This document shows positions 1 through 64,000 of a stretch of 64,000 nt of DNA, piece by piece. The notes beneath the pieces were generated by a model. The model was not told the origin of the DNA. It made no database searches and was given only the letters and a program-made list of their open reading frames with translations. Position numbers and translations under genes: made by a program. The DNA comes from Bacilli bacterium (GTDB taxonomy: Bacteria > Bacillota_I > Bacilli_A > RF39 > UBA660): contig JAQUYH010000001.1 in the NCBI GenBank assembly GCA_028691955.1, positions 94,386 to 158,385 of the forward strand, read 5' to 3'. Numbering within the stretch: the stretch's first letter is position 1; each line of letters begins with the position of its first letter.

Positions 1-85
1 ATTATGGGCTTTATTGATCAATTTAGAGAAGAACTACCAATGGAATATGCAGTGGAACTAAATGCACTTCTAAAGAATTATTTTT
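1..85 (+). CDS. 3' end of an upstream gene (partial, product unknown)
   Basis: open frame enters from the window edge and ends at TAA 83-85 (…ELPMEYAVELNALLKNYF*). Confidence 0.3.
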
Positions 86-97
86 AAAGGAGAAAAT

Positions 98-406
98 ATG
101 AAAAAATTATTGATTATGGTTGCTTGCTTGCTATTAATCACAGGTTGTGGATCAAATACTAATAAGTTAGAAGAAGAATTAACAATAATTGGAAACGATT
201 ATTACTCAAAATACATGATCGGGAATAATTTAGATATAGCTGTAATATCTCTTAAAGACTTTCGTGAAGTCAATGAAAACATGGGTGAAGACTATGATTT
301 ATCCCTATTTAAAAATTGTGATGAAAGTACAAATATTAAAATTTACTTAAAAAGTGGTACAACTCAAATAGAAAAATACGAATTTGAATTAAATTGTGAA
401 AATTAA
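98..406 (+). CDS. putative lipoprotein
   Basis: RBS AGGAGAAAA; signal peptide with lipobox LITGC. Confidence 0.6.
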   Translation: MKKLLIMVACLLLITGCGSNTNKLEEELTIIGNDYYSKYMIGNNLDIAVISLKDFREVNENMGEDYDLSLFKNCDESTNIKIYLKSGTTQIEKYEFELNCEN

Positions 407-560
407 AGTTTTTAAAAATTATAAAAAGATTGTAAGCAAATAATATAGTTTTATTAAAAAAAAATATATTATTTGTTTTTTTGATATATAAAAATAGTTC
501 ATATTTTCTATTTGCTAACAAATTAAAAACAAGATATTATCTCTACAGAAAGGAGGAAAA

Positions 561-902
561 ATGTTAAATCAAACAGTAATAGTAGGAAGATTAGTAGCAG
601 ACCCACAAATATATGAAACTGAAAATGGCAGCAAAGTATCTCACGTTACAGTAGCTGTTCCAAGAAGTTTCAAAAATATTGAAGGAGAATATGATACTGA
701 TTACATATCTTGTGTTTTATGGAGAGGAGTAGCTGAAAATACTGCAACTTATTGTAAGAAAGGAGATTTAGTTGGAGTAAGAGGCAGATTACAAACAAGA
801 GAATTTGAAGTAGAAGAAGAAAAAAGAAAAACATTAGAAGTTGTTGCCGAAAAAATAACGTTCCTATCATCAAAAAGAAAAGAGCCACTAGAAGAAGACT
901 AA
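561..902 (+). CDS. ssb: single-stranded DNA-binding protein, short SsbB-type (113 aa, no C-terminal DDDIPF tail)
   Basis: RBS AAGGAGGAA; OB-fold SSB signature (VIVGRLVADP…GDLVGVRGRLQTREF). Confidence 0.7.
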   Translation: MLNQTVIVGRLVADPQIYETENGSKVSHVTVAVPRSFKNIEGEYDTDYISCVLWRGVAENTATYCKKGDLVGVRGRLQTREFEVEEEKRKTLEVVAEKITFLSSKRKEPLEED

Positions 903-960
903 AAAATATAGTCTTTTTTTTATGAATGTGTTAAAATGTTATAAGAATTTAGGAGAAAAA

Positions 961-1131
961 ATGAAAAAGAATTATATTACATTATTATCAGCTGCTTTCC
1001 CATATATTGGACTACCTTTATACTTTGCAAACAAAGAAGAGAAAAAACTTGCAAAACAAATTTTGCAAGCTACAATTTTAGGCTTTATTCTAGAAGTATT
1101 AATAGGTTACTTAATTAAATACTTTGTTTAA
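961..1131 (+). CDS. small membrane protein (hypothetical)
   Basis: internal ATG with RBS AGGAGAAAAA; hydrophobic segments. The track ORF starts earlier at 922. Confidence 0.4.
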   Translation: MKKNYITLLSAAFPYIGLPLYFANKEEKKLAKQILQATILGFILEVLIGYLIKYFV

Positions 1132-1336
1132 TTTTATAATCATTATAGAATATATCATCTGGTTTTAAATTAAATATTATAGAAATCTTTATAGCCATAT
1201 TATAAGATAAAGTTCTAGTGCCATTTTCTATTTGCCAATAAAAAGTCTTACTTATACCTAAAAAATCTGCCATATCTTGTGTTGTATAATTAAATTTAAG
1301 ACGAATTGTTTTTAATTTATTCATACTATTCACCAA
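1115..1336 (-). CDS. XRE-family helix-turn-helix transcriptional regulator (Cro-like, 73 aa)
   Basis: HTH_3-type motif QDMADFLGISKTFYWQIENG; divergent from the second XRE gene. Confidence 0.7.
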   Translation of the reverse strand: MVNSMNKLKTIRLKFNYTTQDMADFLGISKTFYWQIENGTRTLSYNMAIKISIIFNLKPDDIFYNDYKIKQSI

Positions 1337-1458
1337 TATAATTTTATATTAACTTTAAGTTAATTACAACAATATTTTCACTTTTAGTTAACTTTGACAA
1401 TATTTATTATTATTTAGATATAATAATATTAACAAATGGCTAACAAGGATGTGAAATT

Positions 1459-1812
1459 ATGATTATAGGTGAAAGAGTAAAACAAGCTAGAATTGAAAAA
1501 GGTTATACACAAGGAGAACTAGGCAAAATAATAGGCGTTTCAAAGGTATCAGTTTGTGGTTATGAAACTGGTAATCGTACTCCAACAATTGATGTACTAA
1601 TTAAATTAATAGAAACATTAGATATAAGCAGTGACTATTTGATTGGTAATGATATAAGAGTAGTAAGTGAAGAAGAAGAACCATATCAAATGATGATAGC
1701 CAAAGAAGATTTAAAAATACTACAAGCCATAAAAAACAATCAAGCTTTATACAATCAATTATACAAAGATCCAGAGCGAACAATTAAACTAATAAATCGC
1801 AAATTAAAATAG
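1459..1812 (+). CDS. XRE-family helix-turn-helix transcriptional regulator (cI-like N-domain, 117 aa)
   Basis: RVKQARIEKGYTQGELGKIIGVSKVSVCGYETG HTH motif. Confidence 0.75.
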   Translation: MIIGERVKQARIEKGYTQGELGKIIGVSKVSVCGYETGNRTPTIDVLIKLIETLDISSDYLIGNDIRVVSEEEEPYQMMIAKEDLKILQAIKNNQALYNQLYKDPERTIKLINRKLK

Positions 1813-1898
1813 ATTTTATCTATTTTTTTTGTTTAATATATAGTATAATAAATAAGTAATTACAGTTTATTTTAATAAATTTGTATTAAGGAGGATTT

Positions 1899-2189
1899 AT
1901 GGAAATGTTAAACAAAAATGATGTTTATCATGTTGCAAATTTAGCAAAATTAGCACTTGATGAAGAAGATGCAGAAAAGTATCATGGACAGTTAAATGAT
2001 ATTTTGACAGAAATAGAAAAAATAGAAACAGTTGATATAAAAGAGCAAGATATAATGATATCCTCTTCTAATAATACAAATAGATTCAGTAACGGATCAA
2101 CAACACATATTTCAAAAGATGAAGTTTTGGCTAGAGCTTCAAGAACTAATGGTGACTTTATAGTAGTAAGTAGTGTATTTAATGACTAA
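1899..2189 (+). CDS. gatC: Asp-tRNA(Asn)/Glu-tRNA(Gln) amidotransferase subunit C
   Basis: RBS AGGAGG; about 96 aa; classic GatC N-terminus; overlaps gatA. Confidence 0.8.
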   Translation: MEMLNKNDVYHVANLAKLALDEEDAEKYHGQLNDILTEIEKIETVDIKEQDIMISSSNNTNRFSNGSTTHISKDEVLARASRTNGDFIVVSSVFND

Positions 2190-3612
2190 TTATTTAAGTT
2201 TATCAGTAAAAGAAATTCACAAGTTATTAATAGATAAAAAAACCGTGCCATTAGATTTAGTTAAAGAAGCCTTAGAAAAAATAGAGAACAGTAATTTAAA
2301 TTCCTTTATAACAATAAATGAGAGTGCTTTAGAAGAAGCAAAATCTTTAGAAGGATTAAATATAGATAATCCTTTATTTGGAATACCTGTTGCTATAAAA
2401 GATAATATATCAACAAAGAATTTAAGAACAACTTGTGCATCACATATGTTAGAAAACTACGTGCCTTTATATGATGCTACAGTAATTGAAAAAATAAAAG
2501 AAAAACACATGATTATAATTGGAAAAACCAATATGGATGAGTTTGCTATGGGTTCAACTGGTGAAACTAGTTACTTTGGAAATACTTTAAGCCCACTTGA
2601 TAATACATTAGTGCCAGGTGGATCTTCCTCAGGCAGTGCAGCATCAGTTGCCGCCAACATTGTTCCAGTAGCTTTAGGTTCAGATACAGGTGGCTCAATT
2701 AGACAGCCATCTAGCTTTTGTGGCATTGTTGGATTAAAGCCTACTTATGGTAGAGTATCAAGATATGGTTTAATAGCTTTCGCATCAAGTTTAGATCAAA
2801 TTGGACCAATTACTAGAAACGTTTATGATAACGCACTAATGCTAAATATAATAAGTGGAATGGATGAGAAAGATCAAACAAGTAGCGAAAAAGAAGTTGA
2901 AGACTTTACAAAAAAAATAGGAAAAGACATAAAAGAATTAAAAATAGCTGTTCCAAACTTTTATATGGGAAATGCCATCAATGAAGAAGTGAAAAATAGT
3001 GTTAAAAATATAATAAACTTGTTAGAACAGCAAGGTGTTAAAATAGATTATATTGATATGCCATATTTAGAATATGCCATACCTTTATATCAAACAATCG
3101 CCTTAGGTGAAGCATCAAGCAACTTAGCTAGATTTGATGGAATAAAATATGGTTATTCAACAGAAGAAACCCTTGATATTGACACCTTTGTAAAAAAGAC
3201 TAGAAGCATTGGCTTTGGTAATGAAGTAAAAAGAAGAATCATGATAGGATCTTACGTTTTAAGTGGTAAAAATGCTGATAAATATTATATAAAAGCCTTA
3301 AAACTAAGAAAAGAATTAACTAATAGTTTTAAGAAAGTTTTTGAAAAATATGATCTAATAATAGGACCAACTAATACTAATGTTGCTTATAAATTAGGAG
3401 TTAAACAAGATGACGCTTTAAAAAGTTTTTATGATGATTTATTAACTATACCAGTTAATATGGCAGGACTACCTGCAATATCAATTCCAATTGGTTACAA
3501 CAGTGAAAAGCTGCCTATTGGAATGCATATAATTGGCAACTATTTTAAAGAAGACGTTATTTATCAATTAGCTAGTTATATAGAAGAAAATAGAGGTGAT
3601 GCTAAATGTTAA
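2173..3612 (+). CDS. gatA: Asp-tRNA(Asn)/Glu-tRNA(Gln) amidotransferase subunit A
   Basis: amidase signature GGSSSGSAA…GSDTGGSIRQP. Confidence 0.9.
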   Translation: MYLMTNYLSLSVKEIHKLLIDKKTVPLDLVKEALEKIENSNLNSFITINESALEEAKSLEGLNIDNPLFGIPVAIKDNISTKNLRTTCASHMLENYVPLYDATVIEKIKEKHMIIIGKTNMDEFAMGSTGETSYFGNTLSPLDNTLVPGGSSSGSAASVAANIVPVALGSDTGGSIRQPSSFCGIVGLKPTYGRVSRYGLIAFASSLDQIGPITRNVYDNALMLNIISGMDEKDQTSSEKEVEDFTKKIGKDIKELKIAVPNFYMGNAINEEVKNSVKNIINLLEQQGVKIDYIDMPYLEYAIPLYQTIALGEASSNLARFDGIKYGYSTEETLDIDTFVKKTRSIGFGNEVKRRIMIGSYVLSGKNADKYYIKALKLRKELTNSFKKVFEKYDLIIGPTNTNVAYKLGVKQDDALKSFYDDLLTIPVNMAGLPAISIPIGYNSEKLPIGMHIIGNYFKEDVIYQLASYIEENRGDAKC

Positions 3613-5015
3613 AGCCAACTATTGGAATAGAAGTACACGTTGAATTAAATAGCAAAAATAAAGTGTTTTCAAATAGTATTAATAGTTTTAAAGAAGCACC
3701 AAATACTAATATTTCAGAAATAGATATAGCTTACCCTGGAACACTTCCAACATTAAATAAAGAAGTTCTAGAAATGGCTTTAAAAGCTGCTTTAGCCCTT
3801 AACTGTAACATAAACAAACACATGCATTTTGATAGAAAAAATTACTTCTATCCAGATTTACCCAAGGGTTATCAGATAACACAAAAGAATACTCCAATAG
3901 GTTATGATGGTTATATTGAAATAAATGTTCAAGGAGAAACCAAAAGAATAGAAATAGAACGTGTTCACATAGAGGAAGATACTTGTAAAAGTATTCATTA
4001 CAATAAAGAAACATTCTTAAACTATAATAGAGCTGGAGTTCCTTTAATTGAAATAGTAACAAAACCAGTTATCAAAAGTTCAGAAGAAGCTGTTTTATAT
4101 ATTGAATCCTTAAGAGAGCAACTACTTTATTTAAATATAAGTGATGTTAAAATAGAAGAAGGCAGCATGAGATGCGATGCTAATGTATCACTTAGTGATA
4201 ATGATATATTAGGTACAAAAACAGAAATAAAAAATATTGGTTCAATTACTAACGTTGGGTTAAGTATTGAGTATGAAATAAATAGACAAAAAGATTTAAT
4301 AGAAAATGGCATTAAAATTGTTGAAGAAACAAGAAAATTTGATGATAAGTCAAGACAAACAATATTAATGCGTACAAAAGAAACAGGAAACGATTATAGA
4401 TATTTTCCAGAACCAGATTTAGCGTTTGTTGATTTAACTGATGAGTATATAAACAAAGTTAAATCTAACCTGCCAGTTTTGCCAAATACAATTAGGCAAA
4501 AATACATAGAAGCTGGAATTAATAATCACAATATAAAAACAATTATATCTAATAAAGATATATGTGATTTTTACGAAATAATATTTGATAAAGTTGCTCC
4601 AGAATTAGCTGCCAATATTCTTACTGGTGATATAATTAAAGAGTTAAATAAAAATCATATTAGTATAAAAGAAAGCAAACTAACAGGCGAAGAATTTATT
4701 AATTTAATTAAAGCCCTTGAAAATAATAAGATATCGTCAAAGCAGTGTAAAGACTTAATCCCACTTATAATGAGTGGTGAAAAAGTAGAAAAGTTAATTA
4801 GTAATAGCAGCTTTCAATTAATAACAGATAAAACAGAACTGTCTGATATTATAGATAAAGTATTAGCAAATAACCCTGTTTCAATAGAAGATTATAAGGC
4901 CGGCAAAGATAGAGCGGTTAAGTATTTGATGGGTCAAATTATGAAAGAATCACAAGGAAAAGCTGATCCCAAAACAGTATCAGTAGAACTGATAAGTAAA
5001 TTAAAAAGTTTGTAA
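3606..5015 (+). CDS. gatB: Asp-tRNA(Asn)/Glu-tRNA(Gln) amidotransferase subunit B
   Basis: GatB/GatE catalytic-domain motifs and a C-terminal YqeY-like domain; overlaps gatA. Confidence 0.9.
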   Translation: MLKPTIGIEVHVELNSKNKVFSNSINSFKEAPNTNISEIDIAYPGTLPTLNKEVLEMALKAALALNCNINKHMHFDRKNYFYPDLPKGYQITQKNTPIGYDGYIEINVQGETKRIEIERVHIEEDTCKSIHYNKETFLNYNRAGVPLIEIVTKPVIKSSEEAVLYIESLREQLLYLNISDVKIEEGSMRCDANVSLSDNDILGTKTEIKNIGSITNVGLSIEYEINRQKDLIENGIKIVEETRKFDDKSRQTILMRTKETGNDYRYFPEPDLAFVDLTDEYINKVKSNLPVLPNTIRQKYIEAGINNHNIKTIISNKDICDFYEIIFDKVAPELAANILTGDIIKELNKNHISIKESKLTGEEFINLIKALENNKISSKQCKDLIPLIMSGEKVEKLISNSSFQLITDKTELSDIIDKVLANNPVSIEDYKAGKDRAVKYLMGQIMKESQGKADPKTVSVELISKLKSL

Positions 5016-5055
5016 TTGTATTTTTAATATAGTATAATTTAATTGAGGTGAAAAA

Positions 5056-5508
5056 ATGAAATTCATAAAAGAAAATAAAGTACTATCAATTGCTATTCTT
5101 ATTTTCTTAATTTTAATGATTTTTGCTGGAGTAGGATTATATAAAATTATTATTCCTGACAGCGGTGAGAGTTTATATGGTAATAGATTAGATGGAATAG
5201 AATCTGTTCCAATTAGTGAAGAAACTATAAGTGAAATTAAATCAGAAATAATTGCAACTGAAAAAGTTGAAACAGTAGAATATGATTTAAAAGGAAAGCT
5301 TGCTAATTTTATGATTACTGTTAAAGCGGATACAGATAAAGTTAGTGCTGAAGCATTAACTGATAAAATTTTGAGTAATTTAACTGATGAACAAAAAGAT
5401 TTTTATGATATCCAGATTTTTTTAGCAACGACTGAAGAAAGCGAAATTTATCCGATTATAGGATACAAACACACAACATCATTAAACTTTACATGGTCTA
5501 ATAATTAA
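5056..5508 (+). CDS. membrane-anchored hypothetical protein
   Basis: RBS GAGGTG; single N-terminal TM. Confidence 0.5.
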   Translation: MKFIKENKVLSIAILIFLILMIFAGVGLYKIIIPDSGESLYGNRLDGIESVPISEETISEIKSEIIATEKVETVEYDLKGKLANFMITVKADTDKVSAEALTDKILSNLTDEQKDFYDIQIFLATTEESEIYPIIGYKHTTSLNFTWSNN

Positions 5509-5521
5509 CAAAGGTGGTAAT

Positions 5522-7576
5522 ATGAAAAATAATAAAGCAATTATTATTTCAATAATTGTAATAATACTATTAGCTATATCCTCGGTAGTATATTATGTTT
5601 ATACTAAAGAAGATAGCGATACAACACTAAATTTAATCGATAAAAAATGGATAGAGAGCAACAAAAACAAAGTATTTGACATATCAGTAATAAACAATAT
5701 TCCAATATTTAATTATAAAGGAGATGGGATATTCTTTGACTTTATTAATGATATTGAAAGTGATACAGAATTAGATTTTAATCCAATATCTTATAATTAT
5801 AGTGAAGAAGTTCCATCAGAATATTCATTTGGAATTAAAAAAGAATTAGCGGAAAATGATATTTTAATCTATGAAGATAATTATGTTTTAGTATCAAATA
5901 ATAGCAACAAATATGACTATCTAGATGATGTAAAAAATATAAATATAGGTGTTTTAAACGATGACTTGGAGTATGTCAATGAATATATAAATACATCAGT
6001 TACATTTCAAACATTCAACACAATTGATAAATTGTTTGCTGCTATAACAAGTGAAGATAAAACAGTGGATGCTATAAGTATACCAAGAACCGTTTATCTT
6101 GACCGAGTTATAGCTAATGCTAATTTAAATATCGTATATAATATATCTGATTTAAAAGAATATTATGTTTTAACTCTAGGATCAGAAGAAAAGCTAAATA
6201 CTATTATTACAAAATATCTAAATAATTGGCTAGATAAAAACTATGATGCACTATATAAAGAACATTTAAATGAGAATTATTTTTCATTTAAAAAAGTAGA
6301 CGAAACAAGTAAAGCTAAATTTAAAGGAAAAACATATATATATGGTTTCGTAAATAACCCACCATATGATTTATTGTATGATTCAAAGCTATTTGGTCTA
6401 AATATTGATGTAATAAAAGGCTTTACTGATTTAGCAGGAATAGACCTTACAATTGAAAAATATAGTAGCGATGATTCTTTGATTACAGCATTCAATGAAA
6501 ACAAAGTAGATTTCCTTTTCAATACAGTAAAAGATACTGATTATGCAATGGATACATATAAAACAACATCAACAGCTAACGAAAGATTAGTGATTGTATC
6601 AAGTATTACTAACAATATGACGGTTAATTCTATAAACTCAATTAAAGAAAAAGAAATAATGGTAGTAGAAAACAGCAAAATAAGTAGCATGTTAGAATCA
6701 AACGGAAACAAAATAAAAACTTACAGTAATATGTCAGATTTATTAGAAAATGTTAAAAAAGATTCCATAATTGCTATGGATTACTACACATATTACTATT
6801 ATAATAAAACCAAATTATGCGGATATAAGATAGATTATCTATTCAAATTAAATGATGAATATCAATATTTAATGCGTGACATATCTGATAATATCGTATT
6901 CAATGAATATTTTAATTTCTATTTATCTTTTATAAATGAAAGAGAATTTAATAATAATACTTTTGTTAAAATATTATCTTTAAAAGAAGAAAAGCCAATT
7001 AACTTATTTGTATTAATATCATGCATCTTAATATTTATACTATTGGTATTAATCGTTTTCTTAAAGAAAATATTATTTAAAAAGAGAAGAAATAAAAAGA
7101 ACGTATCTATGTCAAAAGCAGATAAATTAAAATATATTGATGTTTTAACATCTCTAAAGAATAGAAATTACTTAAATGACCATATAGAAATATGGGATGA
7201 TAGTAATGTTTATCCTCAAGCTATTGTTATATTTGATTTAAACAATGTGGCTTATATTAATGATAATTATGGTCATCAAGAAGGTGACAATGTTATAAAA
7301 GAAGCAGCCAACATATTAATAAAAAATCAAATAACAAACACCGACATTATTAGAACAAGTGGTAATGAATTCCTAGTATATATGGTAGGATATGATGAAA
7401 AACAAATAGCATCCTACATAAAAAAAGTAATGAAAGAATTAAAAGAATTGCCTCATGGCTTTGGAGCGGCAGCAGGATATAGTATCACAACAGATGCTAT
7501 CAAAACCGTAGATGATGCTGTTAATGAAGCGACAATTGATATGAGAAATAACAAAGAAGAATCTAGCACAAACTAG
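5522..7576 (+). CDS. membrane sensor protein with a periplasmic solute-binding-like domain and a C-terminal degenerate GGDEF domain (SGNEF)
   Basis: N-terminal TM, roughly 480-aa extracytoplasmic region, second TM, then GGDEF-fold motifs (FDLNNVAYINDNYGHQEGDNVIK…RTSGNEF). Confidence 0.75.
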   Translation: MKNNKAIIISIIVIILLAISSVVYYVYTKEDSDTTLNLIDKKWIESNKNKVFDISVINNIPIFNYKGDGIFFDFINDIESDTELDFNPISYNYSEEVPSEYSFGIKKELAENDILIYEDNYVLVSNNSNKYDYLDDVKNINIGVLNDDLEYVNEYINTSVTFQTFNTIDKLFAAITSEDKTVDAISIPRTVYLDRVIANANLNIVYNISDLKEYYVLTLGSEEKLNTIITKYLNNWLDKNYDALYKEHLNENYFSFKKVDETSKAKFKGKTYIYGFVNNPPYDLLYDSKLFGLNIDVIKGFTDLAGIDLTIEKYSSDDSLITAFNENKVDFLFNTVKDTDYAMDTYKTTSTANERLVIVSSITNNMTVNSINSIKEKEIMVVENSKISSMLESNGNKIKTYSNMSDLLENVKKDSIIAMDYYTYYYYNKTKLCGYKIDYLFKLNDEYQYLMRDISDNIVFNEYFNFYLSFINEREFNNNTFVKILSLKEEKPINLFVLISCILIFILLVLIVFLKKILFKKRRNKKNVSMSKADKLKYIDVLTSLKNRNYLNDHIEIWDDSNVYPQAIVIFDLNNVAYINDNYGHQEGDNVIKEAANILIKNQITNTDIIRTSGNEFLVYMVGYDEKQIASYIKKVMKELKELPHGFGAAAGYSITTDAIKTVDDAVNEATIDMRNNKEESSTN

Positions 7577-7586
7577 ATTCTTTTTA
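7558..7586 (+). terminator. rho-independent terminator
   Basis: AGAATCTAG-CACAAA-CTAGATTCT then T5. Confidence 0.6.
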
Positions 7587-7633
7587 TATGAAAAATATGA
7601 TATAATATTTACATTATTAAAAAGAGGTGTTTT

Positions 7634-9283
7634 ATGACAAATAAGGAATATAGTAATATAGTAATACCAGAAATTTCAAAGGACTGGACATACTATGAAA
7701 ACAAATATCCAGAAAGAAATCTAGAAAAATGTGCAATGGTTACAAGATTTGCTCCAAGCCCAACCGGATTTGTACATATGGGAAGCTTATATACATCATT
7801 CTCTGATTTGCAAATGGCTAAGCAAACAAATGGAGTAGCCTATCTTAGAATTGAAGATACTGATGGAAAAAGAACAGTTGAAAATGGTGTTGAAGGAATA
7901 ATAAATGACTTTAAGAGTTTAAATATAACTTGGGATGAAGGTCCAACACAAGGTGGCGCCTATGGACCATATATTCAAAGCGAACGTATGGATATATATA
8001 AAGCTTTTGCCAAAAAATTAATAGAAGAAGAAAAAGCATATCCTTGTTTTATGACAGAAGACGAAATAAATCAAGTAAGAACAATGCAAGAAGTTGGAAA
8101 ACTTAGAATTGGTATATATGGAACTTACTCAAAATATCGTAATTTAGGTAAAGAAGAAGCGATAGCAAAAATCAAAGCCGATACTCCTTACATAATTAGG
8201 TTCAAATCAAATGGAAACTTTGAAAACAAAATCATTTTAGATGACTTAATAAAAGGTAAAATTGAAATGCCAGAAAATGATCAAGATATTGTTATTATTA
8301 AATCAGATGGCCTTCCAACTTATCACTTTGCCCATGTAGTAGATGACCATTTAATGCGTACAACTCATGTGATAAGAGGAGATGAGTGGGTATCATCATA
8401 TCCAATACACGATGAATTATTTAAATCACTAGGCTTTAAATTACCTTACTTTGCTCATATAGCTCCTATAACAATAAAAGAAGGAGAAGCAATAAGAAAA
8501 TTAAGCAAAAGAAAAGATAAAGAAGCAGCAATTAGCTATTATAGTCAAAAAGGAATACCAGCTGATGTTATTAAATTATATTTAGCAACTGTAAATAACT
8601 CTGGGTTTGAAGATTGGTACACTAGAAATCCTAATTTAACAATAGATGATTATACATTTGAATTTTCTAAAATGCCTATAGGTGGCTCATTATTTGATAT
8701 AGAAAAATTAAATAGTATATCTAGAATATACTTTAGTAGTCTAACCGCAGCTAAAATATATGATGGATTAAAAGAATATACAGAAACTTACGATAAAGAA
8801 TTTAATGAAATTGTTAAAAGAGAAAAAGAATACACAACTAATGTTTTAAATATTGAAAGAAATATAGCAAAGCCAAGAAAAGATATATCTTCATATAGTG
8901 ATATTAAAGATCTTAATTGGTACATGTTTGATGAACTTTTTTTTGAAAAAGAAAAGAATTATGAATTTCAAAAAATTAACGATAAAAATGAAATTGCTAA
9001 TATAATAAAAGAATACTTTAATTCATATTTTGATTTAAACGATGATAAAGATACATGGTTTAATAAAGTAAAACTGCTTTGTGATAAATTAGGATATGCC
9101 TCAAACATGAAAGAATTTAAACAAAATCCTGATATCTTTAAAGGAAATGTATCTGATATAGCAACAGTTATTAGAGTTTCTTTAACTACAAAGAGTCAAA
9201 CACCAGATTTGTATGAAATAATGCAAGTTATGGGAATGGACAGAATAAATAAAAGAATAGACTATTTAAATAACAACAGATAA
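7634..9283 (+). CDS. gltX: glutamate--tRNA ligase, probably non-discriminating given gatCAB
   Basis: RFAPSPTG, HMGS (HIGH) and KLSKR (KMSKS) class-I motifs. Confidence 0.85.
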   Translation: MTNKEYSNIVIPEISKDWTYYENKYPERNLEKCAMVTRFAPSPTGFVHMGSLYTSFSDLQMAKQTNGVAYLRIEDTDGKRTVENGVEGIINDFKSLNITWDEGPTQGGAYGPYIQSERMDIYKAFAKKLIEEEKAYPCFMTEDEINQVRTMQEVGKLRIGIYGTYSKYRNLGKEEAIAKIKADTPYIIRFKSNGNFENKIILDDLIKGKIEMPENDQDIVIIKSDGLPTYHFAHVVDDHLMRTTHVIRGDEWVSSYPIHDELFKSLGFKLPYFAHIAPITIKEGEAIRKLSKRKDKEAAISYYSQKGIPADVIKLYLATVNNSGFEDWYTRNPNLTIDDYTFEFSKMPIGGSLFDIEKLNSISRIYFSSLTAAKIYDGLKEYTETYDKEFNEIVKREKEYTTNVLNIERNIAKPRKDISSYSDIKDLNWYMFDELFFEKEKNYEFQKINDKNEIANIIKEYFNSYFDLNDDKDTWFNKVKLLCDKLGYASNMKEFKQNPDIFKGNVSDIATVIRVSLTTKSQTPDLYEIMQVMGMDRINKRIDYLNNNR

Positions 9284-9308
9284 ATATGAGAAAAATCTCA
9301 TATTTTTT
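9284..9308 (+). terminator. rho-independent terminator after gltX
   Basis: ATATGAGA-AAAA-TCTCATAT then T5. Confidence 0.6.
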
Positions 9309-9370
9309 AATTAAACTATCTTTTTTATAAAATTTATTGTAAAATTATATTAATAATACAGGAGGTTAAT

Positions 9371-10339
9371 ATGGGCATATTTGATAAATTAAAAAATGTA
9401 TTTAAAAAAGAAGAATTATCTTCTTATGATAAGGGCTTAGAAAAAGCAAGAAACAATTTTACTTCAAAACTAAATCTATTAAGCAACAAATATAAAAAAA
9501 TAAACGAGGAATACTTTGAAGAATTAGAGGAAATTTTAATTGAGGCAGATGTTGGAGTACAAACTGTTTTATCATTTACAGAAAAATTAAAAAAAAGAAT
9601 AAGCAAAGAAAAAATAGAAAACCCAAAAGATTTACTTGAAATCATTATTGATGAATTATTCATAATATACGTAAACAATGAAATAATAGAAAACAAAATT
9701 AATTTTGCAAAAGAAGGACCTACCGTAATCTTATTTGTTGGAGTTAATGGGGTAGGTAAAACTACAACCATAGGTAAATTAGCTTATCAACTACAAGAAA
9801 AAAACAAAAAAGTATTATTAGTAGCAGGAGATACTTTTAGAGCTGGGGCTATTGAACAAATACAAGAGTGGGCAAACAGAACCAATGTAAGAGTTATATC
9901 TAGTCCTGATAAAGATCCATCAAGTGTTATATATGATGGTATTACAATAGCCAAAGATGAAAAATATGACGTGGTTTTAATTGATACAGCTGGTAGACTT
10001 CAAAACAAATCAAACTTAATGAATGAGCTATCAAAAATAAACAAAGTTATAGATAGACTAGTACCAGGTGCTCCTCATGAAACATTGCTAGTGATTGATG
10101 CAACAACAGGGCAGAACGGAATTAGTCAAGCCAAGAGCTTTAAAGAGATAACTAATATTACAGGTATTGTTTTAACTAAATTAGATGGAACAGCAAAAGG
10201 TGGAATAGTTTTGGCTATTAAGAATGAAGTGGGAATACCGGTAAAATATATCGGCTTAGGTGAAAAAAAAGAAGACCTAAAAGTATTTGACATTGAAAAA
10301 TACATATATGGTTTATTTAAAGAAATGATAGATAGGTGA
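9371..10339 (+). CDS. ftsY: signal recognition particle receptor FtsY (NG domain)
   Basis: GVNGVGKTTTIGKLA, DTAGR and TKLDG GTPase motifs. Confidence 0.9.
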   Translation: MGIFDKLKNVFKKEELSSYDKGLEKARNNFTSKLNLLSNKYKKINEEYFEELEEILIEADVGVQTVLSFTEKLKKRISKEKIENPKDLLEIIIDELFIIYVNNEIIENKINFAKEGPTVILFVGVNGVGKTTTIGKLAYQLQEKNKKVLLVAGDTFRAGAIEQIQEWANRTNVRVISSPDKDPSSVIYDGITIAKDEKYDVVLIDTAGRLQNKSNLMNELSKINKVIDRLVPGAPHETLLVIDATTGQNGISQAKSFKEITNITGIVLTKLDGTAKGGIVLAIKNEVGIPVKYIGLGEKKEDLKVFDIEKYIYGLFKEMIDR

Positions 10340-10343
10340 TAAC

Positions 10344-10634
10344 ATGGAAAATAGATTATATTATATTAATTTATTTGACTATTATGGAGAATTATTAACT
10401 GATAAACAAAAAAATTATTTTATGGACTATTTTTTTGACAACTTAAGCTTAGCAGAAATTAGTGAAAATGAAAATATAAGTAGAAATGCTGTTCATAAAC
10501 AACTAAAAGAAGTTGAAAGAAAGTTAGATTATTTTGAAGAAAAATTAAATCTTTATGAGAAAGCAAATAAAATAAAAGAAGTAATAAAAGAACTAGATAA
10601 AGAAACAAGAAACATTATAGAAGAATTAATATAG
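10344..10634 (+). CDS. ylxM: UPF0122/YlxM putative DNA-binding protein (SRP-operon associated)
   Basis: sigma-70 region-4-like HTH; canonical position after ftsY. Confidence 0.7.
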   Translation: MENRLYYINLFDYYGELLTDKQKNYFMDYFFDNLSLAEISENENISRNAVHKQLKEVERKLDYFEEKLNLYEKANKIKEVIKELDKETRNIIEELI

Positions 10635-10643
10635 GGAGGAATT

Positions 10644-12404
10644 ATGCTAGGTAATATAGTATATATCAACGATAACATAGCCCATATTCAAATACCTGAC
10701 GGCACACCAATTGGAGCCAACTTAATGAACATGCATGTTATTTTTGAAGATGAGAGTAAAAAAATATTAGGAGAAGTAGAAGACATTAGTAAAGAAATTA
10801 TTAAAGTGCGCTTCTTAGGAGAAATAGTAAATAACAGTTTTATAGGCGGAGTAATAAGGAAACCATCACTATCAGCAAACTTGCGTATTATAACTAATGA
10901 TGAAGTAAAGCTGATCGTGGGTTCATCAAATGAATCAATAACAATTGGAGAAAGTCCTCTATATGACGGATATCCTATAACAGTAGATATTAACGAATTT
11001 TTTGGCCATCATCTAGCTATATTTGGCAATACCGGTAGTGGTAAGTCATGTGGAGTAGCGAGAATTCTACAAAATGTATTTCAAAATCAAAACATTGTTC
11101 CATATAAGGCAAACTTTCTAATATTTGATTCATATGGCGAATATAAAAATGCTTTTAAAAACATTGGTTCTATTAATTCTAATTTTAATTTCAAATTTTA
11201 TACAACAAGCAAGCCTGAAGAAAATAGCTTTAGCTTAGAAATCCCCCCATGGCTTATGTCAATTGATGACTTTTCTCTACTTCTTGGGGCAGATACACAT
11301 TCACAAATACCAATGATTGAAAGAATGTTAAAACTAACAAGGATATTTGCTTCAAAAGATGATCAAGCCACTAGTTATAAGAATCACTTAATAGCTTCAG
11401 CTATCATGATGATTTTATATACTAATCAGACTTCAGCCAGTAAAAGAAATGATATATTTTCCATATTAAACACGTGCTCAACTAATGAATTTAATTTAGA
11501 AGCTCCAGTTCAAGGAATAGGGTATGTTAGAAAATTTCGTGAATGTTTTTTAATAGATTCAACTGGCCAATTTTCAGAAAGCATTTTACTAACTCAATAT
11601 GTAAGTAGTTTTATAAAAGAAGAATTAAATAAATATGAAGTAGATGATGATTTATTCTTTACTTTAGAAGATGTTGAAAAAGCATTAAACTTTACTTTAA
11701 TTTCAGAAGGACTGCTTAGAAATGAAAAAGCATATAATGATGCCATAACTTTAAAAGTAAGGCTGCATTCACTAGTAATTAGTGAATATGGAAAATTTTT
11801 TAATTATCCAAAATTTATAACACTAGAAAACTATATAGCCAGTTTAGTAACCTATAATGGCAAGAAAGCTCAAATTATTAATTTTAATCTAGAGGATATT
11901 GATGACTCTATAGCAAAAGTAATAGTTAAAATATATACAAGATTACTCTTTGAATTCACAAAAAAATTAACAAAAAGAGCAAGTATACCTTTTCACATCT
12001 TTCTAGAGGAATCACACAGATATGTTCAGCAAGATAATGATAACTTTTTATTAGGATATAACGTGTTTGAAAGAGTGGCCAAAGAGGGAAGAAAATATGG
12101 TTTAGTTTTAGACTTGATAAGTCAAAGACCAGTTGAACTATCGGAAACCGTAATCTCACAGTGTAGTAACTTTTTAATATTTAAAATGACACACCCAAGA
12201 GATATTGAATATATTAAAAAAATGATACCTAATGTAAGTGCTGAAATAATTGAAAAGCAAAAAAGCTTACAACCAGGAACTTGCGTAGCCTTTGGAAGTG
12301 CATTTAAAGTTCCAATGATTATTAAACTAAAGCAAGCTGATCCAGAACCATCCAGTGGTAATAGTGATATATATGCTAATTGGCAGGTAAAAGGGAAACA
12401 ATAA
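10644..12404 (+). CDS. HerA-like ATPase of the FtsK/HerA superfamily (DUF87-type), paralogue 1
   Basis: N-terminal HAS-barrel-like region, Walker A GNTGSGKS, Walker B FHIFLEESHRY, and EGRKYGLVLDLISQRP. Only 10 nt after ylxM. Confidence 0.8.
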   Translation: MLGNIVYINDNIAHIQIPDGTPIGANLMNMHVIFEDESKKILGEVEDISKEIIKVRFLGEIVNNSFIGGVIRKPSLSANLRIITNDEVKLIVGSSNESITIGESPLYDGYPITVDINEFFGHHLAIFGNTGSGKSCGVARILQNVFQNQNIVPYKANFLIFDSYGEYKNAFKNIGSINSNFNFKFYTTSKPEENSFSLEIPPWLMSIDDFSLLLGADTHSQIPMIERMLKLTRIFASKDDQATSYKNHLIASAIMMILYTNQTSASKRNDIFSILNTCSTNEFNLEAPVQGIGYVRKFRECFLIDSTGQFSESILLTQYVSSFIKEELNKYEVDDDLFFTLEDVEKALNFTLISEGLLRNEKAYNDAITLKVRLHSLVISEYGKFFNYPKFITLENYIASLVTYNGKKAQIINFNLEDIDDSIAKVIVKIYTRLLFEFTKKLTKRASIPFHIFLEESHRYVQQDNDNFLLGYNVFERVAKEGRKYGLVLDLISQRPVELSETVISQCSNFLIFKMTHPRDIEYIKKMIPNVSAEIIEKQKSLQPGTCVAFGSAFKVPMIIKLKQADPEPSSGNSDIYANWQVKGKQ

Positions 12405-12502
12405 TATTACATGTAAAAAAATGTAAATTTAAGCAAAAAGATTGTCATTTATTTCTAAATGTGTTAATATTTAAATGTAAGTAAAAGTAAGGTGGTGATG
12501 AT

Positions 12503-12883
12503 ATGAAAAATAAAAAAGGTTTTACATTAATTGAACTTTTAGCCGTTATCGTTATATTAGCGATTATAGCAGTTATAGCAACACCAATAATCTTAGGAGT
12601 AATTGATGATGCTAGAACATCAGCAGCGGAAGATTCGGCTTATGGAGCACTTGATGCAATAAAGTCTTACTACGCCACATCACAAATATCAGCAAGTCCA
12701 GCAGCATTACCTTTGACAATAAATTTTGCCACACCAGCTGATGTTGCATTATTATCAATGTCAGGTACGGTGCCAACAGCAGGGTCAGTTACATTGTCAG
12801 CGGCAGGAGCATTTACTGTAACAGGGTTAACTGTAAACGGATATACATGTACTTATACTAGTGGAGCATTTTCTTGCTCATAA
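12503..12883 (+). CDS. type IV pilin (PilA-like major pilin)
   Basis: prepilin leader MKNKKG|FTLIELLAVIVILAII with Glu+5; C-terminal Cys pair (CTYTSGAFSC); strong RBS AAGGTGGTGA. Confidence 0.8.
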   Translation: MKNKKGFTLIELLAVIVILAIIAVIATPIILGVIDDARTSAAEDSAYGALDAIKSYYATSQISASPAALPLTINFATPADVALLSMSGTVPTAGSVTLSAAGAFTVTGLTVNGYTCTYTSGAFSCS

Positions 12884-12898
12884 TTTAAGGAGAATATT

Positions 12899-13315
12899 AT
12901 GAAAAACAATAAAGGATTTACTTTAATAGAACTTTTAGCTGTTATCGTTATATTAGCGATTATAGCTGTTATAGCAACACCAATAATCTTAGGAGTAATT
13001 GATGATGCTAGGACAAAAGCAGCTGAAAATTCAGCTTATGGAGCACTTGATGCAGTAAAATCATACTATGCTACATCACAAATAGGTGATACTCCAGTAA
13101 CTTTACCAATAACTATTAATTTTGGCACACCAGAAGCAGGTGAGTTGGCAGGCACTGTACTTTCAATGTCAGGTACAAAACCAACAGCAGGAACTATAAC
13201 ACTAGCAACTACTGGAGCATTTACAGTAGGAACAGCATTAACAATTTCTGTAAGTGGAACAAACTATAGTTGTAGTTATGCAAGTAATGAGTTTACTTGT
13301 GCAAAAGCTGCATAA
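12899..13315 (+). CDS. type IV pilin (PilA-like major pilin), paralogue
   Basis: N-terminal 40 aa nearly identical to the previous gene; C-terminal Cys pair (CSYASNEFTC). Confidence 0.8.
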   Translation: MKNNKGFTLIELLAVIVILAIIAVIATPIILGVIDDARTKAAENSAYGALDAVKSYYATSQIGDTPVTLPITINFGTPEAGELAGTVLSMSGTKPTAGTITLATTGAFTVGTALTISVSGTNYSCSYASNEFTCAKAA

Positions 13316-13331
13316 TTAATATATAAATATT

Positions 13332-13358
13332 AAAAGGCCTATATGGCTTTTTTTTTTG
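13332..13358 (+). terminator. rho-independent terminator after the tandem pilin genes
   Basis: AAAAGGCC-TATAT-GGCTTTT then T10. Confidence 0.55.
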
Positions 13359-13404
13359 TTTATTTTGTTATATAATAAATATATATAAAGAATAGAGGTA
13401 ATTT

Positions 13405-15180
13405 ATGCTTGGAAATATTATAGGAATAGAAGATAATAACATATTAATAAAATTAAATGTTGAACTTGATAAAATTCAAAGTTTGATTAACATGTATGTT
13501 GTATTTGATGATAATCAAAAATTAATGGTTGGCGAGATAGTAGATATTAAAGAGGGAATAGCTTCAGTTAATTTGCTAGGAGAGTTAATTAATGATGAGT
13601 TTGTTTTTGGCGTTATAAGAAAACCTTCATTTGGTTCAGGAGTAAAATTAATCAGTAAAGAAAAAATTCCAATGATTATAGGTTCACAATCATATGACGA
13701 AAAAGAAGATTTGATTTTAGGACAAAGCCCAGTATATGATGGAATAAATGTTGGAGTTAATATTAATTCTTTCTTTAACAATCACTTTGCTATTTTTGGC
13801 TCTACTGGTAGTGGTAAATCATGTAGTGTTGCTAGAATATTTCAAAATTTGTTTGAAAAAGAGACAAGCATTCCATATAAAGCAAATATTTTTATTTTTG
13901 ATGCCTATGGAGAATATCACACTGCATTTAGTAAACTACACGATAAAGTTCCAGAAATTAACTTTAAATCGTACACAACTAATTTAGAATTTAGTGAAAC
14001 CGAAATAATTAAAGTTCCGTTATGGTTTTTAGGAGTAGATGATATCGCCCTTTTATTATCAGCAGATAAACACTCACAACTTCCCATAATAGAAAAAGCT
14101 TTAAAATTAATTACCATATTTGCTAAAGAAGAAGAAGTTGTAATTAAACAAAAAAACGATATCATCGCACGTGCTTTATTAGATATTTTAAGTAGTGGTA
14201 GGCCATCTCCTCAAATAAGAGATCAAATATTTTCAATACTATCACATTTTAATACATCAGAATTAAATCTAGAAACAGAAATATTTCAACCAGGCTATAC
14301 CAGACCTTTAAAGCAATGTTTATTAATAGATGCATCAGGTAAAATTAGAGAGATGGAATTAATTACAACATTTATGAATAGTTTTCTAATTGAAAATATA
14401 GATTTAAATCTACCAGATGGAACATTTAAATATACCTTGACTGATTTAAAAGACGCTTTTGACTTTGCTCTAATAAGCGAAGGAATATTAAAGAGTGATA
14501 AAATATATGATGAAACAAATGCTTTAAAAGTAAGATTATATTCATTAGTTAATAGTAATTATAGCAAGTACTTTGATTATCCAGAGTATGTATCAAAAGA
14601 AGCTTATATTAGACAATTATTAACCGCACCAGATGGTAAAAAAGCTCAAATAATAAACTTCAATATAAATTATATTGATGATAGATTTGCTAAAACTTTA
14701 ACCAAGATATATTCAAAATTATTATTTGATTTTGGAAAAGATATAAATAAAAGAACATCTATGCCTTTTCACATAATACTAGAAGAAGCCCATAGATATG
14801 TTCAAAATGATACAGATATCGATTTAATAGGCTATAACATATTTGATAGAATTACCAAAGAAGGTAGAAAATATGGTGTTATCCTAGGCTTAATTACTCA
14901 AAGACCATCAGAAATGAGTGAAACAGCTTTGTCACAATGTAATAACTTTTTAGTATTTAAAATGCTGCACCCAAGGGATGTAACATATATAAAAGACATG
15001 GTTCCAAACATTACGACTGAAATAGTCAAAAGGCTTAGAATTTTGCAACCTGGCACATGTATTGCCTTTGGTGGAGCATTTAAAGTGCCAGTCTTAGTAA
15101 AATTTCAAATGCCAGACCCTGAACCAACAAGTAATAACTGTGACATAATTGATAAATGGTTTGTTACGAAGAAAGGATGA
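13405..15180 (+). CDS. HerA-like ATPase of the FtsK/HerA superfamily (DUF87-type), paralogue 2
   Basis: Walker A GSTGSGKS, Walker B FHIILEEAHRY, and EGRKYGVILGLITQRP. Clearly paralogous to 10644..12404. Confidence 0.8.
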   Translation: MLGNIIGIEDNNILIKLNVELDKIQSLINMYVVFDDNQKLMVGEIVDIKEGIASVNLLGELINDEFVFGVIRKPSFGSGVKLISKEKIPMIIGSQSYDEKEDLILGQSPVYDGINVGVNINSFFNNHFAIFGSTGSGKSCSVARIFQNLFEKETSIPYKANIFIFDAYGEYHTAFSKLHDKVPEINFKSYTTNLEFSETEIIKVPLWFLGVDDIALLLSADKHSQLPIIEKALKLITIFAKEEEVVIKQKNDIIARALLDILSSGRPSPQIRDQIFSILSHFNTSELNLETEIFQPGYTRPLKQCLLIDASGKIREMELITTFMNSFLIENIDLNLPDGTFKYTLTDLKDAFDFALISEGILKSDKIYDETNALKVRLYSLVNSNYSKYFDYPEYVSKEAYIRQLLTAPDGKKAQIINFNINYIDDRFAKTLTKIYSKLLFDFGKDINKRTSMPFHIILEEAHRYVQNDTDIDLIGYNIFDRITKEGRKYGVILGLITQRPSEMSETALSQCNNFLVFKMLHPRDVTYIKDMVPNITTEIVKRLRILQPGTCIAFGGAFKVPVLVKFQMPDPEPTSNNCDIIDKWFVTKKG

Positions 15181-15184
15181 TAAA

Positions 15185-18100
15185 ATGAAAAAAATAACCA
15201 TTGATGGAAACGAAGCATGTAGCTATACTTCATACATATTTACAGAGTCAGCTGGAATTTATCCAATTACGCCATCTAGTCCAATGGCTGAACACATAGA
15301 CGAATGGAGTAGTAAAGGTAGAAGAAATATATTTAATGACACTGTTAAAGTCGTTGAAATGCAAAGCGAAGCAGGAGCTGCTGGATTTGTTCACGGCTCT
15401 TTAGCAGCTGGCATTTTAACTTCAACTTATACAGCAAGTCAGGGATTATTATTAATGATTCCAAACTTTTATAAAGTAGCAGGAGAAATGCTACCTTTAG
15501 TAGTACACGTTGCAGCTCGTAGTCTAGCCACTCATGCACTATCCATATTTGGTGACCATCAAGACATATATGCCGCAAGAAGCACAGGTATAATGATGTT
15601 AGCTTCATCTTCCGTACAAGATGCAGCTTTACTTTCTGCTGTAGCTCACTTATCTGCAATTAAAATGAGTTTACCTATAATGCACTTCTTTGATGGCTTT
15701 AGAACAAGTCATGAAATTGATAAAATAAACATACTAAATGCCGAAGACTATCAAGATATCATAGACTATGGTGCTATTGAAAAATTTAGAAGAAAAGCAC
15801 TAAATCCAAATAATCCTGATACTAGAGGAACTGCACAAAACGATGATGTTTATTTTCAAGCAACAGAAGTAAGAAATAAATACTATAATGCCGCACCAGA
15901 TGTTGTAAATTACTACATGGGTGAAATTAATAGAAAAGCCAAAACTAATTATAAACCATTTAACTATTATGGCAGTGAAAATGCTGAACACGTTATAGTA
16001 GCAATGGGTTCCGTTTGTGAAACTATAAAAGAAACAATAGACGCACTAGGCGAAAAATATGGGCTTATGGAAGTACATTTATATAGACCATTTTCTAAAG
16101 AATACTTTATAAACGAACTACCAAGCACAGTAAAAAGTGTAGCAGTACTAGATAGAACTAAAGAGCCTGGTAGTTTAGGTGAACCATTATATTTAGATGT
16201 AAAGAGCATTTTAGATATTCCTGTTTATGGAGGAAGATATGGTCTTTCATCAAAGAATACAACACCAAAAGATATCAAAGCTGTATTTAATATGTTAGAG
16301 ACTAGCCCTTTCCACAACTTTACAATTGGTATAGAAGATGATATTACAAGTTTAAGTTTAAAAGTAGATAAAACATTTAAAATATCTTCATCTAAAGAAT
16401 TCTTAATTTATGGTTATGGATCAGATGGTATGGTAAGCGCATCAAAATCAATTATTAAATTAATTGGCGAAAATACAGATAATTATGTCCAAGGATATTT
16501 TCAATATGATTCAAAAAAATCAGGCGGCGTTACAGCTAGTCATTTAAGGTTTGATAACAAACCAATTAGAAGTACTTATTATGTAGAAAGTCCTAGTTTA
16601 GTAGTATGTACAAAAGACAAATATTTAGATGATTTTGATTTATTAAGTCACATAAAAGAAAATGGAACGTTTATCTTAAATACCATTAAAAATGAACAAG
16701 AATTAATTATTCCAGAAAAAACCGCTAAAATAATAAAAGAAAGAAATATTAAATTCTATACAATTAATGCCTATGAAATAGCCGCTAAAGTAGGGCTAGG
16801 TAATAAAATAAGCACTATTATGGAAGCAGTTATAATTCAAGTTTCAAATATAATTGATTTTAACGAAGCAAAAGATAAAATGAAAGCTTTAGCTAAAGAA
16901 AAATTTGGCAAAAAAGGCGATAAAATAGTACAATCCAATTATGATGCTATTGATTTAGCTGGCAGCTATTTAAAAGAAGTAACGAACATTTTAACAAAAG
17001 AAAATGAAAACTATTCAAGTTCAGTATTTGAAATGATAACTCATAGAAAAGGTAATGAACTTAAAACATCAGACTTTGAGCACATGCAAGATGGTAGATA
17101 TATAAAAGGAACTTCGGCTTTAGAAAAAAGAATGATAAGTGATGTTGTTCCAAACTGGGATAAAGAAAACTGTATTACATGTAACTTATGCTCTGTAGTT
17201 TGTCCTCACGGCGTTATTAGACCATATCTAATAAGCGAAGAAGAATATAAAGAAATGCCAGAGTACTTACAAAATAGGTGCATAAAAGCTCTAGATCGTA
17301 ATTTGGCAGATTATTATTTTACAATTGGTATTTCTGTAAAAGATTGCACTGGATGTGGCTTATGTATTAAATCTTGCCCAGGAAGAAGCGGCAACAAAGC
17401 TTTAACTCCATTTAATTTAGATGAAGCATTAAAGAAAAAGGAGCAAGATGCATTTGACTATTTAGATAGCAAAATAACCGAGAAAAAAGTATCAAAAGAT
17501 TTAATTAAAAACACCCAATTTACTAAACCAAAATTTGCCTTTAGTGGAGCATGTGCCGGATGCGGTGAAACCCCATATATAAAACTCTTAACTCAAGTAT
17601 TAGGTGAGGGCATGATAGTCGCTAATGCTACAGGATGTTCATCTATCTATGGAGGATCATTCCCATCAACTCCATATACAATTCCTTGGGCTAACTCATT
17701 ATTTGAAGACAATGCTGAATTTGGTTATGGAATATTAATAGCTAACAACATAATGAGAAACAGAGTACGAGAAATACTCTCTAACAATATTGAAGTTGAT
17801 AAAGAGTTAATAACTAAATGGCTAAATAATAGTAACGACTATGAAATAACTAAAGAAGTATATGAAAATATTGACTACAATAAAATACCAGAACTAATTC
17901 CATATAGAGAATACATTCCATACAGAAGTGTATGGACTATTGGAGGAGACGGTTGGGCATATGATATTGGATATGGTGGAATAGATCATGTTCTAGCAAG
18001 TAATGATAACGTTAATATATTAGTTTTAGATACACAAGTATATTCTAATACCGGGGGACAATCATCTAAAGCAAGCCCAATAGGAAGTATAGCTTCATTT

Positions 18101-18556
18101 ACAAACTCAGGAAAGAAAATAGCGAAAAAAGATTTAGCTCATATAGCTTTAAGCTATCCTCATGTCTATGTTGCTACAGTATCACTTGGAGCTAATCAAA
18201 ATCAATTGTTAAAAGCGTTTAATGAGGCTTCAAAATATGATGGACCATCAATTATTATAGCTTATGCTCCTTGCATATCTCATGGTATAGAGGGTGGGTT
18301 AGCTAATAGTATTGATATGGAAAAACTAGCCACATCTTCAGGATATTTTCCAATATTTAGATATAATCCTGAAACAAAACTATTTAGCTTAGATAGTAAG
18401 AATGTTAACTTTGATTTATATGATGAATTTTTAAGTAAACAAACTAGATATTCGATGCTTAAAAAAATAAATCCTTCCAAAGCAGAAGAATTATTAAAAG
18501 AAAATAAACAAAATGCCATGGAAAGATTTGAATATTATAAATCATTAGAAAAATAA
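15185..18556 (+). CDS. nifJ: pyruvate:ferredoxin (flavodoxin) oxidoreductase
   Basis: N-terminus MKKITIDGNEA…IYPITPSS; two 4Fe-4S CxxCxxCxxxCP motifs; TPP motif GDGW. The track ORF start 15149 overlaps the upstream gene, so the true start is likely ATG 15185. Confidence 0.9.
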   Translation: MKKITIDGNEACSYTSYIFTESAGIYPITPSSPMAEHIDEWSSKGRRNIFNDTVKVVEMQSEAGAAGFVHGSLAAGILTSTYTASQGLLLMIPNFYKVAGEMLPLVVHVAARSLATHALSIFGDHQDIYAARSTGIMMLASSSVQDAALLSAVAHLSAIKMSLPIMHFFDGFRTSHEIDKINILNAEDYQDIIDYGAIEKFRRKALNPNNPDTRGTAQNDDVYFQATEVRNKYYNAAPDVVNYYMGEINRKAKTNYKPFNYYGSENAEHVIVAMGSVCETIKETIDALGEKYGLMEVHLYRPFSKEYFINELPSTVKSVAVLDRTKEPGSLGEPLYLDVKSILDIPVYGGRYGLSSKNTTPKDIKAVFNMLETSPFHNFTIGIEDDITSLSLKVDKTFKISSSKEFLIYGYGSDGMVSASKSIIKLIGENTDNYVQGYFQYDSKKSGGVTASHLRFDNKPIRSTYYVESPSLVVCTKDKYLDDFDLLSHIKENGTFILNTIKNEQELIIPEKTAKIIKERNIKFYTINAYEIAAKVGLGNKISTIMEAVIIQVSNIIDFNEAKDKMKALAKEKFGKKGDKIVQSNYDAIDLAGSYLKEVTNILTKENENYSSSVFEMITHRKGNELKTSDFEHMQDGRYIKGTSALEKRMISDVVPNWDKENCITCNLCSVVCPHGVIRPYLISEEEYKEMPEYLQNRCIKALDRNLADYYFTIGISVKDCTGCGLCIKSCPGRSGNKALTPFNLDEALKKKEQDAFDYLDSKITEKKVSKDLIKNTQFTKPKFAFSGACAGCGETPYIKLLTQVLGEGMIVANATGCSSIYGGSFPSTPYTIPWANSLFEDNAEFGYGILIANNIMRNRVREILSNNIEVDKELITKWLNNSNDYEITKEVYENIDYNKIPELIPYREYIPYRSVWTIGGDGWAYDIGYGGIDHVLASNDNVNILVLDTQVYSNTGGQSSKASPIGSIASFTNSGKKIAKKDLAHIALSYPHVYVATVSLGANQNQLLKAFNEASKYDGPSIIIAYAPCISHGIEGGLANSIDMEKLATSSGYFPIFRYNPETKLFSLDSKNVNFDLYDEFLSKQTRYSMLKKINPSKAEELLKENKQNAMERFEYYKSLEK

Positions 18557-18677
18557 TACAAAAAAAAGAACAGCCCCCCTGAAAGGCTGCTCATAAAAGA
18601 ATAAAAAGGGGTTGGCTAGTGTGATACTAGCAGCCAATTCGCCTAATTCGAATTGGTACCTTATATACTAATGCAAA

Positions 18678-18702
18678 AAGGTTGATTTGTCAACCTTTTT
18701 TA
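18678..18702 (+). terminator. rho-independent terminator after nifJ
   Basis: AGGTTGA-TTTG-TCAACCT then T6. Confidence 0.6.
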
Positions 18703-18727
18703 TTAAAATAAAATTTAATAGTAGTGT

Positions 18728-18756
18728 TGATATAAAGTCTTTTATTTGTTATAATG
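18728..18756 (+). promoter_or_regulatory. sigma-A-type promoter TTGATA-17-TATAAT
   Basis: consensus hexamers 20 nt upstream of the 18777 CDS. Confidence 0.55.
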
Positions 18757-18776
18757 TTTAAAGATAGAGGTGCTAC

Positions 18777-19292
18777 ATGACAGTATTATTTTTATGTATT
18801 AAGATCTTTTGTGCGAGAATCATGGACGTTTCATTAGGAACTCTTAGAATGATAGTAACAGTTAAAGGAAAAAAACTATTAGCTGCCTGCATCGGTTTCT
18901 TCGAAGTTTTAATTTGGTTTTCAATTGTAAGAGAAGCTTTAAATACTGACGAAACAAGTGTTTTTATAGCTGTATTTTATGCATTAGGATTTGCTACAGG
19001 AACATATATAGGCGGATTCCTATCTGATGTTTTAATAAAAGGCACACTAAGTGTACAAGTTGTTTTATCTAACCAAGACTTTTATGTTGTAGATCAAATT
19101 AGAAATCATGGATTTGCCGTATCTGTAATGGACGTTAAAGGCAAAGAAGAAGACAAAGATAAATTTATGCTATTTATTGAAATAGATAAAAAGAAAGTAG
19201 ATCAATTAACTAAATTAATAAAGAAATTAGATAGTAGAGCGTTTATAGTTGTAAATGAAACTAAAATGGTCCAAAACGGATTCTTTAAATAA
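18777..19292 (+). CDS. small membrane protein, DUF2179/UPF0316-like
   Basis: sigma-A-like promoter upstream; three TMs plus a C-terminal soluble domain. Confidence 0.5.
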   Translation: MTVLFLCIKIFCARIMDVSLGTLRMIVTVKGKKLLAACIGFFEVLIWFSIVREALNTDETSVFIAVFYALGFATGTYIGGFLSDVLIKGTLSVQVVLSNQDFYVVDQIRNHGFAVSVMDVKGKEEDKDKFMLFIEIDKKKVDQLTKLIKKLDSRAFIVVNETKMVQNGFFK

Positions 19293-19315
19293 AATCACCT
19301 ACGGGTGTTTTTTTC

Positions 19316-19343
19316 TTGATAACAGAACTTCTGTTTGCTATAA
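19316..19343 (+). promoter_or_regulatory. sigma-A-type promoter TTGATA-17-TATAAT for addB/rexB
   Basis: hexamers about 25 nt upstream of ATG 19366. Confidence 0.5.
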
Positions 19344-19365
19344 TATATATAGAGTAGGTGAGAAT

Positions 19366-21669
19366 ATGACTAAAGAAGAAGAAATCATTATTTGTCCAGA
19401 ATATATAGCTAACAAAGAAATAAATAATAATCCCTTTTTAAATAGAAAATATTATAGATTAAATGAATTTATAAATAAATATATATATAAATATAAAGAT
19501 AGTACCCTCTATTATATTTCAAATAAATATAACATGTTACCAAGCAACGCAAAGATAATTATGGATAATTTATACTATATAGAAAACGCATTAAATGATA
19601 AGACCAAATATCTACTAGATATAAAGGAAGATTTAATAAAAAATAATTACATAATTTACAATAAATACTTTACCCATTTCATCAAAAACAAAAAAATAAA
19701 CGTTATAGGTTATAGTGAAAGCAAGTATTTAAAAAATCTATTTAAAAATTTAAACAGCAATTTTATCAAAAATAAAGAAATTAATAAGAAATTTCAAATA
19801 TATAAGTTTCACAACATAGAAGAAGAAGTTGTATTTCTTGCTACAAATATTAGTAAATTAATCAATAAAGGAATAGATATAAACAAAATAAAAATAAGAA
19901 AAGAAGAAGAATATATAAATACTATTAATAAAATATTCCCATTATTTAATATTCCATATGAATTAAATTCAATGACTTCTTTGTTCTCATTAAACAAAGT
20001 AAAAGATTTTTTAAATAATATAGATGATAATAAAAGAATAAATGAACTGCAAAAAGATATTGACAGCCTTGGGTTAAATAGTGATATTCAAAACAAGTTA
20101 GTAAATATAATTAACAAATATACTGATATAAATCCAACAGTTAAAGAATTTAAACCAGTTTTAATTTATGAATTAAAAAATAATTATATTAAAAATAAAA
20201 GCTACACTAATTGTGTAGAGTTTATTGATATATATAATTATGATTTATCAGATATAACTCTGTTTTTAATAGGATTCAATCAAAACAGTATTCCTATTAT
20301 ATATAAAGACGAGGACTTTTTAACAGATAAAGAGAAAGACTTATTAAAAATTGACAATAGCTATGATAATAATAAATTAGAAAAAGAAAAAATTATCAAC
20401 ATTTTAAATACAGTAAATGATATATATATATCCTACAAGGAAGAAACCCCTTTTAATAAATACAACATTTCTAATGTAGTAGATGATATAGACTATGAAA
20501 TAACTTCTCTAGAATATGATTTTAGTAACAAAGAATATAATAAACTATTATATTCTTACAAACTAGATGAGTTATTAAAATACAATATCAAAGATAATAT
20601 TACAAATAATTTATATACTAATACTCAAATAGAATACAATACATATTCTAATCTTTTTAATGGGATTAATTTAAAAGAGATAAATTTGAATCTATCAACA
20701 ACAAACATGGAGCAATTTTTTAAATGCCAATTCAGTTTTTATATTAATTACATTTTAAAATTAGATACTTTTGAAGAAACAACATATATTAAAATCGGTA
20801 ATTTATTTCACAAAATATTAGAAGAAGTATACAAAAATAAAGTAGAGAAATATGAAGATATAATTGATAAATACCTTTTAGAATACTTTCCAGAACAAAC
20901 ATTAAAGCAACAATTCTATAATCAAAAATATAAAAACTTAATAATAGACATAATTAATATAATTAATAGTTTTGATACAAACTTTGAAAACATAATGTTT
21001 GAAGAGTGGTTTAGTGTTCCAAAAACAAATAATATTAAAGTGGTAGGTAAAATAGATAAGATAATGTCTTTAGAAAAAGAAATTAATAATATTGCTGTTA
21101 TCGATTACAAAACCGGATTCTTACACGCCGACTTTAATAAAGCAAAACATGGCTTTGATATGCAGTTGTTAGTTTATTTATACCTAATAAAGAATAGCTA
21201 TAAAATTAAAAATCCAAGATTTGTTGGAATGTATTTAATGCCAATATTATATGATACTTTTAAAAGTGATAAAGATAAATCATATAAAGAAATAATAGAA
21301 AACAACATGAAACTATTTGGTTATAGTAATACTGACTTATCAATATTAAGTGAATTTGATAAAAACTTAGAAAATTCATTCATCCAAAGTATGAAATTAA
21401 AAAAAGATAATTCGTTTTATGCATACTCTAAAGTTTTAAACGATAGTGAAATAGAAGAACTTTTAAAAATAGTAGACAAAAATATAAATGAAGTAATAGA
21501 TAAAATCAATAAAAGTGATTTTAAAATTAATCCTAAAAGATTAGGTAAAAATAATGTAAGCTGTACTTTTTGCAAGTTTAAAGATTTATGCTACATGACT
21601 AATAATGATATCGTAAACTTAAAAGAATACAAAAATTTAGAATTTTTAGGAAGTGATAATAATGACTAA
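19366..21669 (+). CDS. rexB: ATP-dependent helicase/nuclease subunit B (AddB/RexB-like), shortened, no Walker A
   Basis: immediately upstream of addA and overlapping it; C-terminal Fe-S/nuclease Cys cluster CTFCKFKDLC. The 19255 start in the track is an upstream extension. Confidence 0.65.
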   Translation: MTKEEEIIICPEYIANKEINNNPFLNRKYYRLNEFINKYIYKYKDSTLYYISNKYNMLPSNAKIIMDNLYYIENALNDKTKYLLDIKEDLIKNNYIIYNKYFTHFIKNKKINVIGYSESKYLKNLFKNLNSNFIKNKEINKKFQIYKFHNIEEEVVFLATNISKLINKGIDINKIKIRKEEEYINTINKIFPLFNIPYELNSMTSLFSLNKVKDFLNNIDDNKRINELQKDIDSLGLNSDIQNKLVNIINKYTDINPTVKEFKPVLIYELKNNYIKNKSYTNCVEFIDIYNYDLSDITLFLIGFNQNSIPIIYKDEDFLTDKEKDLLKIDNSYDNNKLEKEKIINILNTVNDIYISYKEETPFNKYNISNVVDDIDYEITSLEYDFSNKEYNKLLYSYKLDELLKYNIKDNITNNLYTNTQIEYNTYSNLFNGINLKEINLNLSTTNMEQFFKCQFSFYINYILKLDTFEETTYIKIGNLFHKILEEVYKNKVEKYEDIIDKYLLEYFPEQTLKQQFYNQKYKNLIIDIINIINSFDTNFENIMFEEWFSVPKTNNIKVVGKIDKIMSLEKEINNIAVIDYKTGFLHADFNKAKHGFDMQLLVYLYLIKNSYKIKNPRFVGMYLMPILYDTFKSDKDKSYKEIIENNMKLFGYSNTDLSILSEFDKNLENSFIQSMKLKKDNSFYAYSKVLNDSEIEELLKIVDKNINEVIDKINKSDFKINPKRLGKNNVSCTFCKFKDLCYMTNNDIVNLKEYKNLEFLGSDNND

Positions 21670-24600
21670 ATGGACAGAAGAACAATTAAGTGCCATTTTT
21701 ACAACAGGTAGTAATATAATAGTTAGTGCGGGAGCAGGTAGTGGTAAAACAGCCGTTTTAACAGAAAGAGTTATAGAAAAGTTAAAATCAGGGATTAATA
21801 TAAACAATTTAATTGTTTTAACTTTTACCAATGCTGCTGCTTTTGAAATGAAATCTAGGATTAAAGATAGTATTAAAAAAATTCCAGAGTTAAAAGAACA
21901 ATTAAATTTAATAGATTCTTCATATATAACAACGTTTGATAGTTTTGCTTTATCTTTAGTACGTAAATATCACTACCTTATATCTCTACCTAAAGATATA
22001 AGCATCATAGATAATGTATTACTATCCATTAAAAAAAAGGAATTATTAGATTCTATTTTTGAAAGAGCCTACACTGATGAAAAATTTAAATCATTTATAG
22101 ATACCTTTACAACTAAAGATGATGATAAAATAAAAGAAACAATTGAACTATTTAATGAAAAATTAAATAGTATATCTAATAAGAGTAAATATTTAAATGA
22201 ATATTTAGATAAACATTATAATTCTAGTTTCATTGAAGAACAGTTTCAAAATTATTTGAAATTATTAGAAAATAATAAAAATGAAATAATATCCATTATA
22301 GGCAAACTAAATGATACAGCAACTGATGAAATAATTATCGAATTTGTAAATAAAATTAAAGAAAGTCTATCATTTATATTTAAAGCTAAAGTATATGAAG
22401 ACTATATAGAAATAGCTAATTATAAAACTCCAACTTTCCCATCTTCTAAAAAAATAGAAGAAAGTAACATTGATGAAATTAAGAAGTACTTCAGTAAATT
22501 AAAAACACGAGTTACTTCTTTGCAAGAGTTAACCGATTATAGCAATAAAGATGAAATAATAGATGAAATTATTCAAACAAAAGAATACATAGAAGTCATA
22601 GTAAAATTGATAATAAACTACGATAAAAAGATACTAGAATATAAAAGAAGCATTGAATCATTTGAGTTTAATGACATTATGCGCTTTTGTATTGAAATAT
22701 TGGAAAAAAATCTTAATATAGCTAATGAAATAAAAACAAACACTAATGAAATAATGGTTGATGAATTCCAAGACACTAATGATATTGGAGAATACTTTTT
22801 ATCACTTATTAGTAATAATAACTTATATATGGTAGGGGATGTTAAACAGTCAATCTATAAATTTAGAAATGCTAATCCGAAAATATTTACAAACACTTAT
22901 TATTCATATAAAGAAGGAAACGGCATATGTATTGATTTAAATAGAAACTTTAGATCAAGAGAAGAAGTATTAGATAACATTAATCTAATATTCAACTATA
23001 TTATGGATACATTAGTTGGTGGAGTAGAATATGACGAAAAACAGGCCCTAATCTGTGGTAATAAAACATTTCCTAAAGTAAAAGATAGCAACATGGAGCT
23101 TTTATCATATGAGTATAAAAAAACCGAATTGAGTAAAGTATACACAAAAGATGAGCTAGAAATCTTCATTATAGCTGATGATATCCTTAAAAAGATGCAG
23201 GAAATGGAGGTTTTTGATAAAGAAACCAAGCAATTACGAAAACCAGTATATAGTGACTTTGCTATTTTGTTAGACCGAAAGAGTAGTTTTGACACATATA
23301 AACAAATATTTGAGTATAAAGGCATACCATTAACAATCCACAAAGATGAAACATTTTCATACACTGATGAAATGTATGCTTTAAAGAATTTATTTAAATT
23401 AATAAACATATTTAAAACTAAAGACTTTAAAGAATTAAAATATTCTTTTATGAGTGTAGGAAGAAGCTTTATTCTAGAATATAGTGATAAATTATTATAT
23501 GAAAACATTGATAATATTTTTGAATGTAAAGAATTCAAATCATTCATAGAAAAAATTAATTATTTAGCTCAGTATTCAAATAATAATTCGTTAAGTAACT
23601 TGGTTAACGAAACATACAAAACTTTTGATATATATATGAAGTTAATAAAAATAAGTAACGTATTAGAGAAAAGTATTAAATTAGATTATCTAGTAGATGT
23701 AAGCAAAAACCTAGAACAAATCGGTTATACCTTGCAAGATTTTGTCTTATACTTTGATGAAATATTTAATATTAAAACAGATATATCTTTTAGCTTAAGT
23801 AAAGATACAACCAAAAATGCAGTTAATATAATGACAATTCATAAATCAAAAGGGTTAGAGTTTCCAATATGTTATTTTGCTAGCTTATATAAAGAGTTTA
23901 ACATTCGAGACGTTAATGGTTCATTCTTATTTGATAACAATATTGGATTAATTTCTCCTATATTTAAAGAAGGCATAAAAGATACAATATATAAGCCACT
24001 TGTAAAAAACTCATACTTATTAGAAGATATTTCAGAAAGAATAAGAGTATTATATGTAGCTCTTACAAGAGCAAAAGAAAAAATAGTTTTTGTGTCCAAT
24101 TTTGAAGACTATGATGAATATCCTACAGTTCATGATAAAGTAGATTTGCTTGATAGAATGGAATATAAAAGCTTTTTAGATATTTTACTTTCTATTAAAA
24201 ATATATTAAAAAAATATATAAAAAAAGTTGAACCAAATCCTAATAAAAAATACGAAATAGCAAAAAATATACAATATGATAGTTTACTAAATAAAACAGA
24301 AATAACATTTGAATACATAAACACTGACAATAAAAAACAAGAATTAGAAGAAAAGACATATTCTAACAAGCCAAGCACCATTGTATCTGCAAACAACATG
24401 GAAGATGGTATAGAGATTCATGAAATATTAGAGTACCTAGATTTTAATAATTACAAAGAAGAATTAAATAATTATCAAATTACAGACTTTATTAAAGAGA
24501 AAATAATAGCTTTATTTAGTCAACCATTTATGAAGAATATTAACAAATCAAAAATATACAAGGAATATCCTATTAATAATGGTAAAGGAATTATAGATTT

Positions 24601-24775
24601 ACTAATTATAGGAGAAAAGTGTATTGTAGTGGATTATAAAACAAAAAATATAGATAAAGAAGAATATATAAACCAAGTTAGAAACTACATGGAGTATATG
24701 AAAAATATTACAAATCTAGAAGTAGAAGGATACATTTACTCTATTATTGAAGAAAGGTATATTGAAGTAAAATGA
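21662..24775 (+). CDS. addA: ATP-dependent helicase/nuclease subunit A (AddA/RexA; UvrD-type helicase plus C-terminal PD-(D/E)xK nuclease)
   Basis: Walker A AGAGSGKTAVL; C-terminal IDLL…VVDYKT nuclease motif. An alternative GTG start lies at 21653. Confidence 0.85.
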   Translation: MTKWTEEQLSAIFTTGSNIIVSAGAGSGKTAVLTERVIEKLKSGININNLIVLTFTNAAAFEMKSRIKDSIKKIPELKEQLNLIDSSYITTFDSFALSLVRKYHYLISLPKDISIIDNVLLSIKKKELLDSIFERAYTDEKFKSFIDTFTTKDDDKIKETIELFNEKLNSISNKSKYLNEYLDKHYNSSFIEEQFQNYLKLLENNKNEIISIIGKLNDTATDEIIIEFVNKIKESLSFIFKAKVYEDYIEIANYKTPTFPSSKKIEESNIDEIKKYFSKLKTRVTSLQELTDYSNKDEIIDEIIQTKEYIEVIVKLIINYDKKILEYKRSIESFEFNDIMRFCIEILEKNLNIANEIKTNTNEIMVDEFQDTNDIGEYFLSLISNNNLYMVGDVKQSIYKFRNANPKIFTNTYYSYKEGNGICIDLNRNFRSREEVLDNINLIFNYIMDTLVGGVEYDEKQALICGNKTFPKVKDSNMELLSYEYKKTELSKVYTKDELEIFIIADDILKKMQEMEVFDKETKQLRKPVYSDFAILLDRKSSFDTYKQIFEYKGIPLTIHKDETFSYTDEMYALKNLFKLINIFKTKDFKELKYSFMSVGRSFILEYSDKLLYENIDNIFECKEFKSFIEKINYLAQYSNNNSLSNLVNETYKTFDIYMKLIKISNVLEKSIKLDYLVDVSKNLEQIGYTLQDFVLYFDEIFNIKTDISFSLSKDTTKNAVNIMTIHKSKGLEFPICYFASLYKEFNIRDVNGSFLFDNNIGLISPIFKEGIKDTIYKPLVKNSYLLEDISERIRVLYVALTRAKEKIVFVSNFEDYDEYPTVHDKVDLLDRMEYKSFLDILLSIKNILKKYIKKVEPNPNKKYEIAKNIQYDSLLNKTEITFEYINTDNKKQELEEKTYSNKPSTIVSANNMEDGIEIHEILEYLDFNNYKEELNNYQITDFIKEKIIALFSQPFMKNINKSKIYKEYPINNGKGIIDLLIIGEKCIVVDYKTKNIDKEEYINQVRNYMEYMKNITNLEVEGYIYSIIEERYIEVK

Positions 24776-25653
24776 AAAATGAATTTTTAGAATATATTAA
24801 AAACGAAAAAATGTACTCTTCAAACACTTATAGTACCTATGAAAGAATAATAGATGAGTACACTTCATTTTTAAAAAAAGAAGGCATTCAAGAAACTGAT
24901 ATAACTATTCAAGTGATTAGAGGTTATTTAAGAACTTTATATGATAATAAATATTCGTCAAAAAGCATGTGTTTATATATAAGTGCTCTTAGAAGTTATC
25001 ATAAGTTTTTGCTTAAGAAAAAAATCATTACGAGTAATCCAATGTCTTTAATAAAAAATCCAAAGTTAGAAAAAAGAAACCCTAAATTTTTAAATTACAA
25101 CGATTTAGATTCGATATATGATGCAATAGATAAAACATCCCCACTGGGAATCAGAGATAACTTGATTATAGAGCTTTTTTATTCAACTGGTGTTCGTGTG
25201 AGCGAACTTGTTAATATTAAACTAGAAGATATAAATGAATTCGATATGACCATTAGAATTTTAGGAAAAGGTAACAAAGAAAGAATAGTTCTTTATGGAG
25301 AAACACTAAAAGAAAAATTAAATTTATATTTAAATAAGGTTAGAGAAAAATTAAAAAAAGAAAACTCTGACTATTTACTATTTAACAAGAATGGTACAAA
25401 ATTAACTGATAGGGGCGTAAGAAAAATTATTGATAAAATAGTAAAAAAAACAACACTTAATGAAAAAATAAGCCCCCATATTATTAGGCATACTTTTGCA
25501 ACCCATTTACTTAAAGAAGGAGCTGATCTAAGAATGGTCCAAGAATTATTAGGCCATTCTAGCTTAGCAGCAACCCAAGTATATACTCATATTACTAATG
25601 AACAATTAAGGAATGTTTATTTAAAAACACATCCAAGAGCAAAGGAAAAATAA
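24772..25653 (+). CDS. xerC: tyrosine recombinase XerC/XerD family
   Basis: R…K…HxxR…Y catalytic residues (RHTFATHLL, GHSSLAATQVYTH). Confidence 0.8.
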   Translation: MKNEFLEYIKNEKMYSSNTYSTYERIIDEYTSFLKKEGIQETDITIQVIRGYLRTLYDNKYSSKSMCLYISALRSYHKFLLKKKIITSNPMSLIKNPKLEKRNPKFLNYNDLDSIYDAIDKTSPLGIRDNLIIELFYSTGVRVSELVNIKLEDINEFDMTIRILGKGNKERIVLYGETLKEKLNLYLNKVREKLKKENSDYLLFNKNGTKLTDRGVRKIIDKIVKKTTLNEKISPHIIRHTFATHLLKEGADLRMVQELLGHSSLAATQVYTHITNEQLRNVYLKTHPRAKEK

Positions 25654-25654
25654 A

Positions 25655-26677
25655 ATGAGAAGTTTTGAACTATTATATGGAGAAGGAAAAACAGTTGATT
25701 TATGTTTATCAGCTTTTAGCTACGAAGAACATGGGAAGAAAGTTATAACACTTAATGCAAATAACGAACCAATAATATCTAAAGTTGAGACCTATTATAA
25801 ATATTTAGGAAGAGACTTATCTGATACTATTGGCGATGAACTGCTTCTTGAAAAAGCAATTAGATATAATGAAAAAGGCTTTAGTGCTATATTTGTTGAT
25901 AATGCTCATTTACTATCAGTAAATGATGTTGAACAATTATTTCTTATATCTTTAATATATAATATAAGAGTTGTTTGTTATACCAATAGAGTAGATACCG
26001 AAGGTGCTATTAGATGTTGGGAACTTGCTAATATAATAAAAAGAGTTGATGCTTCCAACGGAAGAAATAGTGATGATGTAACATTTATATATGGAGCAAT
26101 GGATTCATGTAAAACTAGTAGTTTACTAATAAAAGCAGACGTTCTTGAAAGAAGAAAGGGTAAACAAATAATAACAATAAAGCCTAAGTTAGATAGAACG
26201 GAAGAATATATAAAGTCTAGAGTTGGCATTAAAAGGAAAGCTGATTTGGTTATAGATAATACAAAGCCCTTAACTATTCCAAACCTAAAAGGACTTGATA
26301 CTATTCTAGTAGATGAAGCACAATTTTTATCTCCCGATATAATAGAATCTTTAACAGAAAAATGTAAAACGAACGGTATTCATATTATATTTTATGGTTT
26401 AAAGAGTGACTTTCGAACACAATCTTTTCCAGGAAGCAAAAAATTATTTCTATTATCAGATCAACTCATAAAACTTGATACAGTATGTGGTTGTACTAAT
26501 TTTGTTGAATTTAATGCCAGAACTGTAAATGATAGATATGTATATGAAGGAGACCAGTTCGTAGTAGATAATGGTGGTGAAATAGCATATCATTCATTAT
26601 GTGCAAATTGTTACGTAAGAGATGTTTGGCGACTACCAATTAATGATCATAAGGCACTAGTCAAAAGGTATATGTAA
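25655..26677 (+). CDS. tdk: thymidine kinase fused to an N-terminal degenerate TK-like domain
   Basis: C-terminal half aligns end-to-end with E. coli-type Tdk (ILVDEAQFL, YGLKSDFR, Zn ribbon CGC…CANC), but the P-loop is GAMDSCKTS. The N-terminal half is TK-like with GEGKT, VDNAH, and no Zn ribbon. Confidence 0.75.
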   Translation: MRSFELLYGEGKTVDLCLSAFSYEEHGKKVITLNANNEPIISKVETYYKYLGRDLSDTIGDELLLEKAIRYNEKGFSAIFVDNAHLLSVNDVEQLFLISLIYNIRVVCYTNRVDTEGAIRCWELANIIKRVDASNGRNSDDVTFIYGAMDSCKTSSLLIKADVLERRKGKQIITIKPKLDRTEEYIKSRVGIKRKADLVIDNTKPLTIPNLKGLDTILVDEAQFLSPDIIESLTEKCKTNGIHIIFYGLKSDFRTQSFPGSKKLFLLSDQLIKLDTVCGCTNFVEFNARTVNDRYVYEGDQFVVDNGGEIAYHSLCANCYVRDVWRLPINDHKALVKRYM

Positions 26678-26729
26678 TGTATCTTTTTTTTTAAAATAGT
26701 GATAAAATGTATTTAATATAGGAGGATTT

Positions 26730-28940
26730 ATGAAAAAAGGATTTACGCTAATTGAACTAATAGCTGTTATTACAATTATAAGCATTATTGCTTTGATTAC
26801 AACTTCGAGTATATTAGATGTTATTGATACAAGCAAAAAGAAAACAGCACTATTAACTGGTGAAAAAATAATAAGTGCTATAAAAGCTTATAGTGAAACA
26901 TATGAATTAGAAAATGGTGTTCCTTTTTATAATCAAAGATTATCAATAGAAAATCATTCTTTCACAGGAATAGATATATACTTGAATGATATTTTACCAG
27001 AAAAAGGAACAGTTAATATTAGTGATACAGGTGGCGTAACAATAGCTGTTTATAATGATGGTTATTGTGTATCTGGCAGCACTAAAAATTTAAATATTTA
27101 TGAAGGAGAATGCATAGATGTCTTAACAGCACCTTCGTTTACCATAGCTACAACTGAAAGTATTGATCAAAGTACTCTAACAATTATAGTAAATGCAACA
27201 GTATCAGAAGGCCAGGCGCTAGCTACAGAAGCTTATTCATTTGATAATGGAGCTAACTGGCAATCATCAAATGAACACCTTGTTACATCAGAAATTGGTT
27301 CATTTAACAATACAATATTAGTTAGAGATAATACACTTACAAATATTTCATCAAAAGATTTCAATATCAGTAAGCTTACAATAGATGCGAACGGTGGAGT
27401 AATTTCAGGATTAGATGAAACTCAAATATATTGGTTAGAACCGTCTACAATAGTCTCACTTTCAACACCGATAAAAATTGGGAACACATTTAACAATTGG
27501 GTTTTGTCTAGCAACAGCACTACACTTGGAGGGCTAACATATATAATGGGCTCAAGTGAGGAAACTTTAACAGCTAATTGGACCGTTAACACATATGTAT
27601 TAACTGTAAATGTGGATGGAGGAACATGGAGTGGAACAACACCTCAGGAATTACTATATGGAACATCAACCCCAATAAGTGATCCAACAAAAGTAGGAAA
27701 CAGCTTTGTTAGATGGGATAAAACTGGTACTGGAAGTGATTTGACAGAAGGAACTTTCACTATTGGTAATGAAAATGCAACATTAACAGCTATATGGTCA
27801 GTAAATGAATATATTTTAACAGTAGATAGTAATGGAGGAACGTGGAGTGGAACAACACCTCAAACTCTTGCTTATGGAACAACAATACCTATTAACTATC
27901 CAACAAAAACAAACTATACATTTACAGGGTGGAGTAAGTCTAATGAGAACAGTAATATAGATGAAACATCATTCACTATGGGTGATAGTAATATCACACT
28001 AACTGCAACATGGCTATTAACTTCTTGCGTACTAACAGTAGATGCTAATGGAGGGGCCTGGAGTGGAACAACACCTCAAACTTTAGCAATCGGGTCAACG
28101 ACAAATATTGTCAATCCTACGAAATCCGGAAGCGTTTTTGCAGGATGGCAAGTGTCAAGTGGAAGCAGCAATATAAGTGGGACTACGTTCACAATGGGGA
28201 ATGAAGATACTACTTTAACGGCATTGTGGTATACATATGAAGATATGTTCACATATACAGGAACTTATACTGTAATAGATGATGGTAATGGAAATTGGCG
28301 AATAAAATTTTTAACAAGTGGAACATTTACCCCTAAAGTAGATTTTACAATTGATGCGTTCTTAGTAGGAGGCGGAGGTGGCGGCTGCAGTCAATATGGA
28401 GGCGGCGGCGGTGGTGGTTATACCGCAACACACAGTAGTATAGCCATTACAAAAAATACCGCTTATACAATAACTAGAGGATCAGGCGGCGGCTTGAATC
28501 GTACTGGAGGAACAACCACGGCCTTTGGATACTCAGTTTCTGGTGGTAAACCAGGCGTAACTTGGAATGGTGGTAATGGTGGCTCTGGCGGCGGAGGCCA
28601 TAGTAATGATGCCGTCGGAGGAAATGGCGGTAGCAACGGAGGCAACGGAGGTTCTTCGGCAGGTAATGCTGGTGGAACTGGGCAAGGAACAACAACAAGA
28701 GAATTTGGAGAAAGAACAGGCACACTATATTCAGGTGGTGGAGCTGGCGGTGGTATTCACTTAAAATATAATGGTGGCTCTGGTGGCTCTGGCGGTGGGG
28801 CTCACGGGTCAGTAACCTTAACTTATGCAACTGCAAACACTGGTGGTGGCGGAGGCGGTGGCAATGGCTATGACACCCTTAGCAGTGCCTACGCAACAGG
28901 TGGTGCTTCTGGAATTGTAGTTATAAGAAACCATCGTTAA
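26730..28940 (+). CDS. large modular type IV pilin-like protein with four Listeria-Bacteroides (Flg_new) repeats and a C-terminal Gly-rich domain
   Basis: prepilin leader MKKG|FTLIELIAVITIISII (Glu+5); repeats VLTVDANGG.WSGTTPQ…PTK.G..F.GW; C-terminal roughly 190 aa of GGxGG-type sequence. Confidence 0.75.
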   Translation: MKKGFTLIELIAVITIISIIALITTSSILDVIDTSKKKTALLTGEKIISAIKAYSETYELENGVPFYNQRLSIENHSFTGIDIYLNDILPEKGTVNISDTGGVTIAVYNDGYCVSGSTKNLNIYEGECIDVLTAPSFTIATTESIDQSTLTIIVNATVSEGQALATEAYSFDNGANWQSSNEHLVTSEIGSFNNTILVRDNTLTNISSKDFNISKLTIDANGGVISGLDETQIYWLEPSTIVSLSTPIKIGNTFNNWVLSSNSTTLGGLTYIMGSSEETLTANWTVNTYVLTVNVDGGTWSGTTPQELLYGTSTPISDPTKVGNSFVRWDKTGTGSDLTEGTFTIGNENATLTAIWSVNEYILTVDSNGGTWSGTTPQTLAYGTTIPINYPTKTNYTFTGWSKSNENSNIDETSFTMGDSNITLTATWLLTSCVLTVDANGGAWSGTTPQTLAIGSTTNIVNPTKSGSVFAGWQVSSGSSNISGTTFTMGNEDTTLTALWYTYEDMFTYTGTYTVIDDGNGNWRIKFLTSGTFTPKVDFTIDAFLVGGGGGGCSQYGGGGGGGYTATHSSIAITKNTAYTITRGSGGGLNRTGGTTTAFGYSVSGGKPGVTWNGGNGGSGGGGHSNDAVGGNGGSNGGNGGSSAGNAGGTGQGTTTREFGERTGTLYSGGGAGGGIHLKYNGGSGGSGGGAHGSVTLTYATANTGGGGGGGNGYDTLSSAYATGGASGIVVIRNHR

Positions 28941-28956
28941 CTGTAAATATAATTAA

Positions 28957-28981
28957 AAAGTACAGAAAGTACTTTTTTTTT
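28957..28981 (+). terminator. rho-independent terminator after the modular pilin
   Basis: AAAGTAC-AGAAA-GTACTTT then T9. Confidence 0.6.
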
Positions 28982-29024
28982 ATTAAGATATTTGATAAAA
29001 TGAAAGAGTATAAGGAGGAAAGAT

Positions 29025-31655
29025 ATGAAATACGTTTACGCCTTTAAAGAAGGCAACAAAGATATGCGTAACTTATTAGGTGGTAAAGGTGCTAACTTAG
29101 CAGAAATGACAAACTTAGGCCTTCCAATACCTCAAGGTTTTACTGTAACAACTGAAGCATGTACAGATTATTACAAAAACGGCAAAACAATAAGCGAAGA
29201 TATTGAAAAGCAAATATTCGATGCTTTAGCCAGACTAGAAGAAATTCAAGGAAAGAAATTTGGAGACAATGCTGATCCACTATTAGTTAGTGTAAGAAGT
29301 GGCGCAAGAGCCTCTATGCCAGGGATGATGGATACAATCCTAAACCTAGGATTAAATGATGAAGCTGTAGAAGGCTTTGCAACTAAAACAGGTAATCCAC
29401 GTTTTGCATACGACTCATATAGAAGATTTATTCAAATGTATTCTGACGTTGTAATGGAATTATCAAAAAGCTTTTTCGAAAAAATAATTGATGGATTAAA
29501 AGAAGAAAAGCAAGTACAATTTGATACAGAACTTACTGTAGATGACTTGAAAGAATTAGTAAAGAGATTTAAAAAAGTATATAGTGACCATATGAATGGC
29601 GAAGAATTTCCACAAAACCCAATTGATCAATTAATGGGAGCTGTTAAAGCTGTATTTAGATCATGGGATAATCCTAGAGCTATCGTTTATAGAAGAATGA
29701 ACGATATTCCTGGAGATTGGGGAACAGCTGTAAACGTTCAAGCCATGGTATTTGGTAATATGGGAGAAACTTCAGGAACAGGTGTAGCTTTCACAAGAAA
29801 TCCTTCAACTGGAGAAAAAGGTATTTATGGAGAGTATCTAATTAATGCTCAAGGAGAAGACGTTGTAGCAGGAGTCAGAACACCACAACCAATTACAAAA
29901 CTAGCTGAAGACTTACCAGAATGCTATAAAGAATTCATGGAATTAGCTACTAAACTAGAAAATCACTATAAAGATATGCAAGATATGGAATTTACTATTC
30001 AAGAAGGTAAACTATATTTCTTACAAACAAGAAATGGAAAAAGAACAGCTCATGCAGCTATTCAAATTGCTTGTGATTTAGTAGATGAAAAAATGATTAC
30101 AGAAGAAGATGCTGTAATGAGAATTGAAGCAAAATCACTAGATCAACTTTTACATCCAACATTTGATTTAACAGAACTTAAAAATGGAGAAGTTATTGGA
30201 GAAGCACTTCCTGCCTCACCTGGAGCTGCTGCTGGTAAAGTAGTATTTACTGCAGAAGACGCAAAAAAACAAGGCAAGGGTGGAAAAGGAGAAAGAGTTA
30301 TCTTAGTTAGACTAGAAACTACACCAGAAGACATTGAAGGAATGGTAGCCGCACAAGGAATTCTTACTGTAAGAGGTGGAATGACTTCACATGCAGCCGT
30401 TGTAGCTCGTGGAATGGGTACTTGCTGTGTATCAGGATGTGGTGCTATTAAGATTAATGAAGAAGCAAAAGAATTCTCACTTGGTGGAAATACATTCCAT
30501 GAAGGAGATTATATATCATTAGATGGAACAACAGGTAAAATTTATAAGGGTGATATTAAGACTGTAGAAGCAACTGTAAGTGGAAACTTCGGAAGAATTA
30601 TGTCTTGGGCAGATAAATTTAGAAAACTAATTGTTCGTACTAATGCTGATAATCCAAGAGATACTAAAAAAGCTGTTGAACTAGGTGCAGAAGGTATTGG
30701 ACTATGTCGTACTGAGCATATGTTCTTTGAAGAAGATAGAATTCCAAAAATCAGAAAAATGATTTTATCTGAAACTTTAGAAGCAAGAGAAGAAGCTTTA
30801 AATGAATTAATACCTTTTCAAAAAGGTGATTTCAAAGCAATGTATAAAGAGTTAAAAGGCTTACCTATGACTGTACGTTATTTAGACCCACCTTTACATG
30901 AATTCTTACCAACAGAAGAAGAAGATATTATAGCTTTAGCAAAAGACATGAATGTATCAGTTGAACATATTAAAGAAAAATGTTCAGAACTTCATGAATT
31001 TAATCCAATGATGGGACATCGTGGTTGTAGATTAGCTGTAACTTATCCAGAAATAGCTAAAATGCAAACAAGAGCCTTAATAGAAGCTGCTATCGAAGTA
31101 CAAGAAGAAGACGGTTTTGAAATTAAACCAGAAATCATGATTCCTCTTGTTGGAGAAAAGAAAGAATTAAAATTTGTAAAAGACATTGTAGTAGAAACTG
31201 CAGAAGCAGTAAAGAAAGAAAGAAATTCTGACATTGAATACCACATTGGAACAATGATAGAAATTCCAAGAGCAGCTCTTACTGCCGATGAAATAGCAGA
31301 AGAAGCTGAATTCTTCTCATTTGGAACAAACGATTTAACACAAATGACATTTGGTTTCTCAAGAGATGATGCTGGTAAATTCTTAGATGCATACTACAAA
31401 AATAAAATATATGAATCAGACCCATTTGCTAGACTAGATCAAAACGGTGTAGGTAAACTAGTAAAAATGGCTGTTGAAAAAGGAAGAGTAACTCGTCCAA
31501 ATATTAAATTAGGTATTTGTGGTGAGCACGGTGGAGAACCATCAAGCATAGAGTTCTGTCATAAAGTAGGACTTACTTATGTTTCATGTTCACCATATAG
31601 AGTGCCTATTGCAAGATTAGCTGCAGCTCAAGCCGCATTAAAAGAGACAAAATAA
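29025..31655 (+). CDS. ppdK: pyruvate, phosphate dikinase
   Basis: full-length PPDK: nucleotide-binding N-domain, phospho-His domain GGMTSHAAVVARGMG, PEP-utilising C-domain. Confidence 0.9.
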   Translation: MKYVYAFKEGNKDMRNLLGGKGANLAEMTNLGLPIPQGFTVTTEACTDYYKNGKTISEDIEKQIFDALARLEEIQGKKFGDNADPLLVSVRSGARASMPGMMDTILNLGLNDEAVEGFATKTGNPRFAYDSYRRFIQMYSDVVMELSKSFFEKIIDGLKEEKQVQFDTELTVDDLKELVKRFKKVYSDHMNGEEFPQNPIDQLMGAVKAVFRSWDNPRAIVYRRMNDIPGDWGTAVNVQAMVFGNMGETSGTGVAFTRNPSTGEKGIYGEYLINAQGEDVVAGVRTPQPITKLAEDLPECYKEFMELATKLENHYKDMQDMEFTIQEGKLYFLQTRNGKRTAHAAIQIACDLVDEKMITEEDAVMRIEAKSLDQLLHPTFDLTELKNGEVIGEALPASPGAAAGKVVFTAEDAKKQGKGGKGERVILVRLETTPEDIEGMVAAQGILTVRGGMTSHAAVVARGMGTCCVSGCGAIKINEEAKEFSLGGNTFHEGDYISLDGTTGKIYKGDIKTVEATVSGNFGRIMSWADKFRKLIVRTNADNPRDTKKAVELGAEGIGLCRTEHMFFEEDRIPKIRKMILSETLEAREEALNELIPFQKGDFKAMYKELKGLPMTVRYLDPPLHEFLPTEEEDIIALAKDMNVSVEHIKEKCSELHEFNPMMGHRGCRLAVTYPEIAKMQTRALIEAAIEVQEEDGFEIKPEIMIPLVGEKKELKFVKDIVVETAEAVKKERNSDIEYHIGTMIEIPRAALTADEIAEEAEFFSFGTNDLTQMTFGFSRDDAGKFLDAYYKNKIYESDPFARLDQNGVGKLVKMAVEKGRVTRPNIKLGICGEHGGEPSSIEFCHKVGLTYVSCSPYRVPIARLAAAQAALKETK

Positions 31656-31678
31656 AGCAACAAAAGTTGCTTTTTTTT
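31655..31678 (+). terminator. rho-independent terminator after ppdK
   Basis: AAGCAAC-AAAA-GTTGCTT then T7. Confidence 0.6.
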
Positions 31679-31763
31679 GCGATTTACACCTACATAAATA
31701 TTTGATATAATAAAAATAATATTAATACAATCGGTCAGTATAAAATTAATATGAGGTGATATT

Positions 31764-33692
31764 ATGTTAAAGAAAGCAATGTATATATTTCTATCAATTA
31801 TTGTTATATTTGTTTTGGTTTGCATTGAGTTAAATAATTTCAACAATAATAGCAAGTCTGTAGAACGAAAAATCAGTTTAGTAGAAAAAGAGACTGAATT
31901 AGAAAGCGATTTTTGTGCGGTAGGATATACTGTAAACAACCCCACTGTTATATTAGATCCTTACGACAATTCACCATTAACTGCTTTAGTAATGTTTGAA
32001 ACTGAAGAGGATGTTTCAGTAACAATAACTATAGTAGGGAAAGATGAATTAACCACATTTACAAATACATTTGAAAGCTCAAATGAGCACTATATTCCAA
32101 TATATGGATTATATCCTGATTATAATAATGAAATAATTATAGAATATGGTGAAGTTAAAACGACTATATATATTCAAACAGATCCATTACCAGAAGACTT
32201 TATACTACCAGAATATGTATATGCGGATAAAGAGAAACTAACAAATGATTTATACTTTTATACGCCATCTAGTAGAGGGTATACATGCGCATACGATGTT
32301 AATGGAGATGTGAGATGGTATTTAACAAACTATGCATTATGGGATAATACAAGACTAGAAAATGGTCATTTACTAGTTAGTACAGAAAGACTAATTAATG
32401 AGCCATATTATATGACAGGATTATATGAAATAGATTTACTAGGTAAAATATATACTGAATTTAGTCTCCCAGGTGGTTATCACCACGATTACTTTGAAAT
32501 GCCCAATGGAAATTTATTAGTTGCCAGCAATGACTTTTATAATGAAGATGGTACTGTAGAAGACTATGTAGTAGAATTAGATAGAAATACAGGAAAAACA
32601 GTTAAAACATTTGATTTAAAAGATATTTTAAATATGACAGATGGTAAAAGTGAAAACTGGACAGTATATGATTGGTTTCACAACAATTCCGTTTGGTATG
32701 ATGAAAAAACAAGCTCTATTACTTTATCTGGAAGACATGTTGATGCTGTTATAAATATTGATTATGATACTGGAAATTTAAATTGGATTTTAGGTGATCC
32801 TACTAATTGGAGTGAGGAATATCAAAAATACTTTTTCACACCAATAACAGATGACTTTGAATGGCAATGGAGTCAACATGCAGCTATGATAACTCCAGAA
32901 GGAAATGTTTTCTTGTTTGATAATGGAAACAATAAGTCAAAAAATGAAGAAGATTATGTGAGCGCTACTGATAGTTATAGTAGAGGAGTAATGTATAAAA
33001 TAGATACTGAAAATATGACCATCGAACAAATTTGGGAGTACGGTAAAGAAAGAGGAAGTACATTTTATTCTCCATATATATCAGATGTAGACTATATTGA
33101 TAGCAATCATTATATAATAGAGTCAGGCGGAATAGTATTTTTAAATGGAAAAGCCTGTAATTATCCAGCTGGACTCACAGAATATGATGAACTTCTAAGC
33201 GATACAGTAGAACTATTAAACGATGAAATTATATTTGAATTAAAACTTCCAACCAATACATATAGAGTAGAGAAGATGAGCTTATATACAAATAGTAAAG
33301 AACTTTCAATAACTCCAGCAGAAAGACTTGGAAGTTTGGGAGAAACAGAAGTTACAGAAACAAAAATCGATTTAGTGATAAACAGCAAAGATATAGAAGA
33401 AGAATACTTGTCTCATAATATCAGCATTACTAAACAAATTGATAGATTAGTAGTAAGTGGAGAATTTACAAAAGAAAATAAAGTAAACATTGTTTTATAT
33501 CAAAATTTTAAAGCTAAATATTACAATTTTGTTATAAGTTCAAAGCCATACACCGCTCTTTGTGTAAATATAACTACGGATAGTTTATCAGTAACAAAAT
33601 ATATAAATAGTGTTAATTTAAAAGGTAAATACTCAATATATATAGAAATAGATGGTATTTTATATAATACAAAAGAATATGTAGAATTTTAA
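31764..33692 (+). CDS. arylsulfotransferase (ASST)-family beta-propeller protein, membrane-anchored
   Basis: N-terminal TM; conserved His cluster (GGYHHDYFEMPNG, WQWSQHAAM); about 640 aa. Confidence 0.45.
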   Translation: MLKKAMYIFLSIIVIFVLVCIELNNFNNNSKSVERKISLVEKETELESDFCAVGYTVNNPTVILDPYDNSPLTALVMFETEEDVSVTITIVGKDELTTFTNTFESSNEHYIPIYGLYPDYNNEIIIEYGEVKTTIYIQTDPLPEDFILPEYVYADKEKLTNDLYFYTPSSRGYTCAYDVNGDVRWYLTNYALWDNTRLENGHLLVSTERLINEPYYMTGLYEIDLLGKIYTEFSLPGGYHHDYFEMPNGNLLVASNDFYNEDGTVEDYVVELDRNTGKTVKTFDLKDILNMTDGKSENWTVYDWFHNNSVWYDEKTSSITLSGRHVDAVINIDYDTGNLNWILGDPTNWSEEYQKYFFTPITDDFEWQWSQHAAMITPEGNVFLFDNGNNKSKNEEDYVSATDSYSRGVMYKIDTENMTIEQIWEYGKERGSTFYSPYISDVDYIDSNHYIIESGGIVFLNGKACNYPAGLTEYDELLSDTVELLNDEIIFELKLPTNTYRVEKMSLYTNSKELSITPAERLGSLGETEVTETKIDLVINSKDIEEEYLSHNISITKQIDRLVVSGEFTKENKVNIVLYQNFKAKYYNFVISSKPYTALCVNITTDSLSVTKYINSVNLKGKYSIYIEIDGILYNTKEYVEF

Positions 33693-33845
33693 AACATTGA
33701 TTAAATTCAATGTTTTTTCTTTTAATTATTGACAAGTGTATAATAAAACATCAAAACAAATAAAAATTGATTTTACTATTTCATATTATGAAACTTTATT
33801 AATTAAATTTAATATGATATAATTTATAATAATAAGAAGGTATAT

Positions 33846-34367
33846 ATGAATTATGAACTAAAAATAATAAATATAGATATGGCTCACGATGTATATGAAA
33901 TGTATAAAGATATTCCTTTTAAAGAAGTAGGATCTACAAACATAATTAAAAACCAAACTTACGAACAGTTTAAAAAGCAACTAAAAGAATTTAAAAATGA
34001 AGAAAATATAAAAAACGAACATTTAGATACAACAACTAATAGATACATTTTTTATCTAAACAACATTCCTATTGGTGAAATAGGTATAAGAACAACCTTA
34101 AATGATTTTTGGATAAATAGAGGAAGTCAGATATTTTATAAGCTAAGATACTATTATAGACATAAAGGTTATGGAACAAAAATGTTAGAATTAGCCTTAA
34201 TTGAATGCAAAAAACTAGGAATGAAACAAGTAAGAGTAAATTGCTCTGATACAAATATAGCTTCAAAACGAATAATAGAAAAAAATGGTGGCACAATAGA
34301 CATAAAAAACTATAAAAACAAAGATGGTTATAGCAGCAGTTATATAATAAAGCTGGAGGAAATATGA
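33846..34367 (+). CDS. GNAT-family N-acetyltransferase
   Basis: motif [11 protein letters not shown]. Confidence 0.6.
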
Positions 34368-35053
34368 TAAAATTGGTTTTAGTAAGACACGGAGAAAGTA
34401 TCTGGAATTTAGAAAACAAGTTTACGGGTTGGACTGATGTTGAACTTTCTAAAAAAGGAAAAGAAGAAGCCAAACAAGCTGGAATTACTTTAAGAAATAA
34501 CAACTATACTTTTGATATAGCCTATACTTCAGTTTTAATAAGAGCAAAAGACACCTTGAAATATATATTAGAAGAAATAAATGAGCAAAATATTACAATA
34601 AAACAAAGTTGGAAATTAAATGAAAGACACTATGGAGCTTTACAAGGCTTAAACAAAGACGAAACAAGAAAAAAATACGGAGATAAGCAAGTAGAATTAT
34701 GGCGAAGAAGCGTAGATATTAGGCCACCAGCTCTCACAATAAAAGATAAAAGATATCCAGGAAATGATATAAAATATAAATCTTTAAATAAAGAAGATTT
34801 ACCTTTAACTGAAAGCTTATTAGATACAGAAAAAAGAGTGATAGCATATTGGAAATCAAACATAAAAAAAGACCTTTTAAATAATAAAAAAGTAATTATA
34901 GTCGCCCATGGCAATAGTATCAGAGCTTTAATAAGATATTTAGATGAATTGTCAGATGAGGAAACAACAAAATTAGAAATAGCAACCGGATTACCAATTT
35001 GTTATGAATTAGATGATAATCTAAAACCAATAGAACATTATTATATTAAATAA
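34364..35053 (+). CDS. gpmA: 2,3-bisphosphoglycerate-dependent phosphoglycerate mutase
   Basis: [10 protein letters not shown]…TGW catalytic His motif; overlaps the previous gene. Confidence 0.85.
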
Positions 35054-35112
35054 CTTTAACACCCCAATTTCACAATATTTTCATAAAAAAACGATATAAT
35101 TTCATAGAAGAG

Positions 35113-35961
35113 GTGGTCATTATCAAAAAAATAATTTTAGATATATTCTTATTTGTAATATTTATGATATTAATGTTTACTAACATAACAGGCGTTTTTT
35201 GGCATGAAATACTAGGTATCCTTGTTTTTCTACTAACTATTCTGCACGTTTTTATAAATCGCAAATGGTTATTTAGCATATCAAAAAATCTAAATAATCC
35301 TAAAATCAGTTTCAAATTTAAATTTATGTGTGTAATAGATTGGATAATGATAATATTATCTATTATATTGACTATAACAGGAATGATACTATCAATTGAT
35401 ATATTTAATTTTATTCAAGCAAGCAACTATGACTTTTATTATAACATTCATGTCTATGGAGCTGATATAGAAATTCTTATTATGTTTATCCACTTGTCCT
35501 TGCACCTAAAAGAAGTACTTAGAAAACTAAAAATTAAAAATCCAAGTACTATTATTCCTATTATAATATTTGTATTAATGATAACAGCTACTTATTTTAT
35601 ATATAGAGATATGTTTAAATCAAATCAATACCAGTACCAAAACACGGATAATTCAAACGGTTCAGATAACTCAAGTGACAGTACAAAAACCGATAATTTA
35701 GATAACACAGACAATACCACTAATGATGATGAAATAAAAGAAACAGAAACTGATGTAGTTGAAACACTAAAAGAATATTTAAGCAAACTTCATTGTGATG
35801 GGTGCGGAAGACACTGCTTATTATCGGCCCCACAATGTAGTAAAAGTGAACCATATATAGAAGCAGCTACAGCTGATTATTATGAAAAATATAATTTAAC
35901 TGAGACTGCAAATGGTATTAGTTATAACTATGAAGGTTATACTATAGATATTTTATTATAA
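35113..35961 (+). CDS. polytopic membrane protein with an Asn/Asp/Thr-rich linker and a C-terminal Cys motif (CDGCGRHC…C…C)
   Basis: GTG start in the track; 4-5 TMs; low-complexity linker then four Cys. Confidence 0.5.
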   Translation: MVIIKKIILDIFLFVIFMILMFTNITGVFWHEILGILVFLLTILHVFINRKWLFSISKNLNNPKISFKFKFMCVIDWIMIILSIILTITGMILSIDIFNFIQASNYDFYYNIHVYGADIEILIMFIHLSLHLKEVLRKLKIKNPSTIIPIIIFVLMITATYFIYRDMFKSNQYQYQNTDNSNGSDNSSDSTKTDNLDNTDNTTNDDEIKETETDVVETLKEYLSKLHCDGCGRHCLLSAPQCSKSEPYIEAATADYYEKYNLTETANGISYNYEGYTIDILL

Positions 35962-35996
35962 AAGTTTAAAAAAATATAAAAAACAGTAAAATATTG

Positions 35997-36025
35997 TTGA
36001 AAATCAAATATTTAAGTGTTATAAT
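35997..36025 (+). promoter_or_regulatory. sigma-A-type promoter TTGAAA-17-TATAAT for rpsU-yqeY
   Basis: near-consensus hexamers with 17-nt spacing. Confidence 0.6.
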
Positions 36026-36056
36026 ACGGTTGGTATGAAGAAGGGAGGGATTATTA

Positions 36057-36263
36057 ATGACAAAAGTTGTAGTTAGAGATGGTAAGAATGGATTAGAGTC
36101 AGCTCTTAGAACATTTAAACAAAAAACTGCAAAAGACGGCCTCCTAAAAGAAGTACGAGAAAGAAACGAAGGTTACATGAAGCCTGGAGTTAAAAGAAGA
36201 AAAGCCAAAAAAGAGGCTATTAAAAACAGTCGTAAAAAAGAAAGATTAAATAGAGCCTATTAA
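36057..36263 (+). CDS. rpsU: 30S ribosomal protein S21
   Basis: strong promoter TTGAAA-17-TATAAT; RBS GGGAGGGA; canonical S21 sequence. Confidence 0.9.
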   Translation: MTKVVVRDGKNGLESALRTFKQKTAKDGLLKEVRERNEGYMKPGVKRRKAKKEAIKNSRKKERLNRAY

Positions 36264-36275
36264 TAGGCTCTTTTC
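36252..36275 (+). terminator. rho-independent terminator/attenuator after rpsU
   Basis: AGAGCCTA-TTAA-TAGGCTCT then T4. Confidence 0.5.
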
Positions 36276-36293
36276 TTAAAATAAGGAGAAATT

Positions 36294-36731
36294 ATGAGAG
36301 AACAAATTTTAGAAGATTTAAAAAACGCAATGAAAAACCAAGATAAAGAGAAATTATCAGTAATTAGAATGTTAAAAGGAGCTATGCAATTAGAAGAGAT
36401 CAATTTAAAGAGAAATTTAAATGATGGTGAAGTAATCAGTATAATAGCTAAACAAATAAAAACAAGAAAAGAATCTATAGAAAGCTTTATAGCTGGTAAC
36501 AGATCTGATTTAGTAGATAAAACAGAACAAGAAATAAAAGTATTATCAGAATACTTACCAAAACAATTAACAGAAGACGAGATAAAAAAAGAATTAGAGA
36601 ATATAATTGCAGAAGTTAAGCCTAACGGAATTCAAGATATGGGCAAAATTATGGCTAAAGCCAAAGAAGTGCTTAATGGTAAAGCTGATTTAGGATATGT
36701 AAGTAAACTTATAAAAGAAAAATTAAATTAA
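36294..36731 (+). CDS. yqeY: GatB/YqeY-domain protein
   Basis: YqeY family sequence; conserved position after rpsU. Confidence 0.8.
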   Translation: MREQILEDLKNAMKNQDKEKLSVIRMLKGAMQLEEINLKRNLNDGEVISIIAKQIKTRKESIESFIAGNRSDLVDKTEQEIKVLSEYLPKQLTEDEIKKELENIIAEVKPNGIQDMGKIMAKAKEVLNGKADLGYVSKLIKEKLN

Positions 36732-36817
36732 TATTACTGAAAGGTAATATTTTTCTTATATAGGTTGATTATCGCTATAGTATTTATTATAATAATATTA
36801 TAGAAAAGAGTGTAGAC

Positions 36818-37498
36818 ATGAAAAAAGGCAAACTAATAGTTATTGAAGGAACAGATAGTTCAGGAAAAGAAACACAAGCTAAAGCATTAGTCAAAAACTT
36901 AAGTGCCAATAATATTAAAGCAGCATATTACTCATTTCCAAACTATAATACTCCAACTGGTAAGATAATAGCCGGTCCTTATCTAGGAAAAGAAGCAGTT
37001 TGCTCAGGATGGTTTGAAGAAGGCGCATCAAACGTTGACCCCATGGTAGCATCATTATACTATGCAGCGGATAGAAAATATAATATAAATGATATTAAAG
37101 ATCTACTAAGAAAAGGTTACAATGTAATATTAGATAGATACTGTGATTCAAATATGGCTCATCAAGCAGGTAAAGAAGAAAATATTAAAAAAAGAAATAA
37201 GCTATACAAAAATCTAGAAAAATTAGAATATGGCATACTTAAGTTAATCAAGCCAGACTTCACTATTTTCTTACATTTACCCTATCAATATTCTAAAAGA
37301 GCATTAGAAATTAGATTAGAGATTCCAGATCAACATGAAGCGTCATTAGAACATTTAAAAAAGGCTGAATTAGCCTATTTAGAAATAGCCCAAATGCATG
37401 ACTATATAACAGTAGAATGTGTTAAAGATGAAGGAAGAAAGACAGTTGAGGAATTAGAAACTGAAATTTACAATATAGTAAAAGACAAAATTCAATAA
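36818..37498 (+). CDS. tmk: thymidylate kinase-like nucleoside monophosphate kinase (atypical P-loop GTDSSGKET)
   Basis: IVIEGTDSSGKET P-loop; DRY motif LDRYCDSNMAHQ. Confidence 0.55.
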   Translation: MKKGKLIVIEGTDSSGKETQAKALVKNLSANNIKAAYYSFPNYNTPTGKIIAGPYLGKEAVCSGWFEEGASNVDPMVASLYYAADRKYNINDIKDLLRKGYNVILDRYCDSNMAHQAGKEENIKKRNKLYKNLEKLEYGILKLIKPDFTIFLHLPYQYSKRALEIRLEIPDQHEASLEHLKKAELAYLEIAQMHDYITVECVKDEGRKTVEELETEIYNIVKDKIQ

Positions 37499-37533
37499 AA
37501 AGTAACCCTTTTTATTGTTTTTTTGTAATAATA

Positions 37534-37542
37534 TGTTATAAT
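37534..37542 (+). promoter_or_regulatory. extended -10 (TGTTATAAT) for rpsB-tsf, followed by a roughly 100-nt leader
   Basis: TGnTATAAT about 110 nt upstream of the rpsB ATG. Confidence 0.45.
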
Positions 37543-37649
37543 TAATTTGGCTTTTTCAAATAAGCATGACATGAATTGTTACGCCAAGTGCCATAATGGT
37601 GGTGTAATTTAGAAATGTCAGAAGAAAAAAACAAAAGGAGGAATATTTT

Positions 37650-38732
37650 ATGACAGTAGTATCTATGAATTATCTACTAGAAGCTGGAGTTCACTTTGGT
37701 CATCAGACTAAAAGATGGAATCCAAAAATGAAAGAGTACATTTTTACTTCAAGGGATGATATTTATATCATTGACTTACAAAAAACAGCTAAATTAATAG
37801 AGGAGGCTTACACAGCTTTATATGAAATAGCTAAAAATGATGGCAAAGTTTTATTTGTTGGAACTAGAAAACAAGCTAGTGAAGCAATAAAAGATGAAGC
37901 TATCAGATCAAATTCTTATTATGTTTCAGAAAGATGGCTTGGTGGTACCTTAACAAACTTTAGAACAATTAGAAAAAGAGTTAAGAGATTAGAAGACATT
38001 GAGAAAATGGAATCAGATGGAACATTTGATTTACTTCCAAAAAAAGAAGTTATTGGTTTAAAGAAAGAATACAATAAATTAAATAAATTACTATGTGGTA
38101 TTCGTGAAATGAATAAAATACCTAATGCTTTATTTATTGTTGATCCTTCAAAAGAATATAATGCTATTAAAGAGGCAAGAATTCTTCATATTCCAGTATT
38201 TGGAATAGTTGATACTAATTGTGACCCAGACATGGTAGATTATGTAATACCAGGAAATGACGATGCAATTAGAGCCGTTAAACTAATCACAGGTGTTTTA
38301 GCTAATGCAATTGTAGAAGCTAATGGTGGAGAATTAGTTGACTTTGTTTCAGAAAATAAAAAAGAAGATGACAAAGGAATAATGGAAAAAGCATTAGAAA
38401 CAGTTAAGCCAAGAGAAGAAAGACCAAGAAATTTTCAAAACAACAATAATAGAAATTTTGATAGAAGAAACAATAAGCCAAGATTTGAAAACAGATTTGA
38501 AAATAAAAGAGAAGATAAAGTAGAAGTAAAAGTAGAAAATAAAATAGAAGAAAAAATAGAAAAAAAAGAAGTTGAAAAACCTGCCAAAGTAACAGAACCT
38601 GTTAAAGAAAAAGCTAATGATAAAGATTTATCAAAATTAACAGTTGCTGAATTAAGAGAAATGGCAAAAGACAAAGACATTAAAGGTTATTCTACACTTA
38701 AAAAAGCAGAACTTGTAGAAGCTTTAAGATAA
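37650..38732 (+). CDS. rpsB: 30S ribosomal protein S2 with a roughly 110-aa C-terminal extension (Lys/Glu/Asn-rich plus Rho-N/SAP-like motif)
   Basis: canonical S2 core ([13 protein letters not shown]…); tail [33 protein letters not shown]. Confidence 0.9.
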
Positions 38733-38756
38733 ATTGTAGTTGAAAGGAATGATTTT

Positions 38757-39632
38757 ATGATAAGCGCTAGCTTAGTTAAAGAATTAAGAGAAAAAACCGG
38801 AGCAGGAATGCTTGATTGTAAAAAAGCACTAGAGGCTACAAATGCTGATATGGATCTAGCCGTAGATTGGTTAAGAGAAAAAGGAATTTCTAAAGCCATG
38901 AAAAAAGCTGACCGTATAGCCGCTGAAGGTATTGCTTCAATACTAATTAAAGGTAATGAAGCAGCAATTGTAGAAGTTAATTCAGAAACAGATTTTGTTG
39001 CTAAAAATACTGAATTTACTTCAATGGTTGAAGAAATACTAAATGTAATAATTGAATCTGATGTTAAAACTGTAGAAGAAGCTTTAAATTTAAGTACAGA
39101 AAATGGCACAGTTCAAGATTTGATTGTAGCTAAAACAGCAAAAATTGGTGAAAAATTATCACTAAGAAGATTTGAAAAAGTTATTAAAGAAGACACCGAT
39201 GTGTTTGGAGAATACATTCATATGGGTGGCAAAATAGCAACACTAGTATTGCTAAGTGGAGCTAATGAAACAGTAGCTAATGATGTAGCTATGCAAGCAG
39301 CAGCTATGAGACCATTATATACAAATCCTTCAATGGTACCTGATGATGTACTAGAAAAAGAAAAAAGCATAATGAAAGAACAATTACTAAATGAAGGAAA
39401 ACCAGCAGACAGAATAGAAAATATATTAGTTGGGAAAGTAAAGAAATATTATGAAGACGTTTGTCTTGAAAACCAAATATATATTAAAGCAGAAAACAAA
39501 GAAACAGTTGGAGAGTACGTCGCAAAGAATGATGGCGTTATTTTAAATATGATTCGCTTTGAAGTAGGCGAGGGTATGGAAAAAAGATGTGAAAATTTTG
39601 CTGAAGAAGTTGCTAAACAAATTAATGGTTAA
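38757..39632 (+). CDS. tsf: elongation factor Ts
   Basis: UBA-like N-terminus LVKELREKTGAGMLDCKKAL; follows rpsB. Confidence 0.9.
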   Translation: MISASLVKELREKTGAGMLDCKKALEATNADMDLAVDWLREKGISKAMKKADRIAAEGIASILIKGNEAAIVEVNSETDFVAKNTEFTSMVEEILNVIIESDVKTVEEALNLSTENGTVQDLIVAKTAKIGEKLSLRRFEKVIKEDTDVFGEYIHMGGKIATLVLLSGANETVANDVAMQAAAMRPLYTNPSMVPDDVLEKEKSIMKEQLLNEGKPADRIENILVGKVKKYYEDVCLENQIYIKAENKETVGEYVAKNDGVILNMIRFEVGEGMEKRCENFAEEVAKQING

Positions 39633-39637
39633 TTAAA

Positions 39638-39668
39638 AAGATATCAAATGCTTGATATCTTTTTTTTA
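39638..39668. terminator. bidirectional terminator between tsf and yigZ
   Basis: AAGATATCAA-ATGC-TTGATATCTT flanked by an A-run and T9. Confidence 0.6.
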
Positions 39669-40261
39669 TATATAATTTCTTCTTTAATACTAATTACAAT
39701 CAATTTTAATCGATCTTTAATAAAATCATATTCAAAATTACTAATTTCAAATTGATAAAAGACAGTCTCATTATATTCCTTTTGAATAATTTTAAAATGT
39801 TGGAGTAATAATTCAATATCATCTTTAACATCATAATTAAAATTAATACTTATTAATAAAATCTTATCAATATTAATAAAGATAGCCATGTCAACAGCTG
39901 TAACTACTGAGTTATTATAAGCTCTAATTAAGCCCCCAACACCTAACTTAATTCCACCAAAATACCTTACAACAACACATATAACATGATTTAAATTTTT
40001 ATGTTTCAAAATATTAAGCATAGGTAATCCTGCAGTATTACTTGGCTCTTTATCATCACTAACTTTCTCATAATCATCATATATTAATGCATAGCAATAA
40101 TGATTAGCCTTTGGATAGTCTTTTTTAATATTTTTTAATATTATTTTATAATCATCTAATTTATCTAGATAAACTAATTTTGTAATAAACTTTGATTTAT
40201 TAACTACTAATTCAGAAGTAACATTGTCTTTTATACTAAGCATTATATTCACCACCAACAT
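39644..40261 (-). CDS. yigZ: IMPACT/YigZ family protein
   Basis: UPF0029 motifs (NHYCYALIY…GGIKLGVGGLIRAY). Confidence 0.7.
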   Translation of the reverse strand: MLVVNIMLSIKDNVTSELVVNKSKFITKLVYLDKLDDYKIILKNIKKDYPKANHYCYALIYDDYEKVSDDKEPSNTAGLPMLNILKHKNLNHVICVVVRYFGGIKLGVGGLIRAYNNSVVTAVDMAIFINIDKILLISINFNYDVKDDIELLLQHFKIIQKEYNETVFYQFEISNFEYDFIKDRLKLIVISIKEEIIYKKKISSI

Positions 40262-40303
40262 TATAACATATATTAAATAAAAGAAAAAAGACTATTGCAA
40301 GCC

Positions 40304-41686
40304 TTAAAATGAAACTTCTTCTATTGTATATGGTTTATGTTCCTCTTTAGGTGTCTCATTACCATTTTGCAAATTATCTTCTTGTTTAACTCCCTTATTA
40401 ACTATAGGTTCTTCTTTTTTTTCTTGCTTTTTATTTGAATGCAGAGCAATATTAGTAGCATCTAAAGAAGATTTTAAATCCATTTTTCCATAAGATTTAT
40501 CATCACTTTCAAGCTCAATAATCTTAAGTAGCTCTTCAACAGTGGTAAGACCACTTTCAACTTTTTCCAAACCATCTTGAATTAAAGTAGTAACATCAGA
40601 ATTATAAACAAGTTCTCTTAATTCCTCACGTTCCATATCATTACTTATAGCATCTTTTATTAGCTCATCTATAAGTAAAACTTCATGAATAGCAATACGA
40701 CCAGAATAACCATTATTACACTGTTCACAACCCTCAGCTATATATACTTCATTAACATCTTTATTTAATACAGTTTTAAATAAGTGCTTTTCATAATCAT
40801 TTGTAGGCCTTTTCTTTCTACAATTAGGGCAAAGCTTTCTAGCAAGTTTCTGTGAAACAATTCCTGTTAAAGAACTAGCGAGTAAATATCTTTCAACACC
40901 CATATCAACTAATCTTTCAATAGTTGTAAGAGAATCATTAGTATGTAGAGTAGACAATACAATATGACCAGTAATAGAGGCACGAACAGCAATTTTAGCT
41001 GTTTCAGTATCACGAATTTCACCAATCATTATAACATCAGGGTCCTGACGTAAAATACTTCTTAAAGCATTAGCAAACGTTAAACCAATTTCACTATTTG
41101 TTTGAACTTGGTTAATACCTTCGATATTCATTTCAATTGGGTCTTCAACAGTAATAACATTGGTTTCTTCTCGATTAAGTCGTTGCAAAATAGAGTAAAC
41201 AGTAGTAGATTTACCACTACCAGTAGCTCCTGTTACTAAAACAATACCGTTAGGTATACTAATCATTTTAAGAATTTTATGATAATTACTTTCACTAAAC
41301 CCTAAATGTTCAAGTCCACTTAAACTCAAAGAATAATCCAAAATACGAATAACTATTTTCTCACCCAAATTAGTAGGTAGACAGCTAACGCGCAAATCTA
41401 AATCTAAATCTTTTAAAGTAGTTTTAATAGCGCCATCCTGAGGTAATCTAGACTCAGTTATATTCATTCCAGAAATAATTTTAACACGAGTAATTAAGTT
41501 TTTACGTATAGTATTAGGTACTTCAGCGTAATCAATTAAACTACCATCTATTCTAATTCTGATTTTCATAAACTCTTCATGAGCATCCATATGAATATCA
41601 GAAGCTCCTCTTTTAGCAGCGTCCACTAATATTTCATTTACTACCTCAACAACAGGCATTTTTTCAAAGTCAAAAATTTTTAACAT
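40304..41686 (-). CDS. pilB: type IV pilus/type II secretion assembly ATPase (PilB/GspE family), short N-terminus, disordered C-terminal tail
   Basis: Walker A GATGSGKSTT, Asp box, Walker B DPDVIMIGEIRD, His box LSTLHTN, tetracysteine CPNC…CEQC. Confidence 0.85.
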   Translation of the reverse strand: MLKIFDFEKMPVVEVVNEILVDAAKRGASDIHMDAHEEFMKIRIRIDGSLIDYAEVPNTIRKNLITRVKIISGMNITESRLPQDGAIKTTLKDLDLDLRVSCLPTNLGEKIVIRILDYSLSLSGLEHLGFSESNYHKILKMISIPNGIVLVTGATGSGKSTTVYSILQRLNREETNVITVEDPIEMNIEGINQVQTNSEIGLTFANALRSILRQDPDVIMIGEIRDTETAKIAVRASITGHIVLSTLHTNDSLTTIERLVDMGVERYLLASSLTGIVSQKLARKLCPNCRKKRPTNDYEKHLFKTVLNKDVNEVYIAEGCEQCNNGYSGRIAIHEVLLIDELIKDAISNDMEREELRELVYNSDVTTLIQDGLEKVESGLTTVEELLKIIELESDDKSYGKMDLKSSLDATNIALHSNKKQEKKEEPIVNKGVKQEDNLQNGNETPKEEHKPYTIEEVSF

Positions 41687-41768
41687 TTCTTCATCCCCTT
41701 AGCCATTTAGACTAGATTTTATTCTTAATTTATTATATAATAGTTTTTAGATAAAAACAATAAGGAAA

Positions 41769-42992
41769 GTGATATTTGTGAGGAAAAATAGTCAAAAGGG
41801 TTTTATGTTAGCCGAGACGCTTATAGTAGCTAGTTTCATTTCCATAACCCTTATATATCTGTTTGTACAATTTAGAAATATAAATAATAATTATAGTGAT
41901 ACTATCATGTATAACAGTGTAAATGGATTGTATATAAATAATGAAATAAAAAAATTTATAAGTCAATACGATATGGATGATTTATCACAACAAATTGCAT
42001 ATTCTGATTTAGGATATTATGATCTAACAAGTTGTAATGCAGATATATTTACAGACACCGAATATTGTGAAGAGTTCTTTTCTAGGCTGAATATTAAAAC
42101 AGCAATTTATACTTTTGAGAAAGTAAATGTTATCAGTACAGAATTTTCAAGTAAATTTATCGATTTTCTCCAATCAGTACAAGTAGATAATAGTTATATG
42201 TATATAATAGCAACAGAATTTAATGATGGGTCATTCGCTAGTATTAGATTAGATGGATATAGTTATCCGACTTTAGAAGATAATATAAAAAAGCAATCCA
42301 TTGTTACAACAGGAGATGGACTATATGAAAACTCAACAACGGAATACTTATTTAAAGGAGCAAGTGTTAATAACAATATAAATGTTTATGGATATAAGGG
42401 TAAAATAATTTCTATAACCAGCCAAGGCATAAAAGTACTATTATCAAAAGAGGAGAACCTAAGTTTTGATAATACGACAGCTTTTTACACAAAAGATGGT
42501 CTTTTAACACATGGAAGCTATGAAGCAGATTCTAAAACCAATAGTCTTTTATTTGCTAGTTTAAATAAAATGTGTTCTAACTGTGAAGATATAATAACTA
42601 ATGTTAACTGGAATGTTGGCAAAATTACTACTTTAGTAGGTAATTCCTTAAGCAATATTCTAACAAACGAGGCTAGTACAATATATAGAGCACAAGACAA
42701 TTCAGGTTATGTAGGCACATTAAGCGTTAGCGATATTTTAAAATCTTCAAGCGATTCTTCTTGCAATTATTCAAGTATAACCTCTGACTGTTTAAATAAT
42801 AATTGGCTAGTCGATGGTAATATATGGACATTTAATTCTAATTCATCAAATACAGTATGGTCTGTTACTAGTGGGGCTTTTGCCAATAGTAATATAACAG
42901 ATATAAAAGATGCTTATGCTGTCGTTTATTTAAATGGTAGTATGCGTGCTATTGGAAGCGGCACTATAGAGGATCCTTACCGAGCATTATAG
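41769..42992 (+). CDS. large type IV pilin-like (minor pilin/pseudopilin-like) protein
   Basis: leader MIFVRKNSQKG|FMLAETLIV with Glu+5; 407 aa; C-terminal GSGTIEDPY motif. Confidence 0.65.
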   Translation: MIFVRKNSQKGFMLAETLIVASFISITLIYLFVQFRNINNNYSDTIMYNSVNGLYINNEIKKFISQYDMDDLSQQIAYSDLGYYDLTSCNADIFTDTEYCEEFFSRLNIKTAIYTFEKVNVISTEFSSKFIDFLQSVQVDNSYMYIIATEFNDGSFASIRLDGYSYPTLEDNIKKQSIVTTGDGLYENSTTEYLFKGASVNNNINVYGYKGKIISITSQGIKVLLSKEENLSFDNTTAFYTKDGLLTHGSYEADSKTNSLLFASLNKMCSNCEDIITNVNWNVGKITTLVGNSLSNILTNEASTIYRAQDNSGYVGTLSVSDILKSSSDSSCNYSSITSDCLNNNWLVDGNIWTFNSNSSNTVWSVTSGAFANSNITDIKDAYAVVYLNGSMRAIGSGTIEDPYRAL

Positions 42993-43006
42993 AGAGGGAA
43001 GATAAT

Positions 43007-46000
43007 ATGAAAAAAGTGATTCTGTTTTTAGTTATTTTTATAGCTTTTTTCATTGTACCCAAAAACTTAGATGCTGAAGTAAGTACATACACAGTATATA
43101 CAATTAATAACTTAGGAGAAGAAAGCGCTCCAACTACATATACTGATTATTCATTAGCTTTAGCTAAAATGAATTCATATGAAAAAAATATTGATATTGT
43201 TTCAGTAATAAAAAAAGACGGAACGCTAGTTAATGCTAAATATGCCGTAGCTAAACTAAATAGTTCATCTACAATAAACATCTATAATAATTCTTCTTTA
43301 TCAGGAACGGCATATACTTATGTTTCTGGAGGCGATTATGGAATTGATGCAGCTTTTCTTGATTATGATACAGCCTACAACACTGTAAAAATAAAAATTA
43401 GCGGTTACGCTGGATGGGTTAGACTAGATCAAGTAAAAATCGTCCCACTATCAACAATTTCTACACAATATGTGACAATAAATAGTGCCAGTGCCGCATT
43501 ATATACAACCAATACAGCAACAGGATATATTAAAACATTGCAACAGAATGCTCCATACGTTTGGGATACAAAAGCTGTTGTAAGTGGCGTAACATGGTAC
43601 CACATATCAGAGCCAGGAACAGTAGGTTGGGTAAGTAGTGCAAACAGTGCAGTAACAGAAGAAAAAAGACCATATTTAAATACATATTATGTTAGATTTA
43701 ACTTTGAAAATGCCAGCAAACCATGGGATTTATATCATTCTTTTGGTTATAGATCAGGAACAAGTGAACTAGTTGGCTTAATTAATCTTGGAATAGCTCC
43801 CACAATGTTAGATATCAATAGATACTATTATAGCTTTGATGGAAATTATTTTTATACAGATTTTCTAGATATGTTAGATGACTACAAAAGTGGAGTATAC
43901 ACACATAGTATTAATGCAACTAATCCATATTATAATTATTATTTATATTTACCAAATCATAGTAAAACAGGATACACTGCCGAAAACTTTGACCAAATTA
44001 TAAGTAACACATACACATCAAACATAGAAAAAAAGCTTAAAGTTAACGCATCAAATGTGAATTTAAAACTTAGTGCTTCAGAAACTTCTTCTACAATCGT
44101 AGCATTACCAATTAATTTTACTTATTATTATGATGATCAAAAAACAATAGATAGTATAGACTGGTATCACTTAATAGGCATTACTATTAATGGCACAAGC
44201 TACACAGGCTGGGTAAGTAATAATATAGATAAAACAAGACTTATTACAACATATGTGACCTCAACTGGAACCTGGACAACACTTGAAAGAACAGGAATAT
44301 CATTAATGTACGGTGAAGGGGCAGACTTTATAGAGAGCCAGGAAACTTATGGAATTAATGCTCTGTTAACATTCTCAGCTGCCATTAATGAATCAGCAAC
44401 TGGTACTAGTGTATTAGCATTCTTAAAGAATAACATTTTTGGACATGGTGCTTATGATAGTTGTCCTCTTACATGTGCTATAACTTATGATACAGTAAGA
44501 GATGCCATCATGGCTCATGCAAGGGATTATTCTGGAGAATATAGTAATCCAAGCGATGACCGTTACTTTGGAAGTCATTATGGAAATAAAGGAAGTGGAA
44601 TGAATATAAAATACGCTTCTGATCCGTATTGGGGTGAAAAAGCGGCAGCCAACGCTTATAACAGAGATTTAATGTTTGGTGCTCAAGATTATGAGTCAAA
44701 CACCATAGGTATTAAAGTAACTGATGCAGCTATTCCTATAAAAAAAGAGCCATCGGATGATTCAGATACAATATATGAAATTAAAAACAATTACTTTTTA
44801 GTGGCCAATGTTCCATATATAGTAATTGATAGAGTAAAAGATGAAGATGGTGATTATTGGTACAAAGTTTATACTGATGTGGCTCTTGATGAAAATCAAG
44901 ATATTACTGATGATTATTATTCATTTTCACATAGCTATGGTTACATAAAAGCAGAATACTTAAATGTGAAAAATAACCAACCAAATATAACAGCTTCAGA
45001 TATTACGTTAGAACAAGGTATAACCCCATATGATTTAATGGAAGGTGTTACAGCAACTGATGCTGAAGATGGTAACATTACGTCAAACATTGATTATACA
45101 ACCAATATAGATATAACCCAATATGGAACATATCAAGTTACATATACTGTTACCGATAGTCAAAAATTTTCAGTGTCCAAGACAGTAGCAATAACTGTAT
45201 ATAAAAGCAATACGCCAGTAATAACAGCATCTGACAAGTCTGTATTACAGAATACAACATTTGATCCTTTAGCAGGCGTTAGTGTAAATGATCCAAATGA
45301 AGGTAACATTACAGATAAACTAGTAATTGATTCTAACAATGTTGACCTAACAAAAGTAGGAACATATAAAATTGTATATAGCGTTACTAATTTATTAAAC
45401 ATAAAAACAACAAAAGAAATTACAGTAACTGTTTTATCTAATGCCTCACCTGTTATAAGAGCTGCTGACATTTATATGAATGTTAATGATAGTTTAACTT
45501 ATCTAGAAAACGCATCAGCTATTGATTTAGAAGATGGGGTTATAACAAATAAAATAACCATGACTAATAATATTGACAAAACAAAAGCAGGAACGTATGA
45601 TTTAACATATTCAGTTACTGATAGTAATAATAATGTAGTAACTAAAAGCATAAAAGTTTATGTTTCAAGTAATACATATACTACAAAAACAGGAGAACTA
45701 TATTTTAACTCACTAAATTATAATCCGGATACAAATATGTTAGAAGTTAGTGGATCTTTAGCTATTATTGGTATTGACAACACTAAAGATACAAGTATCA
45801 CATATGATTTAATACTAAAGAATAATGTATCTGGTTATGAAATAGTCTTACCTTTAGAAAGATACTTAACAAACCATCCAACAACAGTATATAGTGATAC
45901 AACACATAGTTATACGGAAACTTGGTTTAAAGGTAGTGTAAGTCTTAAAAACGTAACAAAAGGGGAGTATACATTATACGTAAGAGCTAGAAGTGGCAAT

Positions 46001-46615
46001 TATGAATCAAAAATTTTATTTAATAATCTATTTTTAAAATCAATGACCAAAAAAGCTACAGATAGTGATGGAAGAGGATACCTATTTAGAAATAATAATT
46101 ACATGAAAGAATTCCCTATTGAATTATTTGTTTATGAAAATGGTTTAATCACTACTACTGAAGCAACTTCTACAGCTAATATGTTTAATACATATAGTAC
46201 TATTGATTTAAGCAGTAAATATTTAAAAATAGTAGGAAATTCATTTAATATGAACGGTAACTATGCCGAAAGCAAGACAATAGAAAGATATATAGTATTT
46301 GAAAACATAACAACAGAAAAAAGATATTCATATAATATAGGATCATTTGTCGGCGAAGAACTAATACTAAGAACAAATGATGGCCTTTCAAAAGCAAGAT
46401 CTTGGTTTGATACTAAAGAATTAGTTGATGTAACTAAATTACCAGTAGGGAGATATATAATATATTTAAGAACTAAATCAGCAGGTGTAGATGATTTTGG
46501 AGAACTGCAAGACTTATTTTTAAATGCTACAGATAGTGTCACATTAGACGGTAAAAAATATAGCTTGATAGTAAATAAAAATGCAAGATTTAGAGTGGAA
46601 TTATTAATAGAATAG
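43007..46615 (+). CDS. giant secreted cell-wall hydrolase-like protein (GH73 glucosaminidase-like core, SH3b-like and three DUF5011/Ig-like repeats)
   Basis: signal peptide; AAINESATG…NNIFG…YASDPYWG resembles GH73; repeats of ITASD…EDGNIT…GTY.VTYTVTD; 14 nt after the previous gene. Confidence 0.55.
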   Translation: MKKVILFLVIFIAFFIVPKNLDAEVSTYTVYTINNLGEESAPTTYTDYSLALAKMNSYEKNIDIVSVIKKDGTLVNAKYAVAKLNSSSTINIYNNSSLSGTAYTYVSGGDYGIDAAFLDYDTAYNTVKIKISGYAGWVRLDQVKIVPLSTISTQYVTINSASAALYTTNTATGYIKTLQQNAPYVWDTKAVVSGVTWYHISEPGTVGWVSSANSAVTEEKRPYLNTYYVRFNFENASKPWDLYHSFGYRSGTSELVGLINLGIAPTMLDINRYYYSFDGNYFYTDFLDMLDDYKSGVYTHSINATNPYYNYYLYLPNHSKTGYTAENFDQIISNTYTSNIEKKLKVNASNVNLKLSASETSSTIVALPINFTYYYDDQKTIDSIDWYHLIGITINGTSYTGWVSNNIDKTRLITTYVTSTGTWTTLERTGISLMYGEGADFIESQETYGINALLTFSAAINESATGTSVLAFLKNNIFGHGAYDSCPLTCAITYDTVRDAIMAHARDYSGEYSNPSDDRYFGSHYGNKGSGMNIKYASDPYWGEKAAANAYNRDLMFGAQDYESNTIGIKVTDAAIPIKKEPSDDSDTIYEIKNNYFLVANVPYIVIDRVKDEDGDYWYKVYTDVALDENQDITDDYYSFSHSYGYIKAEYLNVKNNQPNITASDITLEQGITPYDLMEGVTATDAEDGNITSNIDYTTNIDITQYGTYQVTYTVTDSQKFSVSKTVAITVYKSNTPVITASDKSVLQNTTFDPLAGVSVNDPNEGNITDKLVIDSNNVDLTKVGTYKIVYSVTNLLNIKTTKEITVTVLSNASPVIRAADIYMNVNDSLTYLENASAIDLEDGVITNKITMTNNIDKTKAGTYDLTYSVTDSNNNVVTKSIKVYVSSNTYTTKTGELYFNSLNYNPDTNMLEVSGSLAIIGIDNTKDTSITYDLILKNNVSGYEIVLPLERYLTNHPTTVYSDTTHSYTETWFKGSVSLKNVTKGEYTLYVRARSGNYESKILFNNLFLKSMTKKATDSDGRGYLFRNNNYMKEFPIELFVYENGLITTTEATSTANMFNTYSTIDLSSKYLKIVGNSFNMNGNYAESKTIERYIVFENITTEKRYSYNIGSFVGEELILRTNDGLSKARSWFDTKELVDVTKLPVGRYIIYLRTKSAGVDDFGELQDLFLNATDSVTLDGKKYSLIVNKNARFRVELLIE

Positions 46616-46668
46616 AAGCGAAAGCTTCTTTTTTATTACAACTAAAAAAAGCAATAAATTATTGCTTT
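46614..46668. terminator. pair of terminator hairpins between the convergent hydrolase and PASTA genes
   Basis: GAAGC-GAAA-GCTTC then T6 for the + gene; GCAATAA-A-TTATTGC preceded by A7 for the - gene. Confidence 0.55.
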
Positions 46669-48383
46669 TAAGATTTGGTAATCCATATTTCATAAGTTTT
46701 GCCTTGTGTAACAGTAGAACCATCTTTTATAGGTGAACTCTCATGAATATTCCCAGCAAAATCAAATGTGCTACTTGTTTTTTCTAAATAATTAATAGTA
46801 ACGCCAGGATAACTACTAGCAAATAACTGTTTTAAATAATTAATAGTACATGTAGCGTTTCCAACGCAGCTTTGAATAGAACTTTGATTAATTCTAACTG
46901 TAAAAGTTTGAGCCACACCTTTACTTAATCCAATACTGACATAAGTGCCAGATATAACAGTAGAACCTGCTTTAATGTTTTGAACAACAGCAATGCCAGA
47001 AGCTTTATCAGTATATCCATATTGATAAAAAGTGCAATTTAATCCATAACTATTGCAAGTTGAAGTAATACTGCTACTTGACATTCCATAAAAATTTGGC
47101 ACCGTTACAGGAGCACCATTAGATACATACACTGTAATACTTGCGTTTATATCAATAACATCTCCTGCCTTAACAGAAAAATTAATAATACTTCCTTTAG
47201 AAACACTTTCATTCATCTGATATTCCTCAGAATAATTAATATTATAATTGCTTGCCCATTTTCTAAATTCACTTAGAGAATTAAATTCAGGCATTTTTAA
47301 TTGACCTTTAGAAGTTACTATTTTTACAACAGTACCAACTTCAACTTCATCATTTTCATTGTAATTAGCACTTATTATTGAACCAAGAGGAGCAGATACA
47401 TCATATGTATCACTAAACTCAATTTTTAAGTTATTGGCAATAATCCACTTAACAACCTCATCACTTGTCATAGAAAGCAAGTTAGGAACAATTATACTTT
47501 TTCCTTTAGAAACAATTAAATTAACCGTACTATTAGAATCAACAGTAGTACCTTCTAAAGTATCTTGACTGATTATATAATTTCTATTAATATTTTCATC
47601 AAATTCATATGTTAATTTATAATTAATACCGTTTTCTTTTAGCCAAAGAGTAGCATCAAATAAAGTCATATTTTTTAAATCAATCATTTCAACAGGAGTC
47701 GTTTCTGACCCAAGAGAAAGAGTAAAAGTAATTTTCGTATTTCTAGTATACTGTCCTTTAATTGATTGACTTATAATTGTATTTTTAGGAAATTCACTAT
47801 TTATTTCATAGTTAATAACAACATTATTTAAAAATAACTCGTTTTTCGTTTCCAACAAATCATCTAATGTCATACCAGATAAGTCAGGAATAATCACAGA
47901 TTTATCATAATTAGGTCCAAGTGAAATAACAAGTTTAACAGTAGTCACTTCTTTCAAAGGAGTTCCTGGTATAACGTTTTGACTTATTATTCCAAACTCA
48001 GGAACATTATCACTATATTCATAGCTTTGTTCAATAACTATATTATTTAAACTAGCCCAGTCTAAAGCTTCATTCATTGATAAAGCTGTTAAATCTTCAA
48101 TTACTATTTCCTTTTTTTCAAACAAGTTAAAGTAATTTAATACATTAGCAGCAATTAAAAAAATAATTGCCAAAATAAATAATATTTTATATAACACTTT
48201 ACTTTTTTCTAAATCGTCCATTATAAATAAAACAATAATAGCAACAATTAAAAAGCTATTGACAGCATGAAATATTTTATTGGTATCTATGAAAACAATA
48301 GATCCTATAAAATAAACAATTCCAATTATTAAAAGTATAATTTCTAAAGCAATAATAAACTTATTGCGACCCTTTTTATTCAT
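46668..48383 (-). CDS. membrane protein with about 6-7 tandem PASTA domains and no kinase/PBP domain
   Basis: three N-terminal TMs; repeats VPDL.GMTLDD……IISQS…G……V.L.VSKG. Confidence 0.7.
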   Translation of the reverse strand: MNKKGRNKFIIALEIILLIIGIVYFIGSIVFIDTNKIFHAVNSFLIVAIIVLFIMDDLEKSKVLYKILFILAIIFLIAANVLNYFNLFEKKEIVIEDLTALSMNEALDWASLNNIVIEQSYEYSDNVPEFGIISQNVIPGTPLKEVTTVKLVISLGPNYDKSVIIPDLSGMTLDDLLETKNELFLNNVVINYEINSEFPKNTIISQSIKGQYTRNTKITFTLSLGSETTPVEMIDLKNMTLFDATLWLKENGINYKLTYEFDENINRNYIISQDTLEGTTVDSNSTVNLIVSKGKSIIVPNLLSMTSDEVVKWIIANNLKIEFSDTYDVSAPLGSIISANYNENDEVEVGTVVKIVTSKGQLKMPEFNSLSEFRKWASNYNINYSEEYQMNESVSKGSIINFSVKAGDVIDINASITVYVSNGAPVTVPNFYGMSSSSITSTCNSYGLNCTFYQYGYTDKASGIAVVQNIKAGSTVISGTYVSIGLSKGVAQTFTVRINQSSIQSCVGNATCTINYLKQLFASSYPGVTINYLEKTSSTFDFAGNIHESSPIKDGSTVTQGKTYEIWITKS

Positions 48384-48480
48384 ATTATCACCATAAATAT
48401 TATATAATAGAAAAACTTAAAAAGAAATAGTTTTATAAAATATTGTCGAAATATGTAAAATGTGTTATCATATTAAATAG

Positions 48481-49536
48481 GTGATTAATATGAATATAGA
48501 CATAAATTTAAAATCAATTCTAATGATTTTAATACCTTTTATCTTCTCAGCACTCATAGTTCCCTTTGTAAAGAAAGTGGCAAATCATGTTAGAGCTATG
48601 GACATTCCAAACGAGAGAAAAGTTCATAAAATACCGATGCCAAGATTAGGTGGCCTTGCCATATTTTTTGCTTTTTTATTTGGCTACATGATATTTGGTG
48701 ATGTAAGTAATGCAATGATTTCAATATTAATTGGTAGTTTCATTATTATATTAACCGGAATGGTTGATGACATAAATCCAGTTGATGCAAAAATCAAACT
48801 TTTATTTCAAACATTGGCTACACTTGTTGTAGTCTTCTATGGTCAAATTTTATTAAAAGATATTAGTGCCTTTGGAATATATTTAGATTTTGGCATATTT
48901 GCATACCCAATAACAATTATATTTATATTAGGCTGTATAAACTGCATGAATTTAATTGATGGGTTAGATGGACTTGCAGCTGGAATAAGTAGTATATTTT
49001 TTGCGACAGTAGCTGCTATAACGCTGATTCGTGGCCAATTTGGGTTACCTTACGAATTGACATTTATAATGTTGGGCTCAACTTTAGGATTTCTGCTACA
49101 TAACTTTTATCCAGCTAAAATATTTATGGGGGACTCTGGCTCAATGTTTTTAGGATTTATTATAGCCGTTATAACACTATTAGGCTTTAAAAATGTTATG
49201 ATGTCATCAATCATAATCCCACTATTAATATTAGCAATTCCAATATTAGATACTTTTTTTGCCATAATTAGAAGAAAGCTTAAAGGTCAAAGTGTCAGTG
49301 TACCAGATAAAGCACATATTCATCATCAACTTTTAAGTAGAAACTTTTCACATAGAAATACCGTTTTAATAATATATCTAATTAATGTATTATTCTCTTT
49401 AGCTTCTATCTTTTATGTATTAAAAAATAGACCGTTAGGATATATAATATATGGTATTTTAGTAATTATAGTAGTAACATTTATATTTAAAACTAATGTT
49501 ATTGTAGATCATACGAAACGAGGTAAATCATGCTGA
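48481..49536 (+). CDS. tagO: undecaprenyl-phosphate GlcNAc-1-phosphate transferase family (WecA/TagO/MraY-like glycosyltransferase family 4)
   Basis: PMPRLGGLAIF, DDINPVDAKIKL and MNLIDGLDGLA motifs. Confidence 0.8.
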   Translation: MINMNIDINLKSILMILIPFIFSALIVPFVKKVANHVRAMDIPNERKVHKIPMPRLGGLAIFFAFLFGYMIFGDVSNAMISILIGSFIIILTGMVDDINPVDAKIKLLFQTLATLVVVFYGQILLKDISAFGIYLDFGIFAYPITIIFILGCINCMNLIDGLDGLAAGISSIFFATVAAITLIRGQFGLPYELTFIMLGSTLGFLLHNFYPAKIFMGDSGSMFLGFIIAVITLLGFKNVMMSSIIIPLLILAIPILDTFFAIIRRKLKGQSVSVPDKAHIHHQLLSRNFSHRNTVLIIYLINVLFSLASIFYVLKNRPLGYIIYGILVIIVVTFIFKTNVIVDHTKRGKSC

Positions 49537-51041
49537 AGAAAATCAACATTATATTAGGAAGCATAACATTATATCTATCAATATTTATAATATTTTTAGT
49601 TAGATGGGCATTAACCACATTTGGTAAACAACCTGTAGACAGCATGTTGTTTACTCTTTTTAACTCATTTTCAGACTCCAGTACAACTATGTTAAACAAT
49701 TTTTATAAACACTGTCTAATTCCAGCAACAATAATATATATAATTATTATGTTAATACTATTCTTTAATCCATTAAAATTAGAAATTAAAGCTGAGTTGA
49801 AAAAATTAAATGAGAAAAAATACACACTATTTCCTTTCATCTATATAAAAAAATTTTTCTTTGCAATAAATATAGTAACACTAGTTATTATTGGATATAT
49901 TTCAGCAGACCAATTTGGAATAACTGACTATATAGTGGCTCAAGCAACTTCATCAGATTTTATTGAAGCTAATTATGCAGATCCAGAAACAACCGAAATA
50001 ATTTTTCCAAGTCAAAAAAGGAATTTAATATATATTTATATGGAATCGCTTGAGACAACATATCTATCTAATACACTAGGTGGATATCAAAGCACAAATT
50101 TAATGCCTAAACTAACAGAACTAACAAGTGGACAAACTAATTTTTCTAATACAGACCTATTAGGTGGAGCAGTGTCTAGTAGTGGATCTACTTGGACAAT
50201 TGCAGGCATGGTTTCAACAACAGCTGGTATTCCATTAAAAGTTGATGTTGATGGTAATTCATATGGTTCTGAAGATGATTTTTTGCCTGGTGCTTATAAT
50301 TTAGGAGATATCCTTGAAAAAGAAGGATATAATCAAATGATAATGATGGGATCAGATTCACTATTTGCAGGTCGTAAGTATTATTTTACTCTTCATGGAA
50401 ATTATGATATTTTTGATTACTATACAGCTATATCAGAAGGTAAAATTAGTAGCTCATACAAAGTATGGTGGGGATATGAAGACAGCAAACTATATGAATA
50501 TGCTAAAGAAAAATTAGCTGTTTTAGCAAGTGAAGATGAACCATTTAACTTTACATTGCTAACTGCAGACACACATTTTCCAGACGGTTATTTGAGCGAA
50601 TATTGTAGTTATTCAAATAAATATGATGATAATCTAAGTAACGTTGTAGTATGTGCTGATGATATGTTATATGATTTTATATCATGGATCAAAGAACAAG
50701 ACTTTTATGACAATACCACCATTGTTATCAGCGGTGATCATATAAGCATGGATCAGAACTTCTTTAAAGATGTAAGTGATGACTACACAAGAACAGTATA
50801 TAATTTATTTATTAATTCTGCTGTGACAACTGAAAATAATAAAAATAGAAATTTTACAACTCTCGATATGTTTCCAACAACTTTAGCCAGTCTAGGTGTA
50901 ATAATTGATGGAGATAAACTTGGCCTAGGAACTAATTTGTTTTCAGATAAACAAACATTAACGGAACAGTATGGAATAGATTATATTAACCAAGAATTAG
51001 ATAAATCATCAGATTTTTATAAAGAAAATATTTTGAAATAG
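49530..51041 (+). CDS. LTA-synthase/sulfatase-family membrane protein (alkaline-phosphatase superfamily)
   Basis: N-terminal TMs; IYIYMESLET and ISGDH metal-site motifs; overlaps the previous gene. Confidence 0.6.
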   Translation: MLKKINIILGSITLYLSIFIIFLVRWALTTFGKQPVDSMLFTLFNSFSDSSTTMLNNFYKHCLIPATIIYIIIMLILFFNPLKLEIKAELKKLNEKKYTLFPFIYIKKFFFAINIVTLVIIGYISADQFGITDYIVAQATSSDFIEANYADPETTEIIFPSQKRNLIYIYMESLETTYLSNTLGGYQSTNLMPKLTELTSGQTNFSNTDLLGGAVSSSGSTWTIAGMVSTTAGIPLKVDVDGNSYGSEDDFLPGAYNLGDILEKEGYNQMIMMGSDSLFAGRKYYFTLHGNYDIFDYYTAISEGKISSSYKVWWGYEDSKLYEYAKEKLAVLASEDEPFNFTLLTADTHFPDGYLSEYCSYSNKYDDNLSNVVVCADDMLYDFISWIKEQDFYDNTTIVISGDHISMDQNFFKDVSDDYTRTVYNLFINSAVTTENNKNRNFTTLDMFPTTLASLGVIIDGDKLGLGTNLFSDKQTLTEQYGIDYINQELDKSSDFYKENILK

Positions 51042-51162
51042 TAAATTTGACTTTTTATTAAAAAGTGCTATAATACATATTGCAGGGAAGGGAAATAAGG
51101 TAATATTTCCCTCTCCATTTTTTATAAATTTGACAAATTATATATGTTATGTTAGAATCTTA

Positions 51163-51758
51163 GACATTGATGGCACATTATTCTAGTCAGGATAATTTGT
51201 TATGAAGGCGGGGGTAAAATACCGTTAAAGAGCATATCTATGAAGCTTTTGGTGCTTGCTTCTTACGCCCAGTCTGGGGTGAGTGCTGGAAGGTATAAAC
51301 TATGGGCATCCGTAATGGCATACGATAGTGACCCACAGTTTAGTTGAAGACCTATTTTATATTTAATATATAATAGGAAAACCTACCATATGGCGAAAGT
51401 TATGGGTAGCGTAGCTTGTCTTGAGTGATAATAGGGGATAGTTAATCTATTTTAAATAGTATGGCCGTATTATTTAAATATTGGAATTTGAAACTATTAT
51501 TGCAAAAAAGAATAATAACAAATGAAACCTGTTGAGGAAATCTCCTAGGGTGTTGCATAATATAGGATTACAGTGCGTACTAAGTGGTAATCAAGTCGTA
51601 TATTTGGTGACAATATACTTGTTTCTTTAAAAGGGAACTGCTATACTGGTAACGGATAGTAGAAACAAGGGAAATCCTACTTGACCTATGACGTAAAGTT
51701 AACTATATTAAAGTCCAATCAAACCAAAGGTATATGTGTTTACATATATTTTTTTTTA
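51163..51758 (+). ncRNA. ole: large structured non-coding RNA, candidate OLE RNA
   Basis: about 600-nt ORF-free GC-enriched tract; own promoter TTGACA-17-TAGAAT (51130-51158); terminator hairpin TATATGT/ACATATA plus T9 (51731-51757); immediately upstream of a small 4-TM protein. Confidence 0.5.
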
Positions 51759-51785
51759 TGTTAAAATACCTTTGAGGTAAAATAA

Positions 51786-52319
51786 ATGGCAAAGAAAAAC
51801 AAACAAAATATTACAAAATGGATTGTTAAAATTTCAATTTTAGCTTTCATTATTTCCTTTTCACTATCGGCTTTATCAGAAGCATTGCTTCCTAAAATAA
51901 ATATAATAATAGGTATAATTATACTACTAATATTTATTTTTATCGGCGTTTTATTTGATATGATAGGAGTAGCTTTTACGTCAGCTGATGAAGAACCTTT
52001 TCATGCCCAGAGCTCAAGAAAAGTGCATGGAGCATCTACTGCTGTAAAACTAATTAAAAATGCACCTAGAGTCTCTAGCTTCTGTAATGATGTTGTAGGT
52101 GACATCTGTGGTATTTTATCAGGTAGCGCAGGTGTTGTTATAGCAGCGGGATTAATTAGTAATATGCATTTAAATAGTTACATAACAGCTCTAACAGTAA
52201 CCGCTATAATTTCATCTTTAACTATAGGGTTAAAAGCTATAGGAAAAGAAATAGCAATAAAGAACAATACAAAAATAATTTCAGCTTTTTCCAAAACAAT
52301 ATCAATATTTTATAAATAA
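51786..52319 (+). CDS. oapA: small four-TM membrane protein, candidate OapA (OLE-associated protein A)
   Basis: 177 aa; four predicted TMs; DVVGD (DxxxD) motif; immediately downstream of the ncRNA. Confidence 0.55.
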   Translation: MAKKNKQNITKWIVKISILAFIISFSLSALSEALLPKINIIIGIIILLIFIFIGVLFDMIGVAFTSADEEPFHAQSSRKVHGASTAVKLIKNAPRVSSFCNDVVGDICGILSGSAGVVIAAGLISNMHLNSYITALTVTAIISSLTIGLKAIGKEIAIKNNTKIISAFSKTISIFYK

Positions 52320-52345
52320 GCAAGTAATAATACTTGCTTTTTTTC
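52318..52345 (+). terminator. rho-independent terminator after the oapA-like gene
   Basis: AAGCAAGTA-ATAA-TACTTGCTT then T7. Confidence 0.6.
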
Positions 52346-52405
52346 ATACATTTTTCACAATAATTTCACATAATATTTCTATAATAATATAGAAAGGAGA
52401 AAAAA

Positions 52406-53854
52406 ATGTACATATTTAAGTATGCGTACCTGTCAGTTACGCGAAATAAGGGAAGAAATATCTTAATAGGATTAATAATTATGGCAATTACTATAAGTGC
52501 CTGCATAGCACTTACTATAAATAAATCAGGTGAAAATTTGGTAAATACATATATTAATTCAAACAAATTAGAAATTACATTCAATATGGATACCGGAATC
52601 TATAGAAATGCAACTGACGAAGAAAAAGAAACCTACACCCCTATAACAATAGAGGATGTAATTAACTATGGTGATAGTTCGTACGTAAGTGATTATTACT
52701 ACACTCTAACATCATCTTTAGAATCTGACGATATAGAAACAGTATCATACGATGAAATGTTTCAAATGCCAGATGATAGAGAAACAGACAGTACTAGTAG
52801 TACAGACACCAGCAATAGACCATCTTTTGGTGGTGGAACTACCGGATTTAGTTTTGTAGCATATTCTAATCAGGGGTATAATGAAAATTTTGTTGACGGA
52901 ACAAACAAAATAACTTCTGGAGAAATGTTTGATAATGATTCAACTGAAAACGTTGTTGTAATTAGTAGCGATCTAGCCGATGAAAACAATCTAGAAGTAG
53001 GGGACACTATAACCTTCTATAGTTCTACAGATGATACTATTACTTATGAATTTACAGTAGTCGGAATTTATGAGGATTCATCAACTATAGAATCAACTTC
53101 AGGTATGGGTCAAAATAATTCAAGAAATACCATATATATACCATTATCTATTGCCAAAACCATTTTAGCAAATGAAGATGATAGTGTTACAAATAAAGGC
53201 TTGTCAGCTAAATTTTATTTAAACAATAATGATGATTTAGATGCCTTTGAAACAGAAGTAAGAGAAAAAGGGCTAAGTGATGTTTATACAGTATCAACAA
53301 ATGAAGATGAAATCACATCAACTCTAGAGCATATAAAAAATATGAGTAAATTTTCAAAAAGCTTCTTAATTGTGGTGTTAATAATAGGAGCAATTATATT
53401 ATCAATTATTAATATTTTAAATATTCGTGAGAGAAAATATGAAATTGGTGTATCAAGAGCTATAGGAATGACTAAATCTAAAATAACATTACAACTAGTG
53501 GCAGAGATGATGATAGTATCACTTGCTGCTCTAATAGTAGGAACAACAATCGGTGTAGCAACAAGTCAACCAATAACAAACTCAATTCTAGCTAGTGAAA
53601 TATCAAGCTATCAAACAGAGTCTACTCAAATTTCAGAAAACTTTGGTGGTAAAAATTTTGGAACAAACACGCAAAGAGGAGGATCATTTACAAAAAATAT
53701 TGATTATGTAGACAGTCTAAAAGTAACAGTGTCAGCGATTACAATACTTCAATTGTTCTTAATAAGTATATTTTTAACAACAGTAAGTGGAATTATAGCT
53801 ATTACATTTATTAATCAATACGAACCAAACAAAATCCTTCAGAATAGAACATAG
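52406..53854 (+). CDS. ABC transporter permease, FtsX/MacB-type with a large extracytoplasmic domain
   Basis: one N-terminal TM, about 270-aa extracellular domain, three C-terminal TMs. Confidence 0.8.
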   Translation: MYIFKYAYLSVTRNKGRNILIGLIIMAITISACIALTINKSGENLVNTYINSNKLEITFNMDTGIYRNATDEEKETYTPITIEDVINYGDSSYVSDYYYTLTSSLESDDIETVSYDEMFQMPDDRETDSTSSTDTSNRPSFGGGTTGFSFVAYSNQGYNENFVDGTNKITSGEMFDNDSTENVVVISSDLADENNLEVGDTITFYSSTDDTITYEFTVVGIYEDSSTIESTSGMGQNNSRNTIYIPLSIAKTILANEDDSVTNKGLSAKFYLNNNDDLDAFETEVREKGLSDVYTVSTNEDEITSTLEHIKNMSKFSKSFLIVVLIIGAIILSIINILNIRERKYEIGVSRAIGMTKSKITLQLVAEMMIVSLAALIVGTTIGVATSQPITNSILASEISSYQTESTQISENFGGKNFGTNTQRGGSFTKNIDYVDSLKVTVSAITILQLFLISIFLTTVSGIIAITFINQYEPNKILQNRT

Positions 53855-53864
53855 GAGATGAAAT

Positions 53865-54530
53865 ATGAGTATAATTAAAATAGAAGAGTTATATTTTACA
53901 TATGATGGCTCTAAATACGTTTTACAAAAAATAAATATGGAATTTGAAAAAGGAATTACATATGGAGTTTTTGGTAAAAGTGGGGCTGGTAAATCCACAT
54001 TACTGTCTTTAATAGCTGGCTTAGAAGTTGCTTCCAAAGGTAAAATTTCATATTTAAATAAAGACTTATCAAAAATAAATCGTGATAAATATAGATGTAA
54101 TGAAATTGGAGTGATTTTTCAAAGTTTTAACCTTTTGCCTCACTTGACTGCTCTTGAAAATGTAATACTTTCTATGGACATAAGTGATTTAAATGTTAAA
54201 GATAGAGAAAAAAAGGCTCATCAGCTACTAAATAAGGTAGGAATAGATGAAACAAAAGCAAGCAGAAGAGTATTACAACTTTCAGGTGGTGAACAGCAAA
54301 GAGTATCTATAGCACGAGCTTTAGCATATGATTCTGAGGTCATTCTAGCAGATGAACCGACTGGAAACCTAGATAAAGATAATGAAGAAGAGATAATTAA
54401 TTTGCTCTCTGATCTAGCACATAAAGAAAACAAATGTGTTATAATTATAAGCCACTCACATAATGTAAAAGAAGCAGTAGATACAGTATATTATCTTGAA
54501 AATGGAAAATTAAAAGAATCAAAAGACTAG
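53865..54530 (+). CDS. ABC transporter ATP-binding protein (MacB/LolD-type)
   Basis: Walker A GKSGAGKST, signature LSGGEQQRVSIARA, Walker B ILADEPTGNLD. Confidence 0.9.
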   Translation: MSIIKIEELYFTYDGSKYVLQKINMEFEKGITYGVFGKSGAGKSTLLSLIAGLEVASKGKISYLNKDLSKINRDKYRCNEIGVIFQSFNLLPHLTALENVILSMDISDLNVKDREKKAHQLLNKVGIDETKASRRVLQLSGGEQQRVSIARALAYDSEVILADEPTGNLDKDNEEEIINLLSDLAHKENKCVIIISHSHNVKEAVDTVYYLENGKLKESKD

Positions 54531-54546
54531 TAATAGTCTTTTTTTG
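54523..54546 (+). terminator. rho-independent terminator after the ABC ATPase
   Basis: AAGACTA-GTAA-TAGTCTT then T7. Confidence 0.6.
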
Positions 54547-54595
54547 ACAATAATAAAAAAAATGATAGTATAGCAAATGAAGAGGAGGGGTTTTT

Positions 54596-55432
54596 GTGAA
54601 TGAAGCCACTGAAGTTGAAGAGAAAGTAACAGAAAAAGAAGAAGTCAAAATATTATTAGACATGCTAAATTATAGAAAAGAAGGATATAAAAAAGGCAGT
54701 TTGAATGGTACAATAGGAACAATTTTAGTTATTATATGTAGTTTATTATCCTTAATAACGCCAATTTTATCAGTTGCAGCAATAGCAATAATAGGGCCAA
54801 TAGCTGTATTTAAGGCGATAAAGGAAAGAAGAAAGTCGTTAAAAAAAGATAAAAAAACAAAAAAAGCAATGAGGAAATATATAGGAAGAAGAAACAACAC
54901 ATTATTTGAAGCGATAAGTTCTAAAAGTAACAATATATCTGTAAATGGTAAAGCTAAAAACGAAGAAATTCAAAACAATCAAGAGGTTATGGATTCTATG
55001 CAAATTAAGCTAGAAGGAATAAAGCTTGATTCAAGAATAAAACTATCAACACTACTTAATTTTATTTTATATTTAGTTTTATTATTGGCCTTACCTGGAT
55101 CAACATTACCAATAATACTATTGATTGCCGGTGAAACGTCTATGGTTGGATTAAATGTATTAAAAAGTCAAAAAGGTTTAAAAAATAAATTTGGAAAATC
55201 AAGGCTTAAAGCATTGAAGAAAAAATACGCAAAAGAAACATTTGATAGTCTATCAAGCCAATTAAATAGTAATATTACAAAGATTTCAGAAAAACAAATA
55301 GAACATGAAACTGCAGCACCAACGAAAAATCAACATCAAGTTAGTAACACTTATGATCATGAACGAGCAAATGATGCTGAATTTTCAGAAATATCAATAA
55401 GTGCTGAAGAGCCTCATCCTCATGTAAGATAA
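54596..55432 (+). CDS. hypothetical membrane protein
   Basis: RBS GAGGAGGGG; TM segments; Lys-rich. Confidence 0.5.
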   Translation: MNEATEVEEKVTEKEEVKILLDMLNYRKEGYKKGSLNGTIGTILVIICSLLSLITPILSVAAIAIIGPIAVFKAIKERRKSLKKDKKTKKAMRKYIGRRNNTLFEAISSKSNNISVNGKAKNEEIQNNQEVMDSMQIKLEGIKLDSRIKLSTLLNFILYLVLLLALPGSTLPIILLIAGETSMVGLNVLKSQKGLKNKFGKSRLKALKKKYAKETFDSLSSQLNSNITKISEKQIEHETAAPTKNQHQVSNTYDHERANDAEFSEISISAEEPHPHVR

Positions 55433-55553
55433 TAACTAATAAAGCAAAAGAGAAAACTTTTCTCTTTTTTATGTCAATAATTTTAAATTTGTTTAACCAG
55501 TTTGACAATCAATTAAAAAAATGCTAACATAAGGCCCATTAAGAGGGATTTTT

Positions 55554-56402
55554 ATGAATGAAGAAAAGGAAATATTAAAAGCAATTGAACTAAAAAACTT
55601 TAAAAATAAAATTTTAAGCATTATTACAACAGACAGTATTTTTATAGGAAGCGCTATTGTTTCAGTAATATCTCACTCATGGATTATTTTATCATTAATA
55701 GTTGGTTTTGGAATTTATTTAAACATCGATGTTCCAAAAAAAATGAAAAAAGAGCATGAGCTTAGTTATAAAGGCATTACCAAAAGGGAAGGGAAAGCTA
55801 TTTTAAAAAAATATAAAACTAGTGATTTTATTTCATTAGTTGAAAAATTGGAAGAAAATGCAAATTTAAATATGAAAAACAGAGAAGTTCCAGAATTAGA
55901 GTTATTAGAAGACACTTTTTCCGCTAATAAGCAAGCACATAAAAATTTAATGGATATTATGTTTGCCACTGCGTGTAAGGATACAAAATGGAATATGAAA
56001 AAACAAGCTTTAGCTATAGCTATTTCTGCAACAATTATTAGTTTTTATCTTTCAACAGGGGTAATATCAATAATTTTAATATGGATCGGCCAATCTATAA
56101 TAAATCATCAAATAGACACCGAAATGAAAAAAATATTAAACAAAAAAGTAAATGATGAGCGTTTATTAGAGTTGGAAAAAGAATTTTCAAATTTCCAACA
56201 TTTAATTGATTTTACGGATTATTATCAAGTATCACTTTTACTAAATAAAAAGCTCGACTTTATATTAAATTTCTTGATACATAAAGCCAAGAAAAAAGAA
56301 AATGCAGATTTAAAAGTAGCTAATGAAGAAAAAAAACATACAATAAATTTAGCAGAGTTTAAAAAGCATGATAAACCAAAAGTATATACCCTAAAAAAAT
56401 AG
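55554..56402 (+). CDS. hypothetical membrane protein
   Basis: RBS AAGAGGGA; TM segments. Confidence 0.5.
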   Translation: MNEEKEILKAIELKNFKNKILSIITTDSIFIGSAIVSVISHSWIILSLIVGFGIYLNIDVPKKMKKEHELSYKGITKREGKAILKKYKTSDFISLVEKLEENANLNMKNREVPELELLEDTFSANKQAHKNLMDIMFATACKDTKWNMKKQALAIAISATIISFYLSTGVISIILIWIGQSIINHQIDTEMKKILNKKVNDERLLELEKEFSNFQHLIDFTDYYQVSLLLNKKLDFILNFLIHKAKKKENADLKVANEEKKHTINLAEFKKHDKPKVYTLKK

Positions 56403-56424
56403 AAGATTTTTTCTTCTATTTTTC
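56394..56424. terminator. bidirectional terminator between convergent genes (hypothetical / pyrG)
   Basis: AGAAGA-TTTTT-TCTTCT flanked by A7 and T5. Confidence 0.5.
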
Positions 56425-58017
56425 TATGCTCGATTTAATAAACGAATCAAACAAAGGATGACATCTATTAGGCCTGCTTTTAAATTCAGGATGAAATTGA
56501 CCAGCTATAAAATGTTTATGAGTAGGTATTTCAATAATTTCAACCAAATTAGCTTGTTCATTAATCCCAGAGAAAACCATTCCCTTTTCTTCTAGCAGAC
56601 TTTTATATTTATTATTAAATTCATATCTGTGTCTATGACGTTCTAATATAGTCTCAGATTTATAATCAGCATAAGCTAAAGTATCTTTCTTTATTCTACA
56701 TTCATAATTTCCAAGTCTTAAAGTTCCCCCCATATTACTAATAGACTTTTGATCGGCCATTAAATCTATAATAGGATTTAATGTTTCTTCATTAAATTCA
56801 GTAGAATCAGCATCTTTAATACCACATACATTTCTAGCAAACTCAATTACAGATATTTGCATTCCTAAGCATATGCCTAAGAATGGTACATTGTTAACTC
56901 TAGCATAATTAGCAGCAACTATCATTCCTTTTATTCCTCTAGAACCAAATCCTCCAGGAATAATTATGCCTTTACTATTTTTAAATACTTTATTTAAATC
57001 AACATCAGTTTTTTCTAATTCTTCAGAATTAACCCAATTAATTTTTATTTTAGTATTATATTTATAACCAGCATGTTTAAGAGATTCTTTAACAGATAAA
57101 TATGCGTCTTCCAAATCAACATATTTTCCTACTAAAGCTATTTCTGTTTCATCTTTTAAAGTTTCAGACAATTTAAGTAAATCTTCCCAATATTTTAAAT
57201 TACTTCTTTTATTTTCTAAACCAAATTGTTTTAAAATAGTTTCCTCAATATTTTGTTTATGAAAATTAATTGGGATTTGATATATATTACTAACATCAAT
57301 TGCCTCAATAATATTTTCAATTGGAATACTGCCAAATAAAGATATTTTCTTTTTAACATTTTCACCCAGCTCCATACTAGCTCTAGTTACTATTATATCG
57401 GGTTGAATTCCCAATTTTCTAAGCTCTATAATGCTATTTTGAGTAGGTTTAGTTTTAAGCTCATTAGAACCAAATAGGTAAGGAATCAATGTTGTATGAA
57501 CAAATATAGTATTTTCTTTCCCATTTTCCATTCTAAATTGTCTTAATGATTCCATCATAACTGAAGATTCAATATCTCCTACAGTCCCACCAATTTCAGT
57601 AATTACTATATCAGCCTTACTAGAAGTTCCAGCTTCATAGATTTTATTTTTTATTTCATTTGAAATATGAGGTACTATCTGAATAGTAGCTCCTAAAAAA
57701 TCTCCTCTTCTTTCTTTCTCAATTACAGAAGAATAAATTTTACCATTTGTTATATTAGATGAATAATTAAGTTCTTCATCAATAAATCTTTCATAGTGTC
57801 CTAGATCTAAATCCGTCTCGCATCCGTCAGCTGTAACAAATACCTCACCGTGTTGGATAGGGGACATAGTTCCAGGGTCTACATTCATATAAGGATCAAA
57901 TTTTTGCATAAAAACCTTATATCCTTTTGCTTTTAATAATAGGGCTATTGAAGAAGCAGTTATTCCTTTTCCAAGACCAGAACATACTCCTCCTGTTACA
58001 AATACATATTTTGTCAT
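56416..58017 (-). CDS. pyrG: CTP synthase
   Basis: MTKYVFVTGGVCSGLGKG; GATase Cys in GICLGMQ. Confidence 0.95.
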   Translation of the reverse strand: MTKYVFVTGGVCSGLGKGITASSIALLLKAKGYKVFMQKFDPYMNVDPGTMSPIQHGEVFVTADGCETDLDLGHYERFIDEELNYSSNITNGKIYSSVIEKERRGDFLGATIQIVPHISNEIKNKIYEAGTSSKADIVITEIGGTVGDIESSVMMESLRQFRMENGKENTIFVHTTLIPYLFGSNELKTKPTQNSIIELRKLGIQPDIIVTRASMELGENVKKKISLFGSIPIENIIEAIDVSNIYQIPINFHKQNIEETILKQFGLENKRSNLKYWEDLLKLSETLKDETEIALVGKYVDLEDAYLSVKESLKHAGYKYNTKIKINWVNSEELEKTDVDLNKVFKNSKGIIIPGGFGSRGIKGMIVAANYARVNNVPFLGICLGMQISVIEFARNVCGIKDADSTEFNEETLNPIIDLMADQKSISNMGGTLRLGNYECRIKKDTLAYADYKSETILERHRHRYEFNNKYKSLLEEKGMVFSGINEQANLVEIIEIPTHKHFIAGQFHPEFKSRPNRCHPLFDSFIKSSIEK

Positions 58018-58134
58018 AAATAAAAAAAACTCCTTCTAGAGAGTTCCGTATGGCTCTCTTTAATTATAACATATTATTTCTAAATGTCTTTATTTTTTAC
58101 ATAATTTTTGTTATAATTTTTTTGTTTACAAATA

Positions 58135-58209
58135 TGCCGATTTAGTTAAGTGGTATAACAGATCCATGGTAAGGATCAGTGGACAGTCCGATTCTGTCAT
58201 TCGGCACCA
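58135..58209 (+). tRNA. tRNA-Thr (anticodon GGU) with encoded CCA
   Basis: cloverleaf: acceptor GCCGATT/ATTCGGC, D-arm GTTA-AGTGGTA-TAAC, anticodon stem GATCC/GGATC with loop ATGGTAA, T-arm GACAG-TCCGATT-CTGTC, 3' ACCA. Coordinates +/-2 nt. Confidence 0.7.
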
Positions 58210-58499
58210 TATTGATAGGAAACTCGAACTTTTATAGTTTTGAGATTAATAAATTAATAAAAGTAAGAAAAAAATAAATACTAATGAGAATATATTAATA
58301 CTATTAGAATATATTGAAAATCATAAAACAATAAGTTCTATTATGGATATACTATCATATCACTTTTTAGATTTTTTTGTGCCTTTTCACAATTGTTCAT
58401 ACAATCTTCTCCTATTATTCATAATAATAACATATAATTGTTAAATATTACAAATTTTTATACACTTTATGGTAAAATATATATAATAAAGGAGAATAT

Positions 58500-59231
58500 A
58501 TGAAAATATTATTAGATGAACTTACAAACAAAAACAGGAAAGGAGTAACACTAAACTGTTTCTCACCACTTGTTATGATAATAACTTTTGCAATAGAAAT
58601 TTCTTTAGCTGTTTATACTTTTATCAAAAGCCGTAAAGCAAAATCAGATGTAGGGATTGTTATTGTATTGGTTTTTTTGGCAACATTTCAATTATCAGAA
58701 TACCAAATATGTGATGGTAAGGATGCATTACTTTGGTCTAGAATAGGCTTATTTGCCATAACCTTCTTACCTGTAATGGGAGTATATTTAATATCAAAGT
58801 TGAAAAAAGAAGCAAAGCTATTAAAAATAGGTTTTGCGATAGCTATTGCTTTTGCCATATTCTTTGTATTTATACCTAAAACAATCAATGGAGCCACATG
58901 TGGGGGAAATTATATTATATTTGATATCAAATCAAGTATACACTCTTTATATGGGTACTATTATTTAGGATTCCTATTTATAGGTATAATCCAAGCATTT
59001 AAAGGAATGCAAAATGAAGAAAATAAAAAGTCTATAAAAAAAGCTTTAAAATGGTTTATTATTGGTTATCTATCATTTATTTTGCCCCTTACTTTAGTAT
59101 ACATAATAATACCTATTACTAGAGTAGCGGTAACATCAATCATGTGCGGATTTGCAGTAATATTTGCATTTATTATTACATTCAAGATAGCTCCTATTTA
59201 TCATGAAAATATCAAACTAAAAAACAAATAA
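58500..59231 (+). CDS. polytopic membrane protein (about 7 TM), hypothetical
   Basis: RBS AAGGAGAA; hydrophobic throughout. Confidence 0.5.
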   Translation: MKILLDELTNKNRKGVTLNCFSPLVMIITFAIEISLAVYTFIKSRKAKSDVGIVIVLVFLATFQLSEYQICDGKDALLWSRIGLFAITFLPVMGVYLISKLKKEAKLLKIGFAIAIAFAIFFVFIPKTINGATCGGNYIIFDIKSSIHSLYGYYYLGFLFIGIIQAFKGMQNEENKKSIKKALKWFIIGYLSFILPLTLVYIIIPITRVAVTSIMCGFAVIFAFIITFKIAPIYHENIKLKNK

Positions 59232-59315
59232 TAAATTGTAAAACTATATTTCAAAGACTATATTTGACATAAAATAAACGCAGAAGTAAAATAATCATAG
59301 AAAAGAAATAAACAG

Positions 59316-60488
59316 GTGAATAAAATGAGCAAAAACACATTAAAAGATCTTGAAGAGCAAAACAGAAAATTAGCATGTAAGTTTGAATCTATTGGAGTAA
59401 CTATGCTGAAACTAATTAGCTTTGGTAATTCAATATCTTCTGGTTATTCAATGGTAAGAACAATTAAACCAATATTATACCGAAATAATACACTGCCATC
59501 AATATTAAAAGAACACGGAATCGATTTAACTACAAATCACTTTGCTAGAGCCCAAAGTAACGGCGATGAACATCTTCTAGAATGGATACTAAACAATATA
59601 AAGCAATCGCAAATTAATCAGTTAAATAGGCATGACTATAGTGGTAGTCCTACCAGTTTACAATCGCCAGGAATAACAAAAGAGGAAGTAGAAGAATACT
59701 TCCCACTAAATATGGAAGATGATATTGGCTTACTAGACGCCTTACAGGCACAAGGAACAAATTTAGCAAACATTCTAATATATAATGGTTGTACAGGATC
59801 ACTTATAGATAATTTAACAAGAGATGGTAAAAAAACACAACAATTATTTTATGGCGTAAATAGAGATATTTTAGGCCTTGAAGCTATTTTAAAGTTTATT
59901 CAAAATTTAAATCGAACAGGAAAAGGCAATGTACAAGTATATATTTGTGGCGTTCCCAATTTTTTAGGATTAAATTTATCTGAAATAGTAAACTTAAGAC
60001 TAAAAAAAATAGCCACTAACTATGCTAACACAGTTTACGTTCACCCAGTAAAAAATATTGTTTTTAATCACCCCATATATATAAGCCCCAGCACAGATGC
60101 CACCTTTATCCAAAGAGAACTAAGCAAATTGTTTGTAAGACCAGATATTCACTACAATGAAGTAGAGTATCTTAAGGCACTAAATCACATAATGCAAGCG
60201 ATAACAGATAATTACTCCATTACAAAAGGAATGATAGCTGTAGATAGAGAAGCATATCAGTTTAATAATCAACTTGAAACAGAAGAATCCTTTGATGTAA
60301 GAGAAGGAGATTATGCCAGCACACGTTTAGAAGCAATTATAAAATCTGCCTTAAGTACAATTAATCAAGATAATGAAAGAAATTTATTTTTAAAAAGAGT
60401 TTTAAGTTACTTAATTAATAAAACTCCATATGACTTCTGGTGTATTAACAAAAGAATAATGACTAATACAATTAGAAAAGCAAAATAA
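59316..60488 (+). CDS. hypothetical protein, weakly SGNH-like (FGNSISSGY)
   Basis: long ORF; bidirectional terminator downstream. Confidence 0.45.
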   Translation: MNKMSKNTLKDLEEQNRKLACKFESIGVTMLKLISFGNSISSGYSMVRTIKPILYRNNTLPSILKEHGIDLTTNHFARAQSNGDEHLLEWILNNIKQSQINQLNRHDYSGSPTSLQSPGITKEEVEEYFPLNMEDDIGLLDALQAQGTNLANILIYNGCTGSLIDNLTRDGKKTQQLFYGVNRDILGLEAILKFIQNLNRTGKGNVQVYICGVPNFLGLNLSEIVNLRLKKIATNYANTVYVHPVKNIVFNHPIYISPSTDATFIQRELSKLFVRPDIHYNEVEYLKALNHIMQAITDNYSITKGMIAVDREAYQFNNQLETEESFDVREGDYASTRLEAIIKSALSTINQDNERNLFLKRVLSYLINKTPYDFWCINKRIMTNTIRKAK

Positions 60489-60512
60489 AAAGACATTAAT
60501 GTCTTTTTTTAT
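60489..60512. terminator. bidirectional terminator between convergent hypothetical genes
   Basis: AGACAT-TA-ATGTCT palindrome flanked by an A-run and T7. Confidence 0.5.
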
Positions 60513-60960
60513 ATGATTTTTTAAGTTTTTGGACAAAAGGCTCCATATTTGGTTCACCTTTAAACGCCACTGACTCCTGTAATTCAGCAAAATATGCAAA
60601 AGCATTATATTGAACTGAATCATCAAATCCTCTATTTTTTAATTCTTCTTCAGTAAGTCTGCCATTACTTATAGCTTCACCTATACAAAAAAAGAAATAA
60701 TTTGAAATCATAACAGCATTTTCTAAAATACTCCCTTGCTTAATTAAACGAGTAAGTAAAGCAGAAAGTAAGAAACGTGATCTAGCAGGTACACTCAATA
60801 TATAAGATTGTAAACTTGCATTAAACTCTTGTCTTTTAAGCATTGCAAAGTTTTCTTGAGTTAATAGTTCAGGCCTTAATATTTCACCATTACTCATGCT
60901 TTGCACAATGGACGAGTATGGATCTTGATTGTCATTATTTAGTAATTTTTCTTTTGTCAT
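60496..60960 (-). CDS. hypothetical protein
   Basis: 154-aa ORF convergent with the previous gene and sharing its terminator. Confidence 0.45.
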   Translation of the reverse strand: MTKEKLLNNDNQDPYSSIVQSMSNGEILRPELLTQENFAMLKRQEFNASLQSYILSVPARSRFLLSALLTRLIKQGSILENAVMISNYFFFCIGEAISNGRLTEEELKNRGFDDSVQYNAFAYFAELQESVAFKGEPNMEPFVQKLKKSYKKRH

Positions 60961-61081
60961 TTTAAAATTTTCTCTCCTTCAATAAACAATATAATATTAT
61001 AAATGTAGCGAATTGTCAAATCAAAAAAATTGACACACACTATATATTATGTTAGTATATAAACAAAAAAGAGGGGTTTTT

Positions 61082-61819
61082 ATGAGTAGTAAAGAAAGTC
61101 CTTACACAACTTATAATAGAAAGATGTATTTTGAAGCTCAAATACAATTTGCTAAAAATGCCTATGAAAAATATTTATACTATAGAAAAAAGCTACCAAA
61201 AAAGATATTTGATCAAGAACCACTAGATCCCAATCATTTTGAATTTTATATAGGTAAAAACGATGTTTATGTTATTGATGCTCACTTTGTATTAGATTAT
61301 CGTTTATATGAACTTTTACAAGCTGATAATCAAAATAATGATGTAAATGAAGCATTAAAAAGTTATTTAGCTTACCTAAGTGTATCATATAACTTTTACA
61401 AAGAAGATATAATGGCAGCAATAATTGAACTATTAATTGAAAGAGAAAAACAGCTAGTTAGAATAGGCAAACAAGAATACAATCCAGCTATTGAATCTTC
61501 AAAGAGATTACTAATTGATGCTTTAGCATTAAATAATACTTACCAAAGCTCATTTGTTTATGCCCAAAATAAACATCATGATTTCGGTCATTATCCTTAT
61601 ATTGAAGATTTCTTAAATTATGTAGTTGCATATAGATATAATAATAGAGAAAAAGCAGAAATGCTAACTCCAGAAGTATTAAATAGACTATTAAAAGAAT
61701 TTATTGAAGATGAGGGGTTTATAATACAACACAAAATATATTTGCCAATGGATGCAATTAAGACAATTGCAAATGAACATAAACCATATGTATTTACAAG
61801 AGATAAAAAAGCATCATAA
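61082..61819 (+). CDS. hypothetical protein
   Basis: RBS AGAGGGG then ATG (MSSKES…). The track ORF starts 33 nt upstream. Confidence 0.5.
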   Translation: MSSKESPYTTYNRKMYFEAQIQFAKNAYEKYLYYRKKLPKKIFDQEPLDPNHFEFYIGKNDVYVIDAHFVLDYRLYELLQADNQNNDVNEALKSYLAYLSVSYNFYKEDIMAAIIELLIEREKQLVRIGKQEYNPAIESSKRLLIDALALNNTYQSSFVYAQNKHHDFGHYPYIEDFLNYVVAYRYNNREKAEMLTPEVLNRLLKEFIEDEGFIIQHKIYLPMDAIKTIANEHKPYVFTRDKKAS

Positions 61820-61884
61820 TGATGTTTTTTGTTGACACCAATAATAGTATATTATAAAATTAATTTGCAAAGATAGGAATAAAT

Positions 61885-62706
61885 ATGGAAAGATATAAAG
61901 AAATAGAAAAAAGCATAATTACTAAATACCGTAAAGATATATATAGTAGAGTAGTAAAGGGAATTCAAAAATATGAATTAATACAAGAAAATGACAAAAT
62001 AATGGTTTGTATATCAGGAGGAAAGGATTCCTTTCTAATGGCCAAATGCATGGAAGAACTGCAAAAACATGGGAAAATACAATTTAGTACAGAATATGTA
62101 GTTATGAATCCAGGATATAATGATTTTAATTTAAAATTAATACAAGAAAATGCCAAAATATTAAATGTACCTATACATATTTTTGAGTCAAACATATTTG
62201 ATGTTGCAAACACAGTAACTGGAAATCCTTGTTATTTATGTGCTAGAATGAGGCGAGGCCATTTATATAATAAAGCAAAGGAGCTTGGATGCAATAAAAT
62301 AGCTTTAGGTCATCACTTTAATGATTTCATAGAAACCACTTTATTATCAATGTTCTATGGAGCAGAAGTAAAAACTATGATGCCAAAGCTACACAGTGAT
62401 AACTTTAAAGGAATAGATTTAATAAGACCGTTATGTTTTGTAAAAGAAGAAAGTATAAAATCATGGGTAAAATACAATAACCTAACCTTTATAAACTGTG
62501 CTTGTCGTTTTACAGAAAAATGCAGTATTGATGATACTAAAGGTAAAAGACAAGAAATAAAAAAACTTATTAATCATTTAAAAGAAACCAACCCTAAAAT
62601 AGAAGAGAATATATATAAAGCTTTAGAAAATGTTAATTTAAATTGCATTATAGGTAGCCATGATGAAAATAAAAATTATTCTTTTTTAGATAATTTTGAT
62701 AAGTAA
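61885..62706 (+). CDS. ttcA: tRNA 2-thiocytidine(32) synthetase TtcA-like PP-loop ATPase
   Basis: PP-loop CISGGKDS; Cys motifs CYLCARMRRG and CACRF. Confidence 0.7.
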   Translation: MERYKEIEKSIITKYRKDIYSRVVKGIQKYELIQENDKIMVCISGGKDSFLMAKCMEELQKHGKIQFSTEYVVMNPGYNDFNLKLIQENAKILNVPIHIFESNIFDVANTVTGNPCYLCARMRRGHLYNKAKELGCNKIALGHHFNDFIETTLLSMFYGAEVKTMMPKLHSDNFKGIDLIRPLCFVKEESIKSWVKYNNLTFINCACRFTEKCSIDDTKGKRQEIKKLINHLKETNPKIEENIYKALENVNLNCIIGSHDENKNYSFLDNFDK

Positions 62707-62814
62707 TTCATTCCTTGAATTATTATTTTTTCAAAAATTTGTCAAATAAAAACAAAATTAAATAGTCTTATAGACTTATCATAAACTTTTTAGTACAATT
62801 AAAAAGGTGTTGAT

Positions 62815-64000
62815 ATGAAAAGAAGAATAAATAAGCAAAATGTTTTTATATTTATAAGTATAATATTTATTGTAGGACTATTTTTAATATATTTTAATCG
62901 CTTAATTTACTATAAAATATTTTTCAATGATAAAAATGAAAATATTACTGATTTAGCAGAAAGATTAATAAAAAATAACGTTTTGCTAGAAGAAAACAAC
63001 GAATACTATTTTTACGGGAAATCTGCTACCAATTATGTTGTTTATTCCAGCCAATTATGGCAAGTAATAAAAATAAACAATGATGAAATAACCTTAATTA
63101 GTATGAAGCCAATTACTAATTTATTTTATGATACAGAATATAATGATTCCGTTATAAATTCATATTTGACAGATGATTTCTATAATATACTAGACAACAG
63201 ACAAATAGTAAACACAACTACATGTGTTAATGATTTAAATAATGAAATTGATGACTGTAGTAATCCATATGAAAATACAGTAGTATTACTTTCATTAAGT
63301 TTATATGATAAATTAGGAGGCAAAGACAGCTTTATAAATAATGGTTACTATACATATCTGAGTAATGGAGTAGATAAACACTACTACATAGATGAAAATG
63401 GGGAAGTTAATATAACTTATAGTCAAAACTTATATGGAATAAAACCAATAATAACAATAAAAACAAAAGAAATAATATCAGGCTCAGGAACACAAAATGA
63501 TCCATACATATTAGATGAAGCAAAAAATATTTTAAGTGAAGCTAGCGTGGGGAGCTATATTAGATATGGTAACAAATTATGGCGAATATTAAAAAACGAA
63601 GACAGTACAAGATTAATTTGTAATGAAATTATAGAAAACTACTTGTTTGAAAACAGCACATTCAATATATATAACAGTGTTTACCAATATTTAAATAATG
63701 AATTTATAAACTCATTAAATCAAAACATTCTTTTAGAAAGTAAATTTTATAATGGCGAATATATAGATGACATCAGAAGCATATTTTATTCAACTACAGC
63801 ATATGTTGGCTTGCCTTTTATAATGGATTTATATCTAAACGATTTAAATAGTTATGCTCTAATAAATACAACCGACAATAGCAATTTAGTATATACAGTA
63901 AACAGCAAAGGAATGACTGTTCAAAGTAATAGTGATTATTATGGAATAAGACCAATAATAACTATTGAAAACAACTTAACTATAACTGGATTAGGAACAA
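62815..64000 (+). CDS. hypothetical membrane-anchored protein with at least two tandem repeats ending YGI(K/R)PIITI…GSGTxNDPY (partial, runs off the window)
   Basis: RBS AAAAAGGTG; ATG about 62815; no stop to the window end; N-terminal TM. Confidence 0.45.
   Translation, partial: MKRRINKQNVFIFISIIFIVGLFLIYFNRLIYYKIFFNDKNENITDLAERLIKNNVLLEENNEYYFYGKSATNYVVYSSQLWQVIKINNDEITLISMKPITNLFYDTEYNDSVINSYLTDDFYNILDNRQIVNTTTCVNDLNNEIDDCSNPYENTVVLLSLSLYDKLGGKDSFINNGYYTYLSNGVDKHYYIDENGEVNITYSQNLYGIKPIITIKTKEIISGSGTQNDPYILDEAKNILSEASVGSYIRYGNKLWRILKNEDSTRLICNEIIENYLFENSTFNIYNSVYQYLNNEFINSLNQNILLESKFYNGEYIDDIRSIFYSTTAYVGLPFIMDLYLNDLNSYALINTTDNSNLVYTVNSKGMTVQSNSDYYGIRPIITIENNLTITGLGT

Follow-up and report, generated by a model that had tools for sequence, protein, structure and literature searches.

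The window analysed here, a stretch of DNA of 64 kb in its whole length, encodes a 736-residue protein, unusually large for a pilus subunit, that is probably a multi-module type IV minor pilin, most likely an adhesin at the pilus tip. Starting from its N-terminus, the protein is composed of a pilin module, an Ig-like spacer, four Flg_new repeats and a TNF-like plus glycine-rich domain. A modular pilin consists of an N-terminal pilin module joined to a functional module with no specific tie to pili, and for such proteins a tip location and a role in adhesion have been predicted or shown (PMC8179133). With its N_methyl, four Flg_new and Gly_rich_2 domains the large protein falls within this definition (Raynaud et al. 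2021), and the modular pilin recognised in the first-pass annotation is in fact borne out by the class III signal peptide, by a model with a helix and a beta-sheet head, by homology to pilins and by dozens of homologues built in the same way. The building blocks are all known already; what has not been characterised is their combination and its link to phage receptor-binding domains.

The gene and its pilin module

The gene (26730..28940, + strand) is real and intact. Its frame, opened by an ATG, is unbroken across 2,211 nt and encodes 736 aa. Two upstream signals were read from the sequence: a Shine-Dalgarno AGGAGG (26720-26725, +), which lies 4 nt 5' of the ATG, and an extended -10-like TGATAAAAT (26700-26708, +). 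The latter is only a candidate, because promoter-like sites around the gene are no commoner than in shuffled sequences (16 found, 14.9 expected). The gene is followed by a terminator-like hairpin (28955..28981, +) with a 9-bp stem AAAAAGUAC/GUACUUUUU, a 5-nt loop and then a U-run. This AT-rich element was spotted by eye and then confirmed by folding (-9.7 kcal/mol, z -3.5, 0 of 200 shuffles folding equally well); a GC-based terminator scan of the region missed it and returned 0 terminators. Run SRR22315505 has a Logan contig with a gene call for exactly the same protein, though it may come from the same sample as the metagenome-assembled genome (MAG).

The protein opens with a class III (prepilin) leader, MKKG (aa 1-4, 26730..26741, +), with predicted cleavage after Gly4. 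The N-terminus, MKKG|FTLIELIAVITIISIIALITT, has a basic leader, Gly(-1), a hydrophobic residue at +1, Glu(+5) and a hydrophobic stretch, and it scores 25.8 bits against Pfam N_methyl (PF07963, cut-off 21.2) and 31.2 bits against TIGR02532 (cut-off 16.3). Gly(-1), Phe(+1) and Glu(+5) are kept in the family (G in 40/40 and E in 39/40 aligned rows), and several homologues share the MKKG|F leader. The pilin module (aa 5-130, 26742..27119, +) is composed of a hydrophobic alpha1N, a long alpha1 helix and a beta-sheet head; in the model the N-terminal helix takes up 56 residues (7-62) and the strands of the head lie between residues 69 and 125. At the end of the module there is a Cys113/Cys128 pair, which is conserved in the family.

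Two small prepilin genes, of 126 and 138 aa (12503..12883 and 12899..13315, both +), lie 14 kb upstream and are candidates for the major pilins. The N-terminal helix of the large protein had been assigned at first sight to the same family as these two, rightly so: the pilin module, besides passing the thresholds above, is 35-36% identical to them across about 105 aa (E 1e-8 and 5e-8), and the match extends past the N-terminal helix into the head. Moreover, a 215-aa query matched stand-alone pilins of 120-146 aa with 36-42% identity over 50-60% of its length (about 110-130 aa), and one stand-alone relative carries the JGI name PilA. The pilin module is complete and paralogous to the small pilins, and not a bare signal peptide.

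Spacer, repeats and C-terminal domain

Between the pilin module and the repeats lies a beta-sandwich spacer (aa ~134-213, 27129..27368, +) of the Ig/PKD/FN3-like type, with the motif AYSFDNGANWQ; the first-pass annotation made no mention of it. The repeats are four Flg_new, or InlB B-repeat, units (aa 214-504, 27369..28241, +), starting at aa 216, 291, 363 and 435; with the boundaries set two residues earlier, unit 1 spans aa 214-288 (27369-27593, +), unit 2 aa 289-360 (27594-27809, +), unit 3 aa 361-432 (27810-28025, +) and unit 4 aa 433-504 (28026-28241, +). They pass the thresholds of both Pfam (PF09479, 76 bits in four stretches) and TIGR02543 (53 bits), so that the number and the family proposed earlier hold, while the proposed length of roughly 80 aa becomes 75, 72, 72 and 72 aa. 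The units adopt in the model a beta-grasp B-repeat fold that matches 2Y5P, and they are predicted to be arranged like beads on a string. Tandem Repeats Finder detected no repeat of about 216 nt at the DNA level, which points to old duplications and not to an assembly artefact.

Family and fold are shared with the InlB B-repeat proteins. In InlB a single repeat joins the internalin domain to a GW anchor, whereas here the repeats are in tandem and follow a pilin; most likely they act as a stalk. Microbes associated with the gut often have InlB B-repeat or Flg_new proteins, which are regarded as putative adhesins.

The C-terminal domain (aa 505-736, 232 aa, 28242..28937, +) is of the TNF-like plus glycine-rich type, with a predicted polyglycine-II-like part (Pfam Gly_rich_2). 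It begins at about aa 505 (MFTYTGTY...), some 40 residues ahead of the glycine runs, and reaches the last residue of the protein, which ends in ...IVVIRNHR and has no second anchor. The glycine-rich tail of about 190 aa that had been described is therefore real as regards the glycine runs and is part of a larger domain, and its glycine content, put at about 50%, is 37% in aa 545-736 (71/192) and 32% in the whole domain. The module also belongs to a known family, an outcome that the first-pass annotation had itself named as counting against its reading: it matches PF21722 (Gly_rich_2) with 48.6 bits (cut-off 24.3) over profile positions 3-224 of 226, and this family has solved structural homologues. 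The large pilin scores 265 bits (E 7e-74) against a family profile. An alignment of 120 sequences of the C-terminal domain shows glycine motifs that are conserved and, between them, loops that vary and are prone to indels (aa 553-556, 607-613, 624-631, 676-684, 692-701 and 712-724), a pattern that would fit receptor binding.

The model of this domain has a pLDDT of 94.8 and superposes on two phage proteins, the "wing brush" protein gp33 of Bxb1 (PDB 9D93, chain Qa) and the tail fibre gp24 of Pam3 (PDB 7YPX). Both homologues hold glycine-rich domains described as PPII/PGII bundles, and superposition on them supports, at the level of models, a polyglycine-II-like fold for the tail. Residues 605-728 have almost no helix or strand by DSSP, and most of their 10-residue blocks have a mean pLDDT above 85. 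The earlier suggestion had been a beta-roll or a polyglycine-II-like structure, of which the second is favoured. An RTX beta-roll was rejected because GGxGxD occurs once (aa 710), with no tandem array of nonapeptides, and no RTX family of Pfam or NCBIfam was matched; a collagen-like triple helix was rejected because GXY triplets never follow one another three or more times in aa 545-736. The first-pass annotation had correctly set both types aside.

The phage and ALK structures were recovered by fold searches only: PDB sequence searches with the tail, alone or as a profile of 120 sequences, gave no significant match. The composition filters of HMMER probably hide glycine-rich matches. When 50,697 phage records were searched by tblastn with the tail, there was one match, unannotated, a yield explained by the low-complexity filtering being on, and in PHROGs the only match was phrog_2295, annotated as of unknown function. 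A literature search on PF21722/Gly_rich_2, or on pilins combined with polyglycine, found nothing relevant.

The gp33 of the mycobacteriophage Bxb1 is an accessory tail protein of 230 residues, attached via gp30 and gp31 and absent from a related phage (PMC12646305). The gp24 of the cyanophage Pam3 forms a trimer through an N-terminal helical bundle and depends on a chaperone, whereas the large pilin is a single chain with no adjacent chaperone gene. The adhesin gp38 of Salmonella phage S16 (6F45), whose likeness to the domain is drawn from the literature, caps the gp37 fibre. Unlike Pam3 gp24 and S16 gp38, the terminal domain of the large pilin comes after a pilin module and a stalk of repeats. 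A distant relative, with 17-23% identity, is the extracellular, ligand-binding TNF-like plus glycine-rich (TG) domain of ALK/LTK, a receptor tyrosine kinase of metazoans whose ligand is a cytokine; Pfam classifies this domain as PF12810, not as Gly_rich_2. It counts against a tip role that the phage homologues act within tail assemblies, while only one copy would be displayed on a pilin tip; domains of the ALK type do function as single chains.

Relatives and genomic surroundings

In at least 46 retrieved proteins a prepilin N-terminus is joined to between one and three C-terminal domains of this type, the prepilin motif is present in all 28 relatives that were read directly, and homologues from many samples preserve the domain order of the large pilin. 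The recurrence of the motif and the number of combined proteins argue that the pilin-to-tip architecture is selected and not accidental. To judge from NCBI accession numbers that lie close together, this genome appears to encode at least four paralogous pilins with different terminal domains, and so perhaps a set of alternative tips. A scan of a collection of genome contigs found no close relative, and three distant loci with 26-31% identity. The apparent paralogues end in a single or a double Gly_rich_2 domain, or in a domain of the PF12810 type.

Stand-alone homologues of the C-terminal domain are found in prophage tail modules; one of them, P0130, is located between genes for a tape-measure and a Prophage_tail protein on one side and for a holin and an amidase on the other. 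Homologues of this kind are 55-59% identical to the domain, against 52% for the apparent paralogue in the same genome. The GC3 of the last module is 0.26, whereas the small-pilin genes and those neighbours that were measured have 0.10-0.18; the excess is due mostly to Gly codons. GC3 and identity ranks give a faint hint of a recent acquisition of the tail from phage.

The large pilin gene is an orphan flanked by a thymidine-kinase-like (tdk-like) gene and ppdK. Its neighbourhood includes addB, addA, xerC/D-like, tdk-like, ppdK and arylsulfotransferase genes and no flanking phage genes; location in a prophage as a tail fibre gene was therefore rejected, since housekeeping genes flank it and there is no tail morphogenesis module. 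The only type IV pilus machinery gene recognised in the window encodes a PilB/GspE-type assembly ATPase of 459 aa (40304..41686, - strand; Pfam T2SSE, 423.7 bits), which in NCBIfam comes closest to GspE (495 bits) and PilB (488 bits), under the equivalog cut-off in each case; its match to a bindosome ATPase model is far below threshold. Divergent from it lies a fourth prepilin-like gene of 407 aa (41769..42992, +), with ...KG|FMLAETLIVASFISITLIYLF, whose product has a weak ComGD match at the N-terminus and no Pfam domain. The ORFs of the 64-kb window include no PilC platform (T2SSF), PilD peptidase (Peptidase_A24) or PilT, which, like the orphan position of the gene, counts against the pilus reading.

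Proposed role and competing explanations

In Streptococcus sanguinis, the bulky modular pilins PilB (with a vWA module) and PilC (with a lectin module) are built into true pili (PMC8179133). The large pilin resembles them in having a pilin module that bears a functional module and in its monoderm host; it differs in its terminal module, which is of the phage-tail type instead of vWA or lectin, and which is known here from sequence and model. We infer that it is incorporated in a filament, located at its tip and engaged in binding, as follows. A prepilin peptidase would cleave after Gly4, and the hydrophobic alpha1 helix would then pack in the core of a filament that consists of the small pilins and that the PilB-like ATPase extends. 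As the extension of about 600 residues seems too bulky for the body of a filament, we propose that the large pilin sits at the tip. The repeat stalk would keep the terminal domain off the fibre, and the variable loops among the conserved glycine motifs may bind a surface ligand, protein or glycan, belonging to another cell or to host material.

In Sulfolobus, the bindosome contains sugar-binding proteins, large and functional, whose class III signal peptides are used for export and anchoring. A similar arrangement, in which the signal peptide provides export and a membrane anchor only and the protein, displayed on the cell surface or on a very short pseudopilus, is a cell-bound adhesin instead of the tip of a long pilus, has a small but real chance of applying here; the analogy is functional, the bindosome substrates being archaeal, with domains unrelated to those of the large pilin. 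It would suit a lineage that puts prepilin N-termini on many large proteins whose C-terminal modules are unrelated, and a genome in which such genes, apparently four or five at the least, are each orphans amid housekeeping genes, as well as the lack of a retraction ATPase, platform or peptidase gene nearby in the 64-kb window and of any other anchor in the protein. A mere anchor, however, accounts poorly for a complete pilin head homologous to the small stand-alone pilins of the window; the window also encodes a PilB-type ATPase and candidates for the major pilins, and the S. sanguinis proteins are a precedent for bulky modular pilins in true pili.

That the gene is instead a tail-fibre gene derived from phage, or a recent phage-host chimera with no role in pili, is very improbable. 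Phage tail proteins are indeed the nearest structural matches to aa 505-736 and many of its relatives in sequence, the GC3 of the last module is somewhat raised, and homologues of the prophage-tail type are as similar to it as the apparent same-genome paralogue; yet no phage genes are adjacent, the Gly codons account for most of the GC excess, and at least 46 proteins, their prepilin motifs conserved, share the architecture. Hardly credible is a pseudogene, or an artefact of assembly or gene calling that fused a pilin to an unrelated surface protein. The source is a MAG and the frame check had no relative above 53% identity, but such an origin is at odds with the long uninterrupted frame, its ribosome-binding site and hairpin, with the identical product of SRR22315505 (possibly, as said, the same sample), with the domain order kept in homologues from many samples, and with an AF2 model that is confident over all domain junctions and has no segment with pLDDT below 50.

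If the large pilin is indeed a tip adhesin, a domain known from phage tails and from ALK/LTK would be the business end of a bacterial type IV pilus, a binding domain carried on a repeat stalk and exchangeable between paralogues. It would be a testable candidate adhesin for the poorly known uncultured gut Bacilli, and it would offer a single-chain, chaperone-free setting for polyglycine-II lattices that present variable binding loops. A wider reading, which we regard as something of a long shot, is that these Bacilli possess a pilus repertoire with interchangeable receptor-binding tips of the phage-tail type, exchanged with prophage tail genes and targeting other bacteria, not host tissue. Were this true, the purposes could be attachment to partners, predation or the choice of DNA donors, and pili would have taken over from phage tail fibres the logic by which these set host range.

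The first-pass annotation did not recognise the combination of modules. This holds for the modules taken together, although each type was already known on pilins: the catalogue of Raynaud et al. 2021 comprises 264 architectures, among which are pilins with Flg_new (IPR013378 x1, x2, x3 and x5) and pilins with a PF12810 glycine-rich domain, never both together (PMC8179133). The stacking of an Ig-like spacer, four Flg_new repeats and Gly_rich_2 on one pilin is absent there. A tip role would add to the catalogue a populated architecture, with the at least 46 proteins retrieved, and would leave the concept of the modular pilin itself unchanged.

Layout of the large pilin gene and its product

The large pilin gene lies exactly at 26730..28940 on the + strand, as the first-pass annotation had placed it, and encodes 736 aa from an ATG start. 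A Shine-Dalgarno sequence (AGGAGG) is located 4 nt 5' of the ATG, and 15 nt past the stop codon an AT-rich hairpin (-9.7 kcal/mol, z -3.5) precedes a U-run. The exact protein is deposited at NCBI as MDD3186976.1, 'MAG: InlB B-repeat-containing protein [Bacilli bacterium]'. Four Pfam families exceed their gathering scores: N_methyl (aa 2-24), Flg_new (four stretches, 76 bits), Flg_new_2 and Gly_rich_2 (PF21722; aa 530-733, 48.6 bits against a cut-off of 24.3); NCBIfam concurs on the prepilin motif and the Listeria-Bacteroides repeat. The earlier count of four Flg_new repeats holds, but their length, given as about 80 aa, is 75, 72, 72 and 72 aa, with starts at aa 216, 291, 363 and 435. No tandem repeat is present at the DNA level across them, so they are not an assembly artefact.

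The N-terminus reads MKKG followed by FTLIELIAVITIISIIALITT, where Gly, Phe and Glu occupy positions -1, +1 and +5. The proposed kinship with two small pilins encoded elsewhere in the window (12503..12883 and 12899..13315) covers some 105 residues (35-36% identity), and aa 1-215 used as query retrieve stand-alone pilins 120-146 aa long that are 36-42% identical. Moreover, a Cys113/Cys128 pair at the close of the pilin module is conserved among the relatives aligning there. Given these similarities and the conserved pair, the N-terminal part is therefore a complete pilin, more than a signal peptide.

The glycine-rich terminal domain and its carriers

The terminal domain starts near aa 505, and its glycine content, put at about 50% by the first-pass annotation, is 37% in aa 545-736. 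It is neither collagen nor RTX, as had been said: there are no GXY runs and a single chance GGxGxD match. The suggestion that the tail might be new fails, since the region matches an existing family, PF21722. A search with aa 515-736 returned at least 2,555 relatives, mostly proteins of about 250 aa with PF21722 alone; a profile run against 1.84 billion cluster representatives gave 8,260 matches at E <= 1e-3 (1,147 of them at E <= 1e-30), and many contain the domain in two to six tandem copies. At the level of sequence, the family consensus, FTYTGTY..IDDG.GNWRIKFLTSGTF...FLVGGGGGG...GQGTTTREFGE...GGSGIVIIRNHR, shows a domain that begins ahead of the glycine runs and finishes at the C-terminus.

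Structural comparison of the terminal domain (structure, score and percentage in brackets) matched it to the tail 'wing brush' gp33 of mycobacteriophage Bxb1 (9D93_Qa; 17.7, 34%), the tail fibre gp24 of cyanophage Pam3 (7YPX_A; 15.2, 25%), the glycine-rich domain of human ALK (7LRZ_A; 7.2, 17%) and TNF-family ligands (several structures; about 2.7, low), and Foldseek gave the same top matches. The terminal domain of the large pilin is a homologue of the glycine-rich domains found in phage tail proteins. Pam3 gp24 is composed of a helical, a TNF-like and a glycine-rich domain; the latter is a lattice of glycine-rich motifs whose hypervariable distal tip recognises the host receptor, and the authors of that work see a relationship with ALK and with the S16 gp38 adhesin (PMC9608196). 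In a 2026 paper the Pam3 and Bxb1 domains are classed as PPII-helical bundles (PMC13243192); of the two folds guessed earlier for the tail, these matches support a polyglycine-II type and lend no support to a beta-roll. As in these phage proteins, variable, indel-prone loops lie between conserved glycine motifs in an alignment of 120 sequences. Our literature search found no publication on PF21722, nor any on pilins that bear a polyglycine domain.

A stand-alone homologue of 249 aa (P0130) is encoded in a prophage tail module, 3' of tape-measure and Prophage_tail genes and 5' of holin and amidase genes, the slot just upstream of holin/amidase being that expected for a receptor-binding or tail-accessory protein. 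The 249-aa protein occurs at two retrieved loci (L001 8001-8750 and L002 6753-7502), adjoining a small CBM_5_12 protein. Some proteins carry up to six tandem Gly_rich_2 copies (e.g. P0294, 1,999 aa) and in others an ordinary N-terminal membrane anchor replaces the prepilin motif (e.g. P0199); Gly_rich_2 is therefore not confined to phage tails and pilins but serves surface proteins of several other kinds.

A family of modular pilins

The prepilin motif is present in all 28 relatives read directly, several of which the precomputed Pfam annotation had missed, and 46 of all the proteins fetched join a prepilin N-terminus to one to three Gly_rich_2 domains. The architecture is thus a family and no accident. 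The homologue P0005 is 43% identical to the large pilin across 80% of the query, P0009 and P0017 have the pilin module and spacer motif in common with it, and all three carry a C-terminal PF12810 (ALK_LTK_GRD-type) domain in place of Gly_rich_2. The terminal module thus differs between members while the carrier stays similar. At 50-59% identity, tail domains from pilins mingle with those from stand-alone proteins, the tail of the apparent same-genome paralogue ranks no higher than 136th by similarity, and GC3 is slightly up in the tail-coding part; the intermixed identities and raised GC3 weakly hint at module exchange.

The NCBI accessions of four members (MDD3186976, MDD3187314, MDD3187504 and MDD3187602) lie close together, spanning 626, so these modular pilins probably share this MAG. 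The three besides the large pilin are P0002, P0009 and P0017 (MDD3187602.1, MDD3187504.1 and MDD3187314.1); one of these has two Gly_rich_2 domains and extra Flg_new units, and the other two end in PF12810.

Modular pilins as such are well established; the catalogue of Raynaud et al. comprises 264 architectures, among them pilin with Flg_new (one to five copies) and pilin with PF12810, the two never combined on one pilin (PMC8179133); PF21722 is absent from their dataset. Set against this catalogue, the large pilin represents a populated yet uncharacterised architecture within a known kind, and is a useful lead on the adhesion biology of uncultured gut Bacilli.

Genomic setting and proposed function

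The large pilin gene is preceded by addB, addA, a xerC/D-like gene and a thymidine-kinase-like gene, and followed by ppdK and an arylsulfotransferase gene; family members in other genomes are also orphans amid housekeeping genes. The thymidine-kinase-like ORF directly upstream (25655-26677, 340 aa) has its TK domain at aa 142-320, leaving about 140 N-terminal residues unaccounted for. A PilB/GspE-type ATPase is encoded at 40304..41686 (- strand), with a divergent fourth prepilin-like gene at 41769..42992 (407 aa, KG/FMLAE, no Pfam domain). The 64-kb window contains no recognisable gene for a platform protein or a prepilin peptidase.

For this protein, whose domain order, pilin fold, repeat stalk and phage-tail-type terminal domain are shown or predicted, we infer that the leader is cut after Gly4 and that the alpha1 helix enters a filament made of the small pilins. 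Its bulk would put it at the filament tip, as argued before for Streptococcus sanguinis PilB (PMC8179133), where variable loops of the terminal domain could bind a ligand.

The main rival, that the prepilin N-terminus merely exports and anchors the protein for a bindosome-like display, agrees with the dispersal of the orphan genes and with the machinery missing from the window, but the pilin head is complete, and the window encodes candidate major pilins as well as an assembly ATPase; we consider it rather improbable. With no phage genes near the large pilin gene, a prophage gene is unlikely despite the phage-type tail, as is an artefact. A more speculative reading, in which the pili would bear a repertoire of phage-type binding tips that are exchanged with prophages and directed against other bacteria, we rate slightly lower than the export and anchoring rival.

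Other blocks of the window yielded further observations. After the 407-aa prepilin-like gene (block 40304-46615), a 1,202-aa protein with glucosaminidase and Bact_surface_Ig-like domains may be a peptidoglycan hydrolase serving the pilus. At 10644-15180, between ftsY-ylxM and a PFOR gene, the small pilin genes are flanked by a pair of paralogous ATPases of the HerA/DUF87 type (586 and 591 aa) with sub-threshold matches to anti-phage HerA and CedD DNA-translocase models; this is unusual company for pilin genes, and a function in DNA transfer or uptake might be involved. A single tRNA gene at 58136-58206 (+) is followed by a 243-aa ORF (58500-59231) with weak, sub-threshold matches to the conjugative T4SS pilin-like families PF18895 and Mbov_0395. 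At 51154-51734 (+) lies a full-length OLE (Ornate Large Extremophilic) RNA (RF01071; 374 bits, E 2e-106), and the ORF after it (51786-52319) encodes a 177-aa membrane protein with a sub-threshold CNNM transmembrane-domain match, which may be an OapA-like partner.

Follow-up and report, generated by a model that had tools for sequence, protein, structure and literature searches.

The gap between an LtaS-like open reading frame ending at position 51041 and the next frame, starting at 51786, almost certainly holds a full-length-type ole gene, followed by oapA for an OLE-binding, membrane-anchoring CNNM-like protein. The gap lies in a 64,000-nt stretch of DNA, analysed in full and hereafter called the window, from the metagenome-assembled genome of an uncultured Bacilli bacterium (Bacillota); the window also carries the anaerobe-type genes PFOR and PPDK, and all features described below are on its plus strand. 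OLE RNAs (for ornate, large, extremophilic) rank among the largest and best conserved of the non-coding RNAs in bacteria, have blocks of highly conserved nucleotides that make up about 25% of positions, and occur in Bacillota that are typically anaerobic or extremophilic. The full-length class was reportedly described by Puerta-Fernandez et al. in 2006 and by Fernando and Breaker in 2024, and we know of no organism in which a biochemical activity of the RNA has been established.

Several lines of evidence support the assignment. First, an Infernal search of the whole window matched the Rfam OLE model (RF01071) at 51154–51734, covering model positions 1–616 of 616 without truncation, with a score of 374.3 bits (E = 2.2e-106) against a gathering score of 50 bits. 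The initial annotation, made from the sequence, had named a candidate OLE RNA here and proposed this very comparison. It had also suggested screening for other large RNAs; at gathering scores the Rfam scan of the whole window returned OLE and one tRNA, with no other large-RNA or riboswitch family. ROOL, GOLLD, HEARO and raiA, which like OLE are large structured Bacillota non-coding RNAs in known or suspected higher-order complexes, are thus absent at that score and, unlike OLE, come without an oapA partner. Of the strongly conserved (upper-case) consensus positions of the OLE model, 208/249 are identical in the window; the other 41 differ mostly by changes from G or C to A or U, and the genome has a GC content of 28%.

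Second, the gap behaves as a structured RNA and not as a coding region. No open reading frame of 60 amino acids or more had been noted there, and indeed the longest on either strand between 51041 and 51786 are 32–38 amino acids long; with substitutions that follow base pairing, we reject small-protein coding. The described local GC enrichment is borne out and all the strings quoted for it are found in the sequence, but it is modest: the GC fraction is 0.344 over 51165–51757, with a peak of 0.405 at 51200–51399, as against 0.283 in the window overall and 0.26 in 51041–51129. Of the 140 model pairs mapped onto the window, 131 are canonical, and the predicted fold of the 593-nt transcript has −153.6 kcal/mol (z = −3.7), with none of 100 shuffled sequences folding as well.

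Third, the pairing is maintained across related OLE loci, of which 65–68 were used for the covariation and conservation comparisons. Of the 15 multi-pair helices in the model, 12 are 87–100% canonical across 65 loci, the lower-scoring ones being the P7 stub (60%) and distal P9 (62%), both with unreliable alignment, and P6 (80%); compensatory changes occur in at least half of the pairs in all 15. The conservation and covariation that the initial annotation had asked of this spacer are therefore seen, as it is kept with compensatory pair changes in dozens of related genomes. Against the closest relative, L082, we count seven compensatory and seven one-sided pair-preserving changes, and six broken pairs. 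Helices P1 and P3 lie outside the Rfam model and are both backed by per-sequence duplex tests. P3/P3.1 is a long-range helix around domain 1 (51189–51530), formed by 51189–51191 with 51528–51530 and 51195–51203 with 51515–51523; its 12 bp in all compare with about 12 bp for P3 plus P3.1 in the published description (PMC12265935). Over 65 sequences with 57 distinct strands, its duplex test has a median z of −2.5; the window's own value is −3.8. When P3 was tested by the columns of a MAFFT alignment, only 50% of cells were canonical, because the variable strands are mis-registered there; duplex tests with alignment anchors were used instead. P3/P3.1 is the proposed membrane-spanning stem, recent structural work having suggested that OLE may span the membrane (PMC12265935).

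The elements of domain 1 follow in the expected order. The P4 hairpin (51207–51226), whose A-rich loop is GGUAAAAUA, forms a dimer contact in cryo-EM models (PMC12265935) and is identified by the Rfam match, canonical pairs and covariation. P5/P5.1 (51236–51298) consists of a helix at 51246–51292 with a GCCCA loop, flanked by the kink-turn strands AUC-UAU-GAAG (51236–51245) and GUAUAA (51293–51298). P6/P6.1 (51297–51341), supported in the same three ways as P4, has the conserved loop AAUGGCAU; in the dimer, this P6.1 loop forms a kissing contact with that of P5.1 (PMC12265935). P7 (51351–51377) is cut to a 12-bp AU-rich hairpin in which 11 of 12 pairs are canonical, its region measuring 33 nt versus a median of 53 nt in relatives; this helix is known to be dispensable (PMC11332333; PMC12265935). 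The full-size P8 hairpin (51383–51409), capped by GCGAAAGU, shows canonical pairs and covariation, and the 95-nt arm of P9 (51418–51512; Rfam match, covariation) ends in a palindromic GGCC loop (UGGCCG, 51462–51467), for which a role in dimerisation has been reported (PMC12265935). The features of the dimerisation loops, namely an A-rich P4, complementary P5.1 and P6.1, and a palindromic P9, are all present. In the multi-helix region of domain 2 (51558–51710), three nested long-range helices enclose P13 (51598–51618) and P14/P14.1 (51619–51668, with a GUAA loop); every pair is canonical in the window and 90–99.5% of cells are canonical across loci, with compensatory changes. A small hairpin at model positions 424–437 is missing in the window, and missing too in higher-scoring relatives.

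The two protein-partner sites of the RNA fare differently. The OapB site is a GNRA tetraloop with a single-nucleotide bulge in P13 (PMC7936274), and the window has it at 51598–51618 (GUAUAU-U-UG GUGA CA AUAUAC), where the tetraloop is GUGA and the bulged nucleotide a U. The OapC kink-turn comprises a conserved C85–G144 pair beside a 3-nt bulge and G–A pairs (PMC9723947). Here the C is present (C51238) but A51297 and A51298 take the places of G144 and G145, and 51293–51300 contains no A-G dinucleotide, whereas 63 of 68 relatives have one. Since C51238 lacks its G partner, at least one feature that is essential in H. halodurans may not work in the window copy; the kink-turn is a partner-binding feature and does not decide family membership. 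No KOW or L7Ae-type domain, such as the KOW/SBB protein OapB or the L7Ae-family protein OapC (YbxF) would carry, was found in any scanned open reading frame of the 64-kb window.

These departures bear on a possible assignment to the reduced OLE variants and on a reading of the region as a decaying, non-functional remnant that matches OLE by descent. The window copy resembles variants 1 and 2 in its uncultured low-GC Bacilli host, in having relatives mostly from gut metagenomes, in some reduction in size through the short P7, and in that its OapC kink-turn site may be lost. In variant 2 (RF39-type), P7 and P8 are wholly absent (Fernando and Breaker 2024, PMC11332333), which rules it out for a copy with P7 present and P8 at full size. 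In variant 1 (TANB77-type), P7, P8 and P9 are shortened and the P13 OapB site is often lost (PMC11332333); this is likewise ruled out, only P7 being short here and P8, P9 and P13 being intact. Decay would account for the truncated P7, the missing 424–437 hairpin, the kink-turn C–G pair that cannot form and the 41 of 249 changed conserved positions. Yet the match is full length with nearly all of its mapped pairs canonical, changes relative to L082 preserve 14 pairs and break six, the OapB site is intact, as is each of the four dimer-contact loops, the promoter is conserved, and the RNA adjoins an oapA that is itself intact and keeps every invariant residue; moreover, the missing hairpin is shared with higher-scoring relatives and P7 is dispensable. 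We consider a decayed pseudogene very improbable and reject it in favour of a full-length-type ole gene.

This gene appears to have its own promoter and terminator. The OLE-proximal promoter, P2 (51130–51158), is a TG-extended TTGACA-17-TAGAAT element (11/12) with a predicted start near 51165. A promoter scan by itself is weak evidence in this region, which is AT-rich and gave 20 promoter-like matches against 10.3 ± 3.5 expected; the support for the promoters comes instead from their conservation in relatives. For P2, which the initial annotation had placed at these coordinates, a TTGAY-N16–18-TANNNT element stands in the same register in 38 of 50 Bacilli-type OLE loci, and the distance from the end of the −10 box to the TGGCRCA anchor is 12 nt in the window versus a median of 13 nt in relatives. 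At the other end, the intrinsic terminator of OLE (51726–51757) comprises an A-tract, a 7-bp core stem (51731–51737/51742–51748), a GUUU loop and T9 (51749–51757); with the A-tract it forms 12 pairs at −8.2 kcal/mol (z = −2.1). A consensus terminator scan missed it because the stem has only one G–C pair. The annotated hairpin and T9 at 51731–51757 are accordingly found, weak as the stem is, and their position is supported by relatives, among which a hairpin and T-run between OLE and oapA are common. The RNA of about 595 nt that had been drawn between promoter and terminator is backed by the positional conservation of both boundaries, and the mature RNA probably spans about 51165–51757, or about 590 nt.

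Upstream of P2 lies a second set of elements. A distal sigma-70-type promoter, here called promoter P1 (TTGACT-16-TATAAT, TG-extended, 11/12; 51047–51074), directly follows the LtaS-like stop codon; its −35 and −10 boxes are kept in L082 and L084 and its spacer varies. It is followed by a conserved hairpin (51085–51123; −14.8 kcal/mol; one copy in the window) with the core GGGAAATAAGGTAATATTTCCC at 51090–51111 and then T6 at 51118–51123. The same core stands upstream of OLE in L082/L083 and L084/L085, where the outer stem differs in sequence yet pairs; two further contigs, P0024 and P0012, break within OLE and are excluded from this upstream comparison. In a permissive Rfam scan of 51030–51175 by E-value, the hairpin gave chance-level matches only (E ≥ 0.5, far below gathering), and its 20-nt core had 0 matches in JGI metagenome contigs. 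The earlier reading of 51047–51125 as the terminator of the preceding operon correctly located the elements and is plausible, but it is incomplete: in the two closest lineages no other promoter-proximal elements precede OLE. The hairpin is terminator-like and may also act as an OLE 5′ leader.

An unlikely but substantial alternative for this lineage is that OLE is transcribed mainly from promoter P1 through the hairpin, serving as stabiliser, attenuator or processing site, with P2 secondary. Upstream of OLE in L082/L083 and L084/L085 there is nothing promoter-like apart from a P1-type promoter with the identical hairpin core; the boxes and core are conserved despite the varying spacers, the outer stem is paired in all three lineages, and the hairpin would begin 3–4 nt past the predicted P1 start. 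Against this, the window has a consensus promoter between hairpin and OLE at a clade-conserved distance, the hairpin with its T6 is placed where the terminator of the LtaS-like operon is expected, and it is confined to three lineages, being absent from L086, L089 and the wider clade, with no further copies in the JGI contigs. We keep P2 as the probable main ole promoter.

The gene that follows, oapA (51786–52319; 177 aa), starts 29 nt past the T-run, has a ribosome-binding site GAGGT at 51775–51779, and is followed by an intrinsic terminator at 52318–52339 (−10 kcal/mol, z = −4.5). It had been thought to fit oapA as a gene for a small four-transmembrane protein, and the product indeed has four hydrophobic helices (residues ~11–36, 40–66, 103–127 and 131–153), predicted to be membrane helices, with basic cytoplasmic segments, as well as a DxxxD motif and CNNM-like character. 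The motif reads D102-V-V-G-D106, with both aspartates invariant in 32 homologues; identity to the collected homologues is 41–73%, and all invariant residues are intact. Residues 45–177 score 25.6 bits with the Pfam CNNM model, below its cutoff of 28.4, in keeping with the published observation that OapA scores just under this threshold (PMC11332333), and the DxxxD motif is absent from true CNNM domains (PMC11332333). No NCBIfam model matches the protein. As a sequence search of PDB chains returned nothing, we turned to structure prediction and a comparison of folds: AlphaFold gives an all-helical model (pLDDT 85.7), and its top four PDB matches by Foldseek are to MtCorB (7m1t/7m1u) and CorC (7cff), with modest E values of 0.02–1.2 and probabilities of 0.93–1.0 for CorB. 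The same CorB-like structure family has been reported for H. halodurans OapA (PMC11332333). Likeness to the CNNM/CorB/CorC/MpfA Mg2+ transporters, distant relatives of OapA, thus extends to the sub-threshold domain match and the nearest predicted fold. An MpfA/CorB-type Mg2+ transporter is nevertheless ruled out, because CBS and CorC_HlyC domains are lacking, the protein ending at residue 177 with a sub-threshold CNNM match alone; mpfA itself anticorrelates with OLE in its occurrence. By its sequence the 177-aa protein is OapA, with OLE RNA binding and membrane anchoring predicted by analogy.

The pairing of the two genes recurs in relatives. Of 20 loci scanned with Rfam, 15 have OLE directly upstream of oapA; nhmmer found OLE in 72 of 80 loci, usually directly upstream of oapA. 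One locus, L002, had seemed to be an OLE-less oapA locus, and a larger flank of the same contig (L084) places OLE 3.1 kb upstream; L004, L006, L050, L057, L072 and L078 were judged on their original flanks, and L041 has too little upstream sequence. The association also raises the question of whether the RNA is mainly a cis-acting 5′ leader of oapA, a riboswitch or attenuator, rather than a stand-alone RNA. Its position immediately before oapA, on the same strand, the terminator-like hairpin between them and the want of a strong promoter of oapA's own would all agree with such a role. However, no riboswitch family matches the window, and the family matched has been shown experimentally to be an abundant trans-acting ribonucleoprotein component (PMC12265935). 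Furthermore, four genes separate OLE from oapA in L084/L085, and the two are 1–2 kb apart in several other relatives, so the RNA is kept without being an oapA leader. We give this reading hardly any credence and reject it, retaining a stand-alone OLE RNA next to the gene of its protein partner.

In its length of about 590 nt, helices P1–P9 and those of domain 2, conserved loops, P13 OapB site, adjoining oapA and anaerobic Bacillota host, the locus resembles full-length OLE. It differs in the 12-bp AU hairpin that stands for P7, in the 424–437 hairpin that is absent as in its clade, in the G-to-A change in the kink-turn (model position 144) and in its GC content of 34%. Unlike in H. halodurans, where OLE lies in a long polycistronic cluster, ole here has its own promoter and terminator. 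The surroundings differ as well: ole comes after a conserved cluster of PASTA, glycosyltransferase-4 (GT4) and LtaS-like genes, and the neighbours in the window are cell-envelope genes (these and FtsX/ABC), whereas isoprenoid, DNA-repair and translation genes are usually reported.

From the sequence we infer the transcript ends, the efficiency of the terminator and the route of oapA expression. The ole gene would form its own transcription unit, starting near 51165 from the conserved extended −10 promoter at 51130–51158, and the 5′ and 3′ ends of the RNA would pair in helix P1. Most transcripts would stop at the weak, AU-rich terminator (51726–51757), giving the RNA of about 590 nt, and expression of oapA would rely on read-through or on an overlapping, weak promoter-like site (TTTACA-17-TAAAAT, 51739–51767), an arrangement that would yield much RNA and little protein. 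If the particle is built as in other species, two OLE RNAs would dimerise through the P4, P5.1/P6.1 and P9 loops, the dimers would bind OapA dimers to form a membrane-embedded ribonucleoprotein, and this would help the cell to endure stresses, among them cold, short-chain alcohols, too much Mg2+ and poor carbon sources.

The OLE class has already been described, and the window copy is an ordinary member with some quirks of its lineage; it adds nothing fundamental, since any routine Rfam scan would identify it. Speculatively, and with the odds well against it, the sub-lineage might run a re-wired OLE system: the lost kink-turn C–G pair would point to an OapC-independent particle, and the added, sequence-conserved 5′ hairpin with its own promoter might serve as a leader, attenuator or stabiliser particular to this lineage, coupling ole to the adjacent PASTA/GT4/LtaS-like envelope operon. 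The locus offers a natural example of an OLE RNA that retains the OapB site along with every dimer contact, has a trimmed P7 and lacks the kink-turn pair on which OapC binding depends in the model organism. Such natural minimal or re-wired copies help to define which RNA parts and protein partners are indispensable, and the conserved cell-envelope neighbourhood fits the proposal that OLE is linked to the envelope.

The non-coding gap between the LtaS-like gene and oapA holds an OLE RNA, as the initial annotation had proposed for this stretch. The Rfam family OLE (RF01071) matches positions 51154–51734 (+) over the entire model (1–616, not truncated), with a score of 374.3 bits (E 2e-106) against a gathering score of 50. 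Besides OLE and one tRNA, tRNA-Thr (GGU) at 58136–58209 (+), no Rfam family lies above threshold in the 64-kb window, and ROOL, GOLLD, HEARO, RNase P and tmRNA are thus ruled out for the gap. Among the 140 consensus pairs with residues in the window, 131 are standard, and 208 of 249 strongly conserved OLE positions are identical; most mismatches replace G/C by A/U, in keeping with the genome's 28% GC. Between the stop of the 503-aa LtaS-like sulfatase-family ORF (51041) and the ATG at 51786, the longest ORF on either strand is 38 aa, in agreement with the absence of long ORFs noted initially. The reported GC enrichment is present but modest (0.344 over 51165–51757; window average 0.283, adjoining spacer about 0.26), and the fold of the candidate 593-nt transcript beats 100 of 100 dinucleotide shuffles (z −3.7). 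The initial observation is real and its interpretation correct.

Three types of OLE have been described by Fernando and Breaker (PMC11332333): full-length; variant 1, in which P7, P8 and P9 are short and the P13 OapB site is often missing; and variant 2, which lacks P7 and P8. The window OLE is of the full-length type with a trimmed P7. Unlike variant 1, it keeps P8 (51383–51409), P9 (51418–51512) and P13 (51598–51618, with its GUGA loop and bulged U) intact and, unlike variant 2, it has both P7 and P8. P7 alone is reduced, to a 12-bp AU hairpin in a region of 33 nt, the third shortest of 68 (median 53 nt; 49–64 nt in the nearest relatives). The loops that make dimer contacts in cryo-EM models, those of P4, P5.1, P6.1 and P9 (PMC12265935), are all present: A-rich in P4, GCCCA in P5.1, AAUGGCAU in P6.1 and GGCC in P9.

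The RNA departs from the published kink-turn for OapC (YbxF), which requires a C85–G144 pair (PMC9723947). Within the corresponding strands (51236–51245 and 51293–51298), C51238 is present, but the equivalents of G144 and G145 are A51297 and A51298, so the C–G pair cannot form. No A–G step occurs in 51293–51300, whereas 63 of 68 relatives have one; the G is also missing from L082 and L086, both among the closest relatives. The window further has a broken P4a palindrome, UAUCUAUG in place of CAUCGAUG. No OapB-like (KOW) or OapC-like (L7Ae) ORF was found within the 64 kb.

Conservation of the spacer is broad. From 2,979 OapA homologues, 32 were aligned, and the alignment recovered 80 loci from species-representative genomes, mostly ‘Bacilli bacterium’ MAGs from uncultured gut lineages, along with some Clostridia. 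In the first 20 loci Rfam detects 16 full-length OLE copies, 15 of them immediately upstream of the OapA homologue, and a 17th locus (L021) has a copy cut off by the contig end; nhmmer finds OLE in 72 of the 80, the closest at 79% identity. In 65 sequences, canonical pairing reaches 87–100% in 12 of the model's 15 multi-pair helices and 80% in P6; the P7 stub (60%) and distal P9 (62%) are variable stems that MAFFT or cmscan misalign. In each of the 15 helices, half or more of the pairs show compensatory changes. Per-sequence duplex energies further support two elements of the current published model that are missing from Rfam, P3/P3.1 (51189–51203 with 51515–51530, 12 bp; median z −2.5 over 57 distinct strands) and the terminal P1 closure (median z −3.4). 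Relative to L082, the closest relative, 7 compensatory and 7 one-sided pair-preserving changes stand against 6 broken pairs. This substitution pattern, together with helix conservation, places ole under structural selection in the lineage and rules out a relic. Six metagenome contigs (L001, L021, L027, L063, L087 and L088) end inside the OLE gene; like rRNA operons, so highly conserved a gene probably fragments assembly graphs, and if so OLE would be under-represented in MAGs.

The downstream gene (51786–52319, 177 aa) fits oapA, as anticipated. Its product has four hydrophobic helices with basic termini and loop, and the OapA-specific DxxxD (D102–D106), which is invariant across the 32 homologues. 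Its Pfam CNNM match of 25.6 bits falls just below the 28.4 threshold, the published behaviour of OapA (PMC11332333). The top four PDB fold matches of its AlphaFold model (pLDDT 85.7) are MtCorB (7m1t, 7m1u) and the CorC membrane domain (7cff), the same CorB/CorC structure family reported for H. halodurans OapA (PMC11332333). An MpfA-type transporter is ruled out because the protein is without CBS or CorC_HlyC domains. The exact sequence is deposited at NCBI as ‘hypothetical protein PHD02_00770 [Bacilli bacterium]’, on a 184.5-kb MAG contig.

Both promoter-like sites named initially are present, each with 11/12 matches and a TG extension. The proximal one, TTGACA-17-TAGAAT (51130–51158), is conserved in Bacilli-type OLE loci: TTGAY-N16-18-TANNNT occurs in 38 of 50, with a TG extension in 35 of the 38. 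The distance from the end of the −10 element to the conserved TGGCRCA (12 nt in the window, median 13 nt in Bacilli-type loci) would have transcription begin around 51165, right at the 5′ strand of P1. The proposed terminator hairpin with T9 (51731–51757) is also in place, pairing with its A-tract through 12 pairs (−8.2 kcal/mol); its stem has one G–C pair, and the terminator scan therefore did not call it. In many relatives the interval from OLE to oapA contains a T-run, with or without a hairpin. From these signals, ole would be its own transcription unit of about 590 nt, and oapA expression may depend on read-through or on a weak promoter-like site (51739–51767) that overlaps the terminator.

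The second hairpin, upstream (51085–51116; core GGGAAATAAGGTAATATTTCCC, −14.8 kcal/mol, followed by T6), was also noted initially, with the suggestion that it might terminate the preceding operon. Its position fits the end of the LtaS-like operon, but in relatives it is linked, with a promoter, to OLE: an identical core and the same promoter type lie upstream of OLE in L082/L083 and L084/L085 (promoter plus hairpin at 51047–51123 in the window, 4410–4490 in L082 and 3150–3235 in L084). Those loci lack a proximal promoter and have this promoter and hairpin as their only promoter-proximal element; transcription of OLE would there pass through the hairpin, which would form a 5′ leader. The outer stem differs in sequence across these three lineages with pairing kept. 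The hairpin is unique in the window, absent from L086, L089 and the wider clade, without an Rfam match and without an exact core copy in the JGI metagenome collection. It may act as a terminator, a 5′ leader or stabiliser, an attenuator or a tiny RNA.

The order PASTA protein (−), glycosyltransferase family 4, LtaS-like sulfatase, OLE is kept in L082, L084/L085 and L086, and an FtsX/MacB-type ABC transporter and CTP synthase lie downstream in the window; published OLE gene associations include cell-wall genes (PMC12265935). Four genes, for a ~475-aa protein without a Pfam match, a family-2 glycosyltransferase and two EamA-like small membrane proteins, separate OLE from oapA in L084/L085 (3939–6981), and the same four immediately follow oapA in L086 (5852–8897), L088 and L089. 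Either oapA or the block has therefore moved, and OLE is more than a leader of oapA. The presence of PFOR and PPDK in the window points to an anaerobic host.

Elsewhere in the window, the bS2 gene (37650–38732 (+), 360 aa; 215-residue S2 domain at residues 9–223) has a long C-terminal tail with a Rho_N-like domain at its end (residues 326–359). What looks like an unusual pilus or pseudopilus gene set (10644–15180 (+), 26730–28940 (+), 40304–41686 (−)) comprises two prepilin-type (N_methyl) proteins with a HerA/DUF87-type ATPase on either side, an N_methyl protein of 736 aa that combines Listeria-Bacteroides repeats with a glycine-rich domain, and a T2SSE ATPase. A thymidine kinase ORF (25655–26677 (+)) has an N-terminal extension of ~140 aa without a Pfam match, which may reflect a wrongly called start or a fusion. 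Downstream of the ABC transporter, adjoining 278-aa and 282-aa ORFs (54596–56402 (+)), lysine-rich with hydrophobic segments, match no Pfam or NCBIfam family.

The element adds one more example to an RNA class that is already well described and within reach of standard annotation tools, and its novelty is accordingly low. Specific to the lineage are the short P7, the lack of the kink-turn pair, the conserved hairpin upstream and the setting among cell-envelope genes, details that may serve specialists and leave the identity of the element unchanged.
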